Positions 1-64,000 of a stretch of DNA of 64,000 nt are shown piece after piece. The notes under the pieces are model-generated. The model was given only the letters and a program-made list of their open reading frames with translations, was not told where the DNA came from and searched no databases. Each line of letters opens with the position of its first letter. The stretch's first letter is position 1. This DNA comes from Heterodontus francisci (taxonomy: Eukaryota). The stretch lies in contig NC_090404.1 of the NCBI RefSeq assembly GCF_036365525.1, forward strand, positions 7,874,001-7,938,000, read 5' to 3'. The position numbers and the translations under genes were made by a program.

Positions 1-84
1 GAGGTGATATTGAGAGCGATTATAAACTGACGGTGAACATTCATTCTGATAGTCTGTCAAACGGCGGGTTTTGCAGTCACTTAC

Positions 85-426
85 CGGCTGTGATCGTCAC
101 CACCGTCCCGGATCCATCCACGTATCTAGTATCCACCCCAGTGCCGTCGTACTCAGCTTTACAGTAATAGGTGGCGCTGTCTTCAACTCTCACATCTCCA
201 ATTTTCAGGGAAAATGTCTTTTCTGCCTTATTCACCGACACAACAAATCGCCCTCCACCGGAGATCCGCTCCCGCTCCGTCCCGGTCTGGGTTTGTCTGA
301 AGAAATGTCCATTTTTGAAATAATGGCATGAATTACCAGAGTCAAAAACACAGGTGATGGTGAGAGACTGACACTCCTTCCTGGTCACCGCTGCCGGGGT
401 CTGTCTCACTGACTGACTTAAAGAGT
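85..426 (-). CDS. Germline-joined, leaderless NAR-TCR V-D-J exon, copy A (intact)
   Basis: A 342-nt exon between acceptor ttccag| (AG at 428-427) and donor G|gtaagt (84), phase 1 at both ends. Open frame: SLSQSVRQTPAAVTRKECQSLTITCVFDSGNSCHYFKNGHFFRQ...ATYYCKAEYDGTGVDTRYVDGSGTVVTITA. V runs into J with no RSS between them. Upstream homology to the leader intron stops after about 60 nt and no leader exon follows. Confidence 0.92.
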
Positions 427-1209
427 CTGGAAATTAACCAGAGAGAGTTTAATGGGCCATCGGAGCCGAAAAACACAACGGGTTAAAACCCCTGATTTAG
501 CCTGAGTCTCCCGGGCCCTATTACCGTTATTAAACCATTTGTTCCTTCCTGCTTCAAACAGCTGGATTTTATCCTGATCGGTACTCTGCTCTAGAGCTTT
601 GATTTATCTTTTCAAATTTACTAAATTAGCATTGGGATTATATTGTATCCTCTATTTAACAGTCGGAATCGGATAGGCTGCTGCAGGTATCAAAGGGACA
701 GCTTAGTGTTGGTTTCATTCGTCCGGAACTTCATTCACACTACCTGGCCGGGAATGGATTATTCTGCCTAAGACAGAGAGAGAGCTGTCACCCTCTTCCG
801 GGCTCTCAGGGACAGACAGAGCTTCCTCAGTCACAGTGAACAACGGGAGCGGCGGCCGGTGTCTCGACAATCTGCGCTCATTTCAACTAACTTTGGATCA
901 GAGTGAGAAGGAATCAGGGATGCTTTGGGGATTCTCCCTGGTCCACGTTATACTGCTGATGTTCCAGATGCAGTCAGAGCCCCGCAGACTGCCTTCACTG
1001 GGGGATCTCACCTCATCTCTCCGAACTAAAACCTGGACCAAACTTCCGGTTCACAGCTTACTCCGAATCACAAACTGCAATGAAAAAGTTCCATCAGGGA
1101 ACTGCTGTTTTATTTTTAAGGGATTGAGGTGACACTGATCGCGATTATAAACTGAAGGTGAACATTCACTCTGATAGTCTGTAACACGGCGGGTTTTGCA
1201 GTCACTTAC

Positions 1210-1551
1210 CGGCTGTGATCGTCACCACCGTCCCGGATCCATCCACGTATCTAGTATCCACCCCAGTGCCGTCGTACTCAGCTTTACAGTAATAGGTGGC
1301 GCTGTCTTCAACTCTCACATCTCCAATTTTCAGGGAAAATGTCTTTTCTGCCTTATTCACCGACACAACAAATCACCCCCCGTCGGAGATCCGCTCCCAC
1401 TCCGTCCCGGTCTGGGTTTGTCTGAAGAAATGTCCATTTTTGAAATAATGGCATGAATTACCGGAGGAAAAAACACAGGTGATGGTGAGAGACTGGCACT
1501 CCATCCTGGTCACCGCTGCCGGGATCTGGTTCACTGACTGACTTAAAGAGT
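1210..1551 (-). pseudogene. Germline-joined, leaderless NAR-TCR V-D-J exon, copy B (premature stop)
   Basis: Same 342-nt structure, splice sites and CDR3 as copy A, with several framework substitutions. The CGA of GGGRF is TGA here (plus-strand tca at 1373-1375). Confidence 0.9.
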
Positions 1552-2321
1552 CTGGAAATTAATCAGAGAGAGTTTAATGGGCCATCAGCGCCGAAAAACA
1601 CAACTGGTTAATACCCCTGATTTAGCCTGAGTCTCCCAGGCCCGACCGTTATTAAACCATCTGTCCCTTCCGGACTCAATCTTATCCGGATCGGTACTCT
1701 ACTCTACAGCTTTGATTTATCTTTACAAATTTACTAAATTAGCATTGGGATTATATTTTATCCCCTATTTAACTGTTGGTATCGGATAGGCCGCTAAAGG
1801 TATTAAAGGGACCGCTTTAATGTTGGGTTCATTCTCCTGATACCTCATTCAAACTGCCCGACCCGGAATGAAATATTCTGCCTAAGGGGGAGCGCTGTCA
1901 CGCTCTCGCGTGCTCACAGGGACAGACAGAGCTTCCTCAGTCACAGTGAACATCGGGAGTGGAGGCCGGTGTCTCGACAATCTGCGCTCATTGAAACCAC
2001 TGTGGATCAGAGTGAGAAAGAGCCTGGGATGTTTTGGGGATGCTCCAAGGTCCACATTAAACCGCTGATGGTCCAGATGGGGTCACCACCCAGCAGACTG
2101 CCTTCTGTGTGGGGATCTCACCTCATCTCTCCAGACTCAAACCTGGACCTTACTCCCGGTTGATAGTTTACTCCGAATGTAAAACTGCAATGAAAAATTT
2201 CCATCAGGGAACTGCTCTGTTTCATTTTTACGGGATTGAGGTGACATTGATCGCGATTATAAACTGACGGTGAACGTTCACTCTGACAGTCTGTAGCACG
2301 GCGGGTTTTGCAGTCACTTAC

Positions 2322-2376
2322 CGGCTGTGATAGTCACCACCGTCCCGGATCCATCCACGTATCTAGTCTCAGTAAA
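2322..2376 (-). CDS. NAR-TCR J segment (cassette 1)
   Basis: FTETRYVDGSGTVVTITA then G|gtaagt. RSS: heptamer cacagtg 2377-2383, 23-nt spacer, nonamer acaagaact 2407-2415. Confidence 0.93.
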
Positions 2377-2763
2377 CACAGTGATACCGTTCTCAGTCAT
2401 GCCGGTACAAGAACTACCGACACCTCAACCTGCTGGTCGTACATCACCAGACAGTCGGCGCTGCCCAGTTATTCCAGGGATTGTAGATCAATAAATAATA
2501 TTCCATGTTTTACATTCCCTGTCGGTTCAAACTGTTCCTTGTGAGACTCTGAGCTCTTCATAACATAGCCCAGGAACACGGGCCGGAGGTGGACCCTTCA
2601 TAGAACGGGAGAAAAATGTCAAAGACAATAGAAAGGATGAAATTACAATAACCTTAAACCACCTTGCAGTGATAATAACATCAAACCTACAATTCAGGAT
2701 TCGTTCCCTTGGAGTTTATATTTTAACTGTATGGAGGTATTTGTTCAGGTCTCATCCACTGTG

Positions 2764-2779
2764 ACGTTCCATAAGTAAT
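2764..2779 (-). CDS. NAR-TCR D segment (cassette 1), ATTACTTATGGAACGT, with 12/12 RSS
   Basis: Plus strand: ggtatttgt (2736-2744), 12 nt, cactgtg (2757-2763), D, cacagtg (2780-2786), 12 nt, acaaaatcc (2799-2807). Confidence 0.9.
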
Positions 2780-3159
2780 CACAGTGTTTCAAGTCAACAC
2801 AAAATCCCCCGGTACTTGGTGAGATGTGGGGATATTATTTAAACGCCGAGAACTGCGATTTCCGGATCCAGCTGTTAGATCAGGATCCCATCTGGTGTCA
2901 GGGGCTTCTCAATGGGATCAGTCATTCCCAATCTCCATTCACTGACACCAATCCCGGGAAAGACATCAACATTCGCACATTCCCGGCATTTATAAAACTC
3001 AAGATGTTAACGGCAATAATCCAATCTCATTATAAACTAGACTGTGGAGCAGACGGTGCGAGGCGGAACTGCGTGGATTAACTGTGCTTTTTCATTTGTT
3101 TCTGTGATAATCTGCAGTCAGAGATTTTGTACCGCGGGAAGCCGAGGCCCATCACTGTG

Positions 3160-3644
3160 TGTCCTTGTAATATCTGTACTCAGCTTTACAGTAATAGGTG
3201 GTCGTGTCTCCAACTCTCACATCTGGAATTTTCAGAGAAAATGTCTTTTTCGCCTTATTCACCGACACAACAAATCGCCCTCCACTGGAGATCCGCTCCC
3301 ACTGCGTCCCGGTCTGAGTTTGTCTGAAAAAATGCCCATTTAGGAAATCATAACGCCAAAAACCACCAGAGTAAACACAGTTGATGGTGAGAGACTGACA
3401 CTCCTTCCTGGTCACCGCTGTCGGGTTCTGTGTCACTGACTGACTGAAAGAGCCTGGAAATTAAACAGAGAGAGTTTAATGGGCCATCAGGGCCGAACCA
3501 CACAACGAGGCTAAAACCCGAGACAGTGTCTGGAATTCGGATGGACTCGGGCAGCTTCATATTAAATCCACACAATGTCGGTTTGTTTGATCGGTACTCA
3601 CGGGGTAAACAGACACACAGGGTGAAAACAAGGAGGATTCCCAT
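3160..3644 (-). CDS. NAR-TCR V segment with leader (cassette 1): leader 3602-3644, V exon 3160-3453
   Basis: Leader MGILLVFTLCVCLP then C|gtgagt. V: QSVTQNPTAVTRKECQSLTINC...FFRQ...TYYCKAEYRYYKD, with IgNAR-like short CDR2 region and FR1 Cys (KECQ). RSS heptamer 3153-3159, 22-nt spacer, nonamer 3122-3130. Confidence 0.93.
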
Positions 3645-4900
3645 CGTTCTGCTGCCTGGAGCTGATGGTTTATATGACGGGGAGCTGGAGACTGCAGTCC
3701 TGGACTGCTCTGGGAGACTGGACCTCAGAGCTGGACTGAAATACTTCAGTGGGGGGGGGATTTGCAGAGGACCGTGTCCCGGAGATCATTGATGGGCCGC
3801 ACGGTTCCCTGGTCTTTGACTGTGTGTTGTGTGAATAAGCGACAGGTTTAAAGAGGGAACCTACAATTTTCTGTCGCTTCATTGGGTCTGCGAGCCCGAT
3901 GTGAAATCCCCTCCCACATTAGTCTGATGTACAGGGGGTGGGGCTGGGGGAGTTGTTCTTTCAGTAAAGGCTGCCGCCCTCCTTTCCCCCACAGTAATGA
4001 GCTGCATGTGTTTTTATTGGGTGGTGTTTGTTGAGGTTGGAATGTGGGCCCAGGACAGCGGGAAAATTCCCTTTCCCGCTCTTATTCCAATAGTGCCGCG
4101 ATTCTTTAATGTCTTCACAAACGGCTGGTAGGGCCTCGGTTAAAAGTCTCATCTGACGGACAGTGCCTCAAATCCGGCAGCTTCCCTCAATCCAGCAACT
4201 GAGGATCAGGTTACAATATGAGACAGTCCAGTGACATTGTCAATATCCAGGCAGATATACACAATGTACACAAAAAATATACTCTCCCTGTCATTTAAAC
4301 ATATGTTTCCTGTACCCTCCCCTTCTGCGGTTTGTGTTCAAAATGTCTCAATCCAGTAATGATTAATTTCCTGGTCTGTAATATTCAGGGTTACCAGTTG
4401 CAGTGACAGAGAATGAAGCGACACTCGGAAAGACATTGGGGGAACTCTGTGCTTGATGCTTGTGAAGGCAGCTTGCGTAATCTGTATATTATGTACAAAC
4501 TGAGTCCGACCAGGCAACACAGTCTGATCAAATAAACCCTGCGAGCAGGCCACGGTCAAAGCCTCCGGGAAACTGACAGAGGAGATGTGGAAAGAACTAC
4601 TCAATATTGCAGGCAGGCACGGAAGAGACAGCAAAAGAGAAAAGGGGACTTCAGGTTCACGGCACGTAACCCAAACATGGCCGACCGTCCGTCACACGAA
4701 GACGGTCGATGCTTGAAATGACCTCGCAGCACCGCCGGATGGGCGGTCGCGGGGTCCTAATGTCCATGTAGAGAATATCTTGTCTGCGTGATCAGAAACA
4801 ACTTTAAAGAGCACACACAAACTGTTAGCTTAAAACATAATTTTTGCACAAGTATTTATCCAATTCCGATTTGCTTTCGAATGTTACTATTGAATCTGCT
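3645..4900 (-). promoter_or_regulatory. Conserved NAR-TCR V upstream/promoter region
   Basis: Homologous to about 47900-49097 (plus) and 61578-62250 (minus). TATAAA lies about 25 nt upstream of the ATG in all three cassettes. Confidence 0.6.
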
Positions 4901-5189
4901 TCTACAGACCTGTCAGCCATTGCATTCCCGATCATAAACCAGTTGTTGGCTCAGATGGTGTGCTTCAATGCTGCAACAAGTACTTGTATTTGGAAAGCGT
5001 TGTTTACGTAATGAAGCGTCCCCGCAGCAGCAGGTAACGACAGTGATCTGATTGAAATATGAATCCTGCAGATGCGGATGTTGTTGAGAACATAATTCAC
5101 CGTCTGCACTGTCAGAACAAGGAACATCATTATCAATATTACTATTACTCAGAATACTGCACAGCTCAATTTTAAGAGACAACAAATCC

Positions 5190-8100
5190 TTAGAAATAAT
5201 GTCCCAGACACTGCCATCACCATTCTATGTCCTGTCCCACCGGCAGGACAGACCCAACAGATGTGGCGGCACAGTGGTATACAGCAGGGAGGGAGTTGCT
5301 CTGGGAGTCCTCAACATCGACTCTGGACCCCATGAAGTCTCAAGGCATCAGATCAAACATGGACAAGGAAACCTCCTGCTGATTACCACCTACCACCCTC
5401 CCTCAGCTGATGAGTCAGTACTTCTCCATGTTGAACACGACTTGGAGGAAGCACTGAGGATGGCGAAGGCATAGAATGTACCCTGGGTGCGGGATTTCAA
5501 TGTCCATCCCCAACAGGGGCTCGGTAGCACCACTACTGACCGAGCTGGCCGAGTCCTAAAGTACATAGCTGCTAGACTGGGTATGCGGCAGCTGGTGAGG
5601 GAACCAACAAGAGGGGAAAACATACTTGACCTCGTCCTCACCAATCTGCCTGCTGCAGATGCATATGTCCATGACAGTATTGGTAGGAGTGATCACCGCA
5701 CTTGTGGAGACGACGTCCCGCCTTCACATTCAGTATACCCTCCATCGTGTTGTGTGGCACTTCCTCTGGGCCTCCTTATCTCGAGAGACAATGGATACGC
5801 GCCTGGAGGTGGTCAGTGGTTTGTGAAGCAGCGCCTGGAGTGGCTATAAAGGCCAATTCTAGAGTGACAGGCTCTTCCACAGATGCTGCAGAGAAATTTG
5901 TTTGTCGGGGCTGTTGCACAGTTGGCTCTCCCCGTGCGCCTCTGTCTTTTTTCCTGCCAACTAGTACGTCTCTTCGACTCGCCACATTTTAGCCCTGTCT
6001 TTATGGCTGCCCGCCAGCTCTGGCGATCTCTGGCAACTGACTCCCACGACTTGTGATCAATGTCACACGATTTCATGTCGCGTTTGCAGACGTCTTTAAA
6101 GCGGAGACGTGGACGGCCGATGGGTCTGATACCAGTGGCGAGCTCGCTGCACAATGTGTCTTTGGGGATCCTGCCATCTTCCATTCGGCTCACATGGCCA
6201 AGCCATCTCAAGTGCCGCTGACTCAGTAGTGTGTACAAGCTGGGGATGTTGGCCGCCTCGTGGACTTCTGTGTTGGAGATACGGTCCTGCCACCTGATGC
6301 CAAGTATTCTCCGGAGGCAGCGAAGATGGAAGGAATTGAGACGTCGCTCTTGGCTGCCATACGTTGTCCAGGCCTCGCTGTCATAGAGCAAGGTACTGAG
6401 GACATAGGCCTGATACACTCGGACTTTTGTGTTCCGTGTCAGTGCGCCATTTTCCCACACTCTCTTGGCCAGTCTGGACATAGCAGTGGAAGCCTTACCC
6501 ATGCGCTTCTTGATTTCTGCATCTGGAGACAGGTTACTGGTGATAGTTGAGCCTAGGTAGGTGAACTCTTGAACCACTTCCAGAGCGTGGTCGCCAATAT
6601 TGATGGATGGAGCATTTCTGACGCACTACCGCCGTGCTAAATGGGATAGATTTCGAACAGATCTAGCAATACAAAACAGGGCATCCATGAGGCGCTGTGG
6701 GCCATCAGCAGCAGCAGAATTGTACTCAATCACAATCTGCAACCTCATGGCCCGGCATATCCCCCATTCTGCCATTACCATCAAGCCAGGAGACCAACCC
6801 TGGTTCAATGAAGAGTGCAGGACGGCATGCCAGGAGCAGCACCAGGCATACCTCAAAATGAGGTGTCAACCTGGTGAAGCTACAACACAAGACTATCTGC
6901 GTGCCAAACTGCATAAGTAGCATGCGATAGACGGAGCTAAGCGATCCCATGACCAATGGATCAGATCCAAGCTCTGCAGTCCTGCCACATCCAGCCGTGA
7001 ATGGTGGTGGACAATTAAACAACTAACTGGAGGAGGTGGCTCCAGAAATATCCCCATCCTCAATGATGGGGGCGCCCAGCACACCAGTGCGAAAGATAAC
7101 GCTGAAGCATTTGCAGCAATCTTCAGCGAGAAGTGCCGAGTTGATGATCCATCTCGGCCTCCTCCTGAAGTCCCCAACATCACAGATGCCAGACTTCAGC
7201 CAATTCGATTCACTCCGCATGATATCAAGAAATGACTGAAGGCACTGGATACTGCAAAGGTTATGCGCCCTGGCAATATTCCGGCAATAGTACTGAAGAC
7301 CTGTGCTCCAGAACTTGCTGCACCCCTAGCCAAGCTGTTGCAGTACAGCTACAACATTGGCATCTACCCGGCAATGTGGAAAATTGCCCAGGGATGTCCT
7401 GTACACAAAAAGCAGACAAGTCCAGCCTGGTCAATTACCGTCCCATCAGCCGACTCTCAATCATCAGTAAAGTGATGGAAGGTGTCATCAACAGTGCCAT
7501 CAAGCGGCACTTGCTTAACAATAGCCTGCTCAGTGACGCTCAGCTTGGGTTCCGCCAGGGCCACTCAGCTCCTGACCTCATTACAGCCTTGGTTCAAACA
7601 TGGACAAAAGAGCTGAACTCAAGAGGTGAGGTGAGAGTGACTGCCCTTGACATCAAGGCAGCATTGGACCGAATATGGCATCAAGGAGCCCTAGCAAAAC
7701 TGAGGTCAATGGGGAAAACCTTCCGCTGGCTGGAGTCATACCTAGCTCAAATGAAGATGGTTGTGGTTGTTGGAGGTCAATCATCTCAGCTCCAGGACAT
7801 CACTGCAGGAGTTCCTCAGGGTAGTGTCCTCGGCCCATCCATCTTCAGCTGCTTCATCACTGACCTTCATTCAATCATAAGGTCTGAAGTGGGTATGTTC
7901 ACTGATGATTGCACAATGTTAAGCACCATTCGTGACTCCTCAGATACTGAAGCAGTCCGTGTAAAAATGGAGCAAGACCTGGACAATATCCAGGCTTGGG
8001 CTGATAAGTGGCAAGTAACATTCACGCCACACAAGTGCCAGGCAATGACCATCTCCAACAAGACAGAACCTAACCATCTCCCCTTGATATTCAATGGCAT

Positions 8101-8780
8101 GATCATCGCGAATCCCCCACTATCAACATCCTAGGGGCTACCATTGACCAGAAACTGAACTGGCGGAGCCATATAAATACCGTGGTATAGGAGCAGGTCA
8201 GAGGCTAGGAATCCTGCGGCGAGTAACTCACCTCCTGACTGTCCAAAGCCTGTCCACCATCTACAAGGCCCAAGTCAAGAGTGTGATGAAACACTCTGCA
8301 CTAGCCTGGATGGGTGCAGCTCCAACAACACTCAAGAAACTCAACACCATCCAGGACAAAAGAGCCCGCTTGATTGGCACCCCATCAACAAACATTCACT
8401 CCCTCCACCACCGACGCATAGTGGCAGCAGTGTGTACCATCAACAAGATGCACTGCAGCAATGCCCCAAGGCTCCTTAGACAGCACCTTCCAAACCCGCG
8501 ACCTCTAGCAACTAGAAGGACAAGGGCAGCAACTGCATGGGAACAAGTTCCCCTCCAAGTCACACACCATCCTGAGTTGGAACTATAGCGCCATTCCTTC
8601 TTGTTGCTGGGTGAAAAGCCTGGAACTCCCTTCCTAACAGCACTGTGGGCGTACCTACCCCAAATTGACTGCAGCGGTTCAAGAAGGCAGATCACCACCA
8701 CCTTCTCAAGGGCAATTAGGGATGGGCAATAAATGCTGGCCTGGCCCGCGATGCCCACATCCCATGAATGTATAAAAAAA
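5190..8780 (+). mobile_element. Degenerate non-LTR retrotransposon (APE endonuclease + reverse transcriptase), interrupted by an RTE insertion
   Basis: ORF fragments with DFNVH and LDLVLTN (endonuclease), NYRPISRLS, PQGSVLGP and MFTDD (RT), broken by frameshifts. The 3' tail (aagggcaattagggatgggcaataaatgctggcc) recurs at about 11905-12045 and 12470-12620. Confidence 0.85.
5762..6622 (-). mobile_element. 5'-truncated RTE-clade LINE nested in the preceding LINE
   Basis: ORF 5813-6577 has FTYLGS, LRRILGIRWQDRISN, GRPRLRFKD and a C-terminal CxxC..H zinc finger. Flanked by gcact (5757-5761 and 6623-6627), a possible target-site duplication. The host reading resumes across it. Confidence 0.85.
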
Positions 8781-9975
8781 GTGCATCACCTCACTCTTCT
8801 CAGGATTAAATTCAATTTTCCACTGCTCCACCCATCTTAACAACCCATCTATATCATCCTATAATCTAAGGCTGTCCTTACTATATACGACACCACCAAT
8901 ATTCGTGTCATCTGCGAAGTTACTGATCATACCTCCTATATTCACGTCTCAATCATTAATGTCCACTCCAAACAGCAAGGGTCCCAGCACCGATCCCTGA
9001 GGTACACCACTGGTCACAGGCTGCTTCTAATCGCAAAAACAACTCACGAGCATCACCCTCTGCCTCCTGCCACGAAGGCAATTTTGGATCAAGTTTTCCA
9101 AATTGCCCTGGATCCCATGGGTTCTTAGTTTCTTAACCAATCTTCCATGCGGGACCTTATCAAGAGCCTTGCTGAAGTCCATGTAGACTACATCAACTGC
9201 GTTAGCCTCATCTACACATCTAGTCACCTCCTCGAAAAATTCAATCATGTTTGTTAGACAGGATTTCCCCCTGACAAAGTCATGCTGACTATCCTTGATT
9301 GATCCCTGCCTCTCCAAGTGGAGATTAATCCTGTCCTCCAGAATTTCTTCCAATAGTTTCCCTACCACTGATGTTAGACTCACTGGACTGTAATTACCTT
9401 GTTTATCCCTACTACCTTTCTAGAATAATGGTACCACATTAGCTGTCCTCCAGTCCTCTGGCACTTTTCCTGTGGGCAGAGAGGATTTGAAAATTTGTGT
9501 CAGAGCCCCTGCAAACTCCTCCCTTGCCTCACATAACAACCTGGGATACATCTCATCTGGGCCTGGGGTTTTATCCATCTTTAAGTCCCCTAAAACAGCT
9601 AGTACTTCATTTCAATGCTAATTTGTTCAAGCATATCGCAATCCCCCTCCCTGATTTCGACGCCTACATCGTCCTTCTCCATAGTGAACGCAGATGAAAA
9701 GTAATCATTTAAAACCTCACCTATGTCCTCCAGCTCCACACACAGATTGTCATTTTGAAACCTAATGGGTCCTACTCTTTCCCTGGTTATACTCTTGACA
9801 TTCATATATTTATAAAACGCCTTGGGATTTTCCTTTGTCTTGCCCACCAGTGTTTTCTCGTATCCCCTCTTCGCTCTCCTAATTACTTTTTTAAGTAACC
9901 CCCCCCCCCCCCCCCCACGCCGCCCGCCACACTTTCTATACTCCTCTTGGGCCTCTGCTGTTTTCTGCGCTATGA
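8781..9975 (-). mobile_element. CR1-type LINE fragment
   Basis: ORFs 9027-9383 (SLTSVVGKLLE...YMDFSKALDKVPH) and 9599-10057 (KENPKAFYKY). Confidence 0.85.
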
Positions 9976-10069
9976 ATCTGCCATGATCCTCAGTCTGACC
10001 TTTATCTATCTCCCTCTGTTGGTGTCTCTCTGTATCACACATTTTACTCAGTCTCACCTTTATCTCTGT

Positions 10070-10660
10070 TCCTCATTTGGCAGCTCTCTCAACGTGTACA
10101 GAGAGGCACAGGGCTGTTCTATAGAGGCCGATCTCACTCAGCTGCGCAGCTCCGTTGATTACATTTTTAACCATTGAGAGCAGACAGGCACTGAGCTGAT
10201 GCACCGTGCGTGGGAGAGGGTGGCTACACTCATCCTTCTGCACAGGAAAGTTGCTCAGGTATTCAATCAGAGATAGGATTAGCCCACTGAGGAAAATCTC
10301 GCTCACCTCCACATGCAAAAATCTCAGATCGCTAAATATTGAGACCAGGCAGGCACCGAGCTGATCCACCGTGTGGCGCCTCAAAGCGGCCTCGATCAAA
10401 AGTTTAAAGATTGAGACCAGGCATGCACTGAGCTGATGCATAGAAAGGGCAGCATTCACCCACCTGCACAGGTACGTTGCTCATATCATTAACCGTTGAG
10501 TATAGAGAGACAGTGAGCTGATCTATCGTGTGGAACCTCACTCATCTATATAGTTGCATTGTTAAGATTTTTAACCATTGAATACAGACAGGGTCTGGAT
10601 TGATGCACAGAATGGACCTTACTAACTTGCATAGGTACGTTGCTCAGATTTTAAGCATCG
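10070..10660. repeat. Degenerate tandem repeat (~70-85 nt unit)
   Basis: Recurring gagctgat(g/c)cac..gtg...ctcac...gttgctcagatttttaaccattgag motif. Confidence 0.55.
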
Positions 10661-10827
10661 ATGAGGTTGAATTATTGCTTCTGTTTGTCAGTGTGAGAGC
10701 GCCCCTGCTGAGCACTAACTGGAACTCTCAGTGTGGGTTTTTGTCTGGGATCGGCCATATTAGAAATGTAAGGGCTCAGCATGTCAGGCAGCATCAGTGG
10801 ATCTAATGTCAGCATCTAATATTTGTC

Positions 10828-10864
10828 AGTTCTGAAGAAGGGTCACTGACCTGAAACGTTAACT
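10828..10864 (+). ncRNA. Minimal hammerhead ribozyme motif in a Penelope terminal-repeat fragment
   Basis: AGTT-CTGAAGA-AGGGTCAcTGACCT-GAAA-CG-TT-AACT: core boxes, stem II hairpin and stem I agtt/aact. Confidence 0.6.
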
Positions 10865-12749
10865 CTGCTTCTCTCTCCACAGATGCTGCCAGACTTGTTG
10901 CGTATTTCCGGCATTTCTTGTTTTTATTTAAATAAACCGTGTTGTTTCCTTTGTGTAAAACAGCAGAGAACCTGCATGGGAAATCTAGAGACCTATCTTC
11001 AATTCCCGAGCTATATTTCTTCTGTAAATATCTCGGAGATTCCCCGGGATACTGGATGTACCAGAACAGAGTTGGGGCAGGGTAGGTTGTCGAGTACCTA
11101 CAGTTGAAGTATTGTGCTCTGTCCTTCCAGAACCGTTAATTCAGACGAATTCTGGGATACCGAATCTCCGCCTTTCGTTTACTGTAATACAAAAGTAGAA
11201 TGTTTCAAAAGTCAGGGAGTGAATGTAAACCTTGAAACATAAACTGACCATTTAAACATAGGCTCACCGGGCAGCAAGACCAATATTATCAGTAAGGAAC
11301 ACCAGGAGTACATTGTGTCTGGTTTAGAGTTCCACAGAAAATAACAAAATGTTAAAGATATGTTGACCTTTCTAATCTGATATTAAAGATCAGGGACAGG
11401 CTTCACTCAACGGGAAACTGAGGGGAGTTTCACAGTAACAGGATTGGCCAGTCTCTTAGAACTGACGTTAGTTGGGCACCAAACAATGACAGTTGTAGAT
11501 TGTTACTCTCTTTGATTGTTTCTCTTTCTCTCTGACTTTCTCTGTGTCTCTGTCTCTTCGTCTCGGTGTCTGTCTGTCTGTCTCTTTCATTCGCTCTGCC
11601 ACTGTCTTCGGTGTTCCATGAAGGTGTGGCGTTTAGAAAATCTAACTTGTCTCATATTCTTTTCTCAACGAGTTCCCAACGCAAAGTAATGTAAAGTGTT
11701 CCATTAGTGCTCCATTAATGGTAGCAGTTAAGGTAGATAAAAGGTACGACTCGCAGCTCAGTCAATTTTTAAATATTAGAAGGTACATTTAAAATATCGC
11801 AGAGTATATTAGACAGTCGGGAATCAGGTGAAACTCTATTTCCTCTGTATATGACGCAGTACCTAAGTGTTGGAATGTGTAATGTTTCATATTGATTTCC
11901 CACGTTTCCCTTTCTAAAAGCACTGTCGATGTACTTACACCCCAAGGACTCTAGCGGTTCAAGAAGGCAGCTCACCAGCACCTTCTTAAGGGCAAGTAGG
12001 GATGGGCAATAAATGCTGGCCACATCCCCCGAAACGAATAAAAAAACATTGAACGCGCCTCATTCATCATTTATGTCTTGGATATTAAAATAAATAAAGT
12101 GAATAACCAAGATATAAATGAAGTTGGCATTAATTCCGTGTATATAGCTATCTGCAGTAAAGCATATAATACTGATACTAATAATTATAATAATCAATCT
12201 GTGACATAATTATTCAATAACAGCCAGAGGTAATTTTGAATTCAGTGATTTCCCGGCAGGCGCTGGCACATCGCTTTCCCCAACGCCGCTCCCGTTGCAT
12301 CAACCAATACAAACTGACATTACTTTTAGTATAAATTAACAAAAACTTCATTTTCACCTCTCAGTTTGATGCTCATTAATATTATGTCATTCACTTATTA
12401 TTTAACAATTTCAAACATTACTTAACTGTAAATGAGCTTGTCACCCCAAGTTTGCAGTTTCCCTTCCCACGTTGCCCTTCTTAACAGCACTGTGGATGCA
12501 CTTGCACCCCAAGGACTGCGGCGGTTCAAGAAGGCAGCTCAGGACCACCTTCAAAAGGTCAATTAGGGATGAGTAATAAACACTGGCGACGCCCATATCC
12601 TATGAACAAATTTTAAAAAATCTTGTTTCGAATTAAAATTCGGTATTGTTTGGAATTTTATGGAATTAACCGTTTTCACTCCCATAGTTTAATCCCAGCT
12701 CAGTAGTGAAAGGATTTTCGGCGAATGAAGTAACTCACTTTAATAAAGT

Positions 12750-13515
12750 ACCATATAACAAAATTGAGGCTCGTGGAATAAAGGGGTCAGAACCCAAATT
12801 GCACTTAAAAATTGGCTTAAGGACAGAAAACAGCGAATTGTGGTAAAGGGTTTTGGGGTCAGCGCGGGACCACTGCTTTTTTGTTAATATATGCACGACT
12901 TGGATCTTAGAATACAGTGTAGAATTTCAAAATTCGCCAATGATACCAAACTTGCAGCACTGGCAAACAGTGAGGATGATACAACCCGCCTGCAACAGTA
13001 TAGAACAGCAGAATGGGCAGACAAACGGCAGATAGCATTTAATACTGACACGTATGAGGTGATGTATTTTAGCAGAACGGATTGGGTCAGGCAATATAGC
13101 CATAATGGCGCATTTCTAAGGAGCGTACAGGAACAGAGGGACCTGGGGGTTCATGAGCATCGATCTTTAAAAGTAGCAGGGTATATTGACAGAATGGTTG
13201 GTAAAGCATATGGGATCTTGGGATTCAGAAGCAGAGGAATTGAGCACAAAAGCAGGGAAGTTATGCAGAACCTTTAAATAGCTCTGGCTAGGCCCCAACT
13301 AAAGTACTATGTCCAGTGCTGGCAGCCACACTTTAGGAAGGATTTGAGGGTCCTTGGGAGGGTGCAGAACAGATTTACCAGAGTCGTTCCAGGAATTGGG
13401 AGTTTTAGTTACAAAGTTAGAAAAAGCTAAGGTTGTTTTCCCTGGAGCAACTGAGGTAGAGGGAATATTTGACAAAGGTGTACATGGTTATGACAGACTT
13501 AGATAAGTTAGACAA
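12750..13515 (+). mobile_element. CR1-type LINE fragment
   Basis: ORF 12891-13277 with ISKFANDTKL and QRDLGVH. Confidence 0.8.
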
Positions 13516-14700
13516 GATGGCTTGATTCTGTCTTGTTGGAGATAGTCATTGCCTGGCACTTGTGTATGCAAATGTCACTTGCCACTTATCAGCCCAAGCC
13601 TGAATGTTGTCCAAGTCTTGTTGCATGTGGGCACAGATTTCTTTAGTATCTGAGGAGTTGAATGGTACTGAATACTGCAATCATCAGTGAACATCCCCAC
13701 TTCTGCCTTTAGGATGGAGGGAAGATCATTTATGAAGAAGCTGAAGACGTTTAGGCCTAGGACACAACCTGAGGAAATCTTGCAGCGATGCGCTGGGGCT
13801 GGGATGATTGGCCTCTAACGAGCACAGTCTTTGTACCAGATATGGCTAAAACCAGTAGACAGCTTTCCCCCTGATTCCCATTCACTTCAATTTTACTAGG
13901 GCTCTTATCTGCCACACTCGGTCAAATGCTGCCTTAATGTCACTGCCACATCGCCCGCGGAAATCACCTCCTTTGACTATGTTTGGATCCAGGCTCTGTG
14001 AGGTCTGGAACCGAGTGGCCCTGGCAGAACTCAAACGGAGCATCGGTGAGCAGGTTATTTCTGAGAAAGTGCCGCTTGAAAGCACTGTCAATGACACCTT
14101 CCATTACCTTGCTGATGATTGAGAAAGGACTGCTGGGGCGATAATTAATCAGATTGGCTGTGTCCTGTTTTTTATGGACAGGACATGCTTGTGCAATTTT
14201 CCACGTTGTCGGGCAGATGCTGGTAGCTTGGCTAGGGATGCGGCTAGTTCTGGAGCGCAAGTCTTCAGTACTTCTGCTGGGATGTTGCAAGAGCCTATAG
14301 CCTTTGCTGTACCAGTGCCTTCATCCATTTCTTGATATCAGGCGGAGTGAATCAAATTGGCAGAAGAATGGCTTCTGAGATGCTGGGGACCTCAGGACGA
14401 GGCTGAGATAAATCAGCCATTCGGCACTTTTGGCTGACGATGACTGTAAATATTTCAATTTTTTCTTTTGCGTTCTTGTGCTGGTCTTTTCCATCTTTGA
14501 GGATGTTTTTGGAGCCTCCTCCTCAGGTTATAACTGTTCACCACCATTCACGACTGGATGTGACAGGAATGCAGAGCTTTGATCTGATCTGTTTGTTGTG
14601 GGATTGCTTATCTCTGTCTATGGCATGCTGCTTCCGCTGTTTAGCACACATGTTGTTCTGTTTTGTAGCTTCGCCAGGTTTGTACCTCACTTTTATGTCT
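13515..14700 (-). mobile_element. LINE fragment of the same family as 5190-8780
   Basis: WKIAQACPVHKKQD...NYRP and DIKAAFDRVW; antiparallel similarity to about 6850-8100. Confidence 0.8.
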
Positions 14701-15919
14701 CCCCGGTTCAACAACATGGGTCGTTACCGGCTGGAAGGAAGTTGGGCTCGGTTGACTCAGTTCATGACTGGGCCATGGAGAGCTGCGGCTCCCACAATTC
14801 ACAAAGGCTGGGAAAAGCCCCTATCTGTGGCACAAGCTGCACATGCTCACATCCGCAACCGGTTTAAGCACAGCTTTTTATATACTCGCGAGGACCAAAC
14901 TATCGCTTTTGTAGATTAAGTTGTTATTTTGATGAAATTTGAAGTCAGTTTTCCTTTGAATTGAGTTTTCCTTTTAAATAACTGGCAAACATGAGGAATG
15001 TGTGACATCACACAAAATGGCGGACGCCAGTATGTTCTGTTGCGGATAATGCTCCAATGCTTTCTTTCAGTCACAGCACCGTGAGTGGATGCTTTCCCCC
15101 ATTGATTCATGGTCAGGGGGTCACGGGCTTCTCCAGCTTCCACTCAGCTCCTGTCACCCCTGACACTGGGCAGTGAGCGAAGGGATCAGTCCTTGCATCG
15201 TAAAAAGCCGTGCGCAAAGTGTTTCCCCGAGTCTGGGGAAAGGATAGAGACTGGGAGTCACAGTGATGGCGGCTAAAAATAAATGTAACTTAGAGGGCCG
15301 GGCGTCCCCGAATGATGACGGTGGGGGAGAAGCGGGAAGAGAGATTGGGCAGCGAAAGAGTTCAAACATCAACGCCACCCATTCCCAACTATCATGCCAA
15401 GCCCTTCAGAAGGAGCGTTCATGCAACCCTCCCTTACCCGAATGTGATACTCAGACACAGGAGACCTCGCGCCTGAATTCCAAGAGTTTACAAGAAAGCG
15501 GCTGAGCGTTAGAAGGAAAATGCCAGAAGATTCTCGGGTCTGAACAGAAACCTCGGGCGTTATTCCGGTGGTTGGGAGAGAAACTTCAAGTAGTGAAGGT
15601 TTGAAGCTCAGTGGCGGATCCCTGGGGTGATGTTCAGTGAATTTAGGGAGATGGTATCAGAGGAACTGGAGCAGGGGGAGAAGATCCCTGGTGTGATTGT
15701 CAGTGAGTTCAGGAAGATGGTATCAGAGGGAATGGAGCAGAACAGAGATTATCAGGGAAACTTGTGACAGAGGAGCAGGGGTAACGGGTAGAGCAGAAAA
15801 TGTAGAGGCAGATGGTCGGCATGTGCAGTACAGAAAAATGCAGAGTTTGTGCGTGTGTATGTTTGTGTCTGACAGAAGAGGTGGGTATTGTGGGTTGTGT
15901 GTAAGCAGAAAATGCAAAG

Positions 15920-16960
15920 ATAGAGTCATTGTATCAGATAGGCATCAGTCGCCTGGAATAATTGGTGCTCTCTGTTGCGACAGTTAGTCCTCAGGCTCTG
16001 GGAATGAACCCCGACAGTCGGCCTCCATCTTTGTCACATAGGCTTCTGGCTTTGGAAATCATTCCCAGAGGTTGTCCTCTCTGGTGTATTAGATAGGCCC
16101 CAGACTGTGGGATCATGCCTAGGGTCTGCGTTTCCTGTTGTGTCAGATGTCCCCCGGCTATTGAAATAATTCCCAGCTCTTGTGCTCGATGGCATATTTT
16201 GTCAGATATGCAGCAGTCTCTAGGAATCATTCCCAGGGTTTAAGCTGCCTCATGTGTCTGTCTATATGTGTATGTATATATCTAACTTGTGCTACGCCTG
16301 TCCTGGAACGTTTGATGCATCAGTGTAGAGGGAGCTTTACGATGTCTCTAATTCATGTTGGACCAATCCTGGGAGTGTTTGTTGGGACAGTATACAGGGA
16401 ACAGTACAGTGTATCTAATCCCAGCTGTGTCTGCCCTGGGAGTGCTTTGTGGGCTCGTGTAGAGGCAGCTTTACTCTGTCCCTAGCCCGTGCAGTCCTTG
16501 TCCTGGGAGTAGAACCATAGAAAAATTACAGCACAGGAGGTGGTCATTCAGCCTGTCGTGTCCGTGCTGGCCGTAAAAACTAGCCACCCAATCTAGCCTT
16601 GCAGGTTACAGCACTTCAGATACATGTCCAGGTACCTCTTAAAAGAATTAAGGGTTTCTGCCTCCACTTTAATTCCTGGCAGTGAATTCCAGACGCCCAC
16701 CACCCTCTGGGTAAAAAAGTTTTTCCTCATGTTCCCTCTAATCCTTCTGCCTTAAATCTGTGCCCCCTGCTAATTGACCTCTCCGATAGGGGAAACTGGC
16801 TCTTCCTGTGTACTCTATCTAGGCCTCTCATAACGTTTGAGTGCTTGATGGGATGACATAGAACGAGATTTGCTGTGTATCTAACCTGTGCCGTGCCCCC
16901 ACTTAAAAGGTTTGATGTGACACTATTCTTCCATTTGCTACACTGTATCAGGCTGTGTGG
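15920..16960. repeat. Degenerate minisatellite tracts (~55-60 nt units) with an inserted CR1 3' fragment (~16510-16835)
   Basis: Repeated tcagata..c...ggaatcattcccag units (15920-16250). Repeated tatctaa.ctgtg...cctgggagtg.ttg..gggacagtgtagag units (16260-16510), resuming at about 16836. Confidence 0.6.
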
Positions 16961-17116
16961 GAACAGAGTGTTGCTCTTGAATATAACCTGGCATGTGACT
17001 ATGACAGACCATAAGATGGGAGAAGTCAGTGAGGTGCTCCAGGTCGATGCGCGGCCAATCCGCCTCTGGGGATTGGCATAATGAGGCAGAGGGAAAGGTG
17101 TATTTACTCTGGTTTG

Positions 17117-17130
17117 CCACTAGATGGCGC
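17117..17130 (+). promoter_or_regulatory. CTCF-binding motif 3' of the IgM gene
   Basis: CCACTAGATGGCGC, a near-consensus CTCF core about 170 nt beyond the membrane-form poly(A) signal (tttatt at 17302-17307). Confidence 0.65.
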
Positions 17131-17732
17131 AGAGACTCCTTCACTGAAGGACCTTGGGTTCAAACACAAACCAGAGAGGACTGGTGAAAAATAGCTGCCA
17201 GGAAAGGGAGAAAACGTGTGTTAGGGAACATGGAACGGTGTGGATGAGCCTTGGGGCAAGGAATTCAGCATAATCCAAGTTCGTGTATTTCTTATTCAAG
17301 ATTTATTCACAATTTCAAAAGGAAAAGTTTACAGAAAACATTTTTTTAAAAAAGGTCCAAAATGAATACAACAACACTGAGTCTCATTGAGAACAGAACA
17401 CATGCGGTCTGAGCTGCCAGCTATCTGTAAAACTGTAACAGATCAGTGAGAGAAAACAGGGGCTCAACATAAAGGGATGGAAACAATTGCAAATAAGGAG
17501 TAGCTACTTATTTACTCATGAAGTTCAAACAACGATGAAACTCGAAGATACGTTTACATTATAGTCACGATTATCTCACACATTTCAAACAGAAAAACAG
17601 AAATGATGTCTATGATTTTCTCAGCTGCAGATTCGGAACCATAAACAGACGGCATTTTACTTTTGCAGTTTGTTTGGTAATTCAGAGATGCTAAAAAATG
17701 AGGAAAATCCAGGACGGTTAAAATTCAATTGA

Positions 17733-18012
17733 TCACTTGACCTGTAAAAGAGGGATAAGAGAATGAAGCAGAGATTTCGTGGTCTGGGACATTTATCTCA
17801 GAGTTTATTTCATCTACGAAACTTTTAGAGATTAGTTCAACAGCTTCAGTCAACTTGAAGTGTGAGTGGATTGAATCTTCTCACCTTCACCAGAGTGACG
17901 GCAGCACTGTAGAAAATACTCAGGAAGAACAGGATGATGAATGTGGAAGCGGTTGACCAGATGTTGCCGCTCTCTTCCTCATTGTCTTCAATCCAGATGT
18001 GGTCTGATGAAT
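17733..18012 (-). CDS. IGHM: IgM transmembrane exons TM1 (17885-18012) and TM2 (17733-17741)
   Basis: DSSDHIWIEDNEEESGNIWSTASTFIILFFLSIFYSAAVTLVK|VK-stop, with the CART motif and canonical GT/AG sites. Confidence 0.92.
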
Positions 18013-18619
18013 CTACGGAGATGTAGGTGAGGAAATGTATTTATATTGTTTATTTATCCAGGATATAAGATGGTTATTTTGCATTCACAGTTCTCGTCCC
18101 TAAGCCATTATTTTATTTTCTAATTTAATTTTCAATGTGTATTTATTGCTAATTTAATCACGTTCAGCAATCTATCTCTGTTACTAACTCCACAGCAGTG
18201 CTTCCTTTATGATCCTCGTCCAAACAGGGTTGGAAAATATTCCATTTTCTTTCTTCAGTGTCAGGCACTATTTTATTTTGGATCAATTTCGTTCTATCAT
18301 TAGGGACTTTATGGTTAGATATCGAGAGAGGTTTATTGATTGATATGAATTATTTCGAAGATGGGTTCAGGTAGTTACATATTTGGAGATTGTTGATGGT
18401 GCTGGGTAAGAGATTGGATGTGAGTTCCAATCTTGTTTGTTTACTTCTGCTGAAAGTGGTTGGGAAATCATTAATTTATCTCAGTTTCTAAGTGAGAATA
18501 TTACTTCATTGTGATTTCAGGTCCAACATGTATGAAGGAAAGTGATGGAGACGGTGTCTGTTCAAATAATCCATTTGAATTCTGCTTTCGTCGAGAGGCT
18601 GGCATTTTTGTTTCTGCAC

Positions 18620-19500
18620 TTTAGTGTTTGTGTATATGTGTATGAGTATTTTTTGCGTTGCAATACTCTGTGTTTGTGTCTCCGTGTGCGTGAATGTATA
18701 TTAAAGTGTGACTTTATTTGTTTGTTTGCGTACCCGAGCATGAGTGTGTTAATGTTCTTGTTTATATGTAGATGGCTCTGTGTATGTGTCCATGTATGTT
18801 AATTTGTGTTAATGTACCAATGTGCATTGATGTTTGTATTCAAGTGCCCGCCTGTATGTGCGTGTAGTGTGTGTTGTGTCTATCTGTCCATGTGCCTGTA
18901 TGAGCGTGTTAATATTTGTTTATATGTGTGTTTGTGTCCCCATCTGTTTGTGAATCTGTGTTTCTGTGTTGATAGATATGTTTATCTTTCCCTGTAAGTC
19001 AATGTGTATTCACGTGTCGTTGTTTTTAAGGGTCTGTTAATGTGCTAGTTTATGTCTTCTGGTCCCCCAAATGTGTGATAATGTGTGTTTTTATGTCTTG
19101 ATGTCTACATTTATGTATTAATGCGTGTATTAATGTGTGATTATGTGTACACGTGTGTTAATGTATGTGTTTATGTACGTGTTTGTATATCCGTGTGTGT
19201 GTGTCAGTTTCGTATTGTTGGCGTTCATTTGTGTGAGAGTGAATGTGTTATTGCGTCCATTTATCTATGTGTTTGTGAGTACGGTAGAGTCTGTTTATGT
19301 GCGAGTACGTGCATCCATGTGTGCATATCAATGTGTGTCCTAGTGTGTGCTTTTATGGCTATGTATCTCTGTACGTGAGACTGTGCGAAGATAAGTGCTT
19401 ATGTTTATGTTTGTACGTGTGACTGGAAGCCGTTAAATCAGAATTTGGGTCTGTTCGCGTGTGTAAGTGTATATGTGTGTGTTTGTGTCCGTGTGCCTGT
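18620..19500. repeat. Degenerate (TG)n-rich low-complexity tract in the CH4-TM intron
   Basis: Long TG/TA-rich run. The Cys/Val-rich ORFs here are artefacts of the repeat. Confidence 0.85.
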
Positions 19501-20548
19501 GCTTTTTTGTTAATTTTTCAAAGTTCCACAGTGAACCAATAACCGGGTGTGGCCTTCACGGGTTATATTGCAGAGAATATTCTTCACCGTCTGTGTATAA
19601 ATGTGTTCTGTGCGAGATGCAATATCACATCAGCTGAATGCATGAAGCAATACAACTGATGGGCCACAGAAACGTCAGAAACACAAGCGTAAAAAAACAG
19701 GAGGATTTTATCCCCAGTTAGATTTGGACTATTAACAGGGAAACGTTTAAAGATATTATGTTGCATGCATAGACATTTTGCAATATTATCCCCATGTGGA
19801 AAGCTTAAAATCTTCGCAGAGTGAGCTAGAAGCCGATTTTGAACTGATGGCAACTGAGTCCATCCAATAGAGAGCACTTGCCTTCCCATCTCTCTGCAGG
19901 GGGAGTGGGATTATAGTGGGTTAACAAGTGCCCTTCCTCCTTTCTCTGTTGTAGAAATTGGGGAGAGGGGCTACTGTCAGTCCATAATTGCCGTTGCCCT
20001 CTTTCTATTGAACACGTGGAGTTACAGTGGATTAACAGCTGCCCTTTTCCTGTTTCTGTTTATGAAGTGGAGGTACGGTGGGTTAATAAATTATCATTTG
20101 CCCTCGTTCTAATGGAGGACATGTGGTACACTTCGTATTTTTGTGTGGCCCTCACTTCAGTTCCCATGTGTGTAATGCTGCAACTTAAAACTGGCCCAAT
20201 TCTGAAGGGATGGACAACACGAGAAGCAGGCACAGTGAGATCTAAATATGCTGAGCCTGTTTGCTAGAAAAGGCAAAGATAATATTTTCCCCCAACGGGA
20301 GAAAGGTTGCTGAAGTTACTCTATGGAATCCGATAATAAATCAGCTTTCCTCTGTCTCTAACCTCTAGTGTTTCTGAGCTGGAAGCACTGGTTCTTCAAG
20401 ACTTGAAAATATCCTGCTTTAGATGAATAGATCTACGCTTAGAAAATCTGGGAAGCAAAATTAATTGAGCGGTTGTGTATTTAAATCGTGATTGGAGGAA
20501 ACGGTCTTTATTTTTTTATTTAAGAATTGAAATGCAATCGAGAGATTC

Positions 20549-20940
20549 TCATTGACATGAATTGACAGTGTCCAACAGAGCAAGGGAAATGTTCATAAAA
20601 CTCGGTTTACCACTGGATTTATTAACTGTTCTGTTGATGATCTTCAAGGGGATCGCTTCATGTCCCACCACACAGGAGTAAGAAGCGCCGCTGGCCCACT
20701 CCTCCGCTGCAATGGATAACAGGCTGTAGATGAAGTAGGAGCTATTGTCGTTCTCCGCCATCACCTCGGTGTTCTTGTAGTTTCCGGGATTCACCGACTT
20801 GTCATTGACGGTCCACTTGATGAAGATCTCCCGGGGGGAGAAACCTCTCACTAAGCAGGTGAGGGAGAGGAACTTCTGAACGGAGACGTCTTCTGCCGGG
20901 GACAGAAGGACAGACACGGATGGTTCCCGCAGATTTTTAA
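20549..20940 (-). CDS. IGHM: IgM CH4 with secretory tailpiece
   Basis: [13 protein letters not shown]...[10 protein letters not shown]...[11 protein letters not shown]...[24 protein letters not shown]-stop. Internal donor G|gtaaac at 20611/20610 for TM splicing. AATAAA at 20507-20520. Confidence 0.95.
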
Positions 20941-21439
20941 CTGCAGAAAAATTATAATAAATGTCAATAAACTGGAGAATTCCAGAACCAATGAAACCGA
21001 TGGTTAGATATGAGAGTAGTGGGCTTTGCGCTGAATTTTAATGGTTTTCCTTTTCCCCTCTGGGTTCAGCCCTGTTTTCCAGCCTGGAGCAGAGGCGGAT
21101 GCAATCCTCCTCGCTGAGAACTTAAAGGATTAGACGGCAAAATTACATCGAATTTACAGCACAGAAACAGGCCATTCCCCCCAACTAGCCTGTGCTGGTG
21201 TTTATGCTGCCGCCGAACCTCTTCCCACCTTATTTCATCTCTTTCGATTACTTTCTCCATCATCTACTTATTGGGCTTCCACTTAAAAGCATCATCTATG
21301 ATTTCAGAGAGTTTTGTTAATGAATTACAAGTAAATTCTCAGAATAATCCGTCAGACCACTTGATAGGAAGATTTGTCCCTTTCACAAACACCGGAAGTA
21401 GCACAACCTCTCACTTGTAGCTTCAATCTCACCGCTCAC

Positions 21440-21748
21440 CTTCTTCCTTGTGGATGGAATCTCTGAGAGGAGTCGGCAGATCCTGATGGCTCACCACACT
21501 GTAGAACTCAACCCCACTCAGCCAGGATTGTGTCGAGATGTTTACAGTGCTGATCACACTGTCGGGATCCTCTCCGGGTTGGATGGCAACTTCTGATTTC
21601 AAAGGCTTCTTTTCTTGTGTCCAGGCCACGTTGACTCCATAAGGAGCATTAGACACGACGCAGGTTAAGGTCACCGTCGTCTCCAGTAAGACCTGTTCTA
21701 TTGATGGTGGCAGTAGTTTAATTACTGGGTCACTGCAAGGGGAACGAT
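21440..21748 (-). CDS. IGHM: IgM CH3 (second canonical Cys replaced by Ser)
   Basis: [34 protein letters not shown]...W...[23 protein letters not shown], phase-1 splice sites. Confidence 0.93.
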
Positions 21749-22264
21749 CTGTGAAACAGAAATTAAAGTCAACCAAAGCTTCATCTTCAGAATTAGGACA
21801 GCAGTATTCACCCTTCCCTTTCTTCAGGAAAGTTTTAAAAAAATTTGTTTCAACAACAACGTTCATTGGAAGGGCAACGATTTGTAAAAGCTTCTGGGAG
21901 ATCTAGGTTCATTCCCGCCGGATCGAATCTCCGCTGAATATAATGGCTCTGTCACCCAAGGGCATAAGCTAGACATGTAATATATTCAGGCTGAAAACGA
22001 GTGTGAAATAAATTCCCGAATTTTAGGCCCAACAGGAAACAAAGTTAATTTCTGGTGTCTTGTCACGATATTTGGGGAGTTGAAAATGTACCGGAACCAG
22101 TCAGAGGAGGGGTGAAGTGTCGGGGAAAATGCAGTTGCAAGGGGCCTTTTCTGGTGGAGAATAATTTGCAATAATGGTATAAGCTGGTTTGCTAATATCT
22201 GTCATGAGTGAGAACTCCTCGGATGTCAGTCTGGAGTCAGAAGGCGATCTGACCAGAGGGAAGT

Positions 22265-22810
22265 AATAGAAACATAGGAAAAAGAGTAGGTCATTCAGCC
22301 CCTCGAGCCTGTTCCGCTATTCAACCAGACGATAGCTGAACTGTACCTTAATGCCGTCTACCCATATGTAACCCTTAATACCCTTGCCTAACTTAAATCT
22401 ATCAATCGCAACATTGAAAGTTTCAATTGATGCCAAGCCTCAACAGCGAGTTGGGGGAGAGAATTCCAGATGTTTACTACCCACTGTGTGAAGAGCTCCT
22501 TCCTGATATCATCCCTAAATGAACCTGATCCAATATGAAGGCTGTGCCCCTTGTTCTGGAGCCCACGCTAGAGGAAATATTTAGTTCCATCGACTCCATC
22601 AATTCCAGTAAATATCTTAAACAGCTCAACTAGATTCCCCTGTAATTTGCTGTACTCAAAGGGATGCTAGTTTGGTCTGTAAAACCTGTCCTCTTCATTT
22701 AACCCGTTCAGCCCCCGATCATTCAAATGAATTTGTTGTTGCGCCAGTTCCAGAACCAATATATTCTTCCTGAGCTCCGAAATCCAGACGTGAACACAGT
22801 TTTCTAAGTA
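22265..22810 (-). mobile_element. Old CR1 3' fragment in the CH2-CH3 intron
   Basis: Resembles the CR1 3' end at about 53830-54400 (gagaattcc...actac...tgtgtgaag). Confidence 0.55.
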
Positions 22811-23155
22811 GGGTAGATGCTGTTTCCACTTGATCCAGAGGCTGTGACGAGGAAATGCTTCCAGACACCTATTTCCGCTCCGAATATGATCAGCCAACTC
22901 AGGATAAACCTGATATCAAGGCCACCTCACTCACTATGTGACATCAAAGCTAAGGGAAATCTTCTTTGGTGACGTGATGACATGTTGAACAGTGAGCAAT
23001 CCTAATTCGAAACTCACAATGGAATGAAGCAAAAAACCAACATGATGTTAAATTAGAAATTATTCTGTGCTTTATGCAAGTTCCAGTAAATTCCTGTCTT
23101 TGATTAACATCGGAGCGCAGACTGATCTGCAGCTTCCTCAGTTTGCGTTTCTTAC

Positions 23156-23473
23156 CCTGAGATCCGGTGATGTTTCGGCTTTGGGTGACCCCTTGATGGG
23201 AGACCTGGCAGTTATAGACTGTGTTGGTGAACCATTCCTCAGTGGGGACTGTCAGCCGGCTGGTCGCTGAGTAGGTACCGTTCACTTCACAGGCGGGAGA
23301 GGTGACGAAGCCCGAATCCATGGGTTGTCCATCCTTCAACCAACTCACGGTTATTGACTCTGGATGGAAATCGATGATTGAACACACGACAGTTGCAAAT
23401 CTGCTGCTTGTGATTTCTTCACTGGAACTCTGGGTGAGGATAACAGTTGGATGGACGATGTCACTTCTACCAT
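23156..23473 (-). CDS. IGHM: IgM CH2
   Basis: [49 protein letters not shown]...[20 protein letters not shown], phase-1 splice sites. Confidence 0.95.
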
Positions 23474-23685
23474 CTTGAAGAAACACATGTTAGACATTTA
23501 TTGCAGAAGAAATTAATAAGAAATGCAAACTGTTCTAATATCTTTATGGGTTCTTTGCTGTCAAGCTGACACTAACTGGAGTTTCCAAGGATCAAAACTT
23601 TGCACAGTGCTCGAAATCTGGTATAGCCAAGGCTCTACAGAAGATAATTATCTCTTCTGTTTTTCACAGTTTCCAAAACACTAAC

Positions 23686-23985
23686 CTGGAATTTCTTTGA
23701 TCCAGAGCGACTCTCCGCGTCGAACCTCGCAGTAGATTTTGCTGCTTCCCACCTCTGACTCGGTGATGGTTAACAGGCTGCTCAGGGTGTAGGTTCCCTT
23801 CTTGTTCAGCACTGACGGGTAAGTCTTCACTCCAGTGGTGATCGGCTCTTTATCTTTCTTCCAGGAAACGCTGGTGATTTCGGGGATGTAGTCCATCGCC
23901 AAACAGCCATAGGTCACGGAGCCACCGGTGTTGGGTTGTTCACAGGAGGAGATCAGGGCATAGAGGGTGGGGGGAGACGGTGTCT
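23686..23985 (-). CDS. IGHM: IgM CH1
   Basis: [45 protein letters not shown]...[17 protein letters not shown]. The light-chain-bonding SSC cysteine is retained. Confidence 0.95.
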
Positions 23986-25169
23986 CTGGAAAAGAGCAGC
24001 AGATTGAGCAAGTTAGACTCTGTGATTCGTGCTTATTAAGTAATCAAACAAGGCGAAATTTGACTCCAGCTGGAAACTGATTCCAAATTTTCTCCGATTG
24101 AAACCTTCATCCGCATCTGAGCTTCAGTTCCATCATGTGGTGATCATCAGCTGTCGGTCACCTGGTCAGGAACACATCTCTCTTTATCTCTATCACATGA
24201 CAAAAATAAGAACCTGTTGAAGTCATCTCAATAAATTACCTTTCACTGGATTGAAACAGAAGAGCAGAGAAGTTTCCCCGCTATTTCGACCAACATTTAT
24301 TTCTTAACCAACAGCACTTTGGAAAAAAGTTATCTTGCCATTTAACTCAATGCCGTTTTTGGAAATTTGTTTTGTTCAAATTGTCTGCTGGGTTGCCCAC
24401 AGCCGCCTGCAACAAAATAGGAACTACTCTTCAAAAGTGCCATCGTAATATGTGCTTATAAAATTCGTGAAAAACTCGAAACTTGACTACCAGGCAAAGT
24501 AATTCCATTATTTTCCCATCAAAATCTATAGTGGCGTTTGAGCTTCTTTGGGCTGTGAGACCGGATGTAAATGCTTTCGTGTAACTCCAGTATTGTACAA
24601 CAGAAATGTTCGCAGTCTGAAAGGGACATTCTGTCCATCAGGCTGCTTTATCCCGAACAAATGCTAGAATATTATACCGTGGACATCCTTTAGCTCTTGA
24701 GCCACTGTTAAGGAACACTTTCCTCATTCCAACTATGTTCACATTAGATTCTTCCACATTATATCCACTGAGCACCTCTCTGTATCCTCCTTCTATCAGC
24801 TCTTAACATCTGCACGAAATCAGGCCATTCCATGATAGTAACATTCATCCATCTTTCGCTTTTAAGACGCTGCCCTAAAAGCTCTCTCGTTGACCAAGCT
24901 TTTGCTGAACAGAACTAGTATCGCCTTATATGACTCGTTGTCAGATTTTCGTTTTATTACGCACCTGTGAATCGTCTTGGGGCGTATTACTACGCTGAAA
25001 TGCATACCGTTGTTGTGTTCCTGGGATACACCTGTTTAAATTCCAATCGGCTTAGTTTTCCTCACGCTACAACTCCGACTGCTAGATCTGGTAGTTACAA
25101 TACATATAAACCAAGTCCTAACGTGTTCATAAAGGATGACCCAGAATTATAAAATACTACAAAATAATA

Positions 25170-26380
25170 GCAGAGAAGGATTCCTCCCCACTGTGGTTGA
25201 CAGGGCCCTCGACCGTGTCTGATCTATTTCTCGCACTTCGGCTCTCATCCCCTTCCCCTCCTTCCTACAACTGTGACAGGGTTCCCCTTGTCCTCATTTT
25301 CCACCGTACCGGTCTCCATATGCAAAGGATCATCCTCTGCCATTTCTGCCACACTCTAGCGTGATGCCACCACAAAACACATCTTCCCTTCCCCTCCACT
25401 GTCAGCATTCCAAAGGTATTGTTCCCCCGCGACACCCTGGTCCACTCCTCCATCAGTCCCTTTCCCATGGTACCTTCTCATGAAATCGCAGGAGTTGTAA
25501 TACCTGCCATTTTACCTCCTCCCTCCTCTCCATCCAAGGCCCAAAGAGTCCTTCCAGGTAAAGCAGCGATTTACTTGTACTTCTTTCAATTTACTATGCA
25601 GTACTCGCTGCTCACAAGGCGATCTCCTCTACATTGGGGAAACCAAACGCAGGTTGGGTGACCACTTTTCAGAACATTTCCATTCAGTCCTCAAGCATTA
25701 TCCTGAGCTTCCGGTTGCTTGTCATTTTAATTCTCTACCTTGTTCCCATGCCCATAGTTCCGTCGTCTGCCTGTTGCAGTTAACATCAGTGCAAGCTCGA
25801 GCAACAGCACCTCATCTTTCGATTAGGCATTCTACGTCCTTCTGGACTCAATATTGAGTTCAATAATTTCAGGCCATAAGCCCCATTATTTTTGATTATT
25901 TGTTATTTTTTATGTTATTTATTTCGTTTTAATTTTATTTTGTATACAAATATATTCTTTTTAAAATATTTATTTATTTGTAATCATGTGCTAGTCTCTA
26001 ACTTATTTTTCATGTTTTTGCCTTTGTATAGATCTGTTCATTAATCTGACATTAGCACCCTTTCTGAACTCATGCTTTACTTTCCGCTACAACTATTTAG
26101 CACTCCATTTGCATTCCGGTTCCTTGACACCTGCCATTTAATCCCTCCCCCCTCCATCCTGTCACAGTCCTTCCTTCTCGTCCCTCACCACCGCCTACCC
26201 CTTTCGCTTGCTCAAAAACTGTTACATTTCTATTTTTTCCAGTTCTGTTGAAAGGTCGCAGACCTGAAACGTTAACTCTGTTTCTCTCTGCGCAGATGTT
26301 GCCAGACCTACTGTGTATTTCCGGCACTTCCGGTTCTCATTTCAGAGTTCCAGCATCCGCAGTATTTTGCTCTTATTCAG
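25170..26380 (+). mobile_element. Penelope-like element fragment (GIY-YIG region + terminal repeat)
   Basis: ctctacattggggaaaccaaacgcagg encodes YIGETKR. The terminal repeat has a mutated hammerhead at 26241-26277. Confidence 0.75.
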
Positions 26381-27490
26381 GAGGACATAGACAGACAGGT
26401 GAATTGTATGTAACAGATATAATTTAATGCGGATACATGTGAAATGATGCACGTTTGGAGGAATAACATGAAACGTGAATGTACACTAAATGGGAGACTG
26501 TGGAAAAGCGGCAATGCCAATGAATTAGCAATCCAGAGGCCCATGCTAATGCCCTTGAGACATGGGTTCAAATCCCACCAAAGCAGCTTGTGGAATTTAA
26601 ATTCCACTAACTGGTGCAGATCTGGATTTGAAAACTGGTCTCAGTAATGCTGTCATGAAACTTTCATCGATTGTCGGAAAAGCCCAGCTGGTTCACTAAT
26701 GTCCTTTAGAGAAGGAAATCTGCTGTTCTGACTAGGTCTGGCCTACATTGACTCCAGCTCCACAGTGAAGCCCACATCCCATGAAAGAATAAAACAATAC
26801 TATTTTGAAGGCTAGTAAGAGAACTCGGGTGCATATTCACATTTTTTGAAGACGGTCTTGTAAACAGGATTGAATACAGAAACAAGGAATTCATGGTAAA
26901 GCTTTGTGAATCACTAATTAGGCTGGAACATTTTTGCACAATTCTGGCCACCACACTTTAGGAATGATTGCAAGCTCTTGGGGAGAGTACAGAAGAGGTT
27001 TGCCAGGATAAGGTCAAGACTGAGGGAGTTCAGTTATGTGGAGAGATCATACAAGCCGAATTGTTCTCCTTAGTGCAGTGAAAGTTAAGCGGTTACTGAA
27101 GAGTTATATTCAAAGTGATGGGAGGTTTTGATAAGGAGAATCTTTTTCCTCTGGCAAGTGGGACGTTAACAAGAGGTTGCAGATTTGAAATAATTGGCAA
27201 AATAATTTGGACGATCCAGTGTGGTGCTGAAATAGGTCTCTTTTCAAACAGAGGGTGTTTATCATAGAACCATTGAGTTGGTTACAGCACAAAAAGGAGA
27301 CCATTCAACCCGTCATGTCCATGCTGGCTCTCTAAAAGAGCGTCTGGAATGCCCAAGGCAACTGGAGATGTCCTGGAAGGCGACTAATCAACATGATTAT
27401 AAGAAAATGCTGGCTTGTGGAATTATTTTGGAGAGAACTTTCAGAGCCGACACAGGCATAAAGGGCCGAATCACCACATTCTGTGCTATA
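26380..27490 (+). mobile_element. Degenerate CR1 fragment with a nested tRNA-derived SINE (~26520-26790)
   Basis: CR1-like gatacatgtgaaatgatgcacgtttgg. SINE B-box gggttcaaatccc; a related SINE lies at about 41200-41590 (minus). Confidence 0.55.
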
Positions 27491-30400
27491 CAATTCTATG
27501 ATTTACACTATTCAGTAAAATCAGATCTTCCCAATTTAATGGAATGAAAGCCTTAATAATTTTGAACATGTCTTTCAGTTCTATTGTTATTGCTTGTTAT
27601 AATGAACAAGGAGTTTTAAACAAAAGGATCTGATGAATTTGGCACATATTAGTCAAGAGGATACTGCGACAGACCTGAACCTTATTGTAAATGACACTGC
27701 TTGCAGGCTGACGCTATCACTTTAAATAGTCCACAGAAATGTAGTTTAGCGACTTTGTGCTTTTTGTTGTGACCCAGTTTAATAACTGCATCTCACCCGA
27801 GTTTATCACTGCCTCTTACCATTTACAAATAATTAAATGACATGATGGTTTTAAGCATCAGGTGATCATGATGGTTATTTGGAGCGGGAGTCTCGACTCT
27901 TTTCCATTTAAGTCGTCAAAATAACTTCCAGTCTCCCATAAAATCAGAGCAGACGCTGCTTTCCGGAGCGTTACAGTCACTTCATGAAACTGTTTGTACT
28001 GAAAGTGCGTTCAAGATCAGGCCAGTCTCATTCATTGATTATCTGAGACTTAAATGTTTAAAGATACTTAATTCATGAAAAATTGGGCATGAAAGAATGT
28101 TGACAGCAATTAATGCACGGCGCTTCTTCTGGATAATGGAAGAATTTAGTATTAAATTCTGGCTCGAGAACTCACAATTTATTAGTTAGATTCAGATGAA
28201 AGTTCCTTGAACATTGCGGGGTAAACACTCGCTGGTCAGCTGCCGGACAGTTGAGATATAGAGTAAAGATCACTTTGTACGGCCCTGTCATGCGTTGTAA
28301 GGTCTAACATAGCAAGGGTTGGATTCCGAGGAAAGTCACGTCTACAGGGAACTGCCGAACGTTTCAAGTCAGGTGCAGCACTGGTTTGATATAAAAAAAA
28401 GCTCCCTCAAGACTGTCCCATTAAATATGTCCAGGGCAGGTTCAACTAAGTTTAATTTCTCCCTCTACACTGTCCCATCGAATAATCATAGAACAGTCGT
28501 AGGACAGTTACAGCACGGATGAAAAATAGACTAAAGCTCTCTCTACATTGTCGAATCAAACTCTCCCACGGTAGACACAGTACTGGTTGCAAACTAACCA
28601 AAGCTCCCCCTAAGGTCTGTCTGTCATGTTTCGGAACTTTTATTTCTAATTGTCACAAAATGGCTTACGGGTCTCATTTCTCAAGCACCTCGTCAAACGT
28701 AAAGCCAAACGTTCACATGTGTCACAGATACAAACGGCTTAAATAGATGTGTCAAATTGCACTCCCTGAAATACAGAAGAATGAACCAGAATATTTACAA
28801 TCAGTCGGGGGAGGAATCCTGATCCCGACACAGTCAGCAGGTGCACAAAAACACAACAGACCTAAATGGGGGAACAATCGGGCTCTCAGCAGATAGATCT
28901 GTTCAATCTGTCAATTTCAATGAAGCTGGTTCATTCTAATTTATCAATTGTCAAATTGCGTCAATTCCATGTCTGTCACTTCTTTGAAATTAAACTGATA
29001 TTCATTTCAAAAATTCCTTCGACTTCCAACTATTTCTCCCTGTTTGTCTGTATTCTTGAAATCTATAATAATAATAAAATCTGTGTAATATTTAGTTCCC
29101 CAGAAAATTAGGACATCAAATATAACAATTCAGGGTAATTTGATGTCGGTAACAGGGACTCAGTGTTACGATGACACGTGATATTTAAAGAATCCGAAGG
29201 CAATTACATTAAAAACCGATTACCCACTGGTTTGGTATAATTTCATAGTTAAACATAACGAGTAAAATCATTGAGAAGCTAATTCATTGAAATCTGTGTC
29301 GGCACCTTATCGAGCTGAGCACAGCCGAGTAAGAAATGTATTGTTTTCGAAACTCATTCTGTCCAACCTTTGAGATATCGCACGAACTGTAATTTTTGTC
29401 AGCACACTACTCAATTTTGGGAGGTCACATGTTTAATGAATTAGCACTGTTATTATATGTTAAGATTCGTGTTAGCTGATTTAACTGTAATATCATAATA
29501 TGAGTAAATATTTATTCTAGACCTGTTTCTGACCAGCACTTTGTGAAATAATAAATGATTAATATGACATTTAATAATATTAAATAAGACATATGATTGG
29601 ATGAAAACATTCATAAATCTATATTTTACTTAAATCTAATCATATTTCATTAACTTAAAGTGAAGAACACCTTCTACTGCCCTGCTTTTTATCTACACAA
29701 TTGTAAAATATGCATGTTTCTGAACACATTGATATATCATAAACTCAGTCTATTCTCAGCGATTATTTCACACGATGGATTTAACAACGGAATATTTTAA
29801 ATAGTTCCAAATCTGGCCGGGATCACAGCGCGCTAACTGCTGATGGGCTGTAAGTTCGTCTATTTGCCTGCAGAACTCTCGAGTTTATATATTGTCCAAA
29901 TAGTAATTATATAAAAATATTTAAAAACAAACACCCGGGCAGTTTGCGATCAGTAACAGTGCTGCCGCTATTGAATAACAGAGACACTTTTTATATATTT
30001 TACCCCGTCATTCACACAAGCCTTGTAAATTAATTATGAATTATATTATGTTATTTATTGAAGAAGTTCCAAAATAATCATTAAAACTGGACGAGAACAT
30101 TTCATTCAGATTATCTACCACACTGAAATTTAAAGAGCAAATTAAGTCGGGACTGTGCTGTTAAATTTAATATTTAATAAGAATTAAGCATAACTCTCAG
30201 ATATAATCTGTCCTTTGTATTAAATCTAACCTGTGCGCAGCACAGCTACGGGAGACAGGATGTTGTCATTGAATTCAAAGCTAACATGAATCTTTTGTAA
30301 TTAAATGTATCTGCTTGAATTTCAAGGTGTTATTGTCCGTCGCCAGCCTTATGCAGTCTGCAACTTTCTTCAATTCAAATATAAACATGTGAACAATCAT

Positions 30401-32035
30401 TTGACTGCCAGCGACTTCTACCTCTCAGAAAAAACGTTCAAGATTATATGAGTGATAATTATCTCGCTATCCAACAACTATCCAAAGACATTGAATGAAG
30501 AACGTGGTTTCGGCTGCACACAAAGAATGTAATAACCAGACATTGACAAACTGCAATTGACAACTCCTATGTAAGATATACGTAAATTCAAACTGTCCTT
30601 CTTCTGTTTTAATCAGGGATACAACAATTCATTCAAAACCGATCATCAAATCGAACACAGCGGTAGAATCGATATGTTCTTACTGAAATCATTTCAGGCA
30701 TAATTAAAAATTGCCTCCAGCCTATAAAAATTCCCGGTCCCATTAATTTTGCGCAGGGCAGAGCAGAATTGTGAAAGGCGATTAATGAATAATGAATTGA
30801 TATGAATATTAAGGCATATTTTGGTGAATAGCGTGAGATATTGCCGCAATATAATTGCTTGAATTACATTAGCTTTAATCTCTAATCTACAAAATTGGCA
30901 CTGATGTAGTTTGCAATTGCAGCAACATTTCACGTACTGAATGAGCGTGGTTAACCATGGCTTCATAGTTTAATCTGCAATTATCGCTTAAATAAATAAA
31001 ACATTATAATCTCTTTTAACTTTTGTTTTACTTTCTGAAACCTGTCAATGTTCTACTGTCTTTCAAATGGTTTTAAACATGATCAGAAACCGGCAGACGC
31101 CGCTGTCACCGAGGTTAGACAATGCAGAAACGCCAAATAGTTTCACACATTGCACTTCTTCAAAGTAATCCAGACACACACTCTCCTCAGCAGGTAAACA
31201 AGCAATCACATCACTGGGGGGCTGAATCCCGCCTCAGTACGCTTCACAGAGAAGCAGCTCAATTCTACAAACCCTTTCAGCAGAATCAAATGTAAGATTG
31301 CAAAAAAAAATCTCAACACAGGATCCACAGAACCCACCTGTTTCTGAAGGAATTAATTGCTATATTTGCCAGATATATAAAATAATGGCAACAGAATTGT
31401 TCGTAGAAGAAACATGTTTAATAAATTGATATTGCATATTTTAGTAATACTGGCTGATATTACGAAATTATAATGTGAATTTATATTAAATTAAATCTGA
31501 GCGAACCTGTAAATTTGTTATTTTAGTGGTTCTTAATTACATCAAAATCGTGTTATATATGAGCGCATGCGCGCATTAAATTAATATATTACAATTTAAT
31601 TATCACAAATAAAAATAGATCAAAATACCGTGAGGTTATCTTTGATCGCTGAGGCTTTCTGCCTATAATCTTACTTCAAACATATTTAAACGCTTATTGT
31701 TTGTGTTTGATCAGAAAACCTTGAGCAACTAGATGTCACCAAGATTAAAAATTGCAGAAATTTCAAACAGCTTAAAGTACGTTAGGTATTTAAAGTAGCC
31801 CAGACACACAGTCCCATCAGCAAATAAACACCACATCAAATCAATCAGGCGCTGAATCCCTCAAATTAAATTCTCTAATCCCGTTGCAGCAAATGAAATG
31901 AAACCATTGCAACAAATCTCAATGGGGAATCCAGTGAAACCACATTTCAGTGAAGGAATGTATCATTAACATAAGCAGAAATATAAAATAAAAACACAAA
32001 TAAACCAGTTGCTGAATGAGTTTATGTTTTTTTAC

Positions 32036-32110
32036 CTGCAGTCACCGTCACCATGGTCCCTTGTCCCCAGAACTCATGATAGTACGAACTATCCATACCC
32101 ACGAGAATAC
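32036..32110 (-). CDS. Germline-fused IgH D(-D)-J segment with a single 5' 12-RSS
   Basis: GT ATT CTC GTG GGT ATG GAT AGT TCG TAC TAT CAT GAG TTC TGG GGA CAA GGG ACC ATG GTG ACG GTG ACT GCA G|gtaaa = ILVGMDSSYYHEFWGQGTMVTVTA. Heptamer 32111-32117, 12-nt spacer, nonamer acaaatact 32130-32138. Confidence 0.85.
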
Positions 32111-32289
32111 CACAGTGACACGAACCCGTACAAATACTGCACTCAGTCTCTGTCCAGTACTGTCTCTCAACATTCACTTCAAATAGAAATTCCCTTCTGA
32201 TCCAGCACAGAATATATCCAAAAGTTTACACCATTCAGTAGGAAGCGAACACAGATCCAAGTAACTCCCTACAAGTAACAGTCACATTG

Positions 32290-32500
32290 AAACCAACATT
32301 TGTTGCAGCGCGGAAGAAGGCCATTCGGCCCATCGTGTCGGCACTGGCTCTCTGAAAGAGCAATTCCCTCAGTCCCAGTCCCTGCCTTAGCCCCATATCC
32401 TTGCACATTCTTCCTTTCCATAGAACTATGAATGCTTCAATTGAACCTGCCTCCACTACTTTCTCAGGCAGCGCATTCCAGATCTTAACCACTCGCTGCA
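32290..32500 (-). mobile_element. CR1 3'-end fragment between VH and D-J
   Basis: QRVVKIWNALPEKVVEAGSIEAF followed by the CR1 3' UTR (atgggccgaatggcc). Confidence 0.75.
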
Positions 32501-32749
32501 ATTACTGACACTGTTAACATAAATATCAGCACGGCCAAAATTACTCATCAATACTTCGGTCAGTGTCTTAGATTTGCACCATTGAATTTTCACTGTGTTA
32601 GTTTAGTACCAGACGGGAGAAGGTCTGGTTCTGAACACTACTGTTAATATGGTATTTAGCAAGTACTGACCGTCAGGTTATAATAGAATATCTCGAATTC
32701 CCCCATGATCTGTTCTTGTGCGGGTCCAGCCCTGGTTTCTCTCGCTGTG

Positions 32750-33230
32750 GGACTCCAAAACAGTAATAGATGGCGGTGTCTTCTGTCTTCAGGTTCTTCA
32801 TGTCCAAAGCGAAGGTGTTGTTTGAAGTGTCTTTGGATGCGGTAAATCGATTTTGAATCCCTGGTGCGTAAGCATCTCTGGATGAACTATAGTAATAAAC
32901 TAACCACTCCAGCCCCTGCCCGGGAACCTGTCGGACCCAATACATATTGAAGCTGCCTAGACTGAACCCGCTGGTTTTACAGGTCAGTTTCAGGGCGCCT
33001 CCGGGTCTCCCGGTCTCTGCCTCTGGCTGAGTCAACACGGCATCCGAATGGACACCTGTCAAAAATATCAAAAAACCCGAGGATTAATCCTGGTGAAATG
33101 ATTCCTGACTCTGTAACATTCCAGAGAGAGAGTCTAACACTGAGACAGTAACAGTGAGAGAATCAGGCAATAAAAACTACTCACGGGATAAGAAAACCAG
33201 CAACAGACTGAGAGAAATCGCCGACCTCAT
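32750..33230 (-). CDS. IgM VH segment with leader: leader 33185-33230, V exon 32750-33055
   Basis: [67 protein letters not shown]...[14 protein letters not shown] cacagcg (32743-32749), 23-nt spacer, acaagaaca (32711-32719). TATTTAAA at about 33322-33329. Confidence 0.95.
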
Positions 33231-33869
33231 CTTTCTGGCAATTCGGGGAAAATGGTTCTGGTAAGAACTCACTGAGCAAACCCACTCCCGGACTATTGTA
33301 TTGCGGTTCCAGTGACCGGCATTTAAATACCCGGCAGAAGGGGGCGAGGTTACAGGCGCCGCCTATTGATCCCTGATACCGGCGGTTATCGGATCCACGT
33401 CCCACCTCCACATCACTAACAGAATGGACTCATCTATTTACACTGGGATATTATTAAATGTGAACTTTTTATCTGTATCCAGGGATAGTTATTTGACAGA
33501 ATGGTTTCAATGCAATGTGTTACAGAGTACTAAATGGAGATATTGAAATTGAGAATGTGTTCAGCAATAAATAATTACATTGTGGACTGTGAATTAAATC
33601 CCTTTATTTCCTCAACTCTTCTCGGAGGATGTGAATATCTAAGATTAAATTATGGTATCAGGGTCTAAAGCGACTGCTAGTATGTGCTCTGTTTCTCTCG
33701 CTATCAATACCTTCAATCTGTACCAATAAATTATCCCGGAAAATAAGAATTATCAATTTATGTGACTAAATGCGGGATATTAGGAAAGTGATTGCATTCG
33801 CATTGTGAATGGCTGCAATTACACGATTTAGGACCAGAACTGAATATAAGTTCCTCACTAATTACAATT

Positions 33870-33917
33870 GTGTGTCTGTGTGTGTGTGTGTGTGTCTGTC
33901 TGTCTGTCTGTGTGTGT
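33870..33917. repeat. (TG)n/(TCTG)n microsatellite
   Basis: Direct sequence. Confidence 0.9.
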
Positions 33918-35033
33918 CCATGTCTCGAATTGCTCCTGTCTATGTGACCCGAAGCTACTCCTTTGAAAATTAGCTGTGAAAGTTGTCCGTTTGCCTGATA
34001 ATTAAGGAGTGAGTTGACGGAGACACATCAAATTCAGATCAGTTTTTGAAAAAGAGAAGCCAGTGAATCAGAACCGACACGGTGATCAACAAACTATCCA
34101 CTTGCACCCAAATCATTGCAGCTAACTTTAATAGGGACAGACTGTTTAACATACACCAGCAGCAGAAACTCTACTCTTAGCGACAGAGTATGACAAGAAT
34201 AAACCTTTTATCTGCTGTGGAAACGGATTGCAAACTGATCATTTCTGTACCCATTGGTATCCTGTCGATGAGAGGGCTGGATATGCAATCCAAATAATCA
34301 TAAATATTTGCACTGTACACAGCTGTTATCAGTAATAAAGGAGTCTTTAGTTTGAATGTGATACACAGCTCTGTGAGAAAATTCAAGGAAATGCAGCGGA
34401 TTCAAGGCAATTCCACCTATTTATTTATTTACTTTGAAATTCTCAGTATCACAATACGGTGTGCCTGGGGTCATTAAACTCTCTCTCTCTAGAACTTTAT
34501 GCACTACAAAATAAATTGTCTTAGTTATCTAGAATTACATTTAATTGTCATGTGGGTCAATTTATTATTTTGCGGTCCCATTTTATCATATTATGAGCAC
34601 TGAATTTACCAAAAATCATTGTCTAGATGTGTTACCTCGTAAAATGCGTCCTTTCTTGTAAGAGCGCTGCTAAATAGGTTAATGTACAAATAGTTAAGTC
34701 CCATCTTTGTCCATTCATATTCACGCTAATCTGCCCCCACACATTATTTGGCAGCAACCCAGCCGATTGCCGTTCGGGAGGCTCGAACGCCCAGTGTCAT
34801 TTACAGGAAGCATGTGGGGGTTCTGTGCAGTAAATCAAAGATCTGTTTCCTCACTACTTACCGCTTGGCTGAAAGCCAACTTCAAACCCTTAACATTGTC
34901 AAAGAGGCCTATTCATAAACATATCTACCCAGCAACAATACTGGAGTCAATTTTATTTTTCCGTCTCTCAGGAAATGAAATATATCCAGCGTCCCTGTTA
35001 GCGGCAACAGTCCACTCGAGGATCTGACCAGCA

Positions 35034-35179
35034 NNNNNNNNNNNNNNNNNNNNNNNNNNNNNNNNNNNNNNNNNNNNNNNNNNNNNNNNNNNNNNNNNNN
35101 NNNNNNNNNNNNNNNNNNNNNNNNNNNNNNNNNNNNNNNNNNNNNNNNNNNNNNNNNNNNNNNNNNNNNNNNNNNNNNN
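35034..35179. other. Assembly gap
   Basis: Run of N. Confidence 1.
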
Positions 35180-35669
35180 GAGTATACATTCTGAAATACA
35201 TACATCTGCTTCTTTGTGTGGATGGAGGAATGGCTGCAGAGTTGCCAGAATTAATGGATAGTTGGATGTCTGAATGTTTTGTTTAAAGAACCGCAGAATG
35301 GATTGATGGATGAATTGATGGACATGGATCGATGGGCCTGAAAGATGCTGTTCTACATTCTCATCACTGTGATTGACTATTCCTAACACGAAGCCGCCCC
35401 TTTATTCCATTTGTATCAGCCTGACGCCTTCAGTCCTTCCTGATTTTCCAGTTCATTTAATTCTCGAGGATATCCAGAACAATTTAGCTCCATTCACCAA
35501 GAGAAGCCCAGAAATATCCCTGCAGTATTGATGATCCTTTTCTGTTGCTGTTAAATTGTCGTCTCAAAGATATAAAGGGAGAATATGACAGGGTTGAGGA
35601 GGGACGATTGTAATATTTCTGAACACGCATTCCTTTCCTGTACATCAAAGCACTCAACATATGCTCACT

Positions 35670-36735
35670 TAAATTACTTCAGTCACAGTAGAACAGGTTT
35701 GTGGGTCCTTAGGTGACTGAATATCCAATTCTGGATCTGCCACAGGTGGGGCAGGTGGTGTTTGGTGAAGCGAGTGAAAGGGATGCTCGAAATTCCTTCC
35801 GCTGTTTGCACTTGGGCACTGCCTGGGCATGTCGACGTTGTTAAAATTGTCTGGCAGCTTTGCGGATGCTTCTTCTCTATTTTGGATGGTCTCGGGCAAG
35901 AGATTCCCATGCATCAGTGGAGATTTCACCTTTTTTTAGGAGGGTTTAAGAATATCCTTGTAGTGTTTCCTCTGCCCTCCTGGTAGCCTCTTGCCTTAAC
36001 GGAACTCGGGGTAGAAGGTTTGTTTTGGGAGTCTTGCGTTGGGCATGCTGAGCATGTGGCCCGCCCAACGTAACTGATGTTAGTCTGAGAGAGGACACTG
36101 ATGTTGAACTGCCTGTCCTGCCACTGAATTTGCAAGATCTTGCTGAGACTCCATTGGTGATATCTCTCCAGGGCTTTGAGATGTCTGCTGTGCAGTGTCC
36201 ATGTTTCCAATGCATACAGGGGAGCAAGTAAAACGGCGGCTCTGTAGATCATGAGCTTGATGCCACATTTGAGGCCTTTGTCATCAAACACTCTTTTCCA
36301 CAGATGACCGAAGGCTGCGCGGGCACACTAGAGATGATGCTGAGTTTCATTGTCGATGTCTGCCCTTCCTCACAGGAGGTTCCCAAGGTATAAGAAGTGA
36401 TCCACATTGTCCAGTGGTTTCCCATGGATCGTGATAGTCAGTGGGCCCTGTTGCACTGTGGGAGCACGTTGGTAGAGGACCTTTGTCTTCCGAATGTTTA
36501 GCTTAAAGCCCATTCTTTCATAAGCCCTCGTGAATGCATCAACGAGGGTTTGAAGCTCGGCCTCTGAGTGTGCACATACGTAAGCATCGTCATCTTCCTG
36601 AAATTCGATGACAGAGATTAGAATGGCCTTGGTTCTGAACTGGAGGCTACGTAGGTTTGATAGTTTCCCTCTCGTCCTGTAGAGCAGATGTACTCCAGCA
36701 AGGAGTTTCAAAGAGATGAAGTGGTGTTTGTCGTC
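35670..36735 (-). mobile_element. Degenerate RTE-clade LINE fragment
   Basis: AHSEAELQTLVDAFTRAYERMGFKLNIRKTKVL...HFLYLG and ILQIQWQDR. Confidence 0.8.
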
Positions 36736-36739
36736 GAGT

Positions 36740-39715
36740 CATAGAGATACACAGCCCAGAATCAGGCCCTTCGGCCCTTCGTGCCCGTGCTGGCCATCAA
36801 GCTTTCTAATCCCATTTTCCAGCACTTGGCCCGTAGCCTTGTATGCTATGACGTTTCAAGTGCTCATCTAAATACTTTTGAAATGTTGTGAGGGTTCCTA
36901 CCTCTACCACCCCTTCAGGCAATGTGTTCCAGATTCCAGCCACCCTCTGGGTGAAAAAAGTTTTCCTCAAATCTCCTCTAAACCTCCTGCCCCTTATCTT
37001 AAATCTATGCCAGCTGGTTATTGACCCCTCCGCTAAGAGGAAAGGTTTCTTCCAATATACCCTATCTGTGCCCCTCATAATTTTGTATGCCTCAGTCAGA
37101 TCCCCCCTCAGCCTTGTCTGCGCTAAGGAAAACAATCCTAGCCTGTCCAGTCTCTCTTCATAGCTGAAATGCTCCAGCCCAGGCAACATCCTGGTGTATC
37201 ACCACTGTATCCTCTCCATTGCAATCACATCCTTCCTATAGTATGGCGACCAGAACTGTCCACTGTGGCCTAACTAGCATTTTATACAGCTCCATCATAA
37301 CCTCCCTACTCTTATATTCTATCTCTCGGTTAATAAAGGCAGGTATCCCATATGCCTTCCGAACCACCTTATCCAGCTGTGCTGCTGCCTTCAGTGATCT
37401 ATGGGCAAGTACACCAAGGTCCCTCTGACCCTCTGTACTTCCTAGGGTCTCACCACCCATTGTATATTCCCTTGACTTGTTAGTCCTCCCGAAATGCATC
37501 ACCTCACACTTCTCAGGATTAATTTCCATTTGCCACTGCTCTGCCCATCTTACCAGCCCATCTATATAATCCTGTAATCTAAGGCTTTCCTCCTCACTAT
37601 TTACGACACCACCAATATTCGTGTCATCTGCGAAACACCTCCTAAATTCACGTCTAAATCATGAATATACACTACAACAGCAAGGGTCCCAGCACAGATC
37701 CCTGCCGTACATCACTGGTCACAGGCTTCCAATCGCAAAAACAACCATCGACCATTACCCTCTGCCTCCTGACACTAAGCCAATTTTGGATCCAATTTGC
37801 CAAATTGCCCTGGATCCCATGGGCTCTTACCTTCTTAACCAATCTCCCATGTGGGACCGTATCAAAAGCCTTACTGAAGTCCATGTAGATTACATCAACT
37901 GCTTTACCGTCATCTACACACCTAGTCACCTCCTCGAAAAATTCAATCGGTTTGTTAGACATGATCTCCGTCTGACAAAGCCATGCTGACTATCCTTGAT
38001 TAATCCCTGCCTCTCCAAGTGGAGATTATTCCTGTCCCTCAAATTTTTTCCAATAGTTTCCCTACCACTGATGTTAGACTCACTGGCCTGTAATTTCCTG
38101 ATTTATCCCTGCTACCCTTCTTGAATAATGCTACCACATTCGCTGTCCTCCAGTCCCTTGCCACTTCTCCTGTGGCCAGAGAGGATTTGAAAATTCGTGT
38201 CAGAGCCCCTGCTATCTCCTCCCCTGCCTCAGATAACAGCCTGGGATACATCTCAGCTGGGCCTGCGGATGTATCCACTTTTAAGCCCGCTAAAACCGCT
38301 AATACTTCCTCCCTTTCAATGCTAATTTGTTCAAGTATATCACAATCCCCCTCTCTGATCTCTACACCTACATCATCCTTCTCCATAGTGCTCACAGATG
38401 TAAAGTAATCACTTAAAACCTCACCTACGCCATCCGGCTCCACACCCAGATTATCACTTTGGTCTCTAATGGGCTCTACTCTTTCCCTGGTTATCCTTTT
38501 GCCCTTAATATACTTATAAAAACGCCTTGGGATTTTCCTTTATATTGCCCGCCAGTGTTTTTTCATGCCCCCTGTTGGCTCTCCTAATTACTTTTTTTGT
38601 ACCCCCCCCCCCACCCCCCGCCCCACCCACACACACACAGACACACACACACTTTCTATACTCCTCTGAGACCTCCGCTGTTTTCAGCACATATCTTTGT
38701 CTAACATTATTTCTCATTCTGATCCTATTTGATGTTTGCCTTCATCTCATCTGCCTTCCAATTTCGCTTACTACTTTTCTACTTCCTGTTATCAGCTTTG
38801 CTTCCCTCCAATTTGAGCCCCCTCTTAGGTTTCCAACCCCTGATAATGTAGTTTAAACCCTCAGAAACAACACTAGCAGATTTCCCTGAGGATATTAGTT
38901 CCAGTCCAGCTAAGGTGCAACCTGCCCACCTTGTACAGGTCTCACTGCCTCCAACAGATCCCAATGCTTCAGAAATCTGATGCCCTCTCTCCGACACCAA
39001 TTCTCCAGCCATGTGTTCAATCGCTTAATCTTCCTATTCCTATGATCACTAGCACGAGGCACTGGAAGTAATCCTGAGATTACTGCTTTTGAGGTCCTGC
39101 TTTTTAATTTCTTTCTTAACTCTTTAAACTCTATTTTCAGGACCTCATCCCCTTCTTACCTATGTCGTTGGTACCAACGTGGGCCACGGCCTCTGGCGTT
39201 TTACCCTCCGCCAGAAGAATGTCCTGCGGCAGGTCTGTGACATCCTTGACCCTGGCACTAGCGAGGCAACATATCATCCTGGTGTCACGTCTGCGGCCGC
39301 AGAAACGCCTGTCTGTTCTTCTAACTAACGAATCGCCTATCACTATTGCCCTTCAGCCTTCCTACCTCACCTTCTGTTGCAGCTGAGCCACCCGTGGTGC
39401 CACGGACTTGGTTCTTGCTGCACTCCTCTGAGCAACCATCATGTTCACCCATATACAAAATGGAAAACCGGTTGGCAAGCGAGATTAATTCAGGTGACTC
39501 CTGCACTAGCGGCCTGTTTTCGTAGACTATTTGGCGGTCATCCATTCCCTCACTGCCTGCACATTCTTAACGTGCGGTGCGACCACCTCCCTAAATATGC
39601 TATCCACGGAGTTTTCCACCTTGCAGATGCACCATAGTAACTCCAGCCGCCGCTCGTGTTCTGAAACACAGAGTTAAGCTACTGCAGTTGATGACTCTTC
39701 CTGCAGATGTGTTTG
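36740..39715 (-). mobile_element. Long degenerate CR1 LINE (ORF1 esterase region + ORF2 RT)
   Basis: IGDSLVR...HVGTNDIG (SGNH esterase of CR1 ORF1, 39137-39343), NYRPVSLTSVVGK, YMDFSKAFDTVPH, QGSVLGPLL, and a 3' end at about 36740-36800. Confidence 0.88.
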
Positions 39716-40789
39716 TCATTAATTCCCATTGGATAGCGGGTTTGATCAGAGATACTGACGATCACAACATAAAGTACCGGACTGAGGAGCCAGTCACACA
39801 GTGAGTGCAGTCCATGGTGTGAGGAAATTACAGGTTCCGAATAGTTCACTTCACTGAGTGTTTATTTATTTTATGCTGCTGTGTGTCGAATCACCAAGAG
39901 CATTAACACCTGGCAAGCGTTTACATTGACGTTTGCATACTGTGCGGTAATAATGCACACATTCTAAAAGAATGAGTTTGCAATTACTCTAAAATAACTT
40001 TCAGTGGCGATTTCCACACATGAACCAAATGAAATCTTCACCTTGTGTTCATCAAACCGGAACCACCGTCAACCACCTCAGTCTGATTGGTGACAATGAG
40101 TGAAATAAACAGAACATCTTCATATACACACCAACCAATGTTTTGTCACTTTGAAATAATATCTTACCGCCCTCACCCGACTGTGTTGGCAATTTCTCGG
40201 AGGGGAATATGAGGCCCCTTCCACAAATATCTGCTGAAACCGTTAGAATCGTGTCTGCCTGAACTTTTCTAAGAGATGATGTTGGAACCAGTCAGGAACA
40301 GGTCAATCTGTCGATTAAAGGGATAATTTCATTTAAAATTGGTTCTGGCAAAATAAAGCTGTACTTTTATCGTGATCCTGTGGAAGTTTAGTTTCATTCA
40401 GTGAGTGATACACACTTCTGGCATATATACTTTCCACATTAGCAAATATTTATTTTTGTGTGAGTTAGGTGGCTCCATTAAAATATTAACTACGACACCA
40501 GCACTTGATGGGTTAAAGATGGGCAGAATTTGAGCGGTAGTACTAAATAGTTGGGAACACATTGGTCACCCTGCTTGAATTACATGGAATTTAATACCCG
40601 GTGGGGTGTATAACAGGCAACTCATTCGCTATCACTGTGCGCCCATCCCCACTCCACACCCCCAACCCCCAACCCCACCCACGCATTCTGTGCGACCGCT
40701 TGTTAGGAATGATCAGTAATGTTGAATTGTAGCATGCAACTGTGATTAATGGGTGAACAAGGTCAAATCCAGAAGCAGATAGAAGAGAT

Positions 40790-42255
40790 AAAGGTCTCAG
40801 AGGACTTGCAGGTGGTGGTGTTCCCATGCACCTGCTACCTTTCTCCTTCTCGGTGGTAGATTTTGCGAATTTTGAGGTGCTGTCAAAGATCACTTGTCGA
40901 TTTTCTGCAGTGCATCTTGGAGAAAGTACACACGGCTGCCACTGTGCGCTGATGGTGGAAAGAGTGAATGTTTAAAGTGGTGCATGGGGTGCCAATCAAG
41001 CGGGCTCTTTGTCCTGAATGGTGTCGAGCTTCCTGAGTGTTGTTGGAGCTGCACCCATCCAGGCAAGTGGAGAGTATTCCATCACACTCCTGACTTGTGC
41101 CGTATTGGTGATGGATATGCTTTGCAGTACGAGGAAGTCATCACAGAATATCCCAAATACCCAGGCTCTGACCTGCTCTTGGAGCCACAGTATTTTTTTT
41201 TATTCTTTCATGGGATGCGGACATCACTGGAAAGGCCGTCATTTGTTGCCCATCCCTAATTGCTCTTAACAACTGAGTGGCTTGCTAGGCCATTTCAGAA
41301 GGCAGTTAAGAGTCAACCACATTGCTGTGAGTCTGGAATCACATGTAGGCCAGACCAGGTAAGGACGGCAGATTTCCTTCCCTGAAGGACATTCGTGAAC
41401 CAGGACGGTTTTTACGATAATCGATGATAATTTTCAGGCACCATTACTGAGGCTAGCTTTCAATTCCAGGTTTTTATAAATTAAATCATTTTATTAATTA
41501 ATTAAATTTGAATTCCACGGGCTGCAGTGTCGGTTTTGAACCCGTATCCTCAGAGCCTGGACCTCGAGATTATTAATTCAGCAATATGGTCAATGGTCAA
41601 CGGTGAGCCCCAGGATACTGATGGTGAGTGATATGTCGACAATAATGCTTTGAATGTCAGAGGGAAATAGTGGAATTTTTATCTTGGAATTGGTCATTGC
41701 CTGGCACTTCTGTGAAGTGAATGTCACTTGCCACTTGTCAGTCCAAGCTTGAATGTTGTTCAGGTCTTGCTGCATGCGGGCCCGGAATTCTTTATTATCT
41801 GAGGCAAAATACTATGGATGCTGGAAATGTGGAAATCGTTAACATGAGTTCCTAAATGTTTCTCTCTCCATAGATGCTGCCTGACCTGGCCAGCATTTTA
41901 ATATTCTGTTTTTATGTTATTTTCTGAGGAGTTGGAAATGGAACAGAACGCTAAGCGACATGCCCACTTCTGACCTTATGGAGCAGTGATGAAGCAGTTG
42001 AATGGTCATTAATGAAGCAGTTGAAGATTGTTGGGACACTAGGACACTATCCTGAGGAACTCCTGCCGCAATGTCCTGCAGCTGAGATGATTGGTCTCCA
42101 ACAACCAAAACCATCAGCCTTTGTGCGAGGTGTGACTCCAACCAGTAGAGAGTTTTTCCCCTGATTCCCAATGGCTCCAGTTTTGCGAGGGCTCCTTCAT
42201 GCCATACTCATTCAAATGCCGCCTTGGTTATAACGTCAGTCACTCTCACCTCACC
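40790..42255 (-). mobile_element. Fragments of the APE-RT LINE family with a nested SINE
   Basis: GIRGKTLYWLESHL...GVPQDSVL and QQDLNNIQAWTDKWQVTF. Confidence 0.75.
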
Positions 42256-42829
42256 GTCTCCACACCACTATCGCTCCACCATGGAATCATTCCGGATTAT
42301 AACTGAATCGGCTTTGATGGAAATGTTTTTCTTTTAATGATAAAATGCACTCTCTCCACGATATTAAATATATGTGGTTTAAAAATACATCTAGAATATG
42401 AAGAAATAAAAGTCGCAGGTAGAATATGGCAACTGGATCCTGTTCTGTTATTAAAGCAAGAAATTCCTGGCGGTGTCAGCAAACGCTTGCACAGAGCAGA
42501 ACGAAATATCGATTCACAACTTTAAGGGGAAAGCAGCTGATTGAGAAGCGGAAAGGACAGTTTAACCGGTAGATTGATTCTGTGATGGATCTGTCTGTCC
42601 GATTGGATTCTGCAGTTTGTTTTCTCGGCCGCTCCTGGAAACAGTTGGGTGACAGTTTGATCCAAGGTTAATTTGGTTTCCTCCAGGTGTGTATTTGAGC
42701 GCCTGACAGCGCGCTGCACATTGTGGCTGCATCTGCCCGCGATTCTACACAAACACAACAGACAGGAGCTCCCACCCACAGTCCAAAAGCAGTTTTTGTA
42801 CAGGGGTGAGACTGCTTTCCATCACTGTG

Positions 42830-43297
42830 AGGCTGAGAGAGCGCAGTAATACACGGCAGCGTCAGTCAGCTGCAGACCCGAGATGGTTAAACTGGTGAAT
42901 TTTATCGAGGTCTGGAGCTTTACAGAGAAACGGGTTTTGGCAAAATCTGCTTTATATTCATAATCATCATAATCCTTCCTAAGTATAAACTCGGGCTGTG
43001 TATCTGGGTGTTGCCGGTACCAGTATAAATAATAGCTGCTCCTTGTAGTATCATAGGTACAGCTTAAAGTCACCGCTTCTCCTTCTGTCTTAACATCTGA
43101 GGGCAGGAGCTGAGTGACAGAATCTCCATGACTCCGATCTGAAAAACATGTTTAAACAGGAAAAGAACAGACTGACGACTGTTTAAAATTCAGATTTAAA
43201 ACATGTTTATGAAATGTGAGAAAAGATGAAATATGTTTCGTCCACAATTACCTGTCAGAAATGCTCCCCACACAACCCAGATGCTGAGTAGCCGCAT
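42830..43297 (-). CDS. Conventional TCR alpha/delta V segment with leader: leader 43252-43297, V exon 42830-43138
   Basis: MRLLSIWVVWGAFLT/DRSHG-DSVTQLLPSDVKTEGEAVTLSCTYDTTRSSYYLYWYRQHPDTQPEFIL...LQLTDAAVYYCALSA. RSS cacagtg (42823-42829), 23-nt spacer, acaaaaact (42791-42799). Confidence 0.94.
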
Positions 43298-43899
43298 TGT
43301 CGCTGTCGCTCTGTAAAAGGGGGGTTGGATATTTGAAGACTCCCGTTCTAATCCCCACCCTCAATAATCTGCTGTCCTGCTCAGGATTCTCTCATCTCAC
43401 TTCCTTGTGTCCCCAGTGGTGCTGTGAGAGCGGTAGGTGGTGAGCTGGCTGTCAGTGAATGGAAACACCCCGAGCTGGGCTACAGTCACTGTGCTTATAT
43501 GGGGAATGGTTCCGCTGTTAGAGACGTGGGGCGGGGACTGAAACCATTGTCTGGTTATTGTAACCGGAAACATGGGATTGTTAATGGATTTGGTTCATTC
43601 TGCCGTCAACTCTTCCTCTCAAATTCCAGTAACTTCACCATCAGCACACTGGTAACCGTGACTCCAGTGAGATTTCCTTCACCGATCAGTTAACTAGTGA
43701 ACGAACAATGATTCTGTACTTTGCCGGAGTGATTTATAGATCATTCCTTTTCGAACCTTTGTTACTGAACAAACAACCGAACAAAATAAACCTTTAACAT
43801 CGATCCCCACTAACGGAACAGCGAGTGGCTTCAGAAATGAAATCTCAGAGTGTGTTTGTCATTCACATTTTAATATTCTATCACCATCTTCCACAACTA

Positions 43900-45456
43900 A
43901 GTGTGAAAATAGATAAGTCCCCTGGGCCAGATGGGATTTATCCTAGGATTCTCTGGGAAGCTAGGGAGGAGATTGCAGAGCCTTTGTCCTTGATCTTTAT
44001 GTCGTCATTGTCGACAGGTATAGTGCCGGAAGACTGGAGGATAGCAAATGTTGTCCCCTTGTTCAAGAAGGGGAGTAGAGACAGCCCTGGTAATTATAGA
44101 CCTGTGAGCCTTACTTCGGTTGTGGGTAAAATGTTGGAAAAGGTTATAAGAGACAGGATTTATAATCATCTTGAAAAGAATAAGTTCATTAGAGATAGTC
44201 AGCACGGTTTTGTGACGGGTAGGTCGTGCCTCACAAACCTGATTGAGTTTTTCGAGAAGGTGACCAAACAGGTGGATGAGGGTAAAGCAGTGGATGTGGT
44301 GTATATGGATTTCAGTAAGGCGTTTGATAAGGTTCCCCACGGTAGGCTATTGCAGAAAATACGGAAGTATGGGGTTGAAGGTGATTTAGAGCTTTGGATC
44401 AGAAATTGGCTAGCTGAAAGAAGCCAGAGGGTGGTGGTTGATGGCAAATGTTCATCCTGGAGTTTAGTTACTAGTGGTGTACCGCAAGGATCTGTTTTGG
44501 GGCCACTGCTGTTTGTCTTTTTTATAAATGACCTGGAAGAGGGTGTAGGAGGGTGGGTTAGTAAATTTGCAGATGACACTAAGGTCGGTGGAGTTGTGGA
44601 TAGTGCCGAAGGATGTTGTAGGGTACAGAGGGACATAGATAGGCTGCAGAGCTGGGTTGAGAGATGGCAAATGGAGTTTAATGCGGAAAAGTGTGAGGTG
44701 ATTCACTTTGGAAGGAGTAACAGGAATGCAGAGTACTGGGCTAATGGGAAGATTCTTGGTAGTGTAGATGAACAGAGAGATCTTGGTGTCCAGGTGCATA
44801 AATCCCTGAAGGTTGCTAACCAGGTTAATAGGGCTGTTAAGAAGGCATATGGTGTGTTAGCTTTTATTAGTAGGGGGATCGAGTTTCGGAGCCACGAGGT
44901 CATGCTGCAGCTATACAAAACTCTGGTGAGACCGCACCTGGAGTATTGCGTGCAGTTCTGGTCACCGCATTATAGGAAGGATGTGGAAGCTATGGAAAGG
45001 GTGCAGAGGAGATTTACTAGGATGTTGCCTGGTATGGAGGGAAGGTCTTACGAGGAAAGGCTGAGGGACTTGAGGTTGTTTTCGTTGGAGAGAAGGAGGA
45101 GGAGAGGTGACTTAATAGAGACATATAAGATAATCAGAGGGTTAGATAGGGTGGATAGTGAGACTCTTTTTCCTCGGATGGTGATGGCAAACATGAGGGG
45201 ACATAGCTTCAAGTTGAGGGGTGATAGATATAGGACAGATGTGAGAGGTAGTTTCTTTACTCAGAGAGTAGTAAGGGCGTGGAACGCCCTGCCTGCAGCA
45301 GTAGTAGATTCGCCAACTTTAAGGGCATTTAAGTGGTCATTGGATAGATATATGGATGAAAATGGAATAGTGTAGGTCAGATGGTTTCACAGGTCGGCGC
45401 AACATCGAGGGCCGAAGGGCCTGTACTGCGCTGTAATGTTCCAATTCTAATTCTAA
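43900..45456 (+). mobile_element. Young 5'-truncated CR1 LINE with uninterrupted RT frame
   Basis: About 490 codons open (KSPGPDGI, PQGSVLGP, KFADD), followed by the 3' UTR and a (ttctaa)n tail. Confidence 0.92.
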
Positions 45457-45691
45457 TCCTGAAAAAACTTCCACTCACTTGTCCTGCTCACTGGTTAGTA
45501 TCAGAAGCCAATCGTTCGATATGTAGATGCTTCGTTGTGAGGATTATTGTTCAATGTACCTTCCCAATCCATTGAAGTAAATTGATTTCAACTATTAAAC
45601 TTCTTTCTATTCCATGTTTTACTCAGCTTTTGGTGAAACAGAAATCACCTCACTGTCCGGCGTTTGATCCATGAAAGGAAAAGTGCTGTCT

Positions 45692-45706
45692 GACGCCCTC
45701 TGGTGG
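45692..45706 (-). promoter_or_regulatory. CTCF-binding motif
   Basis: Reverse complement CCACCAGAGGGCGTC. Confidence 0.65.
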
Positions 45707-46156
45707 CTATGCTGAGAAGTGGGCAGACGGCAATGAACAGGGTGTGAGAAATTCTGTGTTGAGACAGTGGCCAGATATGACAGCTCCTGTTTATAGAAAC
45801 TCGATCGGAACGGTTATGAATTTATATGCCGAGCAGAAAGAAAGGTTTTAAACGTTTAAACGAAAGACTGGAAAAAGGAAATGTATTCAATTATAGCTAA
45901 ACAGTGGAGACACACGATAACGAGGAACAAGTGGGCAGGGGGAGGGCACAGAGAAACAAAAAGGGAGTCAAGGCATCATAGATTGAATATAAGATGCATT
46001 TTTCTTATAAATACGCGTTGTAATCACAATCTAATATAACTGCACAAGTGGACATCAGCTGTTGCTATTGATTGCTGTGCTTCATTGCAATTTTGAGAAG
46101 GTTCCTGCGAATCTCAGAGTGGAGGCTGAATGAAAGCTTCTGCTTATCGATGTGAG

Positions 46157-46184
46157 GGCGCCCTCTGGTGAGCTCTAACTGCAA
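46157..46184 (-). promoter_or_regulatory. CTCF-binding motif with upstream TGCAG module
   Basis: Reverse complement TTGCAGttagagcTCACCAGAGGGCGCC. A paralogous, degenerate site lies at about 10698-10725. Confidence 0.6.
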
Positions 46185-49097
46185 CTCTCAGTGAGTCCGG
46201 TATCAGCTATCTCTCTGCAGCAGGGCGGGGCTCATGGCACAGAAATACGCGGCGCTGCCGGAGATCTGGGTGTTGTGGATCGTTAGCTGGGTAATCGTGG
46301 CAGTTTTGCTAAACATAGAAGAGAATCTGTCAGCGAATTCAGGCTTCCGGATGAAACACGTACTGAAGAGGCTGCCCGGGGTGCTAACTACGCCAGAATA
46401 TAGAAGGGTTAGTTAGAAGTGCTTGTTTGCAAGGTACAGGTTAATGTGATATTACTTACCTCTTCAACCATCATTTCAGGAACCGGCTGTTACATTATGT
46501 CTCGGTGACTCCATTCTAAAATACTAAAAATAGTAACAGTCACAATGAGCATCGACATCGTATGGATCAATATAACCGTCAATACCACCATCACGATCAT
46601 TTCACATTGTCCGCTACAGCGGACAGGGTGTAGAATGGATTTTTACTGGGAAGGAAATTCTTACTGAGAAGCGGTGAGAGACTGTTCCCCATGATACTTC
46701 CTGAATCTGCAACTCTGCAGTGCAGGAAATTCTCTGTCGGAGCAGGAAGACAGATCCTCGCCACCCTGCACTGCCGATCTAATACCAAACAAGGAACAGC
46801 GGCAGCAATCTCCAAAACGGGGCAGGCAAGGCAGGTCAGAGAGAAAGAGAGAGAGAGAGCGAGCAGCAAACTAAAGCTGTGGGCGGAGCTGCCGCCAACT
46901 CCAGTTTGAGTTAACTCAAGATTCTGTGTAACCGCAGAGATTGCGCAGTGAGGGTGTTGATGGAGTGGAAAGGGAGATAGTTGGATGGCAGAATTCTGTT
47001 GGCAGGCTGCTCCTGATCACTGTTTACGTGACTGGGAACAAATAACTTGCGAAAGAAATTAAGGAACTAGAAACATCGGATCATAAAGCACCGAATGATA
47101 CCATTTGGCCCATCATACCTGCGCCGGCTCTTTGAAAGAACTATCACCTTAGTCTCCACTCCACGCTCTTTCCACACAGTCCTGCATTTTTCCCGTTCAA
47201 ATACACATACTGTTCTCCTTTCAAAATTACAATTGAATTTGCTTCCTCCGCCCTTTCAGGCTGTGCATTCCAAATCATGAAAATCGCACTTTAAAAATAA
47301 ATCTCCTCTCCCATGTCTTTTTTGTCAATTCCATGAAATCCGGGTTCTTGGGATATTAAATTTCCTGCCATTGGAAATATTATATTATAGCGATCTATTA
47401 TAGCAAAACCCAATATAATTCTAACTTCACAATGAAATCTCCCTTAATCTTCGATATAAAGAGAATAACTGCAGCTTCTCTAGCCTCTCCACAAGTCCCT
47501 TATCCCTGATCAAAACCGATTAGATCGCCTCTGCACCCTCTCCAAGGCCATGAAAACATTCATGAAGTGGGGATTGAAATAATTTCATTCATTCATTAAT
47601 TCCTCTTCAGATTATTTCCAAGGATTTATGAACTCTTTCAATTAGACTGTGCAGTAATGTGAGTATTATGAATATTCATAAAAATAACAGTCCTTGCTCT
47701 AATCGTGCAGGCGGTGCCTGATGAGCTCAGAAACATTGGCCTCTGCAGGAATCATATTTCAATAGCATCTCTGTCCCTCCCTGCAGATAGGATGCTTCGT
47801 TACGTTAAAGCCGCTCTATAAATACAATTTTTTGTTCATGTAGATATAAGGAAAAACAATGTTATGCAAAGAGTTGTTCTGCTTGACCGAGAAGTGAAAG
47901 CAGTAGCATTCAAAAGTAAAAGACAAATGGAAAAATACTTGATGCGCAAACATTATGTGTCAAGCAGACTGTTTGTGTTCCCATCAAGCAGATGGGAGTT
48001 TAGTGCCTGGGTGGACTTTAGGTCTCTGCGACAGCTCATTCGGCGGTGTTGTGAGATCCATTAAACCATTGGCCATGTTTCTTTGCCGGGTTGTGCTCCT
48101 GAAGTTCCCTTTTTCCCCTGAGCAGCCCTTTCACTGTCTCCCTGTCAGTTTCCCGGAGCCTTTCACCGCGGCCTGTTCACCGGGTTTATTTGATCAGAGT
48201 GTGTTGTCGGGTCAAATACAGCTTATACAAAATGAACAGATTTCACAAAGTAGTGACTGCGATCTTTAAAATAAATCCCAAGCACAGAGTTCCCCCAATG
48301 TCCATTGTCCTTCTGAGTGTCTCCTCATTCTCTATCACTGCAACTGGAAACTCTGAATATTACAGGCTGGAAACCAATGATGACTGAATTGAAACATTTT
48401 GAACACAAACCACAGAAGGGGCGGGTGCAGAATGCATATGTTAAAATGATAGGGGGAGTTTACCCTTGTGTATATCTGCCTGGATATTGACAATGTCACT
48501 GGACTGTCTCATATTGTAACCTGACCCTCAGTTGCTGGACTGAGGGAAGCTGCCGGGTCTGAGGCTCCGTCCTTCAGATCAGGTGTTTAACCGAGGCCCC
48601 AACAGCCCGTTCAGGGAGATGTTAAAGAATCCCCGGCACTATTGGAATAAGAGAGGGGAGGGGGGATTCTCCCGGTGTCCTGGGCCCACATTCCACCCAC
48701 TGCAAACACCACCCAATAAAAACACATGGAGCGACCTCCCAGCTCATTACTGTGGGGGAAAGGAGGGCGGCAGCTTCTACTGACAGAACAACTCCCCCAG
48801 CCCCACCCCCTGTACATCAGATTAATGTGGGAGGGGATTTCACATCGGGCTCACAGACCCAATGAAGCGACAGGAAACTGCAGGTTCCCTCTTTAAACCT
48901 GCCGCTTATTCACACAACACACAGCCAGAGACCCGGGAACCGTGCAGCCCTTCAATCATCTCCGGGACACTGCCCTCTGCAACTCGATCCCGCTGAAATA
49001 CTTCAGTCCAGCTCTGAGGTCCAGTCTCCCAGAGCAGTCCAGGGCTGCAGTCTCCAGCTCCCCGTCATATAAACCATCAGCTCCAGGCAGCAGAACG

Positions 49098-49578
49098 ATG
49101 GGAATCCTCCTTGTTTTCACCCTGTGTGTCTGTTTACCCCGTGAGTACCGATCAAACAAACCGATATTGTGTGGATTTAATATAAAACTGCCCGAGTCCA
49201 TCCGAATTATAGACACTGTCTCGGGTTTTCGCTCGTTGTGTGGTTCAGCTCTGATGGCTCATTAAACTCTTTCTGTTTAATTTCCAGGCTCTTTCAGTCA
49301 GTCAGTGACACAGACCCCGGCAACGGTGAGCAAGAAGGAATGTCAGTCTCTCACCATCACCTGTGTTTACAATGGTGGTTTTTGGGCTCGTCCTTTAAAC
49401 AGGGGAGATTTTTTCAGACAAACTCAGCCAGGGACAAAGCGGGAGCGGATCTCCAGCGGAGGCCGATTTGTTGTATCGATGAATAAGGCAGAAAAGACAT
49501 TTTCTCTGGAAATTGAGGATGTGAGAGTTAAAGACACCGCCACCTATTACTGTAAAGCTGAGTACAGGTACAAGAACA
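49098..49578 (+). CDS. NAR-TCR V segment with leader (cassette 2): leader 49098-49140, V exon 49288-49578
   Basis: MGILLVFTLCVCLP; QSVTQTPATVSKKECQSLTITCVYNGGFWARPLNRGDFFRQ...TYYCKAEYRYKN. RSS cacagtg (49579-49585), 22-nt spacer, acaaaaact (49608-49616). Confidence 0.93.
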
Positions 49579-49968
49579 CACAGTGATAGGCCTCGGCTTC
49601 CCGCGTTACAAAAACTCACTGCAGATTATCACAGAAACAAATGAAAAAACGGAGTTCATCTGCCCTTCAACCCTGCAGTTCCGCCTCGCACCATCTCCCC
49701 CCACAGTCTAGTTTATAATGAGATTGGATTATTTCCGTTAACATCGTGAGTTTTATAAATGCCGGGTGTGTGCGGATGGTGATGTGATTCCCGGGATTGG
49801 TGCCAGTGAATGGCGATTGGAAATGACTGACACGAGTTCCAAATTCTTAACACCAGAAGGGATCCTGATCCAACAGCGAGAACCAGGAACCACAGTCCCT
49901 GCCGTTTAACTAATATCCCCACATGTCACCAAGTACCGAAGGTATTGACGCCGACTTGAAGCACAGTG

Positions 49969-49982
49969 TTGACAGGGCTGGC
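49969..49982 (+). CDS. NAR-TCR D segment (cassette 2), TTGACAGGGCTGGC, with divergent 12/12 RSS
   Basis: ggtattgac, 12 nt, cacagtg (49962-49968), D, cacgatg (49983-49989), 12 nt, ccaaatatc. Positionally homologous to the cassette-1 D. Confidence 0.75.
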
Positions 49983-50372
49983 CACGATGGCAGAGACTTG
50001 ACCAAATATCTCTGTACAATTAAAATCGAAACTCCTCGGGACAGGATCCTGAATTGTAGATTTGATATTATTATCGCTGTAATCTCGTTTAATGTCATTG
50101 TAATTTCCACCTTTCTGTTATTTTTCTTTGACATTTTTTCCGTTTATATGAAGATATCATCTCCGGCCCGTGTTCCTGGGCGATTTTACTAAGAGCTCGG
50201 AGTCTCACCAAGAACAGTTTGAATCGACGGAGAATGTAAAACATGGAATATCATTTATTGAAATAAAACTCCTGGAATAATTGGACAGCGTCGACTGTCT
50301 GTTGAAGTGTGGCCGGCAGATTGAGGTGTCGGTCGTTCTTGCACTGAGCTGACTGAGAGCGGTGTCACTGTG

Positions 50373-50424
50373 GTGTATTATGATTCTGTGGATGGATCCG
50401 GGACGGTGGTGACTGTGACAGCCG
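50373..50424 (+). CDS. NAR-TCR J segment (cassette 2)
   Basis: VYYDSVDGSGTVVTVTA then G|gtaagt. RSS cgttcttgc (50334-50342), 23-nt spacer, cactgtg (50366-50372). Confidence 0.92.
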
Positions 50425-50959
50425 GTAAGTGACTCCAATCCCATTCAGGCAGTCCCTGTCAATGCTTACCGTCACTTTATTATTGTGATCAGTACTGCTT
50501 CAATCCCCTTCGAACTAAAACAGAACGGTTTCCGATGAAACCTATCCATTGCAGTTTTCGATTGGGGAACAGAATATGAACAGGGAGTCGGTTCCAGTAC
50601 TGAGTCCGGGGTGAGTAGATGTGAAACCCCCACAGAGCAGACAGTCTGGCCCGAGTAGGTGTGACCCCATCTGGATCAGCATTGGTTTCAGGGGCATGTC
50701 GGGGCATTCCACCATCATTCCGGACTCTCTCCCGCACTGCTAATTGGTTTAAATGAACTCAGATTGTCCACACTGCGACCCCGCTCTCGCGGTTACAGGC
50801 GACTGTCTCTGCAACACAGGAGCGGGGTCACAGAGCTCTCTCCTGGGCAGACGATTGCAGTCGCAGCCAGGCAATGCCAACACTACACTACAGAGGCCGG
50901 TCTGATAGCTGCAGCAGCAGGAAAACGGCAGCATGACAAAGCAGGTTTCAAGTACAAGA

Positions 50960-52770
50960 GAATAAAAGCAAAATGCTGTAGATGCTGAAAATCTGAAATA
51001 AATCAAGAAATGCTGGAAATACTCAGCAGGCCTGGCAGCATATGTGGAGAGAGAAGCAGAGTTAACGTTTCAGGTCAGTGACTCTTCATCAGAACTGGCA
51101 AATGTTAGAAATTTTATAGGTTTTAAGCAAATAAAGTGCGGTGGGGGTGCAAGAGGTAACAAAGGCAAGGTGCTGAAAGACAAAGCGTTGGTGCAGAGAG
51201 GGTGTTAATTGACAGAAAAATGAACACCTGTGACCCAAAGTACAAACATAAAAAAGTGGCTAGGTACATAGTAAAAAAAAAGAATGATGAAACAAACTAA
51301 AATAAAGTAAACAAATAAAAAAAATTTAAAAACTAAAAATAAAGGGGGGGCCGTCATGCTCTGAAATTATTGAACTCAATGTTCAGTCCGGCAGGCTGTA
51401 GTGTGCCTAATCAGTAAATGGGATGCTGTTCCTCGAGCTTGCATTGATGTTCCCTGGAACACTGCAGCAATCCCAGGACAGAGATGTGAGCATGAGAGTA
51501 GGGAGGTGTGTTGAAATGGCAAGCAACCAGAAGCTCGGACTGATGCTTGCGGACTGAGTGGAGGTGTTCCACAAAGTGGTCACCCAATCTGCGTTTGGTC
51601 TCCCCAATGCAAAGGAGGCAATATTGTGAGCAGCGAATACAGTATACTACATTGTAAGAAGTATAAGTAAATCGCTGCTTCACCTGAAATGAGTGTTTGG
51701 GGCCTTGAATAGTGAGGCGTGAGAAGGTAAAAGGGCAGGTGTTTTATCTCCTGCGATTGCCTGGGAAGGCGCCATGAGAAGGGGGTGAGATATTGAAGGT
51801 AAAGGAGGAGTGGACTAGAGTGTCGCGGAGGGAACGTTCCCTTCCAAATGCTGACAGGGGAGGGGAAGCTGTGTCTGGTAGTGGCATAACGATGGACGTG
51901 GCAAAAATGGCGGAGAATGATCTTTTGGTTGTGGAGACTGTTGGGGTGGAAAGTGAGGACAAGGGAAACCCTGTCGTGGTTCTGGGATGGAGGGGAAGGG
52001 TGAGAGTAGAGGTGCGGGAAACGGGCCAGACACGGTCGAGGGCCCTGTCAGCCACCATGGGAAGGGGGGCGGTGGAATCTTCGGTTAAGGAAAATGGAAG
52101 ACATATCAGAAACACTGCCATGGAAGGTTGCATCATTAGAGCAGATGTGCCGGAGACAGAGAAACTGGGAGGATGGAATGGAGCCCTTACAGGAGGCAGA
52201 GTGTGAAGAAGTGCAGTCGAGGTAGCTGTGGGAGTCAGTGGGCTTATAATGAATATTAGTGGACAGCCTATCCCCAGAGATGGAGACAGAGAAGTCGAGG
52301 AAGGGAAGGGAAGTGTCAGAGATGGACCATGTAAAGGTGAGAGAAGGGTGGAAATTGGAAGCAAAGTTTATGAAGTTTTCCAGTTCAGGGCGGGAGCAGG
52401 AAACGGCACCGATACAGTCATCAATGTACCGGAAAAAGAGTTGAGGGAGGGGGCCTGAGTAGGACTGGAACAAGGAATGTTCGACATATCCCACAAAAAG
52501 ACAGGCAAGACTCGGACCCATGTGGATACCCATAGCAACACCTTTTACCTGAAGGAAGTGAGTGGGGTTGAAGGAGAAGTTGTTCAATGTGAGAACAAGT
52601 TCAGTTAGGCGGAGGAGGGTGGTGGTGAATGGGGATTGGTTGGGCCTCTGTTCAAGGAAGAAGCAGAGAATCCTCAAGCCATCTTGGTGGGGGATGGAGG
52701 TGCTGAGAGATGGACGTCCATAGTGAAGAGGAGGCGGTTAGGTCCAGGAAACTGGGAATTGTCGAAATGA
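50960..52770 (-). mobile_element. Penelope-like element (RT + GIY-YIG + terminal repeat with hammerhead motif at 51060-51096)
   Basis: GVAMGIHMGPS...FFRYIDD...LPFLD (Penelope-type RT) and VVYCIRC...IGETKRRLGDHF (GIY-YIG). Confidence 0.88.
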
Positions 52771-53249
52771 CATACAAGAGATCCTGTTGTAGGTACTGTT
52801 GATATTTTTATTGTCATTCAGCGACTGAAATTAGTTATATTGTAGATGAACTTTATTTCAATTGCCTTCATCCAATCCTTTCCTTCCTTTTCCATCCTCA
52901 GAAGGAAATGCGAATGTTTGCAGTTGCAGATACTTCTATATATTCAATACTAATGTTTGAGAGATTGGATTGGAGTAATTTATCAGTATCCTTGCTAACT
53001 GTTAATTGAAACAATACTGGACACCGATGGAGTGAGGATGAGCTGCTAATGTTCTTATAAAGGAGAACAGGAACATTCGAAGGAAAAAATACAGGCTGGG
53101 GGGAAATCCATTTAGAACCAGCAAAAAATAATTCACCATAATGGATAGAAATATTTAACGAACTCTGGGCCGTTCCAAGTACAATCTGACACCAAGGTGA
53201 TGGGTGAGGTTTATCGGGGGGAGGGCAATGATGAACTCTGGTGTTCTCC

Positions 53250-55128
53250 AGGGCTGCAGTGTACAGTTTTGATCACCTTACTTAAGGAATGATCTATTTG
53301 CTTTGGAGGGAGTGAAACAATGGTTCACTAGACTGATGCCTGAGATAAAGCGATAGTCCATGAGGAAAGTTTGATGAGACTATACATATATCCCAAAGAG
53401 TTTAGAAGAATAAGAGGTAACCTCATTAAAACATGCAATTTTCCTAAGGGCCTTGGCAGGGTAGATGCTGGGGCGGTGATTCCACAGGCTGGGAAGTCCA
53501 CAGTTTGAGGTTGCAGTCTCAGAAAATGGGGTCGTCCATTTAGAACTGAGATGAGGAGAGCTTTCTTCAGTCAAACCGTTGTTGTGAATCTGTGGAATTC
53601 TATACTTTGGAGAACTGCGGATGCTCAGTGGTCGAGTTATATTCCAGGCAGTGTTCGATAGATTTGTGGATACTAATGGAATCCAAGACGAATGGGATAA
53701 TGCGGGAAGCTGGATTAGACTATCAGTCTTGATCTTACTGAATGGCGGAGCAGAATTAAAAGGTGGAATGATCTGCTCCTGCTCCTATTACCGATGTTTT
53801 TTTTATCAGCTTTGATATCTTACGCTCATAGGAAATAGGAACATAGGAATATCGGAATGTAGGAACAGGAGTAGGCTAATCTGCTGATCATCTACCTCGA
53901 CACAATTTTCCCCGCATGATCCCTGTATCCCTTGATGTCATTTTTATCCAGATATCTATCGATTTCTATCTTGAACATGCTCAATGATTGAGCTTCCACA
54001 GCCCTCTGAGGTAGAGAATTCCGAAGGTTCACCACCCTCAGAGTGAAGAAATTCCTCCTCATCTCAGTCTTAAATTACCTACCTCTTATTCGGAGACTAT
54101 GTCCCCTGGTTCTAGACTCACCAGCCAGGGGAAACATCCCATATACATCCACCCTCTCACACCCAGTAAGAATTTTATAAGTTTCAGTGAGAGCACCTCT
54201 CATTCTTCGAAACTTGAGAGAAAATAGGCCCCGTTTGCTCAATCTCTCCTCATAAGACAATCCCACCATCCCAGGAATTAGTCTGGTGAACCTCCGTTGC
54301 ACTCCCTCTACGGCATGTATATCCTTCCTTAGATGAGGAGACCAAACTGTACAGAATACCCCATGTGTGGTCTCACAAAGGTTCCATATAATTGCAGCGA
54401 GACATCTTTATTCCTGTACTCACAACCCATTTCCATCAAGTTCAACATACGATTTGCCTTCATGATTGCCTGCTGCACCTGCATGTTAGCTTTTAGTGAC
54501 TCATGAACCAGGACACCCAGGTCCCTTTGGACAACAAACTTCCCAACCTGTCTTTCTGTTTTTTCTACCAAAGTGGATCACGTCACACTTACTCGCATTA
54601 TATTCCGTCTGCCATGTTCTTGCCCATTCACGTAGCCTAACTTCCCTTGAAGCCTTCTTGCATCTTCCTCACAACTTACATTCCCACCTAGTTTTGTGTC
54701 ATCAGCAAATGTGGAAATATTATATTTGGTCTCCACATCCAGATAATGTATATAAGATTGTAAACAGCTGTGGCTCCAGCACTGATTCTTGTGGTACCCC
54801 ACTAGGAACAGCCTGCAATCCTGAGAATGAGCCGTTTATTCCTACATTCTGTTTTCTGTCTGTTAACCAATGTCCAACCCATACCAGTATATGACCCCCA
54901 AACCCGTGTGCTGTAATTTTTCTTCCTAATCTCCTCTGTGGGACCTTATCAAAAGCCTTCTAAAACTTCTAATACACCACATCCACTGGGTCTCTATCTA
55001 TGCTCAAGTAACATTCTCCAAAAAAAAACTCCAACAGGTTTGTCAAGCATGATTTCCCTTTTTTGAATCCATGTTGACTCTGCCAAATAATATCATTATT
55101 TTCTAAATGTCAAGTTATCACATCCTTT
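53250..55128. mobile_element. Two CR1 fragments, tail to tail (plus ~53250-53790, minus ~53830-55128)
   Basis: QRRFTRLIPGMVGLSYEERL, FADDTKLGG and QRDLGVLVHES. Confidence 0.8.
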
Positions 55129-56271
55129 TGTCATGGTCCTGTAGTATTTTTTTGGAATGTGCAGTTTGCCTTTAAGGCTTGCAATAGATCAGTATTGCTT
55201 TAAGAGCCGACAAGCCTTAGGAGTTTTAGAAATGTGCATTTTCGGTTGCCGTTAGAAACAGCCATTTGGAGACTGAGATTCAAAGGGTGCATTTTCGTTA
55301 CCATAGATATAGCCACTGGGAGTGAGTCGGATGGAATACATTTGTCACAATTGAGTTTTGAACACACGGCCAGAAGGATCAGACAGCTGTGATCTTCAGA
55401 CACCTGAAAAAGAGCTCTCTACCATTTAAACTGAAGGAATAGGATTTTAGTGTGTTTATTATTATCTCAAAATTCTAAGAAAAATTCTAGCCAAAACAGA
55501 TATCTCTGGTAATTTAAATTGAAGAAAGGGAAGTTAGACTGTGACAGACATAGACAGTCTTAGACTGTCATATCCCTCAAAATCTCTGAAGTCAGATTGA
55601 TTCTGTTGTAAGTGTTTGCAAGTCCTTAATTGTTGAAATTCGCTGGAGAAGGAAAGCAACCTCCTGTGAGGATTTCGAGCAACATTGGCCTGTAAATTTG
55701 CAAGGACTCTAATTTTTAAATTTTAATTGTTGTTTATATCTTCGTAGTGTTTAAGAATTTAGTTCTTCTAATTAAAGGGCTAATTTATGAAGTAATTTGT
55801 GAAGTAAAAACATCGGTATCGACCAGTTATCCGAATGGCCTATTCCTGTTCTGTAAATTCTCGATAATATAAAACTCAGAGAAAACTCCTCCCGGAGAAC
55901 ACGGGAGTGAATTACCCAATGAGCTGAAGGAATTGAAATTGTCAGTGAGCCGGAAGAGCCGGTTCCTCGTGAGTAACAGTTAAACCACTGCGGAAACTGC
56001 ACAGACTGAACCCAACTGACAACTGAGAGACTTCGGGACAAGGTCCCATGATGGCAAAAACCGCAAACAGCACAAAGTAAATGTAGAAATAAAATTAAAC
56101 TTTTTTTTTCAAATTAAAGAGCAAGAGAGAAAAATGGGCCCTATTGATGGAAGAAAGTAGACAAATAGAGTGAAAGGCAAACAGGAGCTCTCGTGAAGTG
56201 TTGAACTGTTGTAAATGACTAATCTTTGACGACCTGTCACTGTCAGTTTCTGTTGGATCTTGCTGTGCGTA

Positions 56272-56610
56272 GTGATAGCGGCATAGTGGTTAGCACCGCA
56301 GCCTCACAGCTCCAGGGGCCCGGGTTCGATTCCGGGTACTGCCTGTGTGGAGTTTGCAAGTTCTCCCTGTGTCTGCGTGGGTTTTCTCCGGGTGCTCCGG
56401 TTTCCTCCCACAAGCCAAAAGACTTGCAGGTTGATAGGTAAATTGGCCATTATAAATTGTCACTCGTGTAGGTAGGTGGTAGGGAAATATTGGGGCAGGT
56501 GGGGATGTTTGGTAGGAGTATGGGATTAGTGTAGGATTGGTATAGATGGGTGGTTGATGTTCGGCACAGACTCGGTGGGCCGAAGGGCCTGTTTCAGTGC
56601 TGTATCTCTA
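56272..56610 (+). mobile_element. tRNA-derived V-SINE (HE1-like) with CR1-like tail
   Basis: A-box tagtggttagc, B-box ggttcgattcc, V-domain gtctgcgtgggttttctccgggtgctccggtttcctccca, tail gggccgaagggcctgt. Confidence 0.85.
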
Positions 56611-57017
56611 ATCAAAACACAACTGGGGTGCTTTCGGGGAATATGTTTTTGGAAGGGGATGCTCTCGCTGATATTAAAACGTTTCCAGTTTGTCTTCCCA
56701 CTCCCCCTTGCTTTTCCTGCATGACCCGTGCATTTTTTTTCCTGGTCCAACATTTATCCAATTCCTGTTTGAAAGTTAATATCAATCTGTTCCGACCCCC
56801 CATTCTGACAGTGCATTCCAGATCATAACAACTCGCTGTGTAAAATAAAATACACATCATCTCTGCACTGGTTCATATCTCAGTAACAGTCAATAAATTT
56901 TGAACAGGCTTCAAATGAAGCAAATTACCGCGAAAACAATAACTACTCCTGCGATTGACAAGTTTCTCCGCGGAAACACCGGCTAAACAATTAATAATAT
57001 TCATTTTCATACTGCAG

Positions 57018-57323
57018 ATTCCACTTCTCTGGTGTCCCAGAGTCCGCCTCTACAAACCTCTGCTGCTGGTGACACCGTTACTTTAAGGTACGAATATTCA
57101 GGGTTCTGTCAGTACACAGTACTCTGGTACCGTCAGTCCCCAGGGCAGGCTCCGAAATACCTGCTTCAGATACACACTTCAGGAGAGGAAAATAAAGAAA
57201 ACGCAGCCGAGGGACGAATTTCTGCATCAATCGATCCTACCAAGAAAATCAGCCGATTAAAAATCTCCAAACTGCAACTGAGTGATTCTGCTGTGTATTA
57301 CTGTGAGCTGAGTCGGCGCACAG
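57018..57323 (+). CDS. Leaderless supporting TCR V-delta segment for NAR-TCR (first canonical Cys replaced by Tyr)
   Basis: Acceptor ctgcag| then DSTSLVSQSPPLQTSAAGDTVTLRYEYSGFCQYTVLWYRQSPGQAPKYLL...DSAVYYCELSRRT. CDR1 Cys present and no leader exon found. In splice phase with the J at 50424. Consensus RSS cacagtg (57324-57330), 23-nt spacer, acaaaaacc (57354-57362). Confidence 0.88.
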
Positions 57324-57407
57324 CACAGTGATACAGAGCACGGAGAGAGCTGTACAAAAACCTGAACATGGTGGGGATTACAGACACACAGTGATACAGA
57401 GCACAGA

Positions 57408-59010
57408 GCCAAATGACTTGTGACAATGAGGAACTTAAAAAAATTAGTATGAATAAGGAGGTAGTACCCAAAAATATTAACTGGATTGAAGGTTGATAAA
57501 TCCCCTGGACCAGATGAGCTACATCCCAGAGTGTTGAAGGAGGTGGATGTGGAGATAGTGGATGCATTGGTGATTATCTTTCAAAATTCTATAGATTCTG
57601 CAAAGGTTCCCGCAGACTGGAATGTTGCAAATGTAACCCCAGTATTTACGAAAGGAAGGATCGAGAAAACTGGGAACTACAGACCTGTTAGTTTGATGTC
57701 AGTAGTAGGGAAAATGCTACAATCTATTATAAAGGATATGATAACTAGACACTTAGAAAATAATGATATAATTGGGCAGAATCAACATGGATTTATGAAA
57801 TGGAAATCATATTTGACAAACCTGTTGGAGTTTTTTGAGGATGTTAGTTGTGTAGCATAGCTAAAGGATACTCAGTGGATGTGGTGTATTTCGATTTTCA
57901 GAAGGCTTATGAGAAGGTCCCACACTGGAGGTTTGTAAGCAAAATTAGAGCGCATGGGGTTGGGATAATAGGTCGGTATTGATTGAAAATTGGTTAACAG
58001 ACAGAAAACAGAGAGTAGGAATAAACGGGTCATTCTCAGAATGGCAGACTGTTACTAGTGTGGTACTGTGAGGATCAATGCTGGGGTCAGAGTTGTTCAC
58101 AGTCTAGATAAATGATTTGGACATGGAGATCAAATATCATATTTCCAAATTTCCCACAATGACACAAAACTAGGTGGGGATGTAAATTCTGAGGAAGATG
58201 CAAAGAGGCTTCAAGGGGACTTAGACAGGCTACGTGAATGAGCAAGAACATGTCAGATGGAATAGAATGTGAATAAGTGTGAAGTTATCCATTTTGGTAG
58301 AAAAAACCGAAATGAAGAGTATTTCTTAAATGGTGCTAAATTGGGAAGTGTTGCTGTCCGGAAGGACCTGGGTGCTTTGGTTCATGAGTCACCAAAAGCT
58401 AGCATACAGGTACAGCAAGCAATTAAAAAGGCAATTGGCATGTTGACCTTCATCGCAAGGGGTTTTGAATACAGGAGTAAAGACGATTTGCTGCAATTGC
58501 ACAGAGCCTTGGTGAGACCACAACTGGAGTACTGTGTACAGTTTTGATCTCTTTATCTAAAGAAGGATATACTTGCCATAGAGGGAGTGCAACGGAGGTT
58601 TATCAGACGGATGGCGTAATTGTCCTATGAGGAGAGACTGAGGAATCGGTGCCTGTTTTCTCTAGAGTTTCGAAGAATGGCAGTTGTTCTCATTGAAACT
58701 TACAAAATTCTTACAGGCCCTGACAGGGTGGATGGAGATAGGATGTTTCCCCTTGATGGTGAGTCTAGAACCAGGGCTCAGAATAAGGGGAATGCCATTT
58801 AAGTCTGAGATGAGGAGAACAGTCTTCACTCAGAGGGTGGTGAATCTTTGGAATTCTCTTCCCAGACGGCTGTGGAAGCTCAATCATTGAGCATGTTCAA
58901 GATAGAAATCGATAGATATTTGGATACTAATGTCATCAAGGGACATAGGGATGGTGCTGGAAAGTGGCGTTGAGGTCGATGATCAGTCATGACCTAGTTG
59001 AATGGCTCAT
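57408..59010 (+). mobile_element. Degenerate CR1 LINE fragment
   Basis: KVDKSPGPDELHPRVLKE, NYRPVSLMSVVGK and KCEVIHFGRKN, with stops. Confidence 0.88.
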
Positions 59011-59017
59011 CAGAAGA

Positions 59018-59054
59018 AGTTCTGATGAAAGGTCACTGACCTGAAACGTTAACT
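59018..59054 (+). ncRNA. Minimal hammerhead ribozyme motif (Penelope terminal repeat)
   Basis: AGTT-CTGATGA-AAGGTCAcTGACCT-GAAA-CG-TT-AACT. Confidence 0.65.
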
Positions 59055-59727
59055 CGGTTTCTGTCTCCACAGATGCTGCCTGGCCTGCTGAGTATTTCCA
59101 GCATTTCTTGTTTTTATTTCAGATTTCCAGCATCTGCAGTATTTTGATTTTATTTTAGTGTTTAATTCACTGCCACTTCTCTTCCAGGAATGCCTACCTT
59201 GAAGAAGTTCCGCTCTTCTCTCCGGCCTCTGTACTGTAGTGTTCACTCTCACACTATTCACATTGCCCGGCACAGACTGCAATCTTCTGCCCAGGAGAGA
59301 GCTCTGTGATGCTGCTCATGTGCTCACAAGGACAGTCACATGTAACAGCGGGAGCGGGAGCGGGGTCGGGGTGTCGACAAACTGAGCTCATTTCAACCAA
59401 TTAGGAGTGAGGGAGAGAAAGTCCGGGATGTTAATAGGATGCACGACATGCCCGTTAAAGCAATGTTGATCCAGATGGGGTCAAACCTACCCTGGCCAGA
59501 CTGCCTTCTTTGTGGATGTCTCACGTCTTCTCACTCCGGACTCACTCCCTGACCCGACTCCCGGTTCATATTCTGCTCCCCAATCTAAAACTGCAATAGA
59601 AATGCTCCAATGGAAACCGCTGTGTTTCAGTTTGAAGGGGATTGAAGTGATATTGATCACAATGATAAAGTGACGATAGATATTATCCGGGTCTGTCTGC
59701 AACACGTCGGGGTTTGGAGTCACTTAG

Positions 59728-61577
59728 CGGATGAGACAATCACCACTGTATCGGATCCATCCACAGCACCAGATCGACGCACAGTGTCACCGCTCCCAGT
59801 CAGGCCGGTACAAGAACTACCGACACCTCAATCTGCCGGCCACACATCACCAGACGCTGCCCAGTTCTTCCAGGGGGTTTCCATCAATAAACAATATTTC
59901 ATATTTCACAGTACCTGTCGGTTCAAACTGTTCTTTATAAGACTCTGAGTTTCTTAGTGAAATGGCCCAGGACCACAGGCCGGAGATGGGTGCCTCATAT
60001 AAACAGGGAAACATGTCAGAAGAAGGAGATTACAATTAAATTAAACCAAGTACAGAGATAATAACATCAACCCTGCAATTCAGCACCGAGACCGGGAACT
60101 TATATTTAACTTGTACAGTGGTATTTGTTCAGGTCTCTTCCACTGTGACCTCCCCAAAAACACAGTATTTCAAATCAACAGAAAATCCACCGGTACTTGG
60201 TGAGATGTGGGGTTATCAGTCAAACTGCGGGTCTGTGGTTCCCGATTCCTACTGATAGATCAGGATCCTGTCCGGTGTTAGGGATTTGTAACTGGGATCA
60301 GTCATTCCCAATCGCCATTCACTGACACCAATCCCGGGAAAGACATCACCATCTGCACACACTCGGCATTTATAAAACTCAAGATCTGAAGGGCAATAAT
60401 CCAATCTCATTATAAACTATGATGCTACCTTCCACGACAGAGCTTCTGATATGTCTTCCTTTCTCCTCAACTGAGAATTCACCACACTGTGGTTGACAGG
60501 GTCCTCAACCGTGTCCGGCCTATTTCCCGCACCTCTACCCTCACCCCCTTCCCCTCCCTCCCAGAACAGGGTTCCCCTTATCCTCACCTTCCACCCCACC
60601 AGCCTCCACAGCCAAAGGATCATCCTCCACCACTTCCGCCACCTCTAGCGTGATGCCACTACAAAACGCATCTTCCGCTCCCTTCCCCTGTCAGCATTAC
60701 GTAGGAATCGTTCCCTCCGTGACAACCTCGTCCACTCCTCCATTACGCCCACCACCTCGTCCCCTTCTCATGGCACATTGCCCTGCAATCGCAGGAGGTA
60801 TAACACCTGCCCATTTACCTCCTCTCTCCTCACTATCCAAGGCCTCAAACACTCCTTTCAGGTGAAGCAGCGATTTACTTGTACTTTCAATTTAGTGTAC
60901 TGTATTCACTGCTCACAATGTAGTCTCTACATTTGGGAGAGCAAACGCAGACTGGGTGACCATTTTGCGGAACACCTCCGCTCAGTCCGTAAGCATGACC
61001 CCGAGCTTCCGGTTGCTTGGCATTTCAACACCCCCCGCTTTTTAATTTTTGTCTGTGATGATCTGCAGAGAGTTTATGTACCACGGGAGGCCGAGACCCA
61101 TCACTGTGTGTTTCTGTAGTACTCAGCTTTACAGTCATAGGTGGCGGTGTCTTCAACTCTCACATCCCGAATTTCCAGCGAAAATGTCTTTTTTGCCTGA
61201 TTCGTCCTCATAATAAATCGTCCTCCGCTGGAGATCTGCTCCCGCTCTCTCCCGATCTGGGTTTGTCTGAAGAAATGGCCACTCTTTAAATAATAAGCAT
61301 AACCATATAAAACACAGGTGATGGTGAGAGACTGACACTCCTTCCTGGTCACCGCTGCCGGGGTCTGTGTCACTGACTGAAAGAGACTGGACATTAAACA
61401 GAGAGAGTTTAATGGGCCATCAGAGCCGAACCATACAACGAGGTTAAAACCCGAGACAGTGACTGTAATTCGGATGGACTCGGGCAGCTTTATATTAAAT
61501 CCACACAATGTCGGTTTGTTTGATCGGTACTCACGGGGTAAATAGACACACAGGGTGAAAACAAGGAGGATTCCCAT
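59728..61577 (-). pseudogene. NAR-TCR L-V-D-J cassette 3 (pseudogene): leader 61535-61577, V 61109-61386, D 60148-60160, J 59728-59779
   Basis: The V lacks one TCAG unit after the acceptor, giving CAG TGA in the spliced frame, and has YDC for YYC. The J donor is mutated (G|ctaagt) and J reads GSDT for GSGT. The D 5' heptamer is cacagta. A Penelope fragment sits between V and D. RSS remain recognisable (V 22-nt, D 12/12, J 23-nt spacers). Confidence 0.88.
60419..61040 (+). mobile_element. Penelope-like fragment inserted between V and D of cassette 3
   Basis: FQVKQRFTCTFNLVYCIHC...ESKRRLGDHF. Absent from the homologous V-D spacers of cassettes 1 and 2. Confidence 0.85.
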
Positions 61578-62856
61578 TGTTCTGCTGCCTGGAGCTGATG
61601 GTTTATATGACGGGGAGCTGCAGCCCTGGACTGCTCTGGGAGACTGGACCTCAGAGCTGGACTGAAATACTTCAGGGGGTCGAGTTGATTTGCAAAGGGC
61701 AGTGTCCCGGAGATGATTGATGGGCCGCACGGTTCCCGGGTCTCTGACTGTGTTGTTTGAATAAGCGACAGGTTTAAAGAGGGAACCTGCAGTTTCCTGT
61801 CGCTTCATTGGGTCTGTGAGCCCGATGTGAAATCCCCTCCCACATTAGTCTGATGTACAGGGGGTGGGGGTGGGGTAGTTGTTCTGTCAGTAGAGGTTGC
61901 CGCCCTCCTTTCCCCCACAGTAATGAGCTGGGAGGTCTCTCCATGTGTTTTTATTGGGTGGTGTTTGTTGAGGGTGGAATGTGGGCCCAGCACACCGGGA
62001 GAATCCCCCCTCCCCGCTCTTATTCCAATAGTGCTGGGGATTCTCCAGTAAAGTGACTGTGAAAATCCCAATACACTTTTCGAGCTTCCAGTCTTGCTTC
62101 TGAACGGGCTGGCGGGGCCTCGGTTAAACGTCTGATATGAAGGACGGCACCTCCGACCCGGCAGCTTCCCTCAGTCCGGCAACTGAGTGTCAGGTTACAA
62201 TATGAGACAGTCCGGTGATATTGTCAACATCTAGGCAGATATACACAATATACACAATATATATCTCACTTTCCGCATCTCTCTTTTTAACTCTGCCTCA
62301 CCCTGTCTGTTTAATTCGCTGCCTTCCTCAATCCCTCCCTCTCTCATTCACTCTTTATATCCCCTCTCCTCTCCCTCAGTAACATGCAAAGCGTAAAATA
62401 ATAGAAATCAGTCTCAATCCTTTAACATTACTGCCAAAACCATTACTAGTCACAGTTTAAAGACCATGAGGGACATTATTTAGTGGACATCACTCTGTCC
62501 TGAGATTTTTTTTTAATGTGACCTGACCGATCTACACCATAACCAGGACATGTACCTGTAGAAATTGATTATTTTAATCGTTCCAAAAATGTGAAGGTCT
62601 GTGCTAACACTCGGGGTAAAAATGTCTGAATTTGATCCTAACTTAAAATGATTGAGGAATTTCACTGATCCCTGTACCGACAGCACTGACTGTAGAAACC
62701 CGATTGGTCAGGTTGTAATTTCTCTTTCATTTTCTGTACAATCTCTGTGGAACCAAAGCCTGGTATTTTCCTGAGGTGCAACAAACCCGCCACCCACACA
62801 GATACCGAGACTTGACCTGTTTTTGTATTCGGCCCGAGGGACCCTCATTCACTTTG

Positions 62857-63305
62857 GATCTCAAAACACAGTAATACAGGGCGCTGTCTGTGATCTTCTA
62901 GTTTTTCATGGACGAATGAAAAGTGCCTTGTGTTCGACTGATTTTCCCGCTGAATTGCTCAAAGCCGGAATCCGTATCGTTTTACCAATAAATATCGGCT
63001 CTGAGCGCATAGCGAGGGGCTTGCTGTCGATAGCAGAACAAGTAATAGCTTGTAGCTGAATCTGATACAGAGTAACTGCAAGTTATTGCTAAATATGCAC
63101 TCCTTTCTGAACCGGCTCTTTGTTCTGACTGACCTACTCATCTCTGGAAATAAACAGCGGACACACAGCGGGTTGGACGGTGTAACAGAAAGAGAAAGTG
63201 ATGGAGATGGGAAATTATATAAAAATCACGAAATATTGTAGGAAGGCCCCAATATCACTGACTTGTGATCAGGACAGTAACCAGAACCAACCTCCATGGT
63301 TCCAG
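62857..63305 (-). pseudogene. TCR alpha/delta V pseudogene: leader remnant 63263-63305, V ~62857-63143
   Basis: ...LAITCSYSVSDSATSYYLFCYRQQAPRYALRADIYW*...KN*KITDSALYYCVLR, with two stops and a 5' frameshift. The leader reads (L)EPWRLVLVTVLIT without an ATG. RSS caaagtg (62850-62856), 23-nt spacer, acaaaaaca (62818-62826). Confidence 0.85.
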
Positions 63306-63669
63306 TCTGAACTCCTGAAACAGACTGTGATCATTATCTTTATGGAACCTGGAGTGGGGCAATGCCAAACAGCGCCAGATCTCATCTGCTCGGCAGGGAT
63401 TTCTTCTCCCCGCCCATTGTATCTCTCTGTGCAGCCACTTCCTGCAGCAGGGGACCATGATCGTTATCAAGTGATCAGAGAGCACCCTGCCGTGGAGAGT
63501 ACAAGGCTCACACCGAGCATTGGAAATCCGCACGGACAGGCACTGATAAACACGCAGGCACATACACAGATATACAGAGAGATAAACACAGTCGATAAAC
63601 ACACAAGATGCTGTTGAATTCTTTTAGCTAAACTGCAGAAACTCTGAGAACGCAATTTACCTCACATTG

Positions 63670-63683
63670 CCACTAGAGGGAGC
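63670..63683 (+). promoter_or_regulatory. CTCF-binding motif
   Basis: CCACTAGAGGGAGC, about 370 nt upstream of the pseudogene V leader. Confidence 0.6.
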
Positions 63684-64000
63684 GCACTCATTGTGTTTGT
63701 GTTTTCACTTCAGTAGATCAATCTCAAGGTCACAAGGTACTGGCAGATGAGGAAGGCCGTTCGTCCCATCTTATTTGGTCCTTCCAGCAAACCACACGCC
63801 CCTACAATTTCCGTTAGTTACAAAGGTAATTTCATGGTTTTGGACTCTGTCTCTTCGCGTGGAGGCCATTCCCATCTGTCCATCACTCTCTGACCAACAA
63901 TCAGTTGATATCAATCCTAAAAGACTGTTTTAGTTTTTTCCTATCAACTCAGACCATTCAAGCTGAAGAGTCAGCCTCCTGGATTAGCTGTGCAGTGCCC

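Follow-up and report, generated by a model that had tools for sequence, protein, structure and literature searches.

The 64,000-nt stretch of DNA analyzed here (the window) is horn shark (Heterodontus francisci) TCR-alpha/delta locus, and it contains two inherited, leaderless NAR-TCR exons, arranged in tandem, in which V is fused to J. The exons, termed copies A and B, lie between an unjoined NAR-TCR cassette and, according to a RefSeq gene model, the supporting V-delta of that cassette. The fusion is a real germline feature. The 18 nt at its seam are probably a remnant of a J recombination signal, and we somewhat favor an origin by microhomology-guided DNA deletion in which this signal was left uncut.

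Locus setting

Three unjoined NAR-TCR cassettes were found in the window, cassette C (minus strand, 3644-2322), cassette P (plus, ~49.2-50.4 kb) and cassette Q (minus, ~61.5-59.7 kb), together with a supporting V-delta (57.0-57.3 kb), a conventional V (~43 kb) and an IgH cluster (32-33 kb). Cassette C, on the minus strand, behind which the fused exons lie, is composed of a leader (3644-3602), an intron and an unjoined V with an open frame (3453-3160) that is followed by a 22-spacer recombination signal sequence (RSS; 3159-3122), an unjoined D (2779-2764; feature 2736..2807) flanked by two 12-spacer RSS, and an unjoined J (2376-2322; feature 2322..2415) with a 23-spacer RSS at 2415-2377. Loose ends of contigs in a DNA sequencing run (X1) are evidence of further segments outside the window, a J paralog with a coding part like that of the cassette C J and a spacer like that of the cassette P J (loose end at 2371), and a D resembling that of cassette Q (loose end at 2785).

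Cassette P (48900-50430, plus) is inverted relative to C and Q, and its D has decayed signals. In its supporting V-delta (57010-57362, plus) Tyr replaces the first canonical Cys, yet the RSS is perfect. Cassette Q (59720-61700, minus) looks pseudogenic, with 4 nt missing from the start of the V exon and an altered YYC motif. The IgH cluster (31950-33200, minus), which is situated inside the TCR locus, comprises an open V with a 23-RSS, then a degenerate first D and then a fused D-J. A 12-RSS (32111-32138) lies ahead of this D-J, whose seam is free of any heptamer remnant, and the fusion is probably an ordinary germline D-J coding joint.

Anatomy of the fused V-J exons

Copy A (426-85, minus) has an open frame of 113 aa, bounded by a phase 1 acceptor and a phase 1 donor. 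Its V extends down to 149 and is followed by the 18-nt seam (148-131) and by a J that equals the J of cassette C minus its first 9 nt, with 1 difference in 46 nt. Copy B (1551-1210, minus) carries the same 18 nt at its own seam (1273-1256), has no leader, and is interrupted by an in-frame stop at 1375-1373. Both copies keep the splice acceptor, the splice donor and flanking intron, and no intact RSS was found at either. The first-pass annotation, made from the sequence alone, had described this arrangement of V, 18 nt and shortened J with intron on both sides, and had noted that the CDR1 of the joined V differs from that of the adjacent V; all of this is borne out, and the CDR1 differs from those of the V segments of cassettes P and Q as well as C. 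That annotation had overlooked three features, namely the missing leader exons of both copies, the stop codon of B and the alignment of the 18 nt with a J recombination signal.

The spacer upstream of A (427..1209, minus) comprises, in this order, J-downstream intron, a stretch of ~230 bp that the other cassettes lack and a leader-V intron remnant of ~70 bp, and it contains no leader and no poly(A). The spacer upstream of B (1552..2321, minus) is 12% diverged from it. In both, homology to the V intron stops ~70 bp above the acceptor. The ~230 bp insert (493-720 and 1618-1847), located between the J-intron homology and the V-intron remnant, had no convincing match elsewhere within the window. 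An ATG-to-donor scan of both spacers found no leader exon for A or B, and the same scan recovers the leader of the cassette C V. We also considered a decayed leader upstream of the copies and rejected it, as an 11-nt similarity to the donor region of the leader lacked significance (56/300 shuffles were as good); the corresponding match of the other copy (4/300 shuffles as good) is in a different register.

Copy A encodes a NAR-type V domain, as its best PDB matches are VNAR domains (E 5e-23). It is 52-81% identical to shark NAR-TCR models, and its 113 residues match the H. francisci RefSeq model P0004 (XP_067869961.1) at 100%. In the passages of PMC1845163 compared, a leader together with an a-b loop Cys distinguishes a NAR-TCR V, and a supporting V has a CDR1 Cys and no leader. 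Copy A has a Cys in the a-b loop (codon 373-371) and lacks the tryptophan of the WYRK motif, as do the NAR-TCR V of that study, but neither copy has a leader of its own. Nor are A and B assembled somatically from RSS-flanked V, D and J, as they are fused in bulk DNA.

Germline status

Eight listed contig pieces of 180 from DNA run X1 represent both unit spacers, upstream of A and of B, together with the unjoined J-D interval of cassette C, all at depth 10.6-13.8. Contigs specific to each unit have depths of 11.3-13.8 (spacer above A) and 11.2-11.7 (spacer above B). This equal depth indicates that A, B and the unjoined cassette are present in equal, single-copy number in bulk DNA, in a run that may be the sample from which the window was assembled. 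A second sample (X8) contributed 14 reads, some of them on each unit spacer and, among those listed, none across the seam; the coverage of a RAD run (X9) extends from 2884 onward only. We are highly confident that A and B are of germline origin.

A somatically rearranged lymphocyte allele, or an assembly duplication of one such allele, would account for the identity of A and B over the seam, and the window may have been assembled from the very sample of the deep DNA run. Such an explanation is nevertheless very improbable. The two spacers are 12% diverged and assemble into separate contigs with a depth equal to that of the unjoined interval, the second sample has reads on both spacers, and the copies, which have no leader, sit behind an intact unjoined cassette. 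The diverged duplicate argues against a lymphocyte contaminant, as the first-pass annotation had stated.

A and B are not retrocopies, because introns are kept and poly(A) is absent; positions 1-3800, in which a poly(A) signature was looked for, contain no run of at least 7 A or T. The fusion was made at the DNA level, and the earlier claim of a germline, DNA-level and not retrotransposed origin is upheld by these features together with the single-copy depth in X1.

Sequence of the seam

The seam of A can be divided into 5 nt (148-144), a heptamer-like 7-mer (143-137) and 6 nt that resemble the 5' end of a J (136-131). Aligned on the motif common to all J, it matches the flank of the unjoined J of cassette P (50334..50425, plus, including the RSS) at 13/18 positions in a fixed register, the template at 50361-50378 having been chosen after the alignment was seen. 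The match comprises 2/5 spacer bases, 6/7 heptamer bases and 5/6 J bases. A 13/18 match in the best of four registers has a shuffle p=2e-4 (one million shuffles), and a 6/7 heptamer in either register has p=0.0025. The distance of 15 nt from the heptamer-like 7-mer to the shared J motif is that found in the J of cassettes P and Q. In addition, the V-end motif CTGAG (152..156, minus), a candidate microhomology, is located 8 nt before the heptamer-like 7-mer; the J spacers of cassettes C (2396-2392) and P have this motif at the same distance from the true heptamer, and that of Q has it with one mismatch.

The seam has no match to the 5' end of the cassette C J (3/18 and 9/18). Exact matches to the three NAR-TCR D of the window and to the IgH D reach at most 5 nt, in the D of cassette Q, with which the seam has 7/8 bases in common; the earlier statement that the 18 nt match none of the three local D is consistent with this. 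We simulated RAG joints from the local segments (three V ends, the D and the J), allowing for trimming, N additions rich in GC and 8-12% of subsequent change. Among in-frame joints (3 settings, ~205,000 each), 13/18 or better was reached at a frequency of 6-9e-4, and in combination with the observed length register at 1-2.4e-5.

RAG-type germline joints are reported to keep no RSS and to show little TdT activity in the parts of PMC2193156 compared. In the seam, 6/7 heptamer bases and 13/18 bases of the J flank can be attributed to an RSS, an attribution that is statistical, not absolute. There is no palindrome (P bases) before the inferred J start, and a reading based on D requires ~10 N bases. 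Gene models of other sharks often extend through the J signal; 17 read its heptamer in this one frame, and 5 of these, all from basking shark, continue W-D/E-T. Judged from protein, these 5 models independently put the start of J right after the heptamer-like 7-mer, which fits A with one G missing. A comparison of the same seam with proteins of other species gave 5 matches among 46 candidates, with 100% identity only in P0004. The first-pass annotation had taken the 18 nt for D and/or N bases that record RAG activity; given the 13/18 alignment to an unjoined J flank in a fixed register, this is not supported as the preferred reading. Whether the seam is a signal remnant or a V-D-J joint, it does not show RAG cutting at J.

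Origin of the fusion

We hypothesize that the fusion began in a germ-line cell, when sequence was deleted between the V-end CTGAG and its counterpart in a J spacer. Such a deletion would remove the V RSS, the D and the J nonamer, and the J heptamer would become coding sequence. A one-sided RAG break at V that was repaired in the same way would be indistinguishable. The fused unit would then have been placed behind the J of cassette C without its leader, and unequal crossover between J-intron repeats could have produced two copies. Subsequently, conversion would have homogenized the 3' 189 bp and B would have turned into a pseudogene.

The deletion has to be weighed against a true RAG coding joint in a germ cell, and this weighing was by judgement. 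In such a joint, a trimmed V would be followed by ~8 N bases, a short G-rich D (from the family of the cassette Q D, or unknown) and then J; later leader loss, duplication and conversion are also part of this explanation. TdT additions tend to be GC-rich, and so are the 5' bases of the seam. Several further observations favor a RAG joint and at the same time count against the deletion. The seam shares the 7/8 bases with the cassette Q D, another D of this family is found in X1, and more D paralogs lie outside the window. RAG-type germline joining is established in sharks, by the portions of PMC2193156 compared, and has the higher prior there; it probably occurs in the IgH cluster of the window, whose D-J fusion suggests that ordinary germline joining takes place in this region. 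The deletion also has difficulties of its own. Template and seam disagree at 5 of 18 nt, including 3 of the 5 spacer bases, and the probability of such decay is 0.03 for 10% divergence and 0.28 for 20%. A hypothetical parent J is also required, with a 5' end like the J of cassette P and a remainder like the J of cassette C. A RAG joint is possible on these grounds, but we consider it the less probable origin. Simulated joints from local segments give the signal-like register at 1e-5 to 1e-4, the exact D match is 5 nt only, P bases are absent beside the inferred J start, and ~10 untemplated bases are needed, compared with the little evidence of TdT in the germline joints in the PMC2193156 passages.

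An RNA template for the seam is improbable. In this scheme, splicing of an unrearranged transcript would have linked a cryptic donor at the end of V with a cryptic acceptor inside the J spacer, and recombination would then have replaced the genomic V-J interval with the cDNA, leaving the flanking introns in place. An RNA run (X5, loose end 3172) does show the use of a cryptic donor 2 nt past the V breakpoint, and the RefSeq model P0029 connects V with the J spacer in this manner and has the heptamer in the frame found in A. To arrive at the observed seam, another 3-nt deletion and several substitutions would be required, however, and the retention of the leader-V intron remnant and the lack of poly(A) also oppose a templating RNA. 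Deletion with an uncut J signal remains our preferred explanation.

Duplication and probable gene conversion

All 13 differences between the exons of A and B fall within 250-426 and affect 6 missense codons, 1 nonsense codon and 3 silent codons. By contrast, the two are identical over 189 bp (61..249, minus; 1186-1374 in B) that cover FR3, the junction, J and 24 nt of intron. This clustering is significant when the identical tract is compared with the 5' part of the exon (Fisher p=2e-4). The spacers differ by 92 substitutions and 10 gaps in 765 columns (12%), and at a background divergence of 8-12% the probability of 189 identical bases is below 1e-6. The identity is too improbable at this background, and it points to later gene conversion, the tract being a putative conversion tract within units that are 7-12% diverged. 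The junction is indeed identical in B, as had been stated, but the frameworks have not diverged throughout, FR3 being the same in both. Likewise, the proposed tandem duplication stands, but duplication alone does not explain the identical junction and later homogenization by conversion is needed.

A and B are 9-17% diverged from the other V genes, a range of the same order as the 12% between the spacers, so their duplication is not recent, on a scale uncalibrated in years. Fossil somatic hypermutation was considered as a source of the differences and rejected, as tandem substitutions are not enriched (p=0.08 and 0.19) and controls are alike. An 800-bp dispersed duplicate (9023-9836 and 37725-38540, 12% divergence) served as control.

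Transcription and predicted function

RNA run X5 includes a 78-nt contig that crosses the seam with 0 differences. Together with the spliced leader-V joint of cassette C, which is present in the same run, and with the absence of depth on the spacers, this contig indicates that the fused exon is transcribed in the X5 sample. Another transcript form in X5 (loose end 3172) has the end of an unrearranged NAR-TCR V spliced, via a cryptic donor, onto a supporting V-delta out of frame, and is a sterile form.

The splice phases are compatible, as the donor of the cassette C J, the acceptor and donor of A, and the acceptor of the cassette P supporting V are all in phase 1. The RefSeq model P0004, a prediction, chains the J of cassette C, part of B, copy A and a leaderless supporting V-delta to the left of the window. 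No joint from this J or from a leader into A or B is listed in X5, where 232 pieces are not shown and contigs drop rare forms. The J end seen in this run proceeds straight to a different supporting V, and the start of the B exon is at no depth.

Two hallmarks of a supporting V occur in A, the lack of a leader and a Cys in CDR1 (codon 328-326). A supporting V is also a TCR-delta-type V that rearranges to D-delta/J-delta, whereas A is a NAR-type V fused to a NAR-TCR J. The CDR1 Cys was found in 3 of the 55 V domains compared (A, B and one partial model), a set from which P0004 and P0029 were left out as duplicates of window genes and which does not include P0002, P0003, P0030, P0051 and P0056. 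The CDR1 Cys of A has no partner Cys in CDR3. P0030, with a similar CDR1, has Tyr at the same place, and a single base change, with or without selection, may explain the Cys of A.

Tentatively, A could serve as an optional invariant V exon; in-frame splicing would place it after a rearranged NAR-TCR V and before the supporting V-delta, giving a predicted added domain. A more elaborate proposal is a three-V TCR-delta chain that consists of a rearranged NAR V, an invariant germline-fused NAR V held by the new CDR1 Cys and a supporting V-delta, with a RAG-independent fusion in which deletion made CDR3 out of a recombination signal, and with the same design evolved separately in lamniform sharks. 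We regard this full combination as speculative and rather unlikely.

Comparison with known systems

As far as the passages of PMC1845163 and PMC3457774 describe it, shark NAR-TCR (doubly rearranging TCR-delta) shares with A and B the NAR-type V, the a-b loop Cys, the absence of the WYRK tryptophan and a cassette place upstream of a leaderless supporting V-delta. A and B differ from it in being germline-fused and leaderless, in lying behind the J of an unjoined cassette, and in their CDR1 Cys, which in those passages is otherwise a mark of supporting V-delta. The nurse shark NS4 light chains (PMC2193156) and the IgM1gj and VD-J / VDJ clusters (PMC5192425), in the portions compared, resemble A and B as inherited fusions of DNA-level origin with introns kept. 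Unlike these germline-joined Ig genes of cartilaginous fish, A and B are leaderless and belong to a TCR locus, and their seam likely keeps part of a J signal, of which the NS4 joints keep none.

The V-mu-j of marsupial TCR-mu is, in the excerpts of PMC7615758, PMC2275272 and PMC3457774 compared, a pre-joined V exon behind a rearranging V-D-J cassette that is positioned as an invariant supporting domain, as is A. V-mu-j is VH-related, has lost its leader intron, is ascribed to retrotransposition and is the second of two V domains, whereas A is NAR-related, keeps an intron remnant and acceptor, has no poly(A) and would be the middle of three V. The two are convergent, not homologous. TCR-mu is described in PMC7615758, in the text compared, as the only TCR with a germline-joined V.

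Table S1 of PMC12227049 (2025) labels a white shark model, LOC121270133, as 'NARTCR V(gj)V(gi)V', a label that came from inspecting gene models; in the parts of that paper compared, the model is discussed nowhere beyond the table. LOC121270133 is very likely our protein P0005, which has the same NCBI description and an adjacent accession. P0005 has two tandem NAR-TCR V-J units before a supporting V, like A and B, but its CDR1 and CDR3 are different. We rejected orthology, as P0005 was not grouped with A and B in a poorly resolved tree of 85 columns. The white shark model could be a modelling artefact, since such models often bridge unjoined segments with false introns. Five white and basking shark models (P0005, P0011, P0016, P0027 and P0057) have a Cys-containing CDR3 in common, and three of them (P0011, P0016 and P0057) have a T-V pair in the exact register of a read-through J heptamer. 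These models reflect either an old germline fusion that keeps the heptamer or false introns.

Among the titles and abstracts retrieved from the open literature, none describes a germline-joined NAR-TCR V, and the passages compared discuss none; the original NAR-TCR paper, the 2021 nurse shark locus paper and the rest of PMC12227049 Table S1 may bear on novelty. The literature passages compared contained no shark D-delta sequence.

Germline-joined shark genes have been cited as evidence of RAG acting in germ cells. If the seam of A and B keeps a J signal, there would be a second, RAG-independent route to fused V-J, and fused V-J exons could not all be taken for RAG fossils. A chain into which A is spliced would possess one V domain more than any TCR chain described in the literature passages compared, and would form a parallel to marsupial V-mu-j.

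Follow-up and report, generated by a model that had tools for sequence, protein, structure and literature searches.

Germline-joined immunoglobulin heavy chain clusters have been described in the horn shark and the little skate. The forms VDD-J, VD-DJ, and VDJ are given in PMC2193153 (summarising Kokubu et al. 1988), which also cites an inversion between D1 and D2 with hybrid joints. Germline joining is attributed to RAG in PMC2193156 and PMC2193153. A free V beside a fused DDJ is described in PMC2435157 as a somatic intermediate (2R) of the nurse shark, rare in Group 2 and prominent in Group 5.

The IgM cluster described here has a free V and a fused D1-D2-J in a genome assembly. It lies in a 64,000-nucleotide stretch of Heterodontus francisci DNA, referred to here as the window. 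Our main reading, at a probability of about 0.75, is a V / D1D2J cluster that was probably joined by RAG in the germline, has a single rearrangement step left, and is possibly now decaying. D1, D2, and J would have been fused by two deletional RAG joins in a germ cell or early embryo, with the V 23-RSS and the D1 5' 12-RSS kept. The features of the cluster are listed in Table 1.

Table 1. Features of the window cluster (positions are those of the window).
Feature	Position	Strand	Remarks
Leader exon	33185..33230	-	46 nt; ATG, donor, and upstream promoter/TATA region align with unjoined paralogues
IgM VH exon	32750..33055	-	open
V 3' RSS	32711..32749	-	23-nt spacer
Repeat insertion, about 185 nt	32312..32496		in the V-D1 interval; missing from 4 of 4 aligned paralogues
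D1 5' RSS	32111..32138	-	12-nt spacer; shares heptamer and nonamer with unjoined clusters
D1-derived 14 nt	32097..32110	-	first G gone, 3' end untrimmed; 3 mismatches to nearest D1
D1-J junction	32084..32096	-	1 possible P base, 7-nt putative D2 core, 3 probable N bases, 2 possible P bases
JH	32036..32083	-	start untrimmed; WGQG motif; GT donor
Cmu1 exon	23686..23985	-	open
Cmu2 exon	23156..23473	-	open; Gly in place of the N-terminal Cys found in most paralogues
Cmu3 exon	21440..21748	-	open; Ser in place of the second canonical Cys
Cmu4 exon and secretory tail	20549..20940	-	open
Transmembrane exon 1	17885..18012	-	open
Transmembrane exon 2	17733..17741	-	VK-stop

The VH is of the shark IgM type. 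In protein searches, its best matches among Triakis, Chiloscyllium, and horn shark entries are 77-79% identical (a Triakis IgM at 77%, a horn shark VH at 79%). Its 3' end reads C-F-G-V (10 nt past the Cys) instead of the usual C-A-R-D and differs from all 32 others examined, and its heptamer-nonamer pair is common to two other loci of 33. About 572 nt of intervening DNA lie between the V RSS and the 12-spacer RSS. The latter is separated by 41 nt (32110-32070) from the W codon at 32069, and the J donor is at 32035. This donor lacks a +5G, a state found in 2 of 41 donors. An RSS scan bears out the earlier note, which had described a single RSS with a 12-nt spacer 41 nt before WGQG; no J 23-RSS and no free D was found between the V and J of the window cluster. 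A heptamer look-alike with a 24-nt spacer (32597-32558) was considered as a D remnant and rejected. It occurs at the same position in unjoined paralogues, inside the V-D1 interval.

The 41-nt stretch reads ILVGMDSSYYHEF in the J frame, and the remaining two frames reach stops within the exon. The earlier note had made much of this open frame. The frame is open, but its weight was overrated, since nine codons without a stop are expected by chance at about 0.65 and the V-D join sets the frame.

The paralogues of the cluster were collected from the same genome. A DNA search found 81 matches, which all fall within 3.6-13.8 Mb of a single contig, and about 52 copies came from a Cmu3 search. The census used here has 50 VH loci, 47 classified by script and 3 of a divergent VH family classified by eye, and covers a part of the clusters. 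The unjoined state, V23 / 12-D1-22 / 12-D2-12 / 23-J, is present in 24 of the 50, and the expected normal IgM state of V-D1-D2-J with RSS-bounded segments is borne out. The other 26 are products of RAG type. These comprise ten VDD-J, four VDDJ, and two V-DDJ loci (the window cluster and L013), single cases of VD-D-J, V-DD-J, V-D-DJ, and VD-DJ, two inversions, and four truncated V genes that end in a signal joint. Every one of the seven deletional states open to a four-segment cluster occurs in the genome. Beyond deletions, hybrid joints are present, and an inversion has kept its signal joint. All four VDDJ loci are in frame.

One VDD junction is found at four separate loci. It is identical in L039, L040, and L106, and is 8 nt shorter in L104. 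Its presence at four loci means that it was copied after joining, which requires inheritance.

Several paralogues show further rearrangement. L021 (G000:C34:4.25 Mb) is an inversional join, in which the D1 5' RSS and the J RSS form a perfect signal joint and the inverted D1 is joined to J. In L086 (G000:C34:12.958 Mb) the D1-D2 interval is inverted and the RSS are swapped (hybrid joints), resembling the case cited in PMC2193153. Seven of the 24 unjoined clusters (G000:C34) have a D2 that lacks 3-6 nt at the 5' end, with an intact RSS next to it. Together with the frequent 10-nt V ends (9 of 33 loci), this shortening suggests that open-and-shut joints are common in the germline here.

The fused stretch was compared with the unjoined paralogues. 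The V-D1 interval can be aligned up to the D1 heptamer, with the exception of the repeat insertion, and the alignment picks up again at 32083, the first J base. The segments are fused, with no trace of the four inner RSS or of the two inner intervals. The D1 part was matched against the D1 of the 24 unjoined clusters, and the nearest has 3 mismatches over 14 nt. A random 14-mer falls within 4 mismatches of any D1, a looser cut-off than the 3 observed, with a probability of 0.0017. For the last 14 nt of the stretch, the closest of 35 J starts has 2 mismatches, and the chance of this is 5e-5. In the D2 core, 6 of 7 positions agree with a D2 allele.

Under the 12/23 rule, a deletional join of D1 (22-RSS) to J (23-RSS) is impossible without the 12-D2-12 segment. 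A D2 is therefore expected in the junction, as the bridge between D1 and J. The earlier note had derived the fused stretch from D1, D2, and J. Its D1 assignment holds against the 24 unjoined segments. The D2 assignment is carried by the position of the core and by the 12/23 rule, but less by the letters themselves, since some D2 5-mer occurs in 13 random nt with a probability of 0.13. The possible P bases lie at the two untrimmed ends, 1 nt after D1 (chance 1/4) and 2 nt before J (1/16). Trimming, P bases, and N bases would all be present in the junction if these labels are right, and the P bases are so short that they give modest support to RAG. The comparison with the paralogues settles that the 12-RSS is the D1 5' signal and that the 41 nt are D1 and a D2 core with probable N/P additions, followed by the untrimmed J start.

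The same alignment bears on the reading that the long J and its 12-RSS are an ancestral state resembling a light chain, in which no D was involved. The single 12/23 pair, with nothing beyond it, would be expected of such a gene. The 12-RSS and the DNA upstream of it are homologous to the D1 5' signal, however, and parts derived from D1 and from J can be made out. Nor do the paralogues normally carry a long J with a 12-RSS, a finding that would have refuted the earlier note; 24 of them have a separate D1, D2, and 23-RSS J. The paralogue alignment refutes this reading, and it is given hardly any credence.

The fused junction is single-copy in the genome, allowing up to 2 mismatches. No unjoined twin with the same flanks was found in the assembly, where the next-best match is 87%. 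A short-read DNA run agrees without differences with 30698-32061 and 32471-32932 at a depth of about 2.9, and the junction is outside these listed pieces. All of the sequencing runs compared are from one sample, which is possibly that of the assembly itself.

A V-DDJ is also a real somatic intermediate, prominent in Group 5 thymocytes of the nurse shark according to PMC2435157, and the assembly could have captured one from the lymphocytes of the animal. That the pieces listed include no short-read contig over the junction is compatible with such a capture. A clonal junction would, however, make up a small minority of the reads from bulk DNA, the assembly is without an unjoined version of the locus, and the joined junctions duplicated across loci mean that germline joining is real in this genome. 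Somatic capture is thus very improbable. Because there is no unjoined twin and because the VDD junction at four loci is inherited, a germline origin is favoured, and the DDJ join very probably arose there. Most likely it came about by chance, through RAG activity that recurs in the germline at this locus, and is not a dedicated design.

The second V-DDJ cluster, L013, has a 47-nt DDJ with N regions unlike those of the window cluster. Its V groups with the window V in the V tree (95/93), and trees of the V-D1 interval and of the J intron do not settle the relation of the two. Both clusters have the 10-nt V end, and in both the D1 is missing its first G. On either side of the D2 core, the two junctions have different lengths. 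From these comparisons, two separate joining events are favoured over a common origin, and the preference falls short of proof. Blunt V-DDJ joins would be in frame in both clusters (51 and 57 nt). It is conceivable, but unlikely, that the two clusters are a retained class of one-step IgM genes giving antibodies with a long, half-fixed CDR3 early in life. If so, RAG may have opened and re-closed the germline V and D1 ends, or may have re-split a fully joined gene. Worth recording separately is that the usual Cmu2 acceptor AG is AC in L013 / L042 (G000:C34:13.79-13.81 Mb), with another AG in frame 9 nt downstream.

A legal 12/23 RSS pair remains in the window cluster. In a lymphocyte, this pair would join V to DDJ in one step, which fits the 12/23 rule. 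Only the front of the resulting CDR3 would vary, and up to 13 residues after it would be fixed. If V and DDJ were joined untrimmed, the frame would be kept and 17 residues would separate the Cys from the Trp. All eight exons are without stops or frameshifts, with Cmu1-4, the secretory tail, and both transmembrane exons open, and the splice sites (AG/GT borders) and promoter are retained. Counted against the column-majority letters, the C exons have 22 changes in 302 synonymous sites and 32 in 997 non-synonymous sites, for a pN/pS of 0.44 (p=0.003). This is inside the paralogues' pooled range of 0.27-0.57. The gene was under purifying selection through much of its history, and it may now be decaying.

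The pair of canonical cysteines looked for in every C domain is broken at Cmu3. The residue that is Ser here is a Cys in all 30 other copies examined (of about 52) and in all six public IgM chains that have the domain. The N-terminal Cys of Cmu2 is lost as well, as it is in 2 other copies among the 10 aligned there. The join may then be real in the germline and the cluster nonetheless a silent or non-productive relic, which may recombine but whose chain folds poorly and contributes nothing. The Cmu3 domain without its intradomain disulfide partner, a loss seen in 0 of the 30 others, the missing Cmu2 cysteine, the odd V end, and the repeat inserted in the V-D1 interval all point this way. Joined horn shark H genes were reportedly not found expressed (PMC2193156). 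Against this stand the eight exons free of stops and frameshifts, the retained splice sites and promoter, and a pN/pS within the range of the paralogues. The relic reading is plausible at somewhat below even odds. As far as the sequence goes, a working one-step gene and a decaying relic are about evenly placed.

Sequencing runs and protein entries were also searched for products of the cluster. The V-to-DDJ joint is absent among the 15 of 70 joints listed from three RNA-like, IgM-rich runs, which are swamped by paralogues. None of these runs is recorded as RNA, and they were compared at 96% likeness. Per-site allele depths were uninformative, as sites where most paralogues share the window's letter likewise showed none. 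Eight V-J junctions are listed with a CDR3 of 6-13 residues, in a table limited to inserts of up to 40 letters, which biases the contrast in length. The window CDR3 is absent from the 10 of 40 shark VH protein matches listed (best 79% identity).

The window cluster is interleaved with TCR-like V genes and with units that we take to be NARTCR-like. On the minus strand at 1-1650, two NARTCR-like V exons lie in tandem, both fully joined and sharing one junction; one of them has an internal stop. These are the joined exons that the earlier note had counted as the other join. An unjoined V-D-J unit with the same J is present at 2377-3460. Two other NARTCR-like V-D-J units were identified, one at 49281-50430 with degenerate D signals, and one at 59650-61200 with a repeat inserted between its V and D and a Tyr-Asp-Cys end.

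Elsewhere on the contig (L024-L027 / L108-L111, G000:C34:6.699-6.731 Mb, also L112), the D1 12-RSS of a VH is fused heptamer-to-heptamer to a 23-RSS. The L024-L027 copies are four in number and stand in inverted pairs, and the fourfold copy could be an assembly artefact. They were considered as V-DDJ and rejected, being signal joints without a J. Past the joint, 474 nt match the 3' flank of a TCR-like V (C34:6856004-6856304) at 95% identity. From this match, L024-L027 look like the signal joint of a germline trans-rearrangement of a TCR V to an IgM D1. No coding joint of the TCR-like V to an IgM D1 was found in the 5 of 5 V copies.

PMC12227049 describes a linkage between IgH clusters and TCR alpha/delta, with V exons in the space between them, and frequent VH-to-D-delta trans-rearrangement in sharks. 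The free VH of the window could accordingly serve mainly as a donor for joining to TCR delta D segments, irrespective of the state of its own DDJ and Cmu. Such a role is suggested by the interleaving of the cluster with TCR-like and NARTCR-like V genes, by how common these trans-rearrangements are, and by the signal joint of an IgM D1 12-RSS with the 23-RSS of a TCR-like V. A legal partner for the VH lies about 573 nt away in its own cluster, however, together with a J and Cmu, and most rearrangement stays inside one cluster (PMC2435157). A mainly donor role is therefore rather doubtful, though donation to D-delta may be an additional use of this V, and one-step joining to the fused DDJ of its own cluster remains the preferred reading.

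If the gene is expressed, its heavy chain would require a single recombination in place of three, and it would then be possible to test directly whether partly joined genes reach expression ahead of others in neonates. If it is silent, it is one more relic. The cluster and its neighbours show every possible partial V(D)J product in one shark genome, and these products, the inversions, and the TCR-like V signal joint would be fossils of RAG activity outside lymphocytes.

V-DDJ is missing from the germline-joined forms listed in the accessible parts of PMC2193153, PMC5192425, and PMC4279169, and the window cluster extends the forms listed there. A literature search for a germline V-DDJ gave only the somatic case of PMC2435157; its scope lay outside the 1988-1990 originals and most subscription papers, and it is no proof that the form is unpublished. 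The earlier note had called a V with a fused DDJ a less commonly reported form; it is less special than the note supposed, as the genome itself holds a second V-DDJ and every other partial form.

The joined clusters of the horn shark and little skate share with the window cluster the fused coding segments, the removed RSS, and the unjoined sister clusters alongside. They differ in form, being VDD-J, VD-DJ, and VDJ, whereas the window cluster has a free V and a fused D1-D2-J. The nurse shark IgM 2R V-DDJ is identical in configuration; it is somatic and found in thymocytes, whereas the window V-DDJ is in the assembly and likely inherited. The NS4 light chains (PMC2193156) have RAG-like joints, P bases, and trimming, as the window cluster appears to have. 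NS4 is a fully joined VJ with little N addition, whereas the window cluster has two joins, probable N bases, and one step left. The nurse shark IgM1gj (PMC5192425 and PMC4279169) is likewise a germline-joined IgM with a fixed CDR3, of which the window cluster has a part only. IgM1gj is fully VDJ-joined, lacks Cmu2, and is expressed in neonates; neither the full join nor the loss of Cmu2 is found in the window cluster, which keeps its V RSS and an intact Cmu2 and is known from sequence. The window cluster is an uncommon form of the known shark germline-joining phenomenon.
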